A stretch of 63,466 nt of DNA, counting the filler, from Bigelowiella natans CCMP2755 (lineage: Eukaryota; Protista; Cercozoa), in assembly GCA_000320545.1 (NCBI GenBank). It is 9 parts of 9 records of this genome, joined end to end, with 100 filler letters (N's around TTAATTAATTAA, not from the genome) between each part and the next. Parts side by side here need not be neighbours in the genome. Positions count along the whole stretch, not along the records: positions 1 to 20,259 come from ADNK01003126.1; 8 more parts are not named here. One strand, 5' to 3'. A program made the position numbers and the translations under genes. Shown here in pieces: positions 1-63,466 of this stretch (its first letter is position 1; every line of letters starts with the position of its first letter). The notes under the pieces are model-generated. The model saw only the letters and a program-made list of their open reading frames with translations, ran no database searches and had not been told where the DNA came from.

Positions 1-523
1 TCACCGACTACTCCCCCCCCCCCCTTTCCTATATACATGTATGTCACCATAAAAAGGCCTTCCCCAAATAGCAACTGGAACACCGGGATTATGAACCTTC
101 GCGTGCTCTCTCTCAGCGTGATTTTCGGGTGCAACACCTATCAGCAGCAGCGGTCATCATCACACATAGGCGGAAATAAGAACAGCTTGTATTATTGTGT
201 GCGTGCGTGTGCGCGCGCAAAATCGTCTGTCATGTGTATAACGTAAGAAGATTTTATGTCAGTATATGTACAGTAACGAAAAAACATTTATTTCATAAAC
301 GTGCGGGGAGTTGTCACAACACTCCCTGCACACACCACCTTCTCGATGTCTTTCGGATCGAGGCAGTACAGTAACGGCATCCAGAGCAGGTAAATTATCA
401 CCTTCCTGCGGACCACATCATGATGATGGAATCCTCCTCGCATGCATGATCAGGGTGATATGTGCGTTTGCAAGTAGTACGTACGCGTTTCGAGACCAGT
501 TCAGACAATCAATTGTGACAAAA

Positions 524-565
<42 letters not shown>

Positions 566-901
566 TACACAAATGGAGTTAAAGGCCACCCGTCGTTTCT
601 CTTTGCAACTTCTAAAATCTTCTGTCGCGCCTCCTCTGGGTTGGCCTTTCGTTATAACACGTGCGTGAAGTGAATAATACTCGCTAATTTCATCCCATAG
701 AAATGGCACAAAAGAGTCAGTCAGAAGAGCATTTGCCTCAGTAATGCCGCAGGATATTTCTTGCCTCTGATGCAACTAGGGAATGAACATCCGCGCAAGA
801 GAGCAGATCATGAGTGCATTTAACATGAAAGAAACTCGCTAGCAACCCCAGGGATGATGTATTACTTAGCTTTATTGTGTTTTTGTTACGAAGAAGCTCA
901 C

Positions 902-1155
902 CATCATCCATTTAGCATGGCCAGAAGGGAACGAAATTGGCCGGAGAGACTCGATCTTTCGCCCATCTTAATTTGTCACAACTACTTGTTATTTGAATGA
1001 TTGCGCTTACAATGAGAAGCTTCAGCACCTGGGAGGTAATTACGGTTGACCATTGCGTCCAGAAATGGTCCCCAAATCGAGTTCGGGAATGTGAAGAACA
1101 GGCACAGAAGGAGGGCAAGGGTCGCCGCCACAGTGGCTAACATGAGAGGCACCAT
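902..1155 (-). CDS. First two exons of a putative secreted or membrane protein gene (continues toward the window start; product unknown)
   Basis: ATG at 1155 gives MVPLMLATVAATLALLLCLFFTFPNSIWGPFLDAMV, a hydrophobic leader. Donor GTAAG at 1010, a 44-nt intron, then phase-compatible exon 966-902 (YGRKIESLRPISFPSGHAKWMM) ending at donor GTGAG. No family motif recognised. Confidence 0.4.
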
Positions 1156-1542
1156 TGTACTCAGTGTTGGGAGCGAGGCACGTGGAAAGGAAAAACTATC
1201 CCAAATGCACGGGATTTTACTGTAGCGACAAGCAAAATATCTCCTTTCGAAACGGATTTTGAGGCGGTTCTTGGTATTTGCTCCCCGCTTTTCACGTGGA
1301 AATTCATCGAAGTTCCGAATTATGCAACGTTTCGCATGGGATTTTTAAGTTGGGATAAATTCTACGGGGATCAAATGGGAATAATTGTCTGCGACAAGTA
1401 ATTATGAGAAGATACTGCAGCGAATCCCCTTTATCCTCCTCCTCCTCATCAGTTCCCGAGAGGCTTTCTGCTGTGACTTGTGGGAGGAGCAGACGCTAGG
1501 CGGAAGAGGACACGATCATCATTTGCAGCGTATCTACCAGCG

Positions 1543-2406
1543 ATGTCGTCGTCTGCAGATGTTCAGTCTATAATCATCGCATTGTCGGTGGTCGCGACGA
1601 GCACGTATTTCATATACAGATACTACAACGGGGAGATTGATGGGGTGATGAGTTTATAGTTTGCTCCCCCCATGACGCAACACGTGGAATGTTGATATGA
1701 TAACTTAGCTAAAAATCTTCAATGCAGGGCAATGAAGCCTCATGGCCATTCAAGAAGCTGAAACAGAATGGATGCTTCAACTACACATGGGTATGGTAGT
1801 TGTCAAGGGGGGAGAGAGAGAGAGAGACTGGGAGATGAAGATGGTAGCTGCCAAGGCAAAGGCGGCGATCACTACAATGATGACTACGATAATGATGACA
1901 ATGACCACGATAAAAGTGTGGGGGGGAGATGACGACGACGAAGACGATGGTGTTGGATGGTTTATGTCTCCTACGCACTCAACGCAACATCATATCCATA
2001 GAGCCTTCTCCCAGCTAAGTTTACGTATTCTTATTTCATTCAGGCTGCAAAGTCAGTCTAGAGCCTTCTCCCGGCTAAGTTTACGTATTCTTATTTCATT
2101 CAGGCTGCAAGGTCGACCGCTGTGTTCGAGGAGCGCAAGAGCGATTCCTGCAGGCTGGCAGGAACGAGCGATCTGTTAGTGGCAACGCCTGGTGCTCCAA
2201 CACCAGAGGTGTGGAAGAAGATAATATTAACAACTGCTCACTCGGCCAAATCGGATGATGAGACCGAGGGAAGGCCAACCAAGATGTTTCAGGTCCTACT
2301 TTAGACGCAAATGGCGCGTTAGGCAATTTGATCAGCGTGAAAGGGAAAATAACACTGTGTCTCTCGAAAGGACAAGAAACACCCCGCTACTGCACATTCA
2401 TATCTC

Positions 2407-2443
<37 letters not shown>

Positions 2444-2445
2444 AT

Positions 2446-2488
<43 letters not shown>

Positions 2489-2817
2489 CGACCACAGCTA
2501 TACAGAAGCTAACCCTGTTGTTGCCGATGGCCAATGCAGCTGAGCACCGTGTATGCTTTGGTTGCGTACTAGCATCACATTTCAATGAAATGATGATGAC
2601 GTTGCTGCTGCGAACTCATCAGCGACAACTCACTTAGCACCAGCATCCGTCACATTTGTACTATGCCTAACGATACTCCTCCTTTACCACCCTCTTCTTC
2701 TTATTATTATTATTCCTCTTGTTCTTATTCTTCTTTTTGTGCTACAAGACCCTTGAGGCTTGGTTGCGGCTCGAAATAAAGACAGCGGGCGGCGACCCCA
2801 CAGCGGTTCCTTGCTGA
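1543..2817 (+). CDS. Five-exon gene for a small protein with an N-terminal TM segment, function unknown
   Basis: Exons 1543-1644, 1728-1790, 2062-2292, 2506-2550 and 2749-2817. All are multiples of 3 with GT/AG borders and join without stops: MSSSADVQSIIIALSVVATSTYFIYRYY...TLEAWLRLEIKTAGGDPTAVPC*. Confidence 0.5.
1999..2110 (+). repeat. Tandem duplication (period 60 nt) of a 3' splice site plus exon start
   Basis: TAGAGCCTTCTCCC(A/G)GCTAAG...GGCTGCAA occurs at 1999-2050 and 2059-2110 with one mismatch. Confidence 0.9.
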
Positions 2818-2828
2818 ATAGATGAACG

Positions 2829-2862
<34 letters not shown>

Positions 2863-3492
2863 ACATACACACATACACGCACACGCACCCACTATTCCGA
2901 CAACGACAACGAGGAGAACCTTCACCGCCTATTCATTTAATTGGCACACCCTCTCTTATCCTTGATTCTATCGACGAACAGGCGCTTTCAAAGCATGTCG
3001 CGGAGTTTCTCTCCGTAACCCCTGCTATCAGTTTTGTTCTTGCGCACGGAATCCCACCTCAAATCCTACAGGCAAAGTAGGCCTCGACCGTCCTCAAACA
3101 CGACGGCGGCGGAGAGCGTTTTTTCGCAGGGGGGGGGGCGGGGCGGGGCGGCGGCGTGGGGTAGATAGAAATATGGCGAGGAAACCCACTAATACTGCTA
3201 CTGGCGACCAAACTTTCTGTGTGCTGATTGATGCTGCTGCCTCAGATACATCCTCGTAGTTGGAAAGTCAGGCGACGTTAGAGTGCTTTGGTACGGTTTT
3301 ATCACCGACAAAGTGATGCCGGGGGCAGTGGCAGGTGCTGGTGTTGCTGTTCATGAAGAGGATGCTGCTGCTGATGATGATGATGAGGAGGAGGAGGAGG
3401 AGGGGGAAACATAGTAGTAGTAGTAGTAGTAGTAGTAGTTGTAGTGCGTAAGGAGAGAATCTCAGTAACTACCATGGAGATAACCTATTTGC

Positions 3493-3532
<40 letters not shown>

Positions 3533-3634
3533 GGACATTGCTACGATGATGTTACTACACACGCATGATTCACACAAACACCACCAAATGCGTATTTCTA
3601 GTTATTGCACACGTAAATATATACATATGTATAA

Positions 3635-3670
<36 letters not shown>

Positions 3671-4211
3671 TAATTATGGAGGCCGCGGTCTTCAGTATCG
3701 TCGTTTTCCTCCCCCCCCCCCTCCTCCTCCTTTCCACCATTTCCCACTCACGCAATTGATGAAAACCGTCGGGGTAGTCGTGACTTTGGTCTCTTCCGGG
3801 TTCCTTGCAATGTGACGTTCTTCTGCGCGCCAAAACGTGCAAAGGCCCCTTTTTGCTCAGGCTACTATCTCCGAATCTCAACTCAAATCCTTTGAGAGGA
3901 GAAAAGGAGCGCAAAGGGGGTGGAGGCGGGGGCGGTGGTGAGTCCCCCCCCGCGACGATAACGTATTCTGTGCAACGCTCGACGGAGACGAAGATGAGCG
4001 CGGTCCTGGCGGAAGCTGCGGATGCCATTCGAGCTTCGATTGACACCGTATTATGAAGAGACAAGCGTTGTGTCGTCAATTGCCTTTAGAAGCTCTTGTA
4101 GAGGATCATGCATATATATATTACCATACACATAGCTTCACGACTGCAGCAATAGATCTTGTGGGGCTGGGTTTTGGGTCCTGGGAAAGAAGAGGGAGAA
4201 GATCAATGATG

Positions 4212-4259
<48 letters not shown>

Positions 4260-4520
4260 AGCAGCGTCATCCGTGCCGGTATTGTGAAACACAAGCACCA
4301 CTCTACTTCTGTTTTGGGCGTTATTATTCTTGCATACTATTGCAGGGTAATTGGACGTTCTAACCCTGCTGCATCTCGCTGCTACTCTGGAGGCTGAAAG
4401 TCGGTTTTGACCTTATAATTCGACCCACCCGTGACTTACACACACATGCATCCATACATTTCAAAAAATACAAATGTAATGTTGGCATTGAATACGTGTA
4501 CCTGTGTGCGTGTATATGTA

Positions 4521-4589
<69 letters not shown>

Positions 4590-5422
4590 TAGATATTTGT
4601 GCTGAATTAGTTGTGTGCTGTGCACGCAAATGCTATCTCAGATCATCCCAGACGTCTACGTTGATATAGCGGCTATCAGCGCATTTCGGTGTGCTTAGTT
4701 TCGGATGTAATGGCGTTAACGCTACGTGACTTCAGTCATTTTGCATAGATATGACTTATCTATGGGAAGCTGGGATTATTTCGATCGAGCCAATGTGGCA
4801 AGCACCAGGAAATTGTGTGTATTGCACATTAGTTCATGTGCAGCAGCAATGATGGCTGCTGCTCTGAATCGTTATTCGTGTAGAATGGAATTTTCGACTC
4901 TTGTTCGCTAGATGGAGCGATACGATATGACGATGTTGCACAAGCGTATGTTACAGCAGCACGTAATAAAAACCTGTAGTGCAGTGCGTGACGATGCGAT
5001 GTTGTACATTTCATGATATTCGCGGCTATGTACGTGCGTGGCTCTAGCACGAGCCAACGAATTTGTTTAGCCAAAGGATGGTCTTGCTGCTATTGCACGA
5101 AATGCGAGTCGCACGCACGACTGGGACATATCTAGACATGGTTCAATGCTTTGTAGGCAGCTGTAGCTATTCATGGCGTCGCGCTAGCAAGAGTGCGCAG
5201 GCAGACACCTGCATGGTGGCAACAAAGGAAAAACGTGTAGTGACAGATGAAGTGCGTAGACAGCAGTTATTAATTCATTGTTACATTTGTTTTGCATGCT
5301 GCACGCCATTTTTTGTAATATCTCATTTTTCGCTCATTATTCTTTGTTTTCTCATTGTTTTAAAAGTCAAGCTTGTGCAGCCTCGGCAGGGCATCCTCAT
5401 TTTCGGGAAGTAGCGGGAGTAG

Positions 5423-6172
5423 TTAAGCTGGGCTCCGTGAAAGAGGGCTTGGGGATGAAATTGGAGAAATGGGCATGAATTTCGGAGAGATTGGAATGTA
5501 AGAAGGACTGGTAGCGTAGCATGGGGAGGTTGGAATGTAGCGCGACTTATTTGAGCATTGGGGTGAGTGTGGGCTTGTCGCAGCATATTGTTTGGTTGGC
5601 TTGATAGATGGTTGAAACTCTGGTTGAATTATGTCTCCGATCTTGCGTTGAGCTGTGAATTCAGGTGAAGTGGGAACGAATTGAGGAGAAGTGGGAACAT
5701 AGGTGGGGCTATTTACATGGTTCGGAGAAGTCATGTAGTAGCTTGGGGATGTCGGAATGAAGGGGGATTTCGAGTACTTGGGCGAGGACAGAGTTGTTGT
5801 AGATGGTGATTCTTGCTTCACTGTCTCCTCATCAGAGATTCCATGGGTTGGAGAGAAGGCAGCCCTAGTCACCGAATAGGAGGGGCTCCGTAAATCAAAG
5901 CCAGGAATAGAGACTGGGAGATACTTTGATGTCTCCATACTTTTCAGTGAGGTGTGATCCCTTGTGCTTTTGTGTTTTTCCTCAACGTGATGGAAGCTCG
6001 CATTTTTCCTCTCAGCATTGGGGGTGGTTAATTTTGCTGCCCTGTACACCTTCTGCCCCCCGGCGCAGGTCTCACATCGAACAACCGTCGTGCTGTCCTT
6101 GTTAAGAATGCTGCATAGCAGGCAGTCCGTATAGATCTCGTTCTTTGTCTTTTCGTCTGTGATGGAATACAT
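5423..6172 (-). CDS. Protein with a RanBP2/NZF-like C4 zinc finger and degenerate RNA Pol II CTD-like heptads (possibly the last exon of a longer gene)
   Basis: 249-aa uninterrupted ORF. CLLCSILNKDSTTVVRCETC fits C-x2-C-x3-N-x8-C-x2-C. Repeats include FIPTSPS, YYMTSPN, YVPTSPQ, FVPTSPE, YAATSPH, YIPTSPC, YATSPS, YIPISPK and FMPISPI. No RPB1 core motifs nearby. Confidence 0.7.
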   Translation of the reverse strand: MYSITDEKTKNEIYTDCLLCSILNKDSTTVVRCETCAGGQKVYRAAKLTTPNAERKNASFHHVEEKHKSTRDHTSLKSMETSKYLPVSIPGFDLRSPSYSVTRAAFSPTHGISDEETVKQESPSTTTLSSPKYSKSPFIPTSPSYYMTSPNHVNSPTYVPTSPQFVPTSPEFTAQRKIGDIIQPEFQPSIKPTKQYAATSPHSPQCSNKSRYIPTSPCYATSPSYIPISPKFMPISPISSPSPLSRSPA

Positions 6173-7151
6173 TTTACGTTGCTGTTTGTCGTCTGTTTGA
6201 GTTGTGGCGCTCCCACATTCGTGTCAGACAATGCGGATCGGCCCAGATGAGGCAGACTTCAGATCCTTCTCAGTCGAGCGCGAGCCGATAACCCAGAAGT
6301 CGAGATCTAAAGGTATGTATCATGTCGCATGTGAAAATTATAAGGCGTTCTGGATTGATCATTTTCTTAGAAAATTCCCTCAGCAGCCATAAAGCATCAA
6401 TGACCTACACAAAACCACCTTGCGACTTGGATGAAAACGGAAATTCTTCGCAAAAACCCAGGTCAGAATGGAAATCTCTCGAGAATCCTAGGAGATGACC
6501 AGAGATTTTGCTCTCGCACTGAATTTGGGGAGATCTATTGAGCGCTCATCATCAGCCTGCATTACAGGACTAAGGAAGTACCAACGATTCGGCAAATAAT
6601 GTTAGAATATCCCGGCAATTCATTGTCTCCATGGCTCAAATCAGTCCCATTTTTAGATTACGGGGAGGCGTTTAAAATTTTCCTGGAAACCCTTCCAGCA
6701 TTTACTACGACCCTTTATTATTATCAAGACATCTGAGATCCTTTTTTTTGTTTTCAGTCTGGTTTTCCCCGTCATTTTCGCCTGGATTTCCACGTGAATT
6801 CGCCTCGAAAATGCCATATTTCTGCAAAATAGGGTCGTAGCATCTACAATCCAGAATTCAGCACTCAGCAAACGATGCAGCTCCTGCGCCTCGCCCCCCC
6901 TCTCCTCTTGCTGCTTTGCTCTCAACATGCGCAAGGTGAAAAATCTGTAGAGAATAGAGAGGTGCCTTTGGCCTGCTTGATGTAGAATGCTAGTGGACAT
7001 ATCCGTCACCGTAGACTTTGATTTCGATATGAGCTCTTTGCTCGTCTTTCAACCTGTTACTGTTCAAAGTACGATGGGAACAACGAAAGCTAAAGGGTGC
7101 TTACTTTTGCAGGTGTCTGGTCAGAGTCAAATCTCGATGTGAAGACTCTCG

Positions 7152-7483
7152 ATGTGGACAGCGCTGGCGAACCTTCGAAACTGCTTGTTTACCTTCCCCA
7201 AGCTCACAACCGCGGCATGTAAATTCATTTAAATAACCTCGGGGTGTGAGTGAGAGAGAAGAAGGGTAGGAAGAGATGGAGAATAGCGCATATTATATAC
7301 ATAAATATATATACATGTATATTGCATAGATTTTCCGTATTCGCCCACACCCTCACGTACTTTCGCGATAATGGCGACCGCAATCTTCCTATCATGGTGG
7401 ACTGGAGCAACTTTCCCAACTACGCATACGGGGTTGACAAAGGCCGAAATCTGTGGGATGATTTCTTTGAGCAGCCATATAAG

Positions 7484-7514
<31 letters not shown>

Positions 7515-8409
7515 CTGCTGAGCGGAGTACGAAAAACAATGCTTGTATTGTGATTTTTTTAAAGAGAAAAGGAAGAGTAAAATTGACGCTCGCCTGAGCG
7601 ATTCGGCTTTCCAAGGAAAGATCGTGATATATTAAGGAATTGGAGAATTCAATCCTCAGTGCTAGGATAATTCTGCCTGTCAAGCAAATGAATGATGCAC
7701 ATGAAAGACCTCTTACCCCAACCCTGCAAAAACACTGACTCGTGTGTAACCACCAAACCGCGTGTAGGTGCAAGGATTCAACCTGACCGGGAGCGAAGAA
7801 AGGGAGATATACTCATACATGCCCCTTGATCTGACGGAAGGATACGGTACGCGTAACGGTTTTGGCCTCACAGACGAAAAGCTTGCACTCGGTCGCTCGC
7901 TTGTTCGCCGTTTTGTCCGATTCAAGCCTGAGATCATCGAGGAGGCCGAGCACTTCCGTAAGCACAACCTCGCACAATTCAAGAAACCCCTCGCAGTGCA
8001 CATTCGTCAGACCGATAAAATCAGCCAAGCAAAGTCGAATTTCGAGCCGAAGGTGGAGTTTCGCCGCAAACTAGAGGCGATTATGAAGGAGCGCGGCTAC
8101 GATGGCTTTTTCCTCGCTTCGGATAGCCCTGAAATCAAGCGGTACCTGAAGAGCATGTTCGGCGACAGGTGCGTAGAATATCACTCGACTTTATCTCATT
8201 TAAACGAGGACGGCAACTACGGGGCTGTGCATAAGGACCATAGTATCCGAGGGTTCAAAAAGGCAAAGGACGTGATAATGGAGGTGCTCTTGATGGGCTC
8301 GTGCGATGCAATGATCTCAACGTACTCGTGCGTCGCGAACGGCGTGAGATGGACGGGGTCTGAAAGCCTCGCTGCAGACCACCACTATTTTCAAGATATG
8401 AGCTTCTAG
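7152..8409 (+). CDS. NodZ/FUT8-like (GT23-type) fucosyltransferase, 3 exons
   Basis: Exons start at 7152, 7330-7483 and 7768-8409, and are phase-compatible. Motifs: RGIFSVF, VDW..., NLWDDFFEQP, LAVHIRQTDK (cf. GVHIRRTDK), FFLASDSPE, EVLLMGSCDAMISTYSCV. Confidence 0.8.
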
Positions 8410-8471
8410 TACGCTTACGTACCCAGCTGCTTTACGCAGGAATATAATAAGGATTTTTTTAAATGATAACG

Positions 8472-8522
<51 letters not shown>

Positions 8523-9132
8523 TTAAATATAAAATTAAGTCATAAGATGATAGCATATATAATTTAAAGCAAGAGTGATACACAAGGGGTATATGCAATC
8601 AATTGTCAGTGATTTCCTTTCCACTCATTAGCTAGTAGCCCGTCTATGATCGATATAACTCTGTGCCGTGCATCTTACAGACAATTGCTGCGGAAAGCAG
8701 CAACATGCTATGATGCTTCTTTTGAATCTAACATCTTGATCAAGGCGTCGTTAACAATTAAACAATACTCATGGCTGCCGCATGGCATCTGTGACAACCT
8801 TAGTAGAAATTGCGTGTAGCTGATGAGCCCCATCCCAACAATAGCGCGTCGCATCGGGTGCAAGCATGCTATATGTATGCACAATAGTGTGTGTCGAGCG
8901 AAGCTTTACAATGTCATTTAATGATACATGATTTCATCATGGTATGATTTCTACCGATGACTATTACTGAGCTGTTTCTAAGGCTAAGGCCTTCGCTCAT
9001 ATGCATCGAAGCTAGCAGCCCTATTTACAAGATGAGCATGGAGGGTGGTGGGATATGCATTAGCAGTGTGATTCCCGGGCGATTTTGTCGCAGCAACAGC
9101 ATTATTAGGTCTGAAGAAGAGAGATTCTCTCG

Positions 9133-9720
9133 TTAATTCGAAATTATGTCTCGGATCATAGCCCCGCTGAATAAGGTCTCGAGGAGAATTCCGATGATGA
9201 CCAGAAACGTTATAGAAGAGCTTATCACCATCGATGTCATCCCGTTTGCTCGCACCATGGCAATGATTACAAACCTGCGAACACACACGCAAAGGCACAC
9301 ATACACAAGGCCAAGGCAAGACGATGAGAAGATGAGCAAAAAGAAGGAGGAGGAGATGGAGAAGAAGGAAAAGGCCGAAAGTCGTCAGATAACCAAACAG
9401 GATATGGGGGAGAGACGTGCGTGTGATGGCAGAGCCATGCGTTGCTTCAATATACTACGTGCGTGCACTTGATTGATTGTACTTATTACATTTGAATATA
9501 TCCTTGGAAGAGCATATAGTTATAGATGTTATGGTAGTTGTTGGCCATAAACATCGTCAGCACCTGTGGTGGTGTTGATATTAGCATTAAATGGAGGGGG
9601 TAGGGGGGGGGACGAGAAGGAAGGACAGTTGCATTGAAAGTCCTGCGAGTCGTTGGTAGAAGAGACTATGGGCAATGGAACTCATCGAATCAATGGTGCT
9701 GTATGTGAAAGTGAGATGTA

Positions 9721-9754
<34 letters not shown>

Positions 9755-10204
9755 ACCTTATTTGGGCTCTTGCTGTGCTTGATGTAGTGCCCGTACATGG
9801 CCATGTATACCAGCATGAGCAAGTTGTTGAAGAGTCCCAAAGCCATCACCCACCATGGGAGGTACACCCTCACCATGTGAAGCAATGCCAGCTGGGTGAT
9901 GTGGTCAGCGACGTGATCGAGAATGTCTCCGAGCTGTGTGCACTGGTTAAGGGCGCGCGCCAGCGGGCCATCAATGATATCCAGCGCGTAGGAGATGCCG
10001 ACGTATCTAGAGGCGTCCGAAGAACACATACAAACAAACACACACACACGTGCGCGCGCGCGCGCGCAAAATGATCTCGAAGTCAGCAAAACAGTTCTTC
10101 CAGCCTAATGAAAAGAGTGATTTGTTGGAAGTCTTTATTGTCCTGCTGCATCCCAGCTGCTGCTAGGATCGGTGATCGTCGGAGTAGGATGATAATGTTG
10201 CTCT

Positions 10205-10250
<46 letters not shown>

Positions 10251-10391
10251 CCCCCCCCCCCCCCTCCTTCCCTCTCCCTCTCCACCTTTCGTCCGACCAT
10301 AGGACACCGGCAACCAAAAGCGGGTATCTGACATGATCAAAGTACGGTTCTCAGCAAGAAATATACAACTACAACACAACAGCAGCAGCAG

Positions 10392-10422
<31 letters not shown>

Positions 10423-11015
10423 CTCTACCACTACCACTACTACTAATGCTGCTGTCAATATTACTACCTAGCCGCAGTTACGAGATTCGCCCAAGTCCAA
10501 ACCTCCTTGCAGAACTGAACTGCCAGTCTATCCTTCGGTTTCTTCTTCTCCTCCTTCGCGCTGGGGAGCGTCGTCGTCGTCGTCGTTGTTCCGCTACCCT
10601 TCTTCTCTTCTTCATCGCCCAACCATTGGATCACCTAGTAACGGAGGAGGAGGAGGAGGAGGAGGAGGAGGAGGAGGAGCGACGTTGAGTGTTCGTCAAC
10701 TGCATAACTCACTGGCAATATCTATTTTGTGTGGGTTGGTTGCTTTTGCTTTGTCCTCCCCCCCCCCCCCCTTCACACTGGGCGGGCCTACCTTCCCAGC
10801 GAAAGGAGATCGTGCACTTCGGTACTTATCCATGCGGTCGCTCAAGCCTACGTGGAAGAGGCCGAGGCATCGTTCGTCGGTCAGCCCGAGGTAGTTCTTG
10901 ACCCTTTCTACAGCCAGGGACTTATCAACACCACCGCTGCTCCAGTACCCAGCCTTTTGTTTGCACGCACGCAGCAGCACACGCACAGCAGCATAGGAAA
11001 GAAAGAAAGAGAGAG

Positions 11016-11048
<33 letters not shown>

Positions 11049-11514
11049 AAAGACTGTCATACCTCGGATGAATGTAACAATGAGACGCACACCATCGAAT
11101 GAACATCATGAGCAGGAGAGGAAGGGGGGCGTGGGGGGATGAATAGATGAGTACCACTCCGCTCGCATGGGCTACGAGGTGCATATTCTGCACAGCACAC
11201 GCAACAGCGCTGATATCCTCCCACTCCGGCATGAGCTTGCCCTTCGAGCTTGGGACCTAAGGAAGGAAGGAAGGAAGGAAGGTACACAACAGAAAAGCAT
11301 TGTAAGAAATTACCCTTGGGACTCGCGAGGAGGTAATTAGCTAATCATTATCATCATTCTCGTCTTTCTACCGACCCTCTTGAGGCAGATTGCAATCAAG
11401 TGCGAGACGTTTGCCTTCGCCTTTTTCTTCCTGGCGATCTTCTTCACTAGCCGCTCATAGTCGTCACTCCCTTTTTGCACCTATGCAGCGGCATTGCGGT
11501 ATCAATAATACACA

Positions 11515-11583
<69 letters not shown>

Positions 11584-11585
11584 AA

Positions 11586-11627
<42 letters not shown>

Positions 11628-12656
11628 TGAGAGGAGCATCACGCAGCCCCTTGACCCACGCCCCCTCAGAAAAAAACCCTCGTGTGATGAAGCATCACAT
11701 CGACTATACGGGTAATAATCCACAGGAAGATTTCAAAAGCATTGTTCGCTGATAAAGGGCGCGTGAGTGCATCGTGTCTCCTCATACACATCATCGAGTA
11801 AAAATCTCCTTTTCTGCTTGCTCGAGAATAGGACGGACTATACCATGCTCAACGCCTCCTCATTCATCATTGCCTGCAGCTGGCCAACAGCCCCCTTGAA
11901 GAAGATGCGGAACGATTACAGGCAGCCATTTAAACGACGACGACTTCGCGCAATATTTATCAACAAAGCGCATGCTTCGGAGCAAACGAATAAATATGAA
12001 AGTGAATGGAGCATCGTTTGGCCGGGACAGGCAGTAGTAATTTGATGCAATAGTTGTGTGGCTCTGGGCGAGATATTGTCTATCCCCGGTCAATCGGAGC
12101 ACGTTCCTTCTCTCCTCATGGCATTACAAGAGCAGCATAGTTGACAATACTTTCGTGGTTACACATACCTCCTTCAGCACCACGAATCTCCAGGGCTCTG
12201 TCTTTCCATGCGTCGGCGCCCAGTTTGCAGCCTCGATCATCTGGGAGATCACTTTGCTGATGGGCATACGTGGGAAGAAAATCGCTTCAAAGATTGACGT
12301 GTTTGCGTGGTGTGACGACGAAGTGCAGCTGCTTGCGCAGATGATGAGAATCGGTTAATTTGGTTGGTTGGGCGTGATGCAAACTAGTACTCAGGCACTT
12401 TAGAGCCGTTGTAGTCCTTCGGGAATATCGAACGCCGAGTCTTGATGAGATGGAAGGCATCGTTCGCATTGACCTTCTTGCCCTCCTCAGAGAACCCAGT
12501 CTGCTTCTTCCTTCTGGCTCCCGTTTTATCATCACCCTGCTGTTTTGTAGTCTTGCCGCCCTTAGCGAAGAAGATAGTGCCAAGTACTCCTGCTAGCATT
12601 GCAAGCGCTACTCCCTGAGGAACACAAGCTTCAGACTTCCGAACGAACGACAGCAT
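9133..12656 (-). CDS. N-terminally anchored nitroreductase (YdjA-like), apparently spliced in frame to a CDP-alcohol phosphatidyltransferase domain
   Basis: Nitroreductase exons: IKTRRSIFPKDY, MIEAANWAPTHGKTEPWRFVVL, SHLIAICLKR, MPEWEDISAVACAVQNMHLVAHASG, AGYWSSGG, CLGLFHVG. Transferase exons: EVWTWANLVTAAR and LDIIDGPLARALNQCTQLGDILDHVAD (DxxDGxxAR...GxxxDxxxD), plus TM-rich last exons to TAA at 9133. Each domain call is strong. The fusion and one internal exon near 11.5-11.9 kb are less certain. Confidence 0.8.
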
Positions 12657-13080
12657 TCATAACACACTATGAGAAGGGCGGAAATATCGATGCCAATGGC
12701 ACGCGCCAGCTTAAATCCACCCAAAGTTTTAAGCGGGTCGCTTTCTGAAAAGAACTGTGAGAAAGCAACAGAGCCAAAGCGTCCGAGGGAAAGCAACTGA
12801 CTTTCCCCATCACATGTGTGCGCTGCTGGAAAAAAGGGCAGCAGCATCGTTGCGCACACCGTTGATCTAACCCCAACTCGCTCCTCCTTTCTCTTCCCAA
12901 TCCATGAAAAATGAAACCATGAGTGCATTGCAACGGTGATCACGGTTGATGAAAGTTGCAGGGTAGGGCATGGAAGGAAAGGGGGAACGGGGATGACCAA
13001 AGCTTGCTCCATTGTGGGTTGAATTGTGTCAATGAGCGCAATGGTACATGTAGATCTAGTAATTATTCCCCGAATCCGAT

Positions 13081-13160
13081 CATCCCGTCTAATCCCGTCT
13101 AATCCCGTCTAATCCCGTCTAATCCCGTCTAATCCCGTCTAATCCCTGCTAATCCCAGAT
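13081..13160. repeat. 10-bp tandem repeat (AATCCCGTCT)n
   Basis: Five perfect units at 13091-13140, a near-perfect unit at 13081-13090, and two degenerate units at 13141-13160. Confidence 0.95.
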
Positions 13161-13904
13161 GATACCAGATGTTTTGATGGAGGCCCTTGTGCAGTCTGTT
13201 CTGAGGAAACAACCATTCAAGCGGAAATGATGCGGCGTGCAAGGGCACCTGCATCTGGACGTCACAGCACGCGCACGCGCAGAGTTTGTTGTGAGGGTCT
13301 GCGTTGTGGTGCTGTGTGCTGTGCTCGGTGCACGTTTGTCGCTGTCTAGCTGTGTGTGTGGACCAGCCACAAACACACACGCACACGTTTTGTCCGTTGT
13401 CGTCCAAACGCGTCACTCTGATGGTTCATGGAATGCACGTTGATGACCGATGGCTGCACTTGTGAGGCCTTCACTTTTGCGCCAATGCACCTTTCGAAGT
13501 GCTGTGCGATGTCACGCCCGTGCATTCTTGTCTGCTTGCCGCCATGTCAACAAGGGAACTGGACAGCATCAGGACCGTCCCACCATGTGGACATTTGTGT
13601 CTGTCCCTACACCACCTGTTGCAACAGCAAGCTTCGACAGTCCTGCGTGTGCGATCTGGAAGAAGTTGCTCATCGTGAGTTTGAAATTGGCTTTGCACGT
13701 TGATGTGCAGTCACCGCTAGACCGCGCTGCGCGTAATCGCAGATGAACAATGAATGCGACAGGCCTAGGGGTGCGTGTGTCTGATGAGACACGCTTGCGG
13801 CATTCCGCATATTTGCAATGAACATCAACGACGACTTGTGCATGGCACCTGTTGCACACATTTGCAGCATGCGATGCAGTGCAATGTGAACGAAATGATG
13901 ATGA

Positions 13905-14323
13905 TCAGAGTGACATCAGCCCGCTGCCATGATCATGTTGGTGATGATGAGGAGGGTGGTGCCCACGAGAGGGACGTTGCCGATGGTTTTGATGCTGCTG
14001 CTGTTGCTGTTTGATGTCCGGACTAATTCGTCTCCTTTTCATGCATTCTGCTTTTCCGCTCTTCTTCATGCTGCTGTTCATCCGATGTGCACCTCCATCA
14101 TTATCGTCATCATTTTCCGTCTCCTCGTCATCATTTTCATCATCATCATCATTGCCATCATCAGGACCCTTCCTCCTCTTCATCGGGCCTCCAGAGGTGC
14201 CAGCAGCAGCAACAGAGACTACCCGGGGCAATTTTCCGTCCTCAAATTGTAGTGTGCGAGTACCCGCCATCAATTCCAGAATGGATTTGCCGCTATGTGG
14301 ACGGAGATATAAGTAACATAATG

Positions 14324-14364
<41 letters not shown>

Positions 14365-15247
14365 CAGATGCATTCACTCACAGCTAGACTTGTGCTGTCA
14401 TCATAGAATTTCATAACCGACGATCGCCCACCCACCCACCCACCCACCCGAATCTATACAAACTCGTTGTCCCCGTCCTCAATGTGAACGACACAAAAGA
14501 CACCGATGACACGACAGGGGGGGAAGGATGCGGATCCTTCTATCATTATCATCGGCGTTTTCAGGTCACCGGTGCGAAAATGCGAAAAAATGCGGAAAGC
14601 TTAGATGCGAGTCGTGGTTTTGTCGGACAAGCAGCTCGCTGAACTCTTCCATCACGTATTATTCAGTAGATACGGCACTAGTGTTGCTACTTAGATTCAT
14701 CGTGCACACCTGAGTTGCATATCATCTTTGCTGGAATCCCCCTTCCGCCGCCCCCTCCCACTTTGCTGCTGCTCCTGCTGCTGCGTAAGTCCTTTGCATG
14801 AGGCGGGCAAGTCATCTCCGAGCAGCAGGTTGTCAAAGAGGGTACCGTCAGGATTTACCCCCCCCCCGTCGAATGTTCTGGCGATTGCTTTTATCTCCCA
14901 GTCAGGGGGCAGCTTCTCCCATGCAGGAATATATCTGCATCGGTTATAGATTCGGAAGAGGGAGGACGAGAGGAGGAAGAGGAGGAGAAAGAAAGAAAAT
15001 AGGAGGAAGAAGACAGACAGCATGAGGGCGCATCTTCCTACCCCCTTGTGTTTTTGGTCGAATACCGACACCATCATCTTCAGTCATCATCATCATCATC
15101 ATCATCATCACTATCATCATGACTACCACTACCACCACCATCACCACCACCTCCACCACCACCACCACCTCCACCACCACCACCACTATCGCTTGATGCA
15201 TCGATGTTCTTGGCACCATCTGCTTCTCTACAAATGATATATATATA

Positions 15248-15294
<47 letters not shown>

Positions 15295-15980
15295 CGCACA
15301 TTATATGCATGTGCGCGCATAATATGTATACTAGTGCTGCCAAAAAATCGTTACCTTCTGTAGCTGGAAGGTAGCTTGCCTTTGAATACCCACTCATACA
15401 TCCTGAGACACAAACAATACATACACCATAAACAATACCATCAAAACCAAGGGCCATGGAGATAGCAAACACCGAACTAACCACCAAGAATCTACGATCA
15501 TCCACACAAAAGCGCGACATGTACTGCCATTTTGACATTCAACCCACCTCTCTCCCCCCCCGTCGGACCCCTCCCCCTCCCCCTTTGCAATATATCGATG
15601 AACACATTCAAAAACACCATTATTCTATCGAGCTCCGGAGGATTTGTCATCGAATGGGTCGTTGATATTTTAATCTCAAATGGTGAGGTGTTTATTTTCA
15701 TGTTTTCGTTGTCCCCTCCCTCCTCCACCTCGTGCTCTTCTTCCCGTCTCTCCCTTGCTACTACTGACCTTTTGGGAGGGGGGAACGGTATTGGATGGTA
15801 CTTATGCCTCATCCTGAGGGTGGGGTGGGGGCAGAGACGGAAAGGACAAAATCATAAAATGAAGAGTAGCGGCAGGATGAGTATGGAGGAGTTAGCACCT
15901 CGCGGAAGAAAGAAGAAGGAGGAGACCAGGAAGAAGACAGAATTCACCGAATATACGAATATCTCACGGAACAGGGAGAA

Positions 15981-16028
<48 letters not shown>

Positions 16029-17318
16029 TGTTGTCGGTCGTCCTCTTACGTGCAAGCGTCTCCTAGAGGGCAATACCCCAGGAAGAAATAGGGACACGGA
16101 GCGTTCTTAGCACCCTGTTATATGATATAGAGGAAGGAGGTACCGGTAAAAGTCAATTAAGATATGCGGGCGACGATGATGCTAACGCTGTTGGTCAGAG
16201 GGATTATGATGATGATAGACAGATAGAGAGAGATAGATAGATAGATGATGACGAAGAAAGAGGGAATGATGCGCTGTATGTCAAGATTTCATCATGTACT
16301 TCTTCCTCCAAAATCCGCCTCTCGTCCTGTGCAAAGTCGCCGCCCCCGTAAAACAGCGCGTCCTCTTGCTCTGTTCCTTTATTCAAAGGATGGGTGATGA
16401 TCGACGGCATTTTCCCAGGCGCATATATTTTTACAATTATAATTATTACTTTTGTTATCAACACGCACTACTGCTGCTACTACTACTACTACTACTACTA
16501 CTACTATTACTACTACTACTACAAATAGCATCAGCAGCAGCAACCACATCTAAGTCGAATGCTGTCGTCGTGATCGTCGCTATTTCTCTATTCTTCCCTC
16601 TCTATATTATTGCAATCCAACATCGGTACATTACGTGCTGGCTTCCCCTCCCAACGCTTGTGCACGAATATACAGCCCTCTTTGGAGCAGGGGTGCTGGT
16701 TATAAAACAGATTCAGCACATCATGATACACGATCTTGTGATGATGATGATGATGATGATGATAATGACGTGCGATAGAGAATCCGGAAAAAATCAAGAG
16801 CTTCAAGCCTACTAGCGCCCCTGCCATCAGCAGGACTACCACCTTTCTCGTCTCAATAGGACAGGATGGCATGTTCTCTAGGTCAAACTTGTGTAGCATT
16901 GGGCACGCCTCACCTGTAGGAGATAGAGGAGGAGAAATGAGGCGGCGAGGATGACACGATGAGTAGCACGAGGGGGGGGGGGGGGGCTTGTCGAGGGATG
17001 ATGAGCCACCATCGCATTGTTTATAATGCATATCATTGATCACAATGCAACCTCTTTCGCAAATTCCATTCAGCCAGTCGAAGCACACCTTGCCCTTCTC
17101 CCCCATGAAAAGCTTGCCTCTGTACATGAACCCCCCCAGGCTTTTTAGACGACGCGTCTCGGCAAGTTGGGCTGGGGGCGGGGGGAGGACAGTGAATGCG
17201 CAGCAGCAGGTGTGGGGTGGTAGTGTCCAGCATACGCGGCACATCGCGGGATCATTTGTGAAATTTTGCTCTCAGAGATTTCGCATGTCTATGGAATAAA
17301 ATGCAATAAGAATTTGAC

Positions 17319-17358
<40 letters not shown>

Positions 17359-17874
17359 CTTTTCTTCCTTTCCTTTCACGCTCTTCATTCTCTAATATTG
17401 AAGTTTGATTATTTCTGTTAATGGCTTTGCTCCCTTTGCCAACAACCTAATTCCCGCTGGTTTGATGTAGCCTCATCGTCGACGTCCTCATTAGGCGTGC
17501 TGCCTTTACCCCTCCCCTGTCCTTCCGCACGACCTACGAGTCATCCAAAAATGAATGCTTTCATCTGTTCACGGTGATAATGGGGCTGCAACTGTTGACT
17601 CCAAAAAATCGTGGATATGAGTGTCGTTGGGTTGTATTGAATTTACTATTGAGGAGATTGAAAGTGAGCTGGTGTCGCAACATAAACCACCTCGTCTTCC
17701 ATCGAGGGCTTGCTGCTTCTGTTCATCAATCATCTTCATCTGCGCAGCCCTACGCCGCTCTTCCTCCTCAACTTCCTCGTCAACAAAAACGAGCTCATCG
17801 TCCGCCGCTTTCTGTAGTGGTGCTTCCCCTCCTCCTCCTCCTCCCGCCCCACTCCGACCCGTCGTAGCCGCCAT
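13905..17874 (-). CDS. CCCH zinc-finger protein, CPSF30/YTH1-like, multi-exon
   Basis: Spliced fingers: VCFDWLNGICERG|EACPMLHKFDLENMPSC (cf. CPSF30 [30 protein letters not shown]), CPIETRK|HPCSKEGCIFVH and CPYFFLGYCPLGDAC|TMRH, each with a phase-matched junction. The start codon and C-terminal exons are approximate. Confidence 0.7.
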
Positions 17875-18931
17875 TCTGATAAAACAAAGTTGGTGAAGGG
17901 ATTCCATCACGGGGTATCATTTTCCTTCGTGGTCAATCATGCCTTCTTATGATCCTACTTAAGCTCTCACGTTATTCCATCAAACTTTGAATGCTCTTAT
18001 CGTTCAGCGTGGTGCTACCCGTTGTTATGATGACTTCGCTTGTTGACGTGCTGCCACGGAGACGATGCCAGGAACGACGAAGCCCCCTCTCCGGGATAGT
18101 AGCAGTCTTTCAAGGTGGTTTTCCAGCCATGGGAGAAATATGATGATGGTGGCGACATGTGATGGTTATTGACGCTTATGATTTTGCTTCGCAGAGCGGC
18201 TTGAGTCATGAAAAGGACGAGTGCGACGCAAAGACGGAACGACACGGCAGCACCATCCATGCGGCGGCGGGCCCGGACTCTGTGAGGCTGTCCATATTCC
18301 ATGGGGGGGGAGACGTTTACAACGAGCAACCGCGTCTGCGGTCATCCCCAGTAGCAAGGGAGAAGGAATTATCTCTGGGCAAGCAGCTCATCAATGAACG
18401 CACCGTTGTCGGAGCTGCTGGCGCTCTGAGCAGAACCAAAAAATCGACTCCTTCCTGCTCTTGTTTCCCATGGTGTTTTAATCGGTGCGACAACCTCCCA
18501 ATGTTGTCGCAGATTGCGAAACTGCGCTGGTGGGAAAATCCTTCCAACGGATGATGCTCGTGCTCGTCGCACACGCAAAACAAAGGGCTTTTTACCAACG
18601 GTTGTTGGCAAATTGGCGTCGACTATCCGACGTCGACTCTGACAGCTAAGCACTTGTGCGGACGATCCCTTCGGTTGCATAGATGGAAGATGGAAACACT
18701 TCATGTGTTCATTCATTCATTCATGAACGGGTAGACAAGAGGATAGAAGCCGCCCTTCAGCATTCTAAATACTCTGTGCAGTTTTTTTTACCTCTCTCTA
18801 GCTCTCTGCTCATCATGTGTGGTTTGGAATGCCAGAATGTGATGCATGTGTGTTGCGCGTAAGGTGTTCACAGGCCGAGGCGCTACGTGCACAAGTAGGC
18901 AGGGGGGGGGAAAGGCACGTTTGCTTCCTTT

Positions 18932-19176
18932 TGAAGAGTTGTGTTTATTTTTATTAAAGATTATATTTTTATTAAATCGTGCACTGCGTAATCATTCGCG
19001 AAGCTTTCGCGAATGCCGCCGCACGTGGGGCAGCACACTTCCGGTGTGCTGCCATGAGTCCCGCCGGAACCCACGTGCCTATGCTGTATTAATATCTACG
19101 TTATCTATATTCTATATCCGCGACAACCCCTTTGTTGTCGCACGTGACTTGTGCCCGCGTAGTGGTACGCGCTACA
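18932..19176 (-). repeat. Putative 3' LTR (about 245 bp, TG...CA)
   Basis: Begins TG right after the PPT at 19177-19184. Has two AATAAA signals shortly before a terminal ...CTTCA. No second LTR is present, so the distal boundary is inferred. Confidence 0.55.
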
Positions 19177-20040
19177 CCTCCCCCAAGTCACGTTGCTCCT
19201 TCCTTCCTTCCTTATTCCCTTAGACCTTCATCGCTTTCGGAACTTCACCAACCACCAGGTAATAGATTCCTCTCTAACCTTATCTCCTTTGTCGCTTACC
19301 CAGAACTCACCTTCGTCCTTAGGTTCGTGTCCATACCAGCCCTCTGCATCAAGGTCCCCCAGGACCTTATACCAGTGCTCAAAGGGTAAGTCGGGAACAG
19401 CTAGGTAGAGTAGCTGATATTTTCCGTCCTTTATTTTCATAGCTACCCTCTCCATATTTCGTAATCCAGGGTAGCCTAGATAGACAATCTTCATGCGCCA
19501 ATCGTCGTTCACCCTGACCTTATTGTTTCCATATTCCACATCGAACTTAGGTCGGGGTCCTAAACAAGGCATTGCTCGCTCCCACACAGTAGGGTTTACT
19601 TTAACATCCTCTAGGAGCTTCTCACCGATATCATAATTCTTTAGGTGACTGATGTGGCGCAAGGTGACCCTGTTCCCATCATAGATGTAGTACTGCTTCC
19701 TCCCCTTCCTCTCGGTAACCTTTGCAACGCCACCCCAGAAGGGGTCTTGTTTATTTCTCGATCTCAGATTTACCTTGGCCCTAACATACTGTCCTTCCTT
19801 TAGAACTCGGCCATCGTACGGGACCTTCTCGTCTTCGCTCTCGGTATCGTCGTCGTTGTCGTCGCCTTCTTCCCTCTCCTTATCCTTGATACCTCCCCCA
19901 GACGTGAAGGTGTCGTTTACTAACCCTTGTATCTTGTCTGGTGTGGTGCTATTTATCCTGCTTAGGTTGGCCAAGGTGCGGTGGAGTCGCTCTACCTTGG
20001 AGTTGGACTGGGCATAGTATACAGGTGAGGCATCGATAGT
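18932..20040 (-). mobile_element. 5'-truncated Ty3/Gypsy-like LTR retrotransposon relic (integrase C-terminal part, PPT, 3' LTR)
   Basis: Open frame 20040 to 19228: TIDASPVYYAQSNSKVERLHRTL is the integrase core end carrying the catalytic E. LKEGQYVRAKVNLRSRNKQDPFWGGVAKVTERKGRKQYYIY...RHISHLK resembles the GPY/F-SH3-like tail. After the stop come purine tracts, with GGGGGAGG directly followed by TGTAGC. Confidence 0.8.
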
Positions 20041-20045
20041 ATGTT

Positions 20046-20114
<69 letters not shown>

Positions 20115-20259
20115 TCCAAGTATTTAAAATCTTTTAAGTCGTGATGGCGGTTTTGTGTGTCTGCCACCGAATATATTCTGGTGCCTGGTCATGCTTTCGG
20201 TGATGAATGGTATGCAAAACAGGGAGGCTGCTCACGGGTTCAAATGTCACATGCATGCC

Positions 20260-20359
20260 NNNNNNNNNNNNNNNNNNNNNNNNNNNNNNNNNNNNNNNNN
20301 NNNTTAATTAATTAANNNNNNNNNNNNNNNNNNNNNNNNNNNNNNNNNNNNNNNNNNNN
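20260..20359. other. Artificial contig spacer
   Basis: 44 N + TTAATTAATTAA (stops in all six frames) + 44 N. Confidence 0.98.
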
Positions 20360-20740
20360 GATATATACGTATTTTTCGCGAACCTATTGGTGAAGTCCTC
20401 GATTGTGTTATCGTTGACGTTGTAGTACAAGGCATTCATGGTTAAGTCTCGACGGTACGCATCCTCCCAAGGAGTGCCGACACGTATCTGCACGATCAGC
20501 CAAGGAAGAAGCAGCGAGCTTACATTGATGATATACACACATACGTGGTGTGTGTGTGTATGTGTGTGCGTGTTTCTCTCCCCCCGCCCCCCTCTGCTAC
20601 CTCTGGTATCCGTGAATCTTGTGTGTACTCCTCCGATCTGTAAACGTATTTTTTAGGTTTCTGGTCACGTAAAGAAGAATGCAATGATGATAAATCGAGC
20701 ACATTTCCCTTCTCCGTGATGAGGCAGCTAGCATATATTT

Positions 20741-20774
<34 letters not shown>

Positions 20775-21953
20775 CATAATATTATCAATTAAACTAAGCA
20801 GATAAAAGGGCTACTACTACTACTGCTACTACGGCTCTCGCAACAAACACAACCTGAGGTGGTTGACATCGATGGACCGACGGCGGTAGCGGAAGGTTGC
20901 TGTCGCTAGATGCTGATAACGGTAGTAGGATATACACAAAGAGGAGATATATCATTAACGTCACGCCAGTCGCTTACTGGTTAGAAGTCTTCGGGTATGG
21001 TTAAAAGTGTGGATCCCTATCATGACGGGGCTGCATGGTTAAGGGCGCTAATGAGAGCTACCACTACTACTACTACTCGCACCTTTGACTTTTCAGGGTT
21101 CGTCTTGATCACAGACACCTTGGCAGATTGAAGGCCCTGCGCCACTAGGTATTCGTTCATAAGCTCCGCGAACTGCTCGCCCATCATGTCGTCGACAGCG
21201 ATGTCGATGTCATCCGACTTGAGGCCGAGAAGCTTGTCGCGCACCCAGCCTCCCGCCACGCGCACGGTCGTGTTGAGCTGATGGAACTCGACAACCCTCC
21301 GAAGCTGCTCGAACACGTCCTTCTCCTCCTCGGTCACCTCAATCATGCCCGTCGCTGGAACCACGATGGGCGGTTTGAAGAGCGTTGTTTCATCGACCGC
21401 ATTCGTGGCAGACGCGTGTTCGCCTCCGGCCAAGCCGCGTGCATGGCGGCGCTGGGAGGAGCGGTGCCAAAGATTGGAGAATGTCCAAGGAGCAAATCTT
21501 CCAAAGGCACACATCCCAGACGCTTCGGACGACGATCTCTTGGCGGAAGACGTGGAGCAGCTCGAGGACAACAAAGCGCGATTCTTTACCATCGATGCCC
21601 TGCAGAGAGAGCGTGTCAATTTACACTAGCCGGTTCTCTTACAGGGGGGGTAAAAGGGGATGGTGATGATCATGATGATCATGATGATGTCTACCACCTT
21701 GAATGATGCACCGAGATAGGCGAATGGATCAGCGCGAGGCATGGCAGAGCAAGCATCATCGCTGCCTGTCAATGAGAAGACACAACCATATTAAACTAAG
21801 CTCCATCTTGAAGAAACACTCTCAGAATACCTGTTCGCAAGTCCCTCTCTTCCGGGCGTGGTAAAGCCGCTTGCACGAGTGCGCCGAAGATAATTTTAGC
21901 AGCTGCATCCCGAACCCACCGCAGGCTGGTATCGCCCTCGCGCTTCGAATCAT
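20360..21953 (-). CDS. TRNT1: Class II tRNA nucleotidyltransferase (CCA-adding enzyme), 3'-truncated at the contig end
   Basis: Exons 21953-21831, 21765-21698, 21599-21083, 20912-20854, 20637-20601 and one near 20490-20385, all phase-consistent. Motifs: VRVAGGWVRDKLLG..SDDIDIA, KSK|HLATAT, R|SEEYTQDSRIP, GTPWEDAYRRDLTMNALYYN. Confidence 0.95.
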
Positions 21954-22199
21954 GGCTGGCGGTGGTCCGCCATTCGGGAGGTAAAGCCAGGGAGGAGAGC
22001 CGGTATGGACGTTTTTATTCAATTTTGGGCTACATTTTATGTCACAGGTACATAATCAGCTACATTTTTCAACAAATAAATGTTTATGTTAAAATTCGGT
22101 GGAATTCATTGTCGCAGATAAGAATTCCTCATACAACCAACCCAAAGGTTCCGCTTTTCTGATATTTTTCTGCAAGCATCCGCCTACTCCGCCCCCTCC

Positions 22200-23663
22200 A
22201 TGCTCGGTTTTTCCGGAGAAGACTACCCCGCCTTCGTTGAGAAGACAGTGGTGCTGACCGGTGGGTCGGCTATTGGTTTGGGCTTAATCCTGGAGCTCTA
22301 TGGGCTGTTTTCGTCGAGAGGAAGTTCAGCATTCACAGTGAACACGCTCGCTGCGGTGGTTGGTGCGACAACGTGCTTCGCTCTCGGGGCCATTGCTCTC
22401 TTAACCAAGGGTTCCAGCCTCTTCGTCTGGCACCCCATCTTGATGTCTGCGGGAGTGCTCTTTCTGGCAACAGGCGCCATTGACCTCCTCAAACGGAAGA
22501 GAGCAATGGCTTCTGCAGGGGTAGGATAAAGGCATTTACTAAGGTTCTGCCACCGCCATCGATCGATGATAACCTGTGGGATGTGCTAATAATGTATATA
22601 GCCCCGAAAGAAAATGGTCCAGCTGCACTGGTTCATGATGGACGCTGCTTACATATCCATGGGAATGGGCCTCTGGGCAATTTACGCGAACAAGTCAAAA
22701 CCCCTCGGTAGTCGTGCCTCTTGCTTCCGCTCTGCGCCCTTGGTTGTATTCAAATCTCTGATGTGATTTACAATCCGGACCTGCGTTTTCCCTTCGAAAT
22801 CAGCCCAACACTTTGTCTCGGCGCACTCGATGATCGGCCTCGCAGCCCTTGGCTTGTTCGGGTATCATCGAAAGTCACAGAGAGTCTTCTTGAGGTGTTG
22901 TTACTTGAGCGCCTTATTCGCGTAGGTTGAATCTCTGCGGTGGAGCTGCCAAGACCCTCCTGCCTATGCTGAGCGGTCGAAGCATGAGGTCATCCTCCCC
23001 TCCACCCCCTCTCCGACAGAAGTATCGCATGCTCTGCGAATCCTTGCAGTTTATTCAACGATGAGCTTATTGTAAAAAAATGTGTAGTCTCTTGTGGACT
23101 GACGCTCTGCACCGCTACGGCGGCTTTCTCGCCTACACATTCCTTGTAGCAGCTGTGGTGTCAGGCCTTTACAACAGGGTATTAGTAGTATTAGCAGCCT
23201 TTCTAGTAGCGAAGATTATAGCAGCAGCAGCAACAGCAGCATTACCATCGTACTCACCGATTAGGTGGTGCTCTTACCTGACGGCTGGGGAGGAAAATTC
23301 GAGATTCCTGGTCCTCTTGCTTCCCTGCTTGTGTTTTCCTGAGAACCCCGTGGTGATGTGCGCGCGCCTCGATTGGAGTTCTAAGGCCGCTGGTTTCTGT
23401 GCTCAGATTCTTGGGCTGATGCTGGTAAAACTTGGAGCTACGGAACCCTTGGTGGCGCCCCGCCAGTCTTCGCTTTCATCGTACTTACATAATCCGATTG
23501 AGATCATGCTCTTACGCTATAAGTGTGATTGTTTTCCCTATTTCTAATGTGTGTGCGTGCGTGCATGGTGCGCAATCCCCTCACTTTGCCACAGGCGTGC
23601 GTCGTGCTGACCTTCATTCTCGCGGTTTGGCCTGTGGCGCTGAAACCGATCAAAAAGGATTGA
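22200..23663 (+). CDS. Cytochrome b561 domain protein (CYB561D-like), multi-exon
   Basis: Four heme-ligand His contexts: LFVWHPILMS, QLHWFMM...GLWAIYANK, QHFVSAHSMIG, ALHRYGG. Phase-compatible exons end ...FILAVWPVALKPIKKD* at 23663. Confidence 0.85.
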
Positions 23664-25035
23664 TCGGCGGTGATAAGAGCTACGCAAGTTACATCGATGT
23701 TCGAATTGCATTGGTGATGGAGAACCAGTACATCGCGACGAATACAAGTTTCCTTAACGGATTGAGTGGTCCGATATGCATTGCGCCCGCTCGGTGCAAA
23801 CGACGTAGCAAAAACTAGGCTAAGTGCGTTGATATCGCCATCGTGCACGCTACTGTCGCAATGATATACCGGTGATACACAGTGATCTACAGTCCGCGTG
23901 CAAACCGTCACTCGCATCGTTCATTGCTCGATCCCATTATGCACCCATTGCCTAGATTGCACCATGCATCATCCTTTTTGCCACCGTGTTGTTGGCCCAG
24001 CCTTTCTACCGTTAGAACAAAAGAGCAACGTCCGTGTCGCCCGCGCTAGCCAGTGTGCCTCACAGCACGGGTGTTCTAGGTGTTGTTGTGCACCAATAAG
24101 GAACAGCAAGCGTGAGTGTGCGCATGTGATGATGCAAAGCCGCACACACCGCAGCCACGCATGCACACAGCGCAAGCAAATAACATGTACGTGTCCATGG
24201 ACATCATGTAGATTGCTAGATTGCCGTAATAAGTACCAGCCCTAGCTAGCTAGCAGCTAGGTGCAGCTAGTATAAGTAGCACAGGGATGTCGCATGGCTA
24301 GATGGGCAATCTAGCCATCTAACTGTGTGCATGCAGTAGTAGCATGTGCACGTACCATCATGCATGTAACATCTCGCATGTTTTTAGTATAATAGCAACT
24401 TTAACATATTCATTACACCTCTCACAGCGATTCTCGATCATCCTTCTGCTGCATGTCCCGCGAGGCCATAGAGAGATGAGGAGGAAGAACTCGTCATGAA
24501 GCCGCCCGCCGCTTGTCGCTGCCCGCTGCGGTTTTTGACGAAGAACATTGTTGAGGGAGTGCCTTCGTCCGTATCCTGTGCAAATCATACCACGCTCACT
24601 GTGGGCGACAGAGCACGACTGGAAACGATAAGAGAGTTTCGAGAGGGCACGTCCACCTTGTACACGTCCTCGAAGACGCTATCATCATCATGATCGCCGA
24701 CTTTATTCTGTGCGTAAAACATCCGGAATTGCCACGTCAGACCCGCCCCCCGTGCTCAGACAAATTCACAACAACGAGGAATAATCGTGTTTTCGGTTAC
24801 GCTATAGGCGTCCTCTGCACAATCGTAGATCACGTGAACAATGCTGTCTCCGCTTTCAGTGACGCGACTGAATGCACATGCAACCAAAGAATTAGTGTGC
24901 TATTCGGTGATCCATGCCACGAGCTCTGCCTCGAGATACGTATTCTACCCATGTTCTTCGTGCCCTCTCTCCCCTCCCCCCACCCCCCCCCAACCCCCCC
25001 CCTTCAGGTGTGTTGGTTGCAGTAAGGTTTGATGA

Positions 25036-25147
25036 CTTGTGCCGTGCTCGAAGGTGATAGCCGCAGCACTTGGTCTGAGCACGTCAACAGAAAAGAAAAG
25101 GCAGAACTTGGTCGTCGTTCTTGTTGTTCTTCTTGTTCTTGTTGTTG

Positions 25148-25179
<32 letters not shown>

Positions 25180-25510
25180 GTTGACAGTGTGTGATGATTT
25201 GCTGATTTATAGCCCTCTTGCTCTAGGAGTCATTACCAGCGGTACGAAAGCGTAGTAGATGAAGAAAAAATGCAGCCCTATAATGCTCCAATATCTGAAG
25301 ACGGCAAAGCGTACAGGACACATTGTCATGATATGAGAGAGAGAGGGAGGGGGAGAGAAAGAGAGAGAGATGCATAAATTGGTAGGAAAATGACGTAAGT
25401 ATATTCTTCAATATATACTCTCCTTCCTTGAAGAAATTCACACCCACCCCACGATGTCGATCTCAAGGTTGTACGTATCGTTGCAGTCCCTCGTCAAGTT
25501 GCTGTACGAC
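25036..25510 (-). CDS. Internal exons of an unidentified membrane protein gene
   Basis: Four phase-compatible exons give SYSNLTRDCNDTYNLEIDI|EGEYILKNILT|YWSIIGLHFFFIYYAFVPL|TKCCGYHLRARHK. Gene ends not resolved. Confidence 0.4.
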
Positions 25511-25853
25511 CTATCAGCAGGGGGGGGGGATCGGTGGCGCGGTTGGTAATACATACAATATATTTATGTAGAGATCTACTCTATCTGCTCAATTGAACCA
25601 CCACCATCACCACCACCACCACCACCACCTGCTGTCGTTCTCGATCCGAACCAAAAGTATCACTAGCGAGGCGAGCCCTAGCCTGTATTTTATAGAATTG
25701 CGCATTGAAGAGGTGGTAGTCGTCCTTCCATATATAGCACGTGTGCGCGAGCATGATTGTGTGTGTGTGTGTGTGTGTGCGCGCGCGCGTGTGTATTCTC
25801 TACCCGCACACGGGCCCCATGCACAATAAGATCCTTGTCAAGTTCTTCTGGAT

Positions 25854-25953
25854 NNNNNNNNNNNNNNNNNNNNNNNNNNNNNNNNNNNNNNNNNNNNTTA
25901 ATTAATTAANNNNNNNNNNNNNNNNNNNNNNNNNNNNNNNNNNNNNNNNNNNN
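25854..25953. other. Artificial contig spacer
   Basis: N44-TTAATTAATTAA-N44. Confidence 0.98.
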
Positions 25954-26077
25954 GGGGGGGGTGGCTCATAAACGGGTGTTTGTCTCCGTGAATTGTGTGC
26001 ATAGGTGTGTCTTTCTTTTTTCTTTAAAAAAAATTATTGTGTACCTCTCTATTATAAGACAGACACATACATATACT

Positions 26078-26136
<59 letters not shown>

Positions 26137-26283
26137 TAAAGGAAGGAGAGACTGCAGCAGCCTATAAAAAAGAAATACACATGCAGCATACTACGAGATT
26201 GCACAGACAGTGACGTGGTAGTGAGGCTATTGTTGTTGTTGACGGTGATGATAACGAAGAGCAGGAAATGAGCGAGCTCCTAC

Positions 26284-26988
26284 CTTTCGAGCGACCGCCG
26301 TCAACATCGTCATGGTCATCATCGCTTCCCTCATCACGTGGAGGAACCTGAGAATGTGGTTTGTTCTTCAATGGAGTAGTGGTAGTAGTAGTAGGGGCAT
26401 TGAAGCAGCGCCGATTCATTACTGTCGTTGTCTATTAATACAAGATATTTGTGGATCTGCCGTTCTCATTTCATGACGTACTGCTTAAAACGGCGACACT
26501 GCTGGATGCGTACATACATACCCATTGAGGCCCTCCGACAACCATCTGAAACGGTATAGTCCGGTAGGCATCAAGCGAGTCTCCGTTTGCAAGAGAGAAG
26601 CTGCGCCAACGATAAAACATGTGCCACTCTACGATTAAGAAGGGACCATTGCACATGGCAGACGGTTAGAAGGATGGATGGAGACGTCTTGAAAAGAAAG
26701 ATGTGAGGTGCATGGCAGGTTCGTCGTTGTGCACACCTGGGTTGGAGCTCTTTTGAAACAAAAACGCGTATTCCTTGTCGTTTTTCTTCTGCTCCTTGAG
26801 AGCACGTTCAAACGCGTACCCGTTTTGCGCCACATACTGCGCGACGAGGTCGATCCTGATCAAAATGGGATCATCGGTTTGTTCCGCATTGTGGAATGCA
26901 GGAGGGCGGGATGGTGACCATTCGTGTTTTTTGGTTTAGCAAACCTCCGCCTGAGTGCCTTGTCCTTTGGAAACTTTACCTCGATGAT
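26284..26988 (-). CDS. U2SURP: U2 snRNP-associated SURP-motif protein (SR140-like), partial
   Basis: IIEVKFPKDKALRR|RIDLVAQYVAQNGYAFERALKEQKKNDKEYAFLF is a SURP motif. It is followed by EWHMFYRWRSFSLANGDSL...PFQMVVGGPQW|VPP, the post-SURP signature of SR140/RRC1. The 3' part is lost at the spacer. Confidence 0.8.
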
Positions 26989-28032
26989 CTAAATGTAAGT
27001 AAACACGCTCATGCTATGCTGTGTGTGCTCTAGGTCAACTCTCCATGGCTCGAAGCCTCTGAGAAGTGCCAGCGGTTTGCTGTCCTATTTTTGCGACGCA
27101 GAGTGCATAGATAGTTGAGTACTACACAACCTGACGGGGAATAGGATTCATTGGGAGCATGGGTATCGACGGAGAGACAGCAGGAGCACGCGGGGCATAG
27201 TAACCTCCTTGCATCGACCCTCACGGAGGGCCCGCGGAGGGGACAAGGCTCGTTGAAATGTGGGCAAAATATATATACGGAAAACATCTGAAATATATAC
27301 GCTTATTCTACTTTATCCCGAACAGGATCCGCCAATCATCTAAGACAGCACAGGATCAAAAGTTGACCTGAAAATATGCTAATTACTATCTGTATAAAAA
27401 TGAAGACTGAACGGGAGAATGAGGGCCGCAGATTTGTTGCCCGTTTGTTGCCGCACGGTCATGAGGTGGACCGAAATCGTCCAAATAAAAAGCGCCTAGC
27501 CATTATCAGACCTAGGAGCTTCCAACAGCGATAAATCATGATCCCATTAGCGTCAGAATGAAAATAATATCCATGTCTTAGAAAGTAAATTTAATATATT
27601 ATTTTACAGAACTTTCCTATTTTGGCATTGAGAAAAGTCTGAATATGATGCAGATTCCCTTCAATTTTTTACAAGAAGACAAAGATAATATTCATTTTTT
27701 GGTAGAAATAGCCTTGATTGCCATTCCTCGTAAATTAGTAGAGGTGGTGTAAGGCAGGGGCAGGCTAGGCAGGCACAGGCAGGGGCAGGGGGGGGGAAGG
27801 GGTCGGTTTAGAGGGAAAATAAAAATATCTTTGTTGTTTCAAAGTAGTTATGTTTACGTATAAGTAAAGTGCAATTAGTTTCGAATGGGTTGGCAGAGTT
27901 TAAGCTTTTCGTAACGTGCTTGCGCCCATCCTCACACCCCGTCATTCGTGCGGGGCCTTGCATCTTCTGGATCTTAAATTCCAACAACTGTTGATAATTT
28001 ATCTCATATTTGTCTGTGATAGTTTCACCATC

Positions 28033-28633
28033 ATGTCTCGGTTCGCATTCAAGGCCATTCAGGAGCTTCGCATCCATTTCTGTCAAACCTCCTCGAAGAG
28101 TGCCGGACTCAGGTTGGTAGGGTAGTGCAAAGAAGGGGAATAATAAAACCATTTTGTACAGTGGGGAGATGTCATGGAATAATGAGCCGAATACATATTT
28201 CAGCTGCCCTTCCATTCCAATCAACACTACGTTCCCAGTAGAATCATTAGATGGTGCGCAAGCGTTGACACAGCTCTATCTCCTTTCTCAGGCAATTCGT
28301 GAAATCGAACTTCGCTGAGATGAAAAAGGCTAACCCTGCTTTACCCATTATGGTTCGCGAATGCGAAGGAGCTACTCCAAAAATCACTGCCAGATACGGT
28401 CTGTGCTCGCTCGCCACGAATACTTTCACTTTAGTTTTCTCGTCACGGTTACACCTCCTCTAAAGCTGATGTACTACCTCGCATATGATTCGTTTTCCTT
28501 TCTTTTTTGTAATGATCTCTAGTGACGGCTTATATAAAACGTATTTGTCTTAGATATGGGTATCGAAAAGAGCATTCCCGTAGCTGATATGGATGAGAAG
28601 GCCATCGACTCGAAACTGAAGGAATTCTGCTAG
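28033..28633 (+). CDS. NDUFA2: NADH:ubiquinone oxidoreductase subunit A2 (CI-B8)
   Basis: Exons 28033-28112, 28292-28398 and 28554-28633 give MSRFAFKAIQELRIHFCQTSSKSAGLRQFVKSNFAEMKKANPALPIMVRECEGATPKITARYDMGIEKSIPV...LKEFC*. Confidence 0.95.
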
Positions 28634-29670
28634 ATCTAGGAGTAAAACAAAATCTTCTGCTTATACGTTCTCTTATTTATAGTTAAAATGTAGAGGCACT
28701 TGTCAATTGTTTATGGTGGCATGATTACATGATAATATGTAGGAAGATCTACATCTCTAGATCTCCTCTTGTCGTCAAGCAGCACACAATACAGCTCATC
28801 TCTAGATCTAGCCATTGTGCGCACAAAGCACCGCGGCTGTGATGTAGCCACATCTGCCTTATCGAAAGTGTTCGCTTTATAGCATGTACCCAGTATATGC
28901 GCATATATGCATTCTAGCATTGCTAGATTGTGCACAAACACTTAGGCATGTCCAAACGTATGTATAGCTGGGAGTCTGCACCTGACGACAACAACAATTC
29001 TAGAATGATTATATAGCATGTGCATCTGCGTAGCATATAGACATGACATCGTATCACCTTGCATGCATACTACGAGGCCAAGCAAGCACTTTAGACTAGT
29101 TTTTTGTTAGTAGAAGCTACAGGTGTACGATACGTACATGGGTGCCCATGCAAGCATGTCGTCTATTATGAAAGCGCATATACAAGCTAGCAAGCACATC
29201 ATAGCGGAGACTAACTCTAGCAACTGTTTCAACATCAACGCTATAGCCGCTACATTGCACAGCTACATTAGGATGACCATTGTACAAATTTAATTGATTG
29301 ATTACATCCGTTCTACTAATAGACATTGCTAGATTTTGCACCAGTACGTAATTAGTTCAAGAGTACTACTGCAACATGTGTATGGCCGTGCTAGCACAAA
29401 CCCCCGTCAAGCCCTGCTGTGACTGGCTAGCCTGCCGTCTATATATGAGTGTAGTAAATTCTATCTCGATCAGCACTACTCGCTACAGCAGGAGGTAATG
29501 AGGTAATGAGGTGCTGCCAACAATAACATGGATGGATGCTACACATGCCCTTCTTTAGCTATAGCTATACTGGACGTATATATGACTTCTTGTTGATCGT
29601 TAACTAACATCTAATAAAGCTTATACATCGCATTCCATCGCTATACACTACTGCTCAAATCTTCACCAGC

Positions 29671-30014
29671 TTAGCTGTTTGATACGCATTGTGTCAATAT
29701 CCGTTTTTTCCCAATGCGAAACCCAACGGTCATGCTTTTTCGAAGTGCTACACTATCTTCATCATCTTTATCATTGACAGTTGTTTTTAGTTCCTCATAG
29801 AGACTGAGGTCCTCCTATTATTCACACAGAACAGTGTTGATGCTCTCGATATGATCAGTAGCCTTCCGCGTGATTATTTGAAAAGACTTATGATAGCTGT
29901 GCTATGAGATAGGCGTTATAGGATGTTCGTGGGTGAATTACAATTTTGCTCCACTTAAGAATCCACACTATTATTTTGTACAACACCACCACCAGCATCA
30001 CCAGCATCCTAAGT

Positions 30015-30049
<35 letters not shown>

Positions 30050-30141
30050 ATCACTACTGCTGCTGCCTGCTGCTACATCCTACAAACTAGGATTGACTAC
30101 TCACATTGTCCACATCATCTACTACTATTACTCTGCTACTA

Positions 30142-30173
<32 letters not shown>

Positions 30174-30382
30174 CTCAAGACTTGTTGGCATTTGGTCAAG
30201 CTCGGCTCGGCACATCAGTCCCATCTGTTGATTGGCAGTTGTTTTGTTGCTGTTGGTTAGCAGAATGCGCGATTTGCGTGCATGATGTGAATGCTGAGGT
30301 TTGCTTGCATATGCGTTGGGTGTTAATATATGATTTGTTGCCCCGTACCTTCGAATGTATGTTACATGCCTCATCATCATCG

Positions 30383-30418
<36 letters not shown>

Positions 30419-31110
30419 CACTCATATCGTGCCTACCGCGGTGCGCGCGTTTTTGGAGAGCATTGGCGAGCCGTCATCGTCACCGTCAAGGTCGCTGCTG
30501 GAAGGCGTTGATCGTTTGGTCTGTTCCAGGACGCTTTCATAGGAATCGATCTCCGCAGTGCCAAAGATCAAATTCAGCACCTATTTCATTTTCAGCAAAG
30601 TAGAGAAGGGGGGGAGGGGGGGGAGGTGAAAAATATGGAAACATAAAGCAAAATTGCAGTATTGCTCATTCCACAGTCTCCTCCGTCCCCCTCCCCTCCC
30701 TTCTGCCCCCTTCCCTCACTTCACAACCTACCTTCGCGGATAAAAGCGTGGGTTGTCCCTTAGCGTTGAGAGAGACCGATTCAAGGGCGGGAGACCATCC
30801 TTTATCCTATACGAGAGCAATGATCGGAAAGCAGTAGATGGAGGCGGAGAGATGAAAAGGGGTGAAAGAGCACTGCTTGAAATAAATTGCAAAATGAAGA
30901 CGTGGTTCTTCGTTTGTGTACTCACTCTGAGCTGCTTTAGTCTTGTGCTAACACTGCTCGATGGTATAACTCTGCTCTCCTCAATTTTCTTCTCAAAGCT
31001 GTCAAAGACGTACACGTCGTTTGGGTTGTTCTCTTCTACAAATCTGTGTGCAGTAGTAAGCAAGAAAGCAGGCAGGGGGCGGAAAGATCTTATCTTAAGA
31101 TAAACATCTT

Positions 31111-31148
<38 letters not shown>

Positions 31149-31253
31149 CACTATTCTCGGCAACAACACTCACTTAGAGAGAAAACAACCCATGTATACC
31201 AGGAATATCAAATAAATATCAAATAAATGTACTTTGAGAACGCGATCTTCCCG

Positions 31254-31298
<45 letters not shown>

Positions 31299-32006
31299 CC
31301 ATTCTCAACATCATCATCGTACATCTTCATGCCTTTTCAGGTAAAAGAGGATTGGGTGGGAGGGGAAAACCAAAAAGCAGATCTGGAAGGGAATCAAAAA
31401 CAAAAACAAAACATGATCGGCGCAACAACCCATAATACTGGAGCAAAGCGTCGTTGGACTTTGCACCGTAGGAGAAGAAAATCTAGCAGAACGAAGGACC
31501 AGCAGTGAGAATAGAGGTCACCGATGAAAAACCAAAATCATGCCATCCCAAGGATAGATATGGACGCGCTCAATGGAGACTCGTATACGCATATGATGCA
31601 TCATCAGTGCGCCAAAAAGCAAGTGCAACTATATACACGCACCTCGTCGCCCTTCCTGACATCAGATCCTTTTCGGAATAGTTTGCGGGGGAGGAAGAGG
31701 AAGAGGCGGGATGGGGGAGCACGAAGATCTCTCAATATGGTAAGTAGCTCTCTTAAAATAGCGAGCATGCCAAGTGAGGAGACATGATGCTAGGAATATA
31801 ACGGTCCTTATTTTGCAAGCATCATCATCGTCACTATCATAATAATGACGACATTTATCGTAGCACAAGCGTTGTTTTCCGTGTCCCCCCCCCCCCCTTA
31901 CTTCAAATATCACCCGCAAAAACAGTAACATCTCCGCTCCAGAAGTTGACGTCAGCTTGCGTGTCCTTTGCCTATAGTCGGTATGATAGCCGAATTGAAG
32001 ACATAA

Positions 32007-32067
<61 letters not shown>

Positions 32068-32839
32068 TGTGTGTGTGTATGTGTGTGTGTGTGCATAACA
32101 TGTCTGAATCGATATAAATTCGAAGATAAAAGCATGTTCATCGATAAAAGCGACCTGGGAGCGGTGGTTGGCCATATCCGCAAAAACAGGCATAATGAAC
32201 CTGCACGAGATCAAAGAGATGTGAATATAAAGACCTCGTCTCTGCTAATCACATGATCACTCATCCTCGTAACTTATCAGCGTGCTCGTTCAAAATACGC
32301 CTCTCCTCGAAAACCCTAAACTCCCCCACCCCTCCCCCCTCTCCCCATCTGCTCAGTGTCCTACTGGCGCTTATTCTGCGAGATGATCACATCAGAAACG
32401 ACTCCAAAGATGCTGGCAGCTGCGACAGCTCCTATTACGCGGCCGAAGTCCCCCCCCTTGAAGATAGAAGACATGAAGGAAAGCGAAGAGGGCGCACAAT
32501 TATGGTGTTGTTGTTACACACTCACGCAGCATTGTAAACGTCCACCAAAGGCACGTAGAATATAATTCGGAGGGGGAGGCGGAGGGAGGATGTCGGCATG
32601 GTGATGGTGACAGAGCTTCTATGGCGAAAGGCAGAATGTAAATATCTTCAAGATTGGAGAGTTTTATAGGGAGAGGAGGAGGAGGAGGAGGAGGAGGAGG
32701 AGGAGGATGAGTAATAGTAGGAGAAGGGCTTAGCAGTCACCTGTGCGACATATACACCGGCCAATCCTACACATAAACCAGCATGTAGTTTGAGTGATGA
32801 AAATTCTTATATATGTATGTATGTATATATATTATATAG

Positions 32840-32878
<39 letters not shown>

Positions 32879-33244
32879 TGTAGGACGTCATCCCGAAAAC
32901 TTGCCAAAAAAGACAATTTCTCTAGGACAAGGATAAGGCACATTAGATGCACCTCGCCCTCCCCCTTCCTCTGCTGCTTCAGTATATAGCGAGAAATACA
33001 AAGACCATGCGGAGTACGTACTACTTCGGAAAATGCTATGATATCTTAACACCATCTTCACACTGTGTTTGCCATTATTCGTTTGCTGAAAGCAGTACCA
33101 AAGAGGAAAATCTGCCTGAGTATTCTGGTGCGAGGGTCTCCTGCATTTGGCCTGTAGAAGAGACGGCAAAGGAGTGCTGTCATATAATAGGCTATTCCCT
33201 TTATGCAACTGCTGCTGATGATGATGACGACGACGATGATGACT

Positions 33245-33276
<32 letters not shown>

Positions 33277-33397
33277 AATGACAACCCCATAAACGAGCGA
33301 CTTCTGACACATTCAGTAGCCCAGATCAACTCCTCGCTGCTCATCTGTCACGTTCGAATAACAAGTGATGCTCAACGGAGTACTACTATTACTACTA

Positions 33398-33429
<32 letters not shown>

Positions 33430-35443
33430 ACTACCTACAACTACTACTACCACCGCTGTTACACTAGCAAGCAGAATGCATAACTATGATTCTCATATCC
33501 ACGATGTACACACGGTAAACAGCAGGGGACAAAGAGGAAGGATCATCACTAGCAACGTCCTGCTATTCGTTCACTAATTAGCTGTTCAATAGTCACGATA
33601 TTGTCATCGTAGTTGTTGTAGGTGGCCTATCTCTTCTCTTCCCCCCCCCCCGTCCCCCCCCCCCCCTACTCCTTCTCCTTACCGAGAGGCTAATCCCAGA
33701 TTTTCCATTCTTAAAGGCCTCACATCGGCGACGAAGATCCGCCTTTTGAAGATCGACCTAATGATGAGACCAAATAGCGAAATCGGATGGATATTAGGTG
33801 CGCGATTTATCGATAGCTTCCGCGCTGCATAAGTTGTATAGTAGTAGTAGTAGTAGTGGTGGTGGTAGCAAGCACCCTTTCGAGGAGGTATGGATAATGA
33901 AGATCCTTCAGTTGATCGTGATTCCAGTGAATTGGCGTTTCAAAGCGCTCTGGGAGCGCGCTGATGTATGGCTTCCAGTCAGAGGGCTGCAGCTTCACCT
34001 GCAGACGAGGAAGAAAAGCGTGCACTCAGCAACAAAGTAACACCGGTATTGGTCAAAGCGCACCATCACCAAAATCCCATTTTTACCTTTTCTAGTAGCA
34101 GATATGCCAATCGGATGTACCTGTTCGTAAGAAACAGCATTTGCAAGTGAGGAAGAAGCAGGATACTGGGTGAAAAAGCAAGGGAAAATGGGCTGGATTG
34201 GACAATGATAAAGGACAGGACTAAGCGTAACAAGATCCAATCTACTCGGTGTGGAGGTAGCATCTGTATAGGAGATTAATTGCAGAAACCATAAAAGCCT
34301 TTCTCTCAGTAGCAGTCCCTATCTCTCCATCTTCCCCCCCCCGAATATTCTTACCATGGAGAGGAGGACCAAAGCTCCTCATCGACAAGGCCTGTAAGTT
34401 GTACGCATAGTTTGAGTAGTAGAAGACCAAACACAATGAGCGCACGCGTAGCCACACACGTATGCGCATACATGTTGGCAAAACCACTTGCTGCTAACCT
34501 TTTGTTGGGCACTTTTCCTTTGGGGAATTCGTAACCTTAAGCAGCATAAGGCTTGGAACGGAGACGATCATATCTCCGGTGCTAATATCATCTGCACGTA
34601 TCATGCGGCGCTATTAGATAAGCAAAATTCCATCCCTCTTCTCCTAAGCCCTCCAACAGTTAACGTTTTGGATATATTCGTGAGAAAATCCAAACGGGCT
34701 TCCACTCTTCGAACCCCCCCCCTCCCCCTTTCGCTTTGACTTTTTGTAAGTGTAATTGATCTACTATTTTTTGGTTTTTATCGATACGATGAGAATAGTC
34801 ATTCTTATACATTACGCACCCTCGGCATAAAGTCCACGCTCTGCACCCGGCGGTATCTGGACGAGCGCCTTCTCACACTTGACCATCGCCTCCTTATCTG
34901 CCCAAGTGTTGAACTTCCTGCATTCAACCTGACCCCAAGACGACTCGGCCTTTCTGTCGCGGGATCTGAATAGCGGCTCATCATCGTACTTCTTATCTTG
35001 TTTCGAAGATGAGGGGTTTGAGGCGTCGACAAGGGAGGCAGACAAAGGTACCCTGGGCAAAAAGAATGCAACAACTTCGGGTTATATATGACGAGCTCCA
35101 CGCGTACGAGCTGCGGACTTCAGTAGCTCTATGGAAGAAAAATACCAAGAGACGGTTACGTACTTGCGAAATACTCCTTGGTGATGCGATGGAGTGCCTC
35201 GAGGGTGCCTTAAATGCTGGCTTGGCTTGAATTGGAGAAGAGGGGTACTCCGACTAGTGCGTCCGCTTCTCTTTACCGCATAACGAGCTATCATTTCGAA
35301 CAATTAGTAGCATCAATCGCAACATTGGAAGACATTTTCATCTTTGGGAAAAGGAGGGACTTACATTCGCAGCGTGCAGCACGCAATAAGAAGCAGAGTG
35401 AGGAGAGGAGGACGAAGAGGGGTTTGGAGGAAGGCGGCCTCAT
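29671..35443 (-). CDS. SET-domain protein-lysine methyltransferase (Rubisco LSMT/SETD3-like) with a bipartite, probably plastid, leader; about 20 exons
   Basis: Motifs: RGLYAE|DDISTGDMIVSVP, RLAYLLLEK, SDWKPYISALP..ETPIHW, LIWATECVRSRSF, FIMPVFADMANH, GSDVRKGDE|IFFSYGAKSNDALLQYYG|FVEENNPND, ELDQMPTSLE and C-terminal FRIGKKRIL. The N-terminus MRPPSSKPLFVLLSSLCFLLRAARCE is followed by an R/S-rich segment. A few internal exons are uncertain. Confidence 0.88.
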
Positions 35444-37115
35444 TTGTGATAAATTCAGGAATATTTCCATCAGAAGAACATCCTTGCTTGAAAATCGACA
35501 AATTTAGGAATATTTACGTCGAAATAACATCGTATCCTTGCTTAGAATTTATGTTATTTCTTGTTACCAACAAGAGAGAGAGGTAGGGAGACCTGCTCAG
35601 TCGCGTCTTTGTCAAATCCATGGCGAATTTCCATTGAAAGCGTGAACCCCTCCTCCTCCTCCTCCTCCTCCTCCTCCTACTACTACTACTGCCCTTTCTT
35701 CTTCCACACCTCTCTTGCCAGTCCCTTCAAGTCTTCGATTTAGCTCGGACATCAAAAGCCCACTGCTTCGTTGACCGTGATGACATTCATTTTTGTCGTT
35801 TGGTGCTGCTGTTGGTGCCGTTTGGGAGCAGCATTGCGTTGAAGGTCAACATTCCATTCGAAAATCAATGGTGAAAAACCTGACGTAGTACCTGCTGGAT
35901 GGAGTCCCCCAGACCGTCAAGGTTGGAGAGGTGGCCGATTTCCCCGTTTTTTCGCGTGCGGTAGCGCGGACACCTGTGACCTCTGCACCAACAAAGTTGT
36001 TCAGCAGACGGCCGCGCTCGCTAGCCCGTGCTGAAGTCCAACTTCACCTCTCATTCTGCAATCAACTCCCATGGGCCCAAGCTGATCAACCCTTCCAAGT
36101 GCCCAGATCCTTCGGGCGGTCCAAGGTCATCGACGGAATGATTGCAAACATTGTGAACATTGCGACACGGTGATCGACGATGCGTGCACCTGCTAGTAAC
36201 CACGTCGTGTGCGATTGCGCTGCCCGTGCTGGCTAGCTGGTGTGACAGCGTGCACACTAGCACATCACGCAGGACTAGAGGATGTAGGTGTGTTTCGCAC
36301 GTGGTGCTGCAATTGGGTGGTGACATTGATCCTTGCATCGCAGCGCTTCAGCGTGCATGGTGTGGAATGCAAAAAGAACAGCCATGGGATGCAGCTGTGC
36401 CGGCTAGCCGGTGCGTTGTTGCAGCTAATTGGACATTTCATTTTGATCGACGAGCCGTCACGGTACCTCGAGACTGAGCAGGCCGCTAGACTAGTGGAGC
36501 ATTTGAAATGAATTGCAGAGCTAGCTAGCTAGCTCTGAGCTAGCTAGAGCTAGAAAGTCAAAATGAAGTGCTGTCTCACTGTTCAACAGATTTTGTGTGC
36601 GCATGCTAGCATGGACAATCTGCTCGGGTAAAATAAAGAGCTAGAGAATCCTAGAGCCAAAGCAAATGGGTAGCGTTCGGTGGTCCTCACATCATAACAT
36701 GCTAGCATGTGGTCTGATTGCGCAACAAAGCTCATTTGCAGCTACCGCGCGGCCAGATATAGACAATCTATAAATCACATGCGCAATATCTAGTAGATGT
36801 GAGTTGTAAATTTCGCACACATGCACATGTAAGACTATTGTTGATCGCATTGTTAGGTTTGACATGTTGATGCATACATGTATAGCTTTGAATGGAAATT
36901 TGAGCACACATATGCAAACCGTGAATAAGCCTACTGATCACCTACCAAAACACCGCCGCTCCACTTACTACAACTGCCACGGCAATTACCCTCTACATGT
37001 GAAATTATAACTAAATATGAATATATGCATAAATATTCGATTGCTTGTTGTTTTTTAAGAGTATTCGTTAAATCTCTTCAGAGTAAATTATCCTTCCGAC
37101 AAGCAGAAAACCCCA

Positions 37116-37317
37116 TTACGCCCTTTGGTGATCATTTTTCTTTGCCTTCGCACTCTAAGCAGCAGTAGAAAGATAGTAGAAGTAAAGCACGACGAACAGA
37201 TTTTTAGTGCAAAAAGAATGCAAAATATTGCCTTGGCAAATGGATGTTTTCAACAGTGCAACGAGAGATTCACGTAAAGCAGCAGAGCGAGGAATAATGG
37301 GAGAAAGAAAGACAGAG

Positions 37318-37368
<51 letters not shown>

Positions 37369-39648
37369 AGAAGAAGTAGAAAAGATAAGGGGTAAAAAGG
37401 TGACTGCACATTTGTAAACAAAGACAAGGAAATACGACCCACACTGACTAAATATGATGTGACTGCTGCTATATTTATAACCTCTGCGCGACGAAATTTT
37501 TGGAACATAGCGAAGGCGATCAAGAGGACACCTTACAAACCCAAACCACAAGATATATACTTAAATATAATACTTAAATAATACTCACCTAGTGTTCGTA
37601 ACGCAAGTTGTGGAAATGTTAATAATTCAATTAATGAAACTATATGCGGCGTCGTGTACTTGCATGTTTGTTTGCGCATATGCGTATGGGTGCGAGTATG
37701 TTCTATATATTTCTAAAATATACCATATCCTGCAAATTGCCTTCCAGTGACGACCTCTCCAAAAAACATCATATTGACGATAACTAAACATGCATTGCGC
37801 ACAACCGCCAGCACCTGAATGAACATCCAACAATTCGATGATTTGCATAGGTTAATCGTCTGCATGTTTTCTTCTGATGTTGATAAGCTCATGGAGATCC
37901 CTTCTTCCACTCACATAATATTATTCACATAGTAATACCTTGAGAGTGACGGAGTTAGTGATCTTGATGACCAGCGTATTCACGATGTTGACCGCAAATC
38001 TGTTTCACACAAGAGCAAATGAGCAACACCAGAAAGTACTACTGCCACACGACTACACAATGCAAAGCAATTTACTTACTATCACTAAGATATTCAAAAA
38101 AATGCCGTGCGTGCATGTACCCAAGGAAGGCTTGGAGAAGGAAGATGTGAAAGTTGTCATACACCCGAGTCAATGCCCTAATAAAAGCATACTAGTCAGT
38201 ACAAGGAGAGAGGGGGGGGGGGGGTGGCTGCTTAAGACGCGCAATAAATTTTTGTAAATAAATTGAATTCGTAGCATGGGGATGGGTATTCCAGTGTACA
38301 GATGTTATTGATGCTCTCCGAACTAATCAACAAACACCCGGTTTCATAGATCTTATTAGCCTCCATGAACAAGGCCGCAACGAGGAGAGTCAATGCAGCA
38401 CACGGAGCACGGTAGTACTGCAGCTCAATGGCCTTGAACTTTAGCCTTTTCACGAAACGTTGCATCAGCACGAGACGTATGGCTTCGGAGACCTGCAGAT
38501 GGCGAATGAACGCCGCCGGTATATCAGGCGCCTCAGATGATGAAAAATAACCGACCCGCTGCGGCCGATGGAGAATGTGCTTGCTGCATGCATGTCGTAG
38601 TATTTACCTGCGCACCGAAGATGAGCGCCACGCCGATCACCGAGAAATTAACTTCTCCCGCCGCGGTGACGCACATGCCCATACACATTGCCAGGACGGA
38701 GAGGGTTACCTTCCGCGAAGGGGTCTCAACGCCCATAACGAAGAGCATAAACAGTGTGATAGCAGGGGCAAAAGCTTTGAACATCTGATGTAAGCATCAC
38801 ATGTAAGATCGGTTAACTGACGGGCGACACGTGCATAGCATCCTGAAGACATGTTCATTCGTTATTTGATTCGTTCGTCTTTTTGTAGGGTAGCATGCAA
38901 ATAGTAACGAATAGAAGCAGGAAGGTAATAGCACCTGGATAAAGGAGACTGTGACGTAGAGGAAGGCCTTCATGCCCAGAATCATCTTGAAGGCCTGATG
39001 AACCACCAACCACCAGATATGCGATTATAACCATTGAGGAACAAACGATTCGTTTCTTTGGGTTTCAGCATCATCGTTCCTCTTGCCACCCGACCCCTCT
39101 CACACCCTCTTTCCCTCATACATTAGCTGGTGGTCAGATATACAGTAGTTTATCAGTATTCACAGGGGGATATCCACACACCATGAGAGCTCCGATAGGG
39201 AAGATCTGGAAAAGGAACAGCCTCCATGTGATCTTGTCTTTGTTGGGCATTTCAGCCCCTGCGACGTGCACCGTCGCCATTGTAATAAGGGTGCCTGCAA
39301 ACTGGCTCCACAGGGACAACGTCATCGGAAACTTGAAACCTATATCCTTCACCAAGTGCTTGTTACACATGATCAATGCCGGACCGCACACGAGGTAGCT
39401 GGATCATTTATCAAGTGCAGAAGAAGATCAGGAAACATCACGAAAAACTGCCAGGCAATAAAGAACAGAGAAATGTAAACATAGGATTCCAATGGTGCAG
39501 TTTGTTGCCACTGTTCTCATCATCACATACAGGGAGAAGTAGATGATAATCTTCGAGTATTTTCGAGCGCTGGGAGGAAGCTAAGTAAAATATAGTACCG
39601 TCACAGTCATACAACGGACATACAACACACGCAGCATATATATTCCAT

Positions 39649-39689
<41 letters not shown>

Positions 39690-40083
39690 CCCTTCAGGTC
39701 TCTTTTCCCGTCCTTTTCATTTCTCTTTCTCTTTTATCCTTTGTACTACTCCTTCTGCCTCTCACTTTCGCAAAGTATGTGAACAATTACCAGTTCCAGC
39801 AAGTCGAACGGTGTCTCTTCCACACATGAAGCGACATCCTTCTTGTTCTCTGTTAGTAGTGGTAGTAGCGGCAGCAGTAGTAGATTTAGTAATGCGAGTA
39901 TTAGTCTCCATCGAAGGGGGGAGAGGATATGGTTTGTTTCTTCGTGGGGTTTACTATTATCCTGAGGCATCATCATGATCAGCTCGATGTCTGAGCACGC
40001 GGCAGCTTCCCACATGCCGGTGTCCATAGTCGACGTATATGCCTGTTTGAAACGACACGGGAGAGATTTCCTAATCAGTGGCA

Positions 40084-40124
<41 letters not shown>

Positions 40125-40206
40125 ACATACATAAATTCAAATAAGGCAATAGAGAGATATTCATCACTTACTAAAAGGGGGGACATACCAAGGTGGTGGT
40201 GGCCAT
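37116..40206 (-). CDS. Triose-phosphate transporter / SLC35-type nucleotide-sugar transporter family protein
   Basis: LIMCNKHLVKDIGFKFPMTLS, FLYVTVSFIQ|MFKAFAP, GEVNFSVIGV...SEAIRLVLMQ, AFLG|FAVN...VIKITNSVTLK|VLAVVRN, FFGEVVTGRQFAGY. Start and last exons are tentative. Confidence 0.88.
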
Positions 40207-40855
40207 CGCTGGGTCCCCAGAGCGTGAGCCTTCGGATTATGCCGATTGTGTTCAGATCTAATCTCTTACAACAAGAGACAAAGGATCTCAAATGCAGGAT
40301 ATTTCACCGAGAACACATCATGTTTTATTGTCGCCAGTGTTTCAACGAGCATTATTTTCGCTTCGGGTAGCAACGACTCGATTTGAAAACAACAGACCTT
40401 TTCTTGGGTGGTTTAGCAGCATGTTGCAGGCTGTTTGTGGGTGTTTTCGTACTTCTCAACGATGCCGTCGGTATTCCAAGTTCGCAGCTCAAAAAGAAGG
40501 GAAAACCAATTCGTATTGTAGCAATGCGAAGTTCGATGTTCGATGTTCGATGTTCCCTTTCTCCTTCGAGAAATCCCATTCCCGTAACAAAGGAAATCCT
40601 AAAATCCTGAAATCCTGTGCTTTCTCTCCTGCGACAAAGCAAACAGATCCTTCGCTCTCATGACAGGAAAGAAGGAAGGACTTTGAAAGACACCCCTTGT
40701 GCATCGACCTATCAATTTCCTCTCAATCTCTTATTGCGACAGAAAAATCATGAGAATGAGGCAAAAAATATGATGCAATTTGTTGAAAATGATTCCGAAT
40801 TTGAAGCAGATAAAACTTAGGAGTACAAATGTTCGATCGAATCATAGGCTTACCA

Positions 40856-42063
40856 ATGCCTTCCGATCGCTCTCCCTCTGCCATTCCAAAGCTGGCGATC
40901 CTGGCTTTGGCAGTCGCCACCTTACCTCCTTTTATTGATAAGGGTAACTTGGTTATTCTTGCGAGTGCCCAAGATTCTCCACAGGACCCTTCCTTCTGTG
41001 TGAGGAACAGGACAGAGGACTACAGCTGCAATTGCTATAGGTGTTGGCCTAATCAAAGAAGGAGCTTACTCGACGATCATTGCTGGTTAACTCTTACTAT
41101 ACATATTTATTTTTACTACGGGCAGATGCTGCGATAAGTGCGATTGTCACGTCAAAGGTCAGCCATTTCCCCTCTTAGCTTGTTTAGTCAGCAGGCAGTA
41201 AGGAAGGTCTGTTGTTTTCTAACATAGGCCGTTTCTGGCACCACTGTAATGGTTGCGGACATTGCTGGTGTTCTCCAGGATGTCACTGTTGCGGTAATAT
41301 CAATAAGGAAGACAACTCACCAATCCTCCGTCGAGCGTGTTATTACCTCATAACGGTGTGTTCTTCGTATCATCGTCGTTCGGTTGCGTGGCAGGTCACG
41401 ATTGCTGCAAGGAATGTTGTCAAACGTGCCACAGAGTAGTCTGCGACTCGTTAATCACTTATCATGTGAGCGGGCTCTCCCCTACCTACGGTCCCGTCAC
41501 TGGCGGGACTGTGGTGCAAGTCTCGGTACCTGATATTCCACCCCTCTCTTCTGTTATATCAATTGCGGATGGCTTTAAGTATGCGGCGGCTATTTATATA
41601 GAATTTTCGTTCCTGATAAATTATATTGAAACCGAGCTGTTAGATCTGTACTCCATCTCCTGTGTCGACCTCAACGATGAATGTACCAACAAATATAGGG
41701 GGGGACATATTCGAACATCGGGAACATAAAATGTAGATTTGGCGCTGTGGAGGTATTCTGCCACTATTCTACCATCCCAACGCCCCCCCCCCCCTTCCCC
41801 CAGATACACACTATATACCCCACAAATAGACTGCGAACATAGGTCATAGACATAACGAAGTGCACATTTAGGTGCCAGGAGAGATGATTAGCGGTGGGGA
41901 GATTCGTTGCACGTCCCCCCCCCAATCAGCCGACACAAGGGATGTCGCTGTGGAGGTAGCAGTCGAAGTTAGCAGCTAGCACACTTACATGGGAAAGGGG
42001 GGGGAGGGGGGGGCATATTGACACCAAGAACATACGTTGCACGCACCACACACACACACTCTT

Positions 42064-42105
<42 letters not shown>

Positions 42106-42551
42106 TCTCTACTAACAACAAGAACAACAATCCACTTTGACCGGCAGATTTCCCTCGACGGTGGCATCCACTACACGTCGAATGGAAAGCAGTTCAAATA
42201 CCACAACTGCCCAGGGGGGGGCACGTGCAATGAAAACGGCGTTTGCCACCCCGATTCGACGTGCACGTGCAATAGAGGCTATTTTGGTACTAGCTGCAGC
42301 TACGAATGCCCGGGAGGAGCTTCCAGCCCCTGTCTTGGCCGCACGGCGAGCAACACGTGCAATTCACAGGGCAATTGTACGTGCCAGAACGGCTACTTCG
42401 GAACCATGTCAGTCGTGCACACATTGTAGTAGTAGTAGTAGTAGTACTAGTAGTAGTAATAGAGCATCATCATAATCATCAGCCAGGAGTGAGTGGTTGT
42501 CAGCCACTGAAGGCATCATTCCGATTATAGCAATCACACACAAAAGACATC

Positions 42552-42592
<41 letters not shown>

Positions 42593-45240
42593 GCTCACAC
42601 AAGCACTCGCATGGCTGCATTGCGCGCAGGTGTGAAAATGAATGCCCTGGCGGCGCTGCCTCCCCATGCAACGGCCAAGGGCGGTGCCTCTCGTCGGGAG
42701 AGTGCCAGTGCAATACGGGGTGGGTGGGCCTTAACTGCACGAGGCAGGGAACCTGTCAAGGCGAAGAATGTCAGTGCTCAGGAGGCTATTGGGGACCGAA
42801 GTAATCAGTACTATTATAGGATGATGGAAAGTCGGCGTAGCGTGTCAGCGTATTTATACCTGTCTATTTTTTCATGTTTGTAAGCCATATCCCTTAGTTG
42901 TATATTTGATTTTTAATGTTTTTGTATATCACTCTGATGATAATCCTCTTCCGTTGTGCTCTCCTAGCTGCCAGAACGAGTGTGTTGGAGGCCATCAGCT
43001 AAACTGCGGAAATGGAACATGCGGGAGGGATGGGAAGTGCTATTGCGAGGTCACGTTAGTCGCGCACAATTCCTATGCATTTTGGGTTTGGTATAGAACT
43101 TCAACCCTCTCCGTGTTGTCGTCCTTCTTGTTGTTTATTATTGTCGATGTTGATGGCGATGATGCTCTTGCTTCGTGCAGTCTTTGTAAGTGCTCTTCAT
43201 TCATCAGACCGGTTATTATGGAGACACGTGTACTGCTATATGCCCCGGAGGTGTGTTTAGATACCAGTACGACACTTACAGTGTTTGTTGTTGTTTCTTC
43301 AAATGGTACTGCTAGAGGCACCGACGATTGCATTGTAGGCCCTCTGAAAGAGAAGGAGTTCTTGATCCATCCTCCTATATCTACTATATAAATATAACTA
43401 TTATCACTATTATTATCATTCTTGTGTAGGGAGAGCTCATCCGTGCAATGGACGAGGAGAACAAGGTGCGGGATTTAGTTGCAGATGGCTCATTTGACAT
43501 GACACGCATAAAGCACCGCCCCCTCCCTTCCCTCCCCCCCCCCCCCCCCCCCACAGGAACGTGCAGTCGCTCGACCGGCACATGCCATTGCCAGGTGAGA
43601 AGAAGAGAATAGGATAGTGATAATAAAAGAGGCAACGCTGATGACGACGACGACGACGAGAATGATGATTTATGAATCGTATATGCACTGCTGACCACGG
43701 CGCATAGAAGGCAAAGATAGAAACCTCCATCAATGACCGGACAATAGACTATGAGTACGGATATCCCTCCCTCCCCCCCCCCTTTCTGCGTATATAAACA
43801 GAACGGCTACTTCGGTAATGCCTGTGAGCACGAGTGCAGCGGGGGAGCGGCCAATCCCTGTAATGCAATGCAAATAGCGAGATGTTCTGCTTATTGGATC
43901 ATGCGTGCTGCTGCTGCTGCTGCTGCTGCTGCTGTGTAGAATGATGTGTACAGGCAGTAGTGGATATCACTCTGTGTGTGATTAAGCCGCTTTTGACCTT
44001 GGGCTGCTATTGAAAGGATGATCTTTGTCTCAAAAATTCTGCGGTTCTCACTTCTATCAATGGAACCCCACCCCCCCCCCCCCCCCCTCTTCTTTCCTCG
44101 TCCTGCTCCTTCGTCTCTTCTGCAGGCAGCGGGCACGGAACATGCAGTCCCATTGACGGGCATTGCATGTGCGACAAAGGTAGGCACCCTCTTCCTCCTC
44201 CTCCTACTCCTCCTCCTTCTTCTTCTTCTTCTTATCATTATCATCAGCAGTACTATCATCATCCTCATCAAATCCAAAGATTCATTCGTTCTACCAATTG
44301 ACTGACATCAGCGTGGTGTTATTGTGATAAAGGCTGGGCAGGTGCAAACTGCAGCATAGAGTGCCCCGGAGGAGCATCTAATCCCTGCAACGGAAGGGGG
44401 ACGTGTGATATTGACACAGGTGATGATAAACGATGACGACGACGATGACGCTGATGACGATGATGATGATGATGATGATGATTGGGCAAGATCGTCGCAG
44501 AGAACAACGATAAATGCAAAAAAGCAAAGTGGGTTATGCATATCCTCGTTTCATCCCCGCCGGTGACATCCTTTAGGGTTGTGCTCCTGTAACAGCACGC
44601 ACTTCTACGGCTCATCGTGCGAGAATGTATGTGACTGCGACGGACGTGGCCTTTGCGATGAGCGAGGCGAGTGTACGTGTGTGAACGGCTACTTTGGAGA
44701 GACCTGCCAAATGGAGGTAGGAGGAGGCGCTTTTGTTTCAGATCATAAACATCTCTCGTCAGTTTCATTATCTTCTTCCCCAACTTTATCCCTACCCCCC
44801 TCGCCCCCCCCCTCCCGTCTTTACCAGCATCGTTGTGATCATAATTTCCTTTTCTTGTTCTTCATCGTGTTTTTTTGGTACGTGCGGCTGCTGTTGGTGC
44901 TTTGATGTATGGCATGATATAGTGTCCAAGCTACAACGGAGTACCCTGTAGCAATCACGGCGTGTGCGTATATGGATATCCGCCCTCCTGCTCGTGTAAC
45001 AGCGGATGGTGAATACTATTATATTTATCGTTTTAATCATTGTTATTGATGCTATATAATGCTTTGGTTACTACTCATACTGTGGTGGCACACCAAGAAG
45101 GAAATATTCGCATGTATCTATGTGAGTCCATGATTCGAGTTGACTGTCAGCAAATGCTGATGTATCATCCCCCATCATACCATCCATCGTCACACGCATC
45201 GTTACCATGCATGTTGTCCCCCCCCCCCCCAGCTTGATTC
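40856..45240 (+). CDS. Secreted or cell-surface protein: signal peptide, Cys/His-rich domain, IPT/TIG domain and at least 8 EGF-like repeats; 3'-truncated
   Basis: Leader PKLAILALAVATL...VILASAQ. IPT motifs VSGLSPTYGPVTGGTVVQVS and ISLDGGIHYTSNGKQFKY. Repeated ECPGGAxxPCNGxGxC...CxCxxGYFGxxC units lie across many phase-matched exons up to about 44970. Confidence 0.88.
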
Positions 45241-45340
45241 NNNNNNNNNNNNNNNNNNNNNNNNNNNNNNNNNNNNNNNNNNNNTTAATTAATTAANNNN
45301 NNNNNNNNNNNNNNNNNNNNNNNNNNNNNNNNNNNNNNNN
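45241..45340. other. Artificial contig spacer
   Basis: N44-TTAATTAATTAA-N44. Confidence 0.98.
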
Positions 45341-45944
45341 GTGTGTGTGTGTGTTTGCTGGCTGGCTTTAAGGGGGATGAAAAGCGGGGTGCTTTAGAAC
45401 GTATTCATGAAGAGGCCTCGAGAAAGATGCAAGGGTAGGGACTATAGTGGGGGAGGCGCACAGGTGGGGGTGGGGGGGGGGAGGGGGCGGAATCTAGGGA
45501 TATGTGTTGCGAAATTATGCGCTGATTTTACACCAACTCTTTCATCTGAGTTTGCTGCTGCTGTCGGTTGGGATCATCATCATCACATATTCACTATCAT
45601 CATCGGTATAAACTTAGAGTGTTGGCATCTTCTAGTAGGCCGAGGCGCGCTCAATTACCAACTAAGAGCGAGAGGAAGGGGGAGAGGAAAAGGAAGGCTG
45701 CCACCACCAAGTGGGAATAGATGCGCTCACCTGATCACATACAACACAGCACAGTGAGGGGGGGGGGTGAGAGATGTCCATTAAGCATGCGGACATACAC
45801 AACCACCGCGCAAACATGCGCACGAGCACACGCATACATATCTACGCATTTATGCATATACAGATTCAGAGTAAAGCCCCTTATCTGACAATGCTTTGCC
45901 GCGAAAAAGCTCATATCCCCAGCACCTTTGTTCCCCCAAAGACA

Positions 45945-45981
<37 letters not shown>

Positions 45982-46119
45982 AAGGGGCAGTCGCTGCTCA
46001 ACTTACATGGCTTGGTTGATGTTCCGTGGAAGATAGGGCTACCAGGGTCGCGCATTAGCTTCAACCTGTACACACGCAGCAGACGACGATCGCACATCGC
46101 CACGACGACAAAGCTCTAT

Positions 46120-46167
46120 GAAGATAAAACGCCACGAAGATGAAACGCCGGGAAGATAAAACGCGAA
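46120..46167. repeat. Three imperfect 16-bp tandem units GAAGAT(A/G)AAACGC...
   Basis: gaagataaaacgccac / gaagatgaaacgccgg / gaagataaaacgcgaa. Confidence 0.8.
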
Positions 46168-46430
46168 CCCGAAAACAAACATGACAGACGCCCCGGGCAG
46201 TGTCACAATAGACTGCACCTGTCGCCCATTTTATCGGCGTAACGAGCCGCGACCGAGACTAATGCCTTCTCCCTTCTACCTCCGTGGTAATCTGATGATG
46301 ATGAGCGCGGAAAATGAGCGAAGGAAAAGGAGGGGGGGGCGCTGAATGCGCGTCACTGAATATAGCAATTCTCGCGGACGCTGATTCTCCTCTCCTTGCC
46401 CCCCTCCCCTCTCCAAAGCTTTGCGACATT

Positions 46431-47160
46431 TTTCATTAGGATATCGCTTAACGCAGGCACCGTTTAGGAAGTAGTTGGAGAGGTCCACGCTCTTGATCTG
46501 CTCAGACAGCAGCGAAGATCCTGAGGAGCTGCGTGCGTATGTTCGCTTGTTGAAGGTGCTAGTCTGCTGCCTCATTGGGGTGGGGGCGGAGGATCCCATT
46601 ATAAAACTCAGCGCTGAAATCGAGGCCTGGGATGAGCAAGTTAAAGCGTGTGAGTATTTATGTGTGTAGGTGTGCGTGTGTGTGCGTGTGTTTGTGTGTG
46701 TAAGGAAATGGTTGGTGCTCATGAGGACTAATGACGACGATGAAGATGAAGATTGCTCTGGTTACGATATAGCGATGAAGGCGCTGCTACCCACCTTGAG
46801 GCTCTGCATAGCTAACAAGCTCTTCTCCGTCTCTGAAGTGACCGCGATATTCTTCTCATCGAGTAAAACCTTCTTTCGTGTGGCCTATATATGTACAATT
46901 TTCTGTTATGTCCGAATAATGTAGATTGCTGATTGCCTTTTGCCTGGAATTCAATGAATTTGCGAAAATATGTAAAATGGCAGGCGGCCGCTCAAACGCG
47001 ACCAGGGAGCTTGTCAGCTTACCATGTCCCATCCCATCTCATTCCCGGTCCGAATGCGGTCGGAGGAGAGGCTTTTCATCAGCTGGTATGGGTGCACGGA
47101 TAACCTACGCACACGTGCAATGCAATGGAATGCATGCAAGAAGAATCATCACGTACTCAA

Positions 47161-47197
<37 letters not shown>

Positions 47198-47760
47198 AAT
47201 GTTGCTTTCCCTCCTCCCCTCCTTCTGTCGTTCCCATCGGAACGTAATGTCCTGGTCTACCCCTAAATAACGCCCATCTCTCCGTCGCCAAAGCAATGTG
47301 TTTTTGCTGCGTAGGAGATGGGGAGGAGGAAGAGAGGACAAGCAGCGAGAGGGGGGGGGGGGAGAGGACAAGGATAGGGAGGGATTTGGGATATTGTAGG
47401 GTAGGAAAAAGAAATAAAGTAATGCTTAACGAGCACAATGATGCTAAAGGCTTGTGGGGACGACCGACGATTGAAGATATACAATGACATCTTCACTTCC
47501 CTCCCCCCCCCCCCCGAATTTCCTAACGCCCTTCCTCTGCACGAACCCTTTGAGCCTCCAACGCCAACCACCAGCGTACCACATCCACGACCTATTTGCC
47601 ACGGATAATGACGACATGGAAAGTTGAGGAAAGGGGGGGGGAGAGAAAGGGATAGGCAGTGTGTGTAGGAGGAGCAACTCTACATGTGTCTTTCGAATCA
47701 AGGAATCCGAGTTTATGCTTCTACAAGGTATGTTGATATGTATCTTTATGGAAAACTCTC

Positions 47761-47838
<78 letters not shown>

Positions 47839-48027
47839 AAGTACTCTGAATAGTGCACACGCAAAACATACCCGCTGTGCGTAGGACTGCCACCACCCTT
47901 TCCCTGCGAGCTCGTGAAAGACCCTGCAGCAAGGAGATAGGCAGATAAAGCATCATCGTATACCCCCAACCAGAAAGCTTCGTTCAATATGGACACGTGC
48001 ACATGCATATGCAAATCTGTACTCTAT

Positions 48028-48065
<38 letters not shown>

Positions 48066-48575
48066 GTAGAAATATTCAATGACGACCATTCTCATGGTTC
48101 TTCCTTGCATACAAATGCAGCAGCTGCCCGGAACTGAGAATCATTCCTAAGTACCCAATGAAAAGAAAAGAGCACAGCTTAGCCCCACTCACAACACGCG
48201 CGCGCGCGCGCACACACACACACACACACACGTACGCACACGCTCGCACGATCGCACGATCGCACGCATCATGGTCGCCCCCCCACCTCTAGGTGTGATC
48301 TTGAAGGACTTGATCTGCCTTTGCAGGGGGGAGCAGTCGCTGTTCTTCGGAAGGACCCACGACCTTTGTTTTCAAGCAAAAAACAGTCAAATCAACCCGT
48401 CGGGGGCAAAGCTCGTCGCAGGTAGTTGAAGTAGGAGCAGTAGCAGTAGTAGCAGCTGTGGTCGTATGATAGCAGAAGCGGTTGCGCAAGGATTTATATC
48501 TACCCCTTGAGCTCCACCATGGCTTGGCCGTCCGCAAGCACGTAGTTGTCTTCGTCATCCGTGTCCCAGTAGGCC
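46431..48575 (-). CDS. Multi-exon gene of unknown function (partial)
   Basis: Good minus-strand splice sites and joined frames: SQAYWDTDDEDNYVLADGQAMVELK|GSWVLPKN...|GMILSSGQLLHLYARK, and LMKSLSSDRIRTGNEMGWDM|VLLDEKNIAV...QSLK|ASISALSF...VDLSNYFLNGAC. No family recognised. Confidence 0.5.
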
Positions 48576-48699
48576 TGGGAACTGAGAAATAGAGGGAGGG
48601 GGGGGGAGGGAGAAGGGGGGGGGGGGGGGGGGCTGGGGCATGAACCCCAACACCCCCAATTTTCAAGGATAAAAGATTTTCCATCTTAATCAATATTAA

Positions 48700-48799
48700 N
48701 NNNNNNNNNNNNNNNNNNNNNNNNNNNNNNNNNNNNNNNNNNNTTAATTAATTAANNNNNNNNNNNNNNNNNNNNNNNNNNNNNNNNNNNNNNNNNNNN
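48700..48799. other. Artificial contig spacer
   Basis: N44-TTAATTAATTAA-N44. Confidence 0.98.
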
Positions 48800-48986
48800 T
48801 CATCACTAGCGCAAACCCGCACGGGTGATTGCGATATATTTGGAAATTCTATCCGAGAACGAATAGTATCACGGCGTGGAAACACCAACAATCACTGAGT
48901 CAGCACATTAAATCACATCTATTTCACTCAAAAAATGCCAGATTTCCCAGATAGAAGTAAGGTTTCTTGTTTGATCCGCTTTCCCA

Positions 48987-49054
<68 letters not shown>

Positions 49055-49107
49055 CACACGCACACTGATAATCACCTGAATAATGTCTAAATTGTGTGAT
49101 CCCTCAG

Positions 49108-49394
49108 GCTTCTGGAAAACTACGACAAAGTTCCTTTCGGGGAGGACCATGTGCTTCCCATTTATTTCTTTTTTGAGAGCAGCAAAAACACGCAGTGTGA
49201 GCATAGTGGAGAACCCGAGGCGAGTGCCCCCACCACGCACACAAACTCACCACTTTTTGTGCAAAAATCAGGCGCTAAGCTTCGGGGTTGGGGCCATGAT
49301 GTCAGGTATGGTGGTAGTAGGGAAAGCCTCTTCAATGAATGAATATCTTACGTGTGTTGTTGCATGGTAATACATTCATACATATATGTGTTAA

Positions 49395-49437
<43 letters not shown>

Positions 49438-49506
49438 TATATGTATACTCACAGGAGTTCCGTTTCACTTCCATGGGCCTGGTAGCAATGCATTATTATT
49501 TTAAGC

Positions 49507-49542
<36 letters not shown>

Positions 49543-50318
49543 AATTTCATATCATCACAACTATCACCATCATCAACAGCAGCATCAGCGTCGTTCAAGC
49601 ATGCTATTATATCGTATATCATGCATATGTCAGTACATACAAAGGTTTCTCCGAGGTGATCAGTGGCCGCAAGCGATGGTTCATGTAAATTCTCAAAACG
49701 CTCCAAAACATCCAACGAAGATATTCTCTTTGTGAAAGGGGGGGGGGGGGAGGGGGGGGGTTTCACACTTGGGCTGAAAACTGGGCAATGGGCTGTTGTT
49801 TTGTGAAGACTGACGGCTTTCTAAATGCATCTTCCTTGTCATCATCATCGTAGATATCCTCCTGGCTATCTTCCTAGTTTTGAGCCTAATCGCACCACCA
49901 TCCAATGGCTGAATGAAAGGTGTTTGCTTCTGTAGATAGGAGAACGTACGCCAGCGCGAGAGAGAGAGGGGGGGGGTTGGAAAGAGAAGCACACATGCTC
50001 CTGTGCCAAATGCAATTTAATCAATATAGATCTTGTATGATTTTTATGCTCTGCATTCAACAAAAAACACCATAAAAAATACGCAACAATTACCTACCGG
50101 TTTTCCCATCGTCTAGGTATAGAGGCTCCGATGATAACGAGCTCAAGGAATGTACCATACACCCGGGAGAGGTGATCCACGTGATAAAACGAACACGATG
50201 CTTCTCCAAGCATACGATCTCCCCGAGCATCCTCCCGTTTCTACATCCACACTTCTCGTGGCTTCAATGCATCGTGATTACGTTCTTACCTAGCTCATCA
50301 ACAGCCTTTTGAGAGAGA

Positions 50319-50349
<31 letters not shown>

Positions 50350-50354
50350 TCATA

Positions 50355-50390
<36 letters not shown>

Positions 50391-50514
50391 GATGACACGG
50401 TTTGGTTTTGCTTCATCGTTGCAGGTGCTTTATTTCCCGGACGGCGCTTACCACGCTACCCTTAACTTAGACACGACGGTGTTTGTTTCCTCGTTCATTA
50501 GAAGTAGTAGCTGA
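49108..50514 (+). CDS. JMJD8: JmjC-domain protein, JMJD8-like (5' incomplete)
   Basis: ALSFGVGAMMS|GVPFHFHGP|GFSEVISGRKRWF|YPPGYLPSFEPNRTTIQW...ECTIHPGE|VLYFPDGAYHATLNLDTTVFVSSF*. This has the H-x-H...H metal site typical of JMJD8. Confidence 0.9.
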
Positions 50515-51415
50515 TGCATGTACAGACGCAAAGAGCCTTAAGAAGATGAAGTGGGCGCCCAGCAGGGCAGTTTTAACCCGTGGCAGCTTGAGTACGAGAT
50601 TCTAGAAATCTGCTGTGTTTAGTAAAAGAGCGACCGCGCTTTGCTTGCTTCCACCATGCGATTGATACGATAGGAGTAGCATGCTGTGGTGTGCATTCGA
50701 TGCATGGCTACGTATACATCTGTGTAGGTCTATCCCTGAACAAGCTCCTGCACAACATTCTGCATTTGCTGCTGTCGCTGTATAGCTGCTAAAATGCTAG
50801 AGTGCACCCACCGCAAGCGGTCATGCAGATCGACCATCGCATTGCGCAACGCAGTGAGCACACGCTCGTAGCGAGAACAGAAGAAGAATGCCGCTGTGGG
50901 TTATTGCCGGCTAGAGAAATATATCTTGACATGTGTATTCCAATCTAGTCGTCACCCACCGTCCATCATCACGCTTCATTTACAACACAATTCTATGAAG
51001 TGATGCTGACACAAATATGTGCATAAACAGATACAACACCAGAACATAAGCGCCAGCATTGCTCAGCTCTAGAGTTACATGAGCTAGTGAGGATGATTAT
51101 TGAAAAATGTAATCATTTCATTGCATCCGTCTCACTTGTATAACCATTCCTCTCGGTCTGCAACGCACGCTCACTAGTGTGCGCCGGGCTGCTCATGCTA
51201 GCATCCAGCCCACTCATCACGTGGCTTTGGGGGCGGTCCACGAGGCGTCAGCACGGCCGCAGTCGTAAATTATCTCTCGATGCGTCGACCAGACTAGCTT
51301 GATAGCCTCAGGAGTGTGGATCCCAGCGCTCCGTGGGTCTCCTGGGAATGGTTGGCAGCCCCCCCCCCCCTACCTACCTACTACCTACTACTACTACTAC
51401 TACTAACTACTAACT

Positions 51416-51515
51416 NNNNNNNNNNNNNNNNNNNNNNNNNNNNNNNNNNNNNNNNNNNNTTAATTAATTAANNNNNNNNNNNNNNNNNNNNNNNNNNNNN
51501 NNNNNNNNNNNNNNN
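51416..51515. other. Artificial contig spacer
   Basis: N44-TTAATTAATTAA-N44. Confidence 0.98.
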
Positions 51516-53050
51516 TTTCAACGGCACCACTGTCACAATTTCTGGAGTTGGTAAGACGCACACTTCCTCTACTAGCACTACTACTGAGACAGAAATAACC
51601 AAATGGTACTCTGGCTTCAATCGGCGCCTGAGCATCCCCCCCCCAACCCCCCCCATCTAACACTCTCCCCCACCTTCGGATAAAACATAGGAACGGGGAA
51701 TCCTATTGACGGCCCTTTCCCCCCGGCAAGATTTAAGGTAGTATTCCCTTTCACGTCATAAGTTGAGAGGAAGTCACGAAGAGAGGGGGGAAGCAGGGAG
51801 GAGAAATGGACGAAATCGCTATGATATAGCATAAATATATATATATATATATATATATATCATACTCTCTATTAGCGGCTCTCTAGAGAGATGCAAAATG
51901 TGAACATCGATGTGTGTGTCTGTCCACGTGAGTGTTCGTATGAGCGTGTATGTTGGTGCTTCAGACGCCCAGGTCGATTGCAGCCGATTGGGTGGGCAAT
52001 TTCTGGTACGTGGCTGATTCCAAGGGTAACTCGATTCGGGAGCTGGATCTGCAGCAAAATATGGTAAGTATCATCTAATCGAAAAGACATGTCACGTGTA
52101 CCCAAAATGAGATGTGGAAACTTGGGCGAGGGGGGGGGGACGGGGGGAGGGACATTCAGCGGTTGTTGGAATAGTACTGCTAAGGGCCGGGGTTATTTCT
52201 CAAGAGAGCAGATCCCACTTTGCCATCACCGAAACACCTCCAGCTATTTTCAAAAATACCGCACTGGAAAACATAAGAAGGAGGAGGAGGGGGAATGAGG
52301 GTGGCGGGAGGGCTGGAGACGAGAACGAATAGCTTGACAACTCATAAACCGTGTCTTATTTGGGAAGGTTAATACCATCGCCGGGAGTGCCTCCAGCGGC
52401 CTGCAAGACGGTACTATCTCCACAGGCCCAACATCCTAGTATTAAACGACGTTTTAAACGTGTAGACGGACAGATGGGTTCCGCACCTTCGCATCAGCTA
52501 TTGTTAGGCGCCTTGTCAAAACACCGATGATGAAATTTCTCTAAAAGCGAATCGGGACCAATCACCGCGAAAACAACCCCCTTCATAGGTATTGGGGCAA
52601 CTGCTCGGTTCTACCGGCCTCAAGGCCTGATCTACCGCCTTGGGAATCTCTACGTCGCTGAGCGGGTAGGGGAGAGAGCACGATGTTTCCAGTCTTTTGC
52701 TTTAGTGATAGTGATGGGTTGACGGATACGAAGTGAGGCAGCACCTGTGGGGAGTGGTGAAGGAGCGAGAGTAGTGCCAACTGAGGCTCGATTCGTATCA
52801 GAGACCAAGATATATCTGTTAACGGCACTCTGACCGATGTGCCTTGACATTTTCTATCACGCCGCTACAAAGCATCTCACCGTTTCAAAGAATCAAAACT
52901 GGTCACTCCTATAATAATACCGATGGGTTATGTCTGTTTCAGAACAATAATGCTGTGCGACAAATTAACGTGGCAACGAAAGAGACCTGGACTCTCGCTG
53001 GAGGCGCAGCTGGGTGGGCGGCATGTTCTGTCCTATGCACGCATAGACGG

Positions 53051-53091
<41 letters not shown>

Positions 53092-54032
53092 AGAGAAAGA
53101 GTGAGGTACATATGCATATGCCGTTGTATTTGGTGCACAGGAATGCAATCTAAAGATGGGTTGCGCGTGGTCCATTCTTCCAGCCCTCTATTTTTTGATG
53201 ACGTAAAAAGAAATAAAGTGCTGTTTGGATAGGTCTGCTGATGGGCTTGGAACGTACGCGTCATTCAAGGAACCCTTCGGGTAACTACCAATTTGTGGAT
53301 AAATTTTAATCTCGAAAACCAACTTTTTTTTGGCGGTGAAAGAAGGACGAGGCGCTTGTTCTTCCTTCCTTTCCGCATGCAGAGATGCCTCAAGCCACCT
53401 CCATCCTCCCTCGCCCCTACCATGAGCGCTCACGATAAAATGTGACGCGACTGTCTTGATATTCGCATTCTTTCGTCGTCCCCCTCCTCTCATCCGAACC
53501 TTACGTCTCTCCGCTTTTCGGCTCTGGGTTAGGGTGATGATGTTCGCCTCTGCCGACTCGCCCCTCCGCATTCTCGTGGCCGATCATGATAATAAGCTTC
53601 TTCGCACCTTGGACTCCTGCTACAGCGTTGAAGCCGTCGATAAATATTGCACTGACCAGGTGGCTGCAGCACAGTAAAAGCGCCGCTGCTCTCTCTCTCT
53701 CACGAGGCAGTCCCTGTAGCATTCGAATTGAAGGGGGTTAGGGTGAGGGTCGGGGGACACGTTTTTCGATGGAAGAGGGTAGCGCCATTGAAAATTGAAA
53801 ATGGGGACGAAGTGAGCAGTATCCTTATCATTTGATAATCAGACGCCGTTACTCCATGACTATCGTAACACTTACATCTCGCAAACCTGGTGCGAGGACC
53901 AGTGCAATACCGACCGCGATTGCTACTTCTTTCTTTACAAAAATGAGCCAGGTATACAGACATGGTAGTGGTGGCAAATCATGTAAAATTAGCAGCAGTG
54001 TTGTGGTTCTGGAAAAATAGAAGGGATTTATC

Positions 54033-54067
<35 letters not shown>

Positions 54068-56281
54068 CCACACATATATTCAAACACACGCACTCACGCA
54101 CGCACGCACGTACACGCATTGTGAGGCAAACTCAAAAACCATCATGGGCGTCTCTACATTATTTACTTGAACAAGAAATAATAACTCGAATGGAATGATC
54201 AGGAACGGGTTCTCGCTATCATTGCGCGGCATTTTCATCGTGCTCTACTGCAACTGCCTATAGTGACGGGGATTCGGCGGTAGGTATTTAGGAGATGCAC
54301 GAGCATGCAAAGCAGCAAAAAGCGTCTGCCCACCCACCGCCTCTTTTCCTATGCACATCCTCGAATAGAGAGAGATTTATTATTTGCCTCTCCCAAGAGG
54401 ATCATACGCACGAATTTCAAACTGTGTTCTCCGTGTCATATCATACTAGGTGATCTATTCAAAGAAGCCTATTTGCGTCGTCTACGGCACCAAGGCCCCC
54501 ACAGTCACCTCTGCCCCATCTACATCCCTCGCTCCCACGCACTCTCCGACCCGCGCACCTATCCTACTTACGGACAACAGGCTCTTCAATGGCGACTTTG
54601 ATGCCGATGACTTGCAATTTACGCTTGGACTTACCATCCAAACCGTACTGAATGGTGTTCTCTGCGGAAATGGATTCTGCCAACAAGCCCCTCAAGGATG
54701 GGGGAGTGTAAATTCGTACGTGATTACCAATCCCAACACTATTTGGGGTACCAGTAACTCTGGAAACGGAGTCGGGGCTGTCGCGCTGCAGGGGAGGACG
54801 TCAAAAGTATATCAAACCTTCCAAGTAATAGCGGGGCGACAATATGTGGTCTCTGCACGCGTAGCACAGCGTTTACACGTGGGAGGTTTCAACGAGACGA
54901 AAAAGGCGCTCGTTCGGGTTGTTGATGGTGGGTCAGACTCGACGATTGATCTGGCCAAAAATGAATTCCTTCCTCCAATGAATGGGACAGGGGCCACAAA
55001 TGCGGCGAACTGGGCAAATATTACCTTACAGTAATCGCCAGAAATTTTGCTTTTCGATGCTTAGCCCTGCCCTTTTGAACGAACCTACGATGAATGATGG
55101 CGTGCACTGATGGTGTATTATTTTCATGATTGAATGTGACTGTCTATTGTGACTCATCTCTTTCGTATCTGGCCTTTATTACATTTCTTCTTCGTATTTC
55201 TAGATTCACGGCCATAAGCAGCAGGACCACCCTCTTCCTAGAGAACGCCTGCTTACCAAATGGGGACTTCACGATATTCGTCGATGATGCCAAAGTCCTC
55301 CTCCTGCCCTCATTGAGCCCGACGACCGGACCGTCCTCGGCCCCAACCAATAACCCGACGTGTACCCCTACCACTGCTTCTCCGAGTAGCGCTCCTACGT
55401 CAAGCCCGACTATTGGACCGTCCTCGGCCCCAACCAATAACCCGACGTCCTCGCCTACCACTGCTTCTCCAAGTAGCACCCCTACATCCAGCCCTGTGAG
55501 TGCGAGTCCCACCCGGTCGCCAAGTACTGCCTCGCCCGTCACGCTGCACCCTGTGACGGGGGCGCCGGCGACGCAGCACCCGCAAACGCTATCCCCAGCA
55601 ACATCGAGCCCGACAGGGTCACCTAGTCTATCACCCACGACTGCTCAGCCAGGCACCTCTCAGCCAAGTAGCTCGCCCTCCACACAGAACCCCCACTTCC
55701 TCACATATTCACCGACGCAAACCCGTCACCCTTCTCTGTCGCCAGCAACCTTCTGCCCGTCAGCCTCCCCGCAATCGATGACTCCCAGTCGCTCTCCCAG
55801 CTGCTCTCCCACTTCTGGGTCCCCCGTATCCCATGCGCCGTCCGTATCACCCAACACACCGTCGCCGTCCTCGCGCGCCCCCAGCAGATCGCCATCGTCT
55901 TCTGCTCCTTCCTCCTACTCGCCAGTGACGACTCATCCGTCAACGGACAACCCATCTCAGGCTCCGAGCGCCAGCCCGAAAACGTATTCTCCCATCACTC
56001 TCTCCCCCTCTTCTCTGTCCCCGTCCTCCCTCTCCCCCTCGACGATGGCGCCTTCTGAGGCTGCGGCGGCCCCCATCGCACGGGAGGCCTTCTTCCACGA
56101 TGCCTTCCGAGGACTTTCTGTTAGCTTTAGCACTCCCACCAACACACCAAATGGCGGAGGAGGAGGCGGGAGCAACCAGCGGAATTGCGATGGCCTTCTC
56201 TCTGCGGGGACTATTGCCAAGCTGGGGGCACAGCCGACATGTGCATGGGTTGGTGTAGACGATAGTCTTAGTGTTTCCTTA
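51516..56281 (+). CDS. Large extracellular mosaic protein: NHL repeats, PAN/Apple-like Cys domain, CBM4_9/DUF642-like domain, Ser/Thr/Pro mucin stalk and start of a further Cys-containing domain; both ends truncated
   Basis: NHL: TPRSIAADWVGNFWYVADSKGNSIRELDL, GIGATARFYRPQGL, DGLGTYASFKEPFG. PAN-like: WCEDQCNTDRDCYFFLY. CBM-like: LFNGDFD...VYQTFQVIAGRQYVVSARVAQR...FTA...IFVDDAKV. About 240 aa of xSPT repeats follow, then AREAFF...VSFSTPTN...C...LGAQPTCAW. Confidence 0.8.
55319..55492 (+). repeat. 87-nt (29-aa) tandem duplication in the mucin-like exon
   Basis: PTTGPSSAPTNNPTCTPTTASPSSAPTSS / PTIGPSSAPTNNPTSSPTTASPSSTPTSS, with units starting at 55319 and 55406. Confidence 0.9.
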
Positions 56282-56385
56282 CAGTATCAATACCACAGAG
56301 TGGAAGAGACATAACGTTGATTTACACCGGTTGACGTACACGCCGAACTCTCCCAGGCGCATCAGAAACGCACGCACACACAGGG

Positions 56386-56421
<36 letters not shown>

Positions 56422-56514
56422 GGGGAGGGTGCGGTTTCGGGCTGGAGCACGGAGCAAGAAATGGTTTGAATGGTATCGGGTGAGCGTTACCGGGCGTGTA
56501 GGAGGAAGGAGAGA

Positions 56515-56614
56515 NNNNNNNNNNNNNNNNNNNNNNNNNNNNNNNNNNNNNNNNNNNNTTAATTAATTAANNNNNNNNNNNNNNNNNNNNNNNNNNNNNN
56601 NNNNNNNNNNNNNN
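56515..56614. other. Artificial contig spacer
   Basis: N44-TTAATTAATTAA-N44. Confidence 0.98.
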
Positions 56615-56704
56615 TCGTCGTCGTTCGTCGTCGTGTGTGTGGCGGGGGGGGGTGGGTCTCTACAAAACACCAAACTACGAGCAAAACATCATCGTCGTCG
56701 TACA

Positions 56705-57325
56705 TGAGAAGAGCCTCGCCATCGATACGTTGCTGCCTCAAAAACCTACCAAACAGCGAAGAAGAAAGAGAGGGTGTGAGCATGGATACGAAGGAGACAT
56801 TTCATCATTATTCATTCAGTTATTTGGTCAAATTAGATTTGAAATTGGCTGGTAGTGCGTCTCACGACTGCTCCCCACCTTTATTGTGTCCTCGTCAAGT
56901 CCAACGTACCCTGCCCAATCTATGACCTGTAAGGAAGAGAAGATGGGGATAGAGGGGGGAGGGGAGACGAACAGTGAGCAAGAAGAAGTATTGATGTAAG
57001 GGAAAGAATCGATATATCACAGCAATTCTCCCCTGCTTTCTCTTGCCACCCCCCCGCCCTCTCCTTCTTTTCGCCTCCTCTCACCTGGTCCTCCCTCCAA
57101 GTCTCTATTCCTTGCTTCGGTACTTCAAATGACTCCCACCCCTCATCGAGGAACTCCTGATCATGGACAACAACAACAACAACACGGGTGAAAAACAATC
57201 CTCCTCGACGGAGACGAGCAGCATCATCAGCAGCAATAACAATGGCGACGACATGCCCAAGAAACGAAGTGGAGGCCGAACTAAAGCCTTCGATATGATA
57301 ATAAAAATCATAATAGAGTCTGCAG

Positions 57326-57367
<42 letters not shown>

Positions 57368-57502
57368 GTTCTTTGTTCTCCATCATAATAATCACCATCT
57401 TGATGATGAGCACACCACCAATAGAATCAAAGACAAAGTACACGAAATAGCTAACGCAGTTACGGTTGTTCTAACTAGGATTATGCGTATTTACGTGCAC
57501 GT

Positions 57503-57542
<40 letters not shown>

Positions 57543-58510
57543 GCGCGCGCTGAGGTAGCAACCTCCTCGTCTCTAAGCATATCGTAAGGGTTATCATCCT
57601 CCTTGTCCATCACCATCTGGAGAAGAGAAAAAGGGTTATATTGAGCATCACCAAACGAAAAGAATAGCAACATCAAGGCCAACAACTATCACCAAAAATA
57701 ACGTGTGAGGACACAAGCACTTCCCCCCCCCCCCCCCCCCCAATTTCATCGTTGCCTCATCTCAACCTTCCGAGCAATTGGAAGCAGCTGCTGTGCATTT
57801 TTCACGCGTACATCTTCAGGAGGTAAGACCTTTTTCGAGGATGATGATGATGATGATAATGATGAACCATGATGACAGCGATCACCAATGCGTCTCACAT
57901 GTTTCCCACTCACACGAATATCACCCCCCCCCTCACTAAATTACTTTGTGACTATATATAAATGCGTATTCCGTAATTTCCAGAAAATACTTTAAAGGTA
58001 AACATGTACATCTGCAGTTCTTCCTCTCTTCGTCTTTCTTCACGTCTCTCTTTTGTTCTTTCTACTGAAAGTACTCACTGCTGCTGCTACCTCTAGAAGT
58101 GTGCTAAGAGAGACACCAAGGAATTTGAGTGCCTGCTCGGCCTCCCCTTCCGAGATCAGCACCGCAGCAATCTATTTAACGAAAAGAAAGAACTATTACC
58201 ATCATCATCATCATCATCATCATCATTATCATCACATCAGCAGCAACAACAACAACAACCATAACAATAACAATAAGACGGGGAGTAGGAAGAATATGCT
58301 CATGCACAGAAACACTACCCCCCCCCCCCCCGCGCGCGCGCGCACTTACTTCGTCACCGTATGCAATTGCTGCTGCTGCTGCTGCTGCTGCATGATTATT
58401 GTTGTTTGTGTTGATATGTTTTTGTTACTCCCAACCTTGACACCGATGAGAGCAGCATCCACATTTTGGTATCCTCCCTGTTATCAGCAAAGATGAGAAA
58501 AATTACATAA

Positions 58511-58554
<44 letters not shown>

Positions 58555-59008
58555 ATAAATATATTTACTGTTATTACTGCTACTACTTCTCACCATCGCA
58601 TTTCCATTCATTTGATAGGCTGTCAGCCACTCCTACAATCAACCGCAAGATGTAAACAACTAGCGACGACGACGATGTAGAATCATCAAGCAGCAGCTAC
58701 AAACAAAAGACAAGTATGATGATATCGAGAGTATCTCCTCTGTCTCCTCTTCTTCCTACTCTTCGCCGTGTGTGCTGCATACCCTCAATGCAGCTTTGTG
58801 GTCTCCCTACACCATTCAAATGTGAGAATAGCAGCTCAGGTTCAATCGTAAAATGCATGTTATGTGTGTAGAAATCGTTCCTTTTCTCAAGGCAGGAAGA
58901 AGATGGTGAAGCTAGATGATGATGTGAAAAGAGGCAGCCATTACCATCTGATGCCTAGCAACACCGATTTCTTGAATACAGTCAGCAAGCTGTTGATGAG
59001 AGACGACA

Positions 59009-59053
<45 letters not shown>

Positions 59054-59391
59054 CACACGCAGAGATTCTGAGAGAAGTGCAATATGATGAACTCCTCCCC
59101 CCCCCTTCCCTTCTCCTATCTGTTCGCCTTACCTCAACGCATTCGCCCATCTTCGTTATAAGCAGCTGATAAAGGAGGAGGAAGAAGAAGAAGAAGAAGA
59201 AGATGATGATGATGATGCCAGAGATGCAGCTAGTAAATGTATGGTCATTATTTGTGTGTTTGGGTTCGGGAGGGATTAGAGACAGCAGTAGTCTCTACTG
59301 CCGGCATTATCATCCAACTTAGTGGTGCGCTGCTAGGCTACAACTAACTACAAACCGCACCGTCTTTGCAATCTCAAGGAGCTTTAGCCGA
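56705..59391 (-). CDS. Helical-repeat protein with a C-terminal SAM (sterile alpha motif) domain; both ends truncated
   Basis: Joined exons IETWREDQ|VIDWAGYVGLDEDTIK, then ...QQRIDGEALL, match the SAM pattern W..edV..W...GL...F....IDG.aLL. Upstream short exons look helical (LADCIQEIGVARHQM, AEQALKFLGVSL). Confidence 0.65.
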
Positions 59392-59420
59392 GCTCAAAGT
59401 TCTGATAGGGGGGTGTTCAT

Positions 59421-59457
<37 letters not shown>

Positions 59458-59557
59458 NNNNNNNNNNNNNNNNNNNNNNNNNNNNNNNNNNNNNNNNNNN
59501 NTTAATTAATTAANNNNNNNNNNNNNNNNNNNNNNNNNNNNNNNNNNNNNNNNNNNN
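59458..59557. other. Artificial contig spacer
   Basis: N44-TTAATTAATTAA-N44. Confidence 0.98.
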
Positions 59558-59839
59558 TGAACCCTGCCACCAATGGTGCTCTCCAATTTCAAACATGTTC
59601 TTATCCCAACCGCCATTAGCGAAGACCGTGCCAGCTACAGCACCGAAGAGTGAAGACCGAAGTATGGTAGGTGGGTGGTGTGGTGTTCTCAGCGCGGCTG
59701 CTCGAGAACACTAGTATATTGTCAAATGCTGTATTGACACTCGCATTATTTTTCATGACCACGTCTTTGGTTCAGGAAAAAGAAAGCTTGGAAAAAAAAA
59801 GGTTCCGCAAAAAAAAAAGAAATCATGGAGATTTATAAT

Positions 59840-60013
59840 TTTCCTAAAGAAAAGCCGGCGATGCTAGCAGTTGATAGCTGCAGGCTTGGGTATCTTTGAA
59901 GTCGATGTCCTTAAGGAGCTCATAAGCAGCCTAGATGATAAAAAGCAACCATCCGCCATTTGGACGTCACATATTGGTTGGTTACTCTCGCATATAAAAC
60001 ATAATATATTCAC

Positions 60014-60081
<68 letters not shown>

Positions 60082-60156
60082 TAACTGAGAGAAACATTAT
60101 GATCCAGGAAATCTATGTTTGTAATTACTCTCACGACGTGGAATATTATATATATA

Positions 60157-60196
<40 letters not shown>

Positions 60197-60688
60197 TAAT
60201 TAATATTATTTACCTATGTACTATATTTTGTATTACTGAATAAAGTCTGTTTGCAAGCTGGAGATTTCCTTTCAAGAAAAAGGTATTCCCCACGTTCTTC
60301 CTCTCGAGCGCCGCATCCACCTATACATGCATGGTTTGTTTCTCGTGTATCTATCAATAGTCGGCAGCGCAGAGAACGAATACGCAACTCTAAGCCGAAT
60401 TTAAGGCCCAAAATATCGTTTGTCTCCATAGTCTATAACACCCATATTCATACTTTGCTTATTACTGGGAATAAGCTATTTCAACTACTGACGGTGGTTA
60501 TTCCGATGTATCTCCTCTAAAATGCGACAGCCATTGCCATATTGACATCGACGCTCTTCATACGTGAATGATGTGTGTATAGCTATAGCGTGTACTGCTG
60601 CTTGTTACCTTGTCTGTGGCGTTTTCGAGCTCAAACGGCTCAAGGACCTAGTTATTATCGATAATATATTATATATATTAATTAATAA

Positions 60689-60731
<43 letters not shown>

Positions 60732-60756
60732 TATATTTATAAAAACACATATGTGG

Positions 60757-60796
<40 letters not shown>

Positions 60797-60926
60797 CAAT
60801 GACCAGAATCGGCACACAAAATGTTCTGATTGAAGGGTTGCCTTCTTACCTTGGTGAAGTTCTCACATGTTACGTGGAATTCGCATAACGTGCTATTGGA
60901 CACCTGTTACACACACAAACATACAC

Positions 60927-60967
<41 letters not shown>

Positions 60968-61205
60968 TAACAACTGAGTGTGCGTGGGTATGCTTCGGTG
61001 TCGTTGTGTTGGCGCGTGTTTCTTTACTTGAGGAAACATGCGCTTTCCTCCTGAATCGACTAAGCTCGATCCTGATAAATCACATGGGAACGTGAGAACG
61101 GCGCTCGCTGTGTTGTGGGGCTGAAAAGAAGGCCTTGGTAAGAACATACTATGTCAAATAACCTAAATGAAACCATCTTTCTCAGGAGCAGTATACATAT
61201 ATATA

Positions 61206-61241
<36 letters not shown>

Positions 61242-62091
61242 CAATAACAACAGCAAATGTTTGTTGTATTTGCTGTGCAGCAAGCAGCAAACGCTGACCG
61301 TTGATAGTAACAAGCGATTCCTCAGCTTTCTTCATCGTCAAAATCGCCTGGAATAACACAACACAAGATACATTTTGAATGTAGTTACGATATATACACT
61401 AACCGTCGTTCTTGAAAGGAAAACCACGTATTTGTTGCGCTATTGTGATGTGAGCTGCAAACACCACCAAGCGCACAAATACGCGCGTTTCCTTCAAACG
61501 ACAGCAAAAAGGAGAAGGCATGTGTTGTTCTTTTTCAGCACGTGCACGTACTAAAACATTTATTTAGAAACAGACATCCTCTCGATGAAACCGGGGGGAA
61601 ATGCGAATCTGTGCATTATTAGTCTCTATCCGTCCAATCTCACCTTTTCGACCGGCCATGGCACAGCATCCTGGCATCCATTAAGAGAAAACAAAAAGGC
61701 AAACATCATCTGTTTTGCTGATCATTCTAAAGCTATAATGCGACCAAAAGAGCACATACGCGCGCGGGGGGGGAGGGGGGGGGGGGGGGGGGGGGGGGGG
61801 TTCAGCACAAAAAAAAAATTTGCCGCTCCCCCGGGGATAAAAATCGAGGGCGATCCCGACGGGTTTTCCCCCCAACTCGTGGGGTTCCGCTGGCTGGGCG
61901 CGCTTGTCCCCTTCCACGCAGGGAGGGGAATTGGGTGTAGAGGAGATATCTAAGCTGGACTGAGTTTAGAACCCAATGTTGAGCGGTGGGCTCACCGTAC
62001 TAAGCCCCCATGTCGGAACAAAACGCGCAAAGAGTGGAACCGCGACGAAAATCGTAGTGGTTGCTAAGAAGGACAAAAAAAATGTCAACAT
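59840..62091 (-). CDS. Putative signal-peptide-bearing multi-exon gene, function unknown
   Basis: ATG at 62091 gives [32 protein letters not shown], then donor GTGAGC. Further plausible exons: [58 protein letters not shown]. The full model was not assembled. Confidence 0.35.
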
Positions 62092-62168
62092 GCGTCTCGT
62101 TTGGCTAAGTGGTTGTAAAAATTTAGGTCAGGTCCTGGTGCTAATACAGAGACGGGGGGGGGGGAGAA

Positions 62169-62268
62169 NNNNNNNNNNNNNNNNNNNNNNNNNNNNNNNN
62201 NNNNNNNNNNNNTTAATTAATTAANNNNNNNNNNNNNNNNNNNNNNNNNNNNNNNNNNNNNNNNNNNN
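62169..62268. other. Artificial contig spacer
   Basis: N44-TTAATTAATTAA-N44. Confidence 0.98.
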
Positions 62269-62403
62269 GAGCCTGGCCAGGATAGAAGCGAACCCCAGCA
62301 GAAAGAGCGCCAGACTTCCGAGAGGGAAGTCATGACACGAGATCGATCGTGACCACGAGCCAAGGGATTAGATTCACAACTGATCCAGCCCATCATATCT
62401 CGA

Positions 62404-62860
62404 ATCATCGAATGCGATCAGCAATATCCTTCAAAGCGATGGGGGCAAACAAGTAGGGTAGTACGGAGAGCGGTTTGGCATCCAGCATCTGGATCCCGAC
62501 AATATCAAGATATGTTTCAGCCTAGAATTCATACATGAAAAATACCAGTGATGGCATACACGGAAAAGACAGCGGAAAGTTTAAAGGGCTAGGAGTAACC
62601 CCAATTGGTCATCGAGAATATATTTTTTATAGAAAGAACATTGTCCTAATTAATCCAAACCAAACAGAAGAATACCGTTTTCCCTTCTCCCCTGTCTGTT
62701 TTTCCCCGTTTAGGACGAAAAAGACCAATTTTTAGTTTATTTCCCTTGGATCGGTTTCCCCCCCCCCCCCCCCCCCCCCCACACACAGCTATTGGACACG
62801 TCGCGACTATCACTACGCATGGTCGATGCCTCAAGACGGTACTATTTGCCGTGATTGTGC

Positions 62861-62893
<33 letters not shown>

Positions 62894-63330
62894 AGAAGGG
62901 GCAATGATTCTCATGATTGATGACCAGCATTGACGATGGTGCGGCGACCCTCAAACTCCCCATCCAGTGATGGACTTAATTTTTACGTGTATTATTATAT
63001 TTGCGTTTGTAGCGACAAGCAAGTGGTGTTAGCTGAAGTGTTGAACTCGGCCAAAGGTAAAAGCGAGGAGTGAGAGAGAGAGAGAGAGGGGGGGGAGGAT
63101 AAAGGATAAGGGGGATAAGAGGGTGGCATCATGATAGCAGCCATCTATACTCCTACTTTGATATACCAAATACTACACTAGTTGATATCCTCCTCATTTG
63201 TCGTGGTTATGATGGTGTATCATGGCGTTGTCTTCAGAATCCATGGGCGGCAGCACCGTCGTCTTCTGCAATACAATCGATAGCGCGCGTGCAACCGACC
63301 TCTACCTGAAGGAAGCAGGGTGAGAGTGCC
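62404..63330 (-). CDS. 3' exons of an unidentified gene
   Basis: Last-exon candidate after a TAG acceptor: AETYLDIVGIQMLDAKPLSVLPYLFAPIALKDIADRIR*. Upstream candidates: VEVGCTRAIDCIAEDD and PSLDGEFEGRRTIVNA. Confidence 0.3.
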
Positions 63331-63466
63331 TATCTTCTTCATCATCATCATCATCGTCGTCGTCGTCATTGTCATCATTGCCGTGTTAGCAGCAGCGATA
63401 GTGTTGGAGATCATTGTGCAGTGATGTGCGTCCTTGTTGGAGAACAGCTTGAAGATGAACAGCATC

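Follow-up and report, generated by a model that had tools for sequence, protein, structure and literature searches.

The YdjA-type nitroreductases (E. coli YdjA, 3bm1; B. cereus, 2i7h; A. tumefaciens, 3k6h; K. pneumoniae, 7tmf) are the best PDB sequence matches (E about 1e-9) of the first half of a predicted membrane protein of Bigelowiella natans. They have the same FMN nitroreductase fold, and the RRS and (E/Q)PW motifs are common to both, but identity is only 20-24%. The algal clade of the B. natans sequence has, in addition, a membrane anchor at the N-terminus and a ~20-residue insertion, and B. natans itself adds a fused transferase. A nitroreductase fold behind an N-terminal membrane anchor is likewise found in iodotyrosine deiodinase (IYD), a flavoenzyme whose physiological substrate is not a nitro compound; IYD was recovered as a structural match. 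By sequence, however, IYD matches only weakly and in part (E about 1e-5), and it has no lipid enzyme fused to it; no evidence of its halotyrosine-binding elements was seen in the B. natans protein. Other fusions occur within the same nitroreductase clade, namely a CPR-like diflavin reductase with a nitroreductase (Effrenium voratum, P0238) and DUF2470 with a nitroreductase (P0263). These predicted proteins show that the clade apparently acquires fusion partners readily, but their partners are N-terminal redox or haem-related modules which replace the anchor, and neither carries a lipid transferase.

The second half of the protein has its counterparts among the small CDP-alcohol phosphotransferases. 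PgsA (7drk), the PIP synthases (5d92, 6h53), PSS (7pow) and eukaryotic PIS/CDIPT share with it a fold of six helices plus a juxtamembrane helix (Z 13.9-10) as well as the complete DxxDGxxAR...G...D...D signature. The N-terminal motif PNL(I/V)xxxR and the ARALNQC motif of the B. natans transferase are PIS-like, but identity to these enzymes is 14-17%. The sequence belongs to a separate clade of about 60 algal members, marked by the extra invariants DH..DH, GHYxKH and NNYxN, and an E-value gap from about 1e-46 to about 1e-15 separates this clade from PIS. IPCT-DIPPS (4mnd) and AF2299 (4o6m), structural matches with Z about 9.6, likewise carry a soluble cytosolic domain N-terminal to the transmembrane transferase. 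Their soluble partner is either a CBS-like domain or a cytidylyltransferase that produces the CDP-alcohol substrate, whereas in B. natans it is a flavin oxidoreductase with no known reaction link, preceded by an extra N-terminal anchor helix.

The locus lies on the minus strand (12656..9133) of the analysed window, a stretch of 63,466 nucleotides joined from nine parts of the B. natans CCMP2755 genome assembly. Exon modelling and translation gave one gene of 11 GT-AG exons. It is probably a real, lineage-specific nuclear gene fusion coding for a single membrane protein of 482 amino acids. This reading is drawn from a frame that is continuous within a single exon, homology on both sides of that exon, and, in both halves, retention of all family-invariant residues and confident predicted folds. 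The features are as follows.

Exon 1, 12391..12656, minus strand: start ATG at 12656; hydrophobic N-terminal helix aa 14-31 (nt 12564-12617), then a basic tether with predicted disorder, followed by the first part of the nitroreductase with the RRS motif R74 R75 S76.
Exon 2, 12169..12256, minus strand: nitroreductase core motif EAANWAPTHGKTEPWRF, with residues invariant or nearly invariant in homologues.
Exon 3, 11844..11894, minus strand: nitroreductase; GT-AG, in frame.
Exon 4, 11376..11480, minus strand: nitroreductase, from the exon model and homologue alignment.
Exon 5, 11155..11256, minus strand: nitroreductase, MPEWE...VQNMHL, from the exon model and homologue alignment.
Exon 6, 10792..10953, minus strand: nitroreductase, last residue K258, from the exon model and homologue alignment.
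Intron 6, 10635..10791, minus strand: 157 nt, GT..AG, with a (TCC)n microsatellite.
Exon 7 (bridge), 10468..10634, minus strand: 167 nt; VIQWL (aa 259-263), linker, transferase N-terminus (aa 292-314).
Exon 8 (micro-exon), 10286..10327, minus strand: 42 nt, codes for YPLLVAGVLWSDE+R; acceptor cag, donor gtggag.
Exon 9 (catalytic), 9757..10006, minus strand: CDP-alcohol signature at nt 9901-9981; TM2 to TM4.
Exon 10, 9490..9563, minus strand: transferase with the NNYxN motif, from hydropathy, exon model and family alignment.
Exon 11, 9133..9274, minus strand: transferase, end of TM5/6, stop TAA at 9133-9135, from hydropathy, exon and structure models.

The translated product is 100% identical to the 482-aa public model jgi/Bigna1/145176 (P0001), in which both PF00881 and PF01066 were detected with Pfam. 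That model is named 'aug1', an AUGUSTUS ab initio prediction, and therefore is not independent transcript evidence. A second ATG lies out of frame 4 nt upstream of the proposed start. The micro-exon, exon 8, was adopted on the basis of Bigna1 145176 and the family alignment. Situated between exons 7 and 9, it is absent from the first-pass annotation and is needed to reproduce P0001. It completes transmembrane helix 1 of the transferase (helix 21-39 of the transferase model) and restores the family spacing from the N-L-R motif to DxxDG. A 10-exon model, in which exon 7 was joined straight to the catalytic exon, was rejected; it leaves the transferase one helix short.

The nitroreductase half matches PF00881 over aa 71-240 with 79.6 bits (gathering cut-off 23.5; profile positions 1-166 of 167), and exon 2 matches this family by itself (E 2.6e-07). 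The conserved R74-R75-S76 and K258 are retained in the alignment; K258 is invariant in an alignment of 10 sequences and nearly invariant among 47. An N-terminal hydrophobic segment is present in all aligned nitroreductase homologues. The two halves were modelled separately, not as the full-length protein. The AF2 model of the first half has a helix at 14-31, low pLDDT at residues 32-60 and pLDDT above 90 across residues 61-260, with the alpha+beta fold of FMN-type nitroreductases. In Foldseek it matched 2i7h with E 1e-13 and YdjA-type structures with TM scores of 0.80-0.84 (target-normalised). As modelled, this half resembles a YdjA-like nitroreductase; its score against the E. coli YdjA equivalog (NCBIfam NF008088) is 57.5 bits, far short of the cut-off of 183.

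The transferase half matches PF01066 at aa 330-417 with 50.1 bits (gathering cut-off 22), and exon 9 alone reaches 54.6 bits (E 2.2e-14). The catalytic signature D337-x2-D340-G-P-x-A-R345-x8-G354-D-x2-D358-H-x2-D362-H is complete and conforms to the family signature D-x2-D-G-x2-A-R-x8-G-x3-D-x3-D. Residues D337, D340, G341, A344, R345, G354, D358 and D362 are invariant in all of 57 family members. All 20 family-invariant residues are kept over five exons, with correct phases. The predicted structure of this half (pLDDT 91.7) has helices at 7-18, 21-39, 42-61, 67-87, 94-114, 139-161 and 170-196 in the numbering of the transferase model, and a short non-membrane helix at 126-132; in the model this is a six-transmembrane fold with an N-terminal interfacial helix. 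The best 18 structural matches are exclusively CDP-alcohol phosphotransferases (Z 13.9-7.8), headed by PgsA 7drk (Z 13.9, rmsd 3.6 A over 156 residues). In the model, the second half thus resembles a six-helix PgsA/PIS-like transferase. An identity as PIS or PgsA at the level of the NCBIfam equivalogs is far from reached, with 26 bits for PIPSynth (cut-off 170), 24 for pgsA (109) and 36 for ClsA (240). The labels 'PIS' and 'PGP synthase' on members of the clade are automatic names.

The two halves meet within exon 7. Exon 6 ends with ...RSARSPFAGK at 10792 (donor AAG|GTAGGC), and intron 6 contains the microsatellite (GGA/TCC)12 at 10643-10679 and has the 3' end ...GTTACTAG. Exon 7 is translated as VIQWLGDEEEKKGSG(T)7LPSAKEEKKKPKDRLAVQFCKEVWTWANLVTAA+R. 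It has a single open frame with neither a stop nor an in-frame ATG, and was stop-free in only 6.3% of 20,000 shuffles; an in-frame TAG lies immediately upstream of it (10637-10635). In order, it supplies the C-terminal residues of the nitroreductase (K|VIQWL), a linker of ~28 residues, and the transferase N-terminal helix with N-L-x5-R. K258|V-I-Q-W continues the K-V-x-W ending which is typical of most aligned nitroreductase homologues, and the alignment with the PDB homologue 3k6h reaches residue 265. The K/E/T-rich linker (about aa 264-291, nt 10536-10619) is predicted from pLDDT to be disordered. It is followed by a juxtamembrane helix (292-303) in the predicted structure and the ANLVTAAR motif. 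Within the N-terminal motif of the transferase, N308, L309 and R314 show no or almost no variation across 57 relatives. One exon thus has homology to both families, and the domain boundary lies inside one continuous genomic open reading frame, as a bifunctional fusion requires. A chimeric assembly, in which two unrelated loci were joined at microsatellites, is suggested by the (TCC)12 upstream and (TAG)18 downstream of exon 7. Such a chimera is extremely unlikely: exon 7 itself is an uninterrupted, unique 167-nt sequence with homology to both families, the piece 9133-12656 contains no N bases and no assembly gap, and frames and splice sites are consistent throughout.

All coordinates given in the first-pass annotation, among them the donor at 10792, the 157-nt intron and exon 7 at 10634-10468, were reproduced in the sequence. 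The possible second isoform that it named, with intron 6 retained and a stop at 10696, also agrees with the sequence. It had also described a transferase lacking a start codon of its own. This was borne out, as exon 7 is ATG-free and no AUG (Met) occurs between residues 245 and 372, the latter already lying downstream of the catalytic motif, so that independent initiation of the transferase is impossible. The fusion architecture that it had proposed likewise stands at the DNA level, with the bridging exon 7, two intact halves and the same protein in the AUGUSTUS model.

The transcript may still be other than modelled. The fusion could be a gene-model artefact or a minor isoform, with the main mRNA yielding a stand-alone nitroreductase. 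Such an mRNA would end in or retain intron 6 (stop 10696), or stop after exon 7 (TAG 10467-10465), and the transferase exons would be untranslated, decaying, or driven from an undetected 5' exon. Both retention products quickly meet stop codons. With intron 6 retained, the stop at 10696-10698 gives a predicted stand-alone nitroreductase with a 31-aa tail. That product is plausible, since K-V is kept and the W is also missing in two homologues. Other points in the same direction are the ab initio origin of the public gene model, the relatives, which are all separate proteins, and the lack of transcript-derived peptides. No MMETSP/Logan peptides of 110-843 aa from the locus and no junction-spanning fragments of 110-352 aa were found, and JGI metagenome contigs contained no match to the exact exon 6/7 junction 24-mer or to degenerate bridge-region peptide patterns. 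A plastid-proteomics paper (PMC3542566) lists an unnamed 'nitroreductase-like protein', which may or may not be this one. Intron 8 also offers an in-frame ATG about 24 nt upstream of exon 9, but a product started there would have no TM1, no juxtamembrane helix and no invariant N-L-R motif; separate translation of the transferase is considered unlikely. The conserved N-terminal segment of the transferase has no usable AUG except that of the nitroreductase, and 20 invariants kept in five exons would be unexpected for untranslated DNA unless it was inactivated very recently. On balance an artefact or minor isoform is regarded as unlikely, and the translated fusion is preferred.

With respect to this pairing, every other homologue that was found stands alone (about 120 nitroreductases, about 60 transferases), so the pairing looks lineage-specific. 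No second case of a nitroreductase joined to a CDP-alcohol transferase was seen among the database matches. The first-pass annotation had found the combination unfamiliar, and among these matches it is indeed unique; it is probably a new domain architecture, as judged from sequence comparison. A literature search on the domain pairing and on the B. natans gene gave nothing relevant, and within the size ranges covered by the search no further B. natans protein of either family was seen. The closest nitroreductase relatives (P0151, P0152 and P0270) are unfused, and P0270 ends with KVTWLSGQSEQKQ followed by a stop. The closest transferase relative (P0002) is stand-alone with its own ATG; it lies at a contig edge with only 114 nt of upstream sequence to inspect.

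Coupling of the two halves to the making or repair of an unusual lipid, as suggested initially, found no support, the other members of both families all being separate proteins. If the real fusion marked a coupled pathway in Rosetta-stone style, the flavoenzyme might act on the alcohol, on the CDP-alcohol or on the lipid product handled by the transferase, to give an unusual head group. Three observations are compatible with this: the catalytic modules share a short flexible linker and, by inference, the same membrane face; the nitroreductase homologues are themselves membrane-anchored; and both families occur in haptophytes as a group and in a Picozoa single-cell assembly. Among the named matches, a partial sample, the nitroreductase was found in green algae, dinoflagellates, one haptophyte and the Picozoa assembly, and the transferase in haptophytes and the same Picozoa assembly. 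Against coupling, there is a single fused instance, no transferase was seen in the named green algae with the nitroreductase, the Picozoa genes are on different contigs, no transferase adjoining the gene of the closest nitroreductase relative was found in its gene neighbourhood, and neither clade has a known substrate. The two families co-occur only partly, so a functional link is unproven, and a coupled pathway is judged doubtful. In a still more speculative version, algal membrane-anchored YdjA-like nitroreductases would act in head-group metabolism with the PIS-like transferase clade, and in B. natans the steps would be channelled in a homodimer with seven TM helices per subunit towards an unassigned polar lipid; this is a long shot.

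For the lineage-specific fusion preferred here, the protein would consist, in order, of the hydrophobic anchor (aa 14-31), the putatively disordered tether, an FMN-type YdjA-like nitroreductase (about aa 61-263), the K/E/T-rich linker of ~28 residues, and a complete small CDP-alcohol phosphotransferase (aa 292-482) with a juxtamembrane helix and six transmembrane helices. It may have arisen from two adjacent genes by loss of the nitroreductase stop, the spacer and the transferase start. Judged by the positive-inside rule and by the topology known for the transferase class, the anchor would set the nitroreductase on the cytosolic face, so that the linker would enter TM1 from the side of the transferase active site. 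Nitroreductase and CDP-alcohol transferase folds are both obligate homodimers, which makes a fused homodimer structurally plausible. The simplest interpretation is that of two independently active enzymes which would be tethered in one membrane.

The genome of B. natans is known for its dense introns. A 42-nt micro-exon is essential here for an intact transferase, which calls for caution in annotation. Provided that the fusion protein is produced, it would be the first case in this analysis of a CDP-alcohol phosphotransferase whose cytosolic partner is a flavin oxidoreductase. It would also offer a hypothesis, open to testing, on two clades of algal enzymes, each with dozens of marine-algal members. 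If the halves work independently, the locus would still be a clean example of a lineage-specific fusion of two membrane enzymes.

The window DNA is nuclear and comes from the chlorarachniophyte alga Bigelowiella natans. The fusion gene was reconstructed by hand on the minus strand, from an ATG at 12656 to a TAA stop at 9133-9135. All ten introns of the resulting 11-exon model are GT-AG, and its product is exactly P0001, a 482-aa B. natans protein model (eukprot jgi/Bigna1/145176/aug1.96_g19884) that bears PF00881 and PF01066 in a word-index search. P0001 was also the one 100%-identical protein found for the catalytic exon by phmmer among 1.84 billion representative proteins. The prefix 'aug1' denotes an ab initio AUGUSTUS model; P0001 is therefore an independent in silico interpretation of this DNA and does not count as transcript evidence. 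The boundaries proposed in the first-pass annotation were reproduced: exon 6 closes with ...RSARSPFAGK at 10792, the next bases being GTAGGC, the 157-nt intron 6 has a (GGA/TCC)12 repeat inside it, and exon 7 occupies 10634-10468 (167 nt) with the translation already reported. P0001 additionally revealed a micro-exon that is required for an intact first transmembrane helix (TM1) of the transferase and is readily overlooked by eye:

10327-10286, minus strand: micro-exon of 42 nt, acceptor cag, donor gtggag

Joining exon 7 straight to the catalytic exon, which gives 468 aa, was ruled out by P0001, since the latter shows this micro-exon. An out-of-frame ATG (ATGAATGCTG...) precedes the proposed start by 4 nt (12657-12660, minus strand) and opens a 9-codon overlapping uORF. 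Long microsatellite or dinucleotide runs occur in seven of the ten introns (3 and 5-10), the types being (GCT)11, (TC)22, (CTA)18, (GGA)12, (GAAA)n and (AT)n/(CA)n:

9722-9754: intron repeat
10207-10283: intron repeat
10392-10445: intron repeat
10643-10679: intron repeat
10997-11053: intron repeat
11517-11625: intron repeat

By eye, intron 8 also shows a (CG)n(TG)n run and intron 10 a short (CTC)n run, and an (ACG)6 tract inside the exon 7 linker codes for poly-Thr.

Exon 7 has a single open frame (6.3% of 20,000 shuffles of the exon were stop-free), with a TAG directly upstream in that frame, and nitroreductase and transferase homology extend into it from opposite sides; the domains are therefore joined within one exon. 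As read from the DNA, no choice of splice site at the boundary affects their joining. Between residues 245 and 372 of the fused protein, the latter lying downstream of the catalytic motif, there is no Met. Nine nitroreductase homologues aligned over the whole domain end in K-V-x-W, with 2-30 further residues before the stop and with F or L in place of W in two of them. K258 of B. natans is encoded in exon 6 and VIQWL in exon 7, which supplies the expected terminal V-x-x-W. The alignment of PDB 3k6h extends through residue 265, and pLDDT stays near 90 until about residue 260 before dropping to 41-53. The first transferase motif had likewise been placed correctly: exon 7 encodes ANLVTAAR (family consensus PNLIGYVR), whose N308, L309 and R314 are fully or almost fully conserved among 57 relatives. 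Just before it, the model has DRLAVQFCKEVW as an interfacial helix, a typical element of CDP-alcohol phosphotransferases. The micro-exon contributes the remainder of TM1 and returns the spacing to the DxxDG motif to the family norm.

Both halves retain their family features. Pfam Nitroreductase matches residues 71-240 (79.6 bits), and all clade invariants are kept, including R74, R75, S76, P103, H105, T108, W111, R112, G235 and G240. Predicted pLDDT exceeds 90 across residues 61-260, and structurally this half lies closest to minimal YdjA-type nitroreductases (2i7h, 3k6h, 3bm1, 7tmf; TM-score 0.80-0.84, normalised to target). It is nevertheless no YdjA equivalog, its 57.5 bits falling below the cut-off of 183. 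Pfam CDP-OH_P_transf matches residues 330-417 (50.1 bits), with the full signature D337-x2-D340-G-x2-A-R-x8-G354-x3-D358-x3-D362 and clade-specific invariants. The transferase half is predicted as an interfacial helix and six membrane helices (pLDDT 91.7, pTM 0.86). Its best 18 structural matches are all CDP-alcohol phosphotransferases, led by PgsA 7drk (Z 13.9, rmsd 3.6 A over 156 residues), and unrelated helical proteins follow at Z <7. It reached no equivalog model in equivalog profile scoring.

P0001 is the sole protein with both domains among about 120 nitroreductase and about 60 transferase homologues. The former (265-843 aa, full-length search) are nitroreductases alone, except a few with CPR-like diflavin reductase modules or DUF2470, and share an N-terminal hydrophobic segment. 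Those with a named source come from green algae (Chlamydomonas, Volvox, Coccomyxa, Pyramimonas, Tetraselmis), dinoflagellates, the haptophyte Tisochrysis and a Picozoa single-cell assembly. The closest (59% identity) lies on a compact picoeukaryote contig with no transferase gene close by, and a 62% identical MMETSP transcript stops 13 residues after K-V-T-W. In the dinoflagellate Effrenium voratum, a member of the clade is fused behind a complete CPR-like diflavin reductase (domain order Flavodoxin-FAD-NAD-nitroreductase), and DUF2470 is fused to other members; the fused proteins noted are P0238 (E. voratum), P0222 and P0263 (DUF2470). Such fusion suggests that the clade draws electrons from a diflavin partner.

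The transferase clade (profile search, E <=1e-46) consists of proteins that stand alone, about 130-320 aa long and mostly 190-250 aa; its sources are haptophytes (Prymnesium, Emiliania, Coccolithus), the Picozoa assembly and metagenomes. A gap in E-value separates it from PIS-like proteins, which follow at about 1e-15. The Picozoa assembly has both families, on different contigs. The closest relative, P0002 (191 aa, L005:115-690, Logan SRR25654129), starts at its own ATG and pairs with the B. natans half in the tree (SH-aLRT 99), both branches being long. The AT-rich, gene-dense 3-kb contig around it, where genes are 15-90 nt apart and GDPD and 5'-3' exonuclease genes are its neighbours, looks like giant virus or nucleomorph DNA. 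A giant-virus MAG (L006:4613-5616, IMG/VR GVMAG-S-ERX555957-35) has a 189-aa CDP-alcohol transferase with 29% identity to the query across 82 residues; a cytidylyltransferase-like gene comes directly after it, forming a Kennedy-type pair, and this adjacency hints that relatives may use a CDP-alcohol donor, not CDP-DAG.

Two further ORFs were noted in the window:

5423-6172, minus strand: 249-aa ORF with many degenerate S-P-x-Y / P-T-S-P repeats, reminiscent of RNA polymerase II CTD heptads; no Pfam match
7768-8409, plus strand: 213-aa ORF resembling the alpha-1,6-fucosyltransferase catalytic domain weakly and below threshold (PF19745, E 0.0014), convergent with the fusion gene 3' end

No peptides in the 110-843 aa range from the fusion locus were found in MMETSP or Logan-derived sets, its exon junction sequence had no match in JGI metagenome contigs, and the literature searched held no mention of the nitroreductase/CDP-alcohol transferase pairing. 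A paper on the B. natans plastid proteome (PMC3542566) includes a 'nitroreductase-like protein' for which signal and transit peptides are predicted. At the N-terminus of the fusion protein a basic stretch comes after a hydrophobic segment, an arrangement that could lead to the same predictions.

The single-exon joining and the 11-exon model identical to P0001 support the fusion gene at the DNA level, and the fusion is probably real as a protein. Retention of intron 6, which brings in the in-frame stop at 10696 noted earlier, could add a stand-alone nitroreductase isoform. Along the protein run an anchor helix (14-31), a disordered tether, the nitroreductase, a disordered linker (about 264-291) and the transferase, in that order. 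In CDP-alcohol phosphotransferases the active site faces the cytosol and the N-terminus is cytosolic. Together with the positive-inside rule, this would place the nitroreductase on the cytosolic face, with the linker entering TM1 from that side, making the fusion topologically consistent. Each parent fold is homodimeric, which makes a dimer of the fused protein plausible. The coupled lipid function proposed in the first-pass annotation is speculative; independent tethered activities are more likely than a channelled pathway, because the families co-occur only in part. Fusion of a cytosolic domain to a CDP-alcohol phosphotransferase is a known pattern, of which the nitroreductase/transferase architecture is a new variant.
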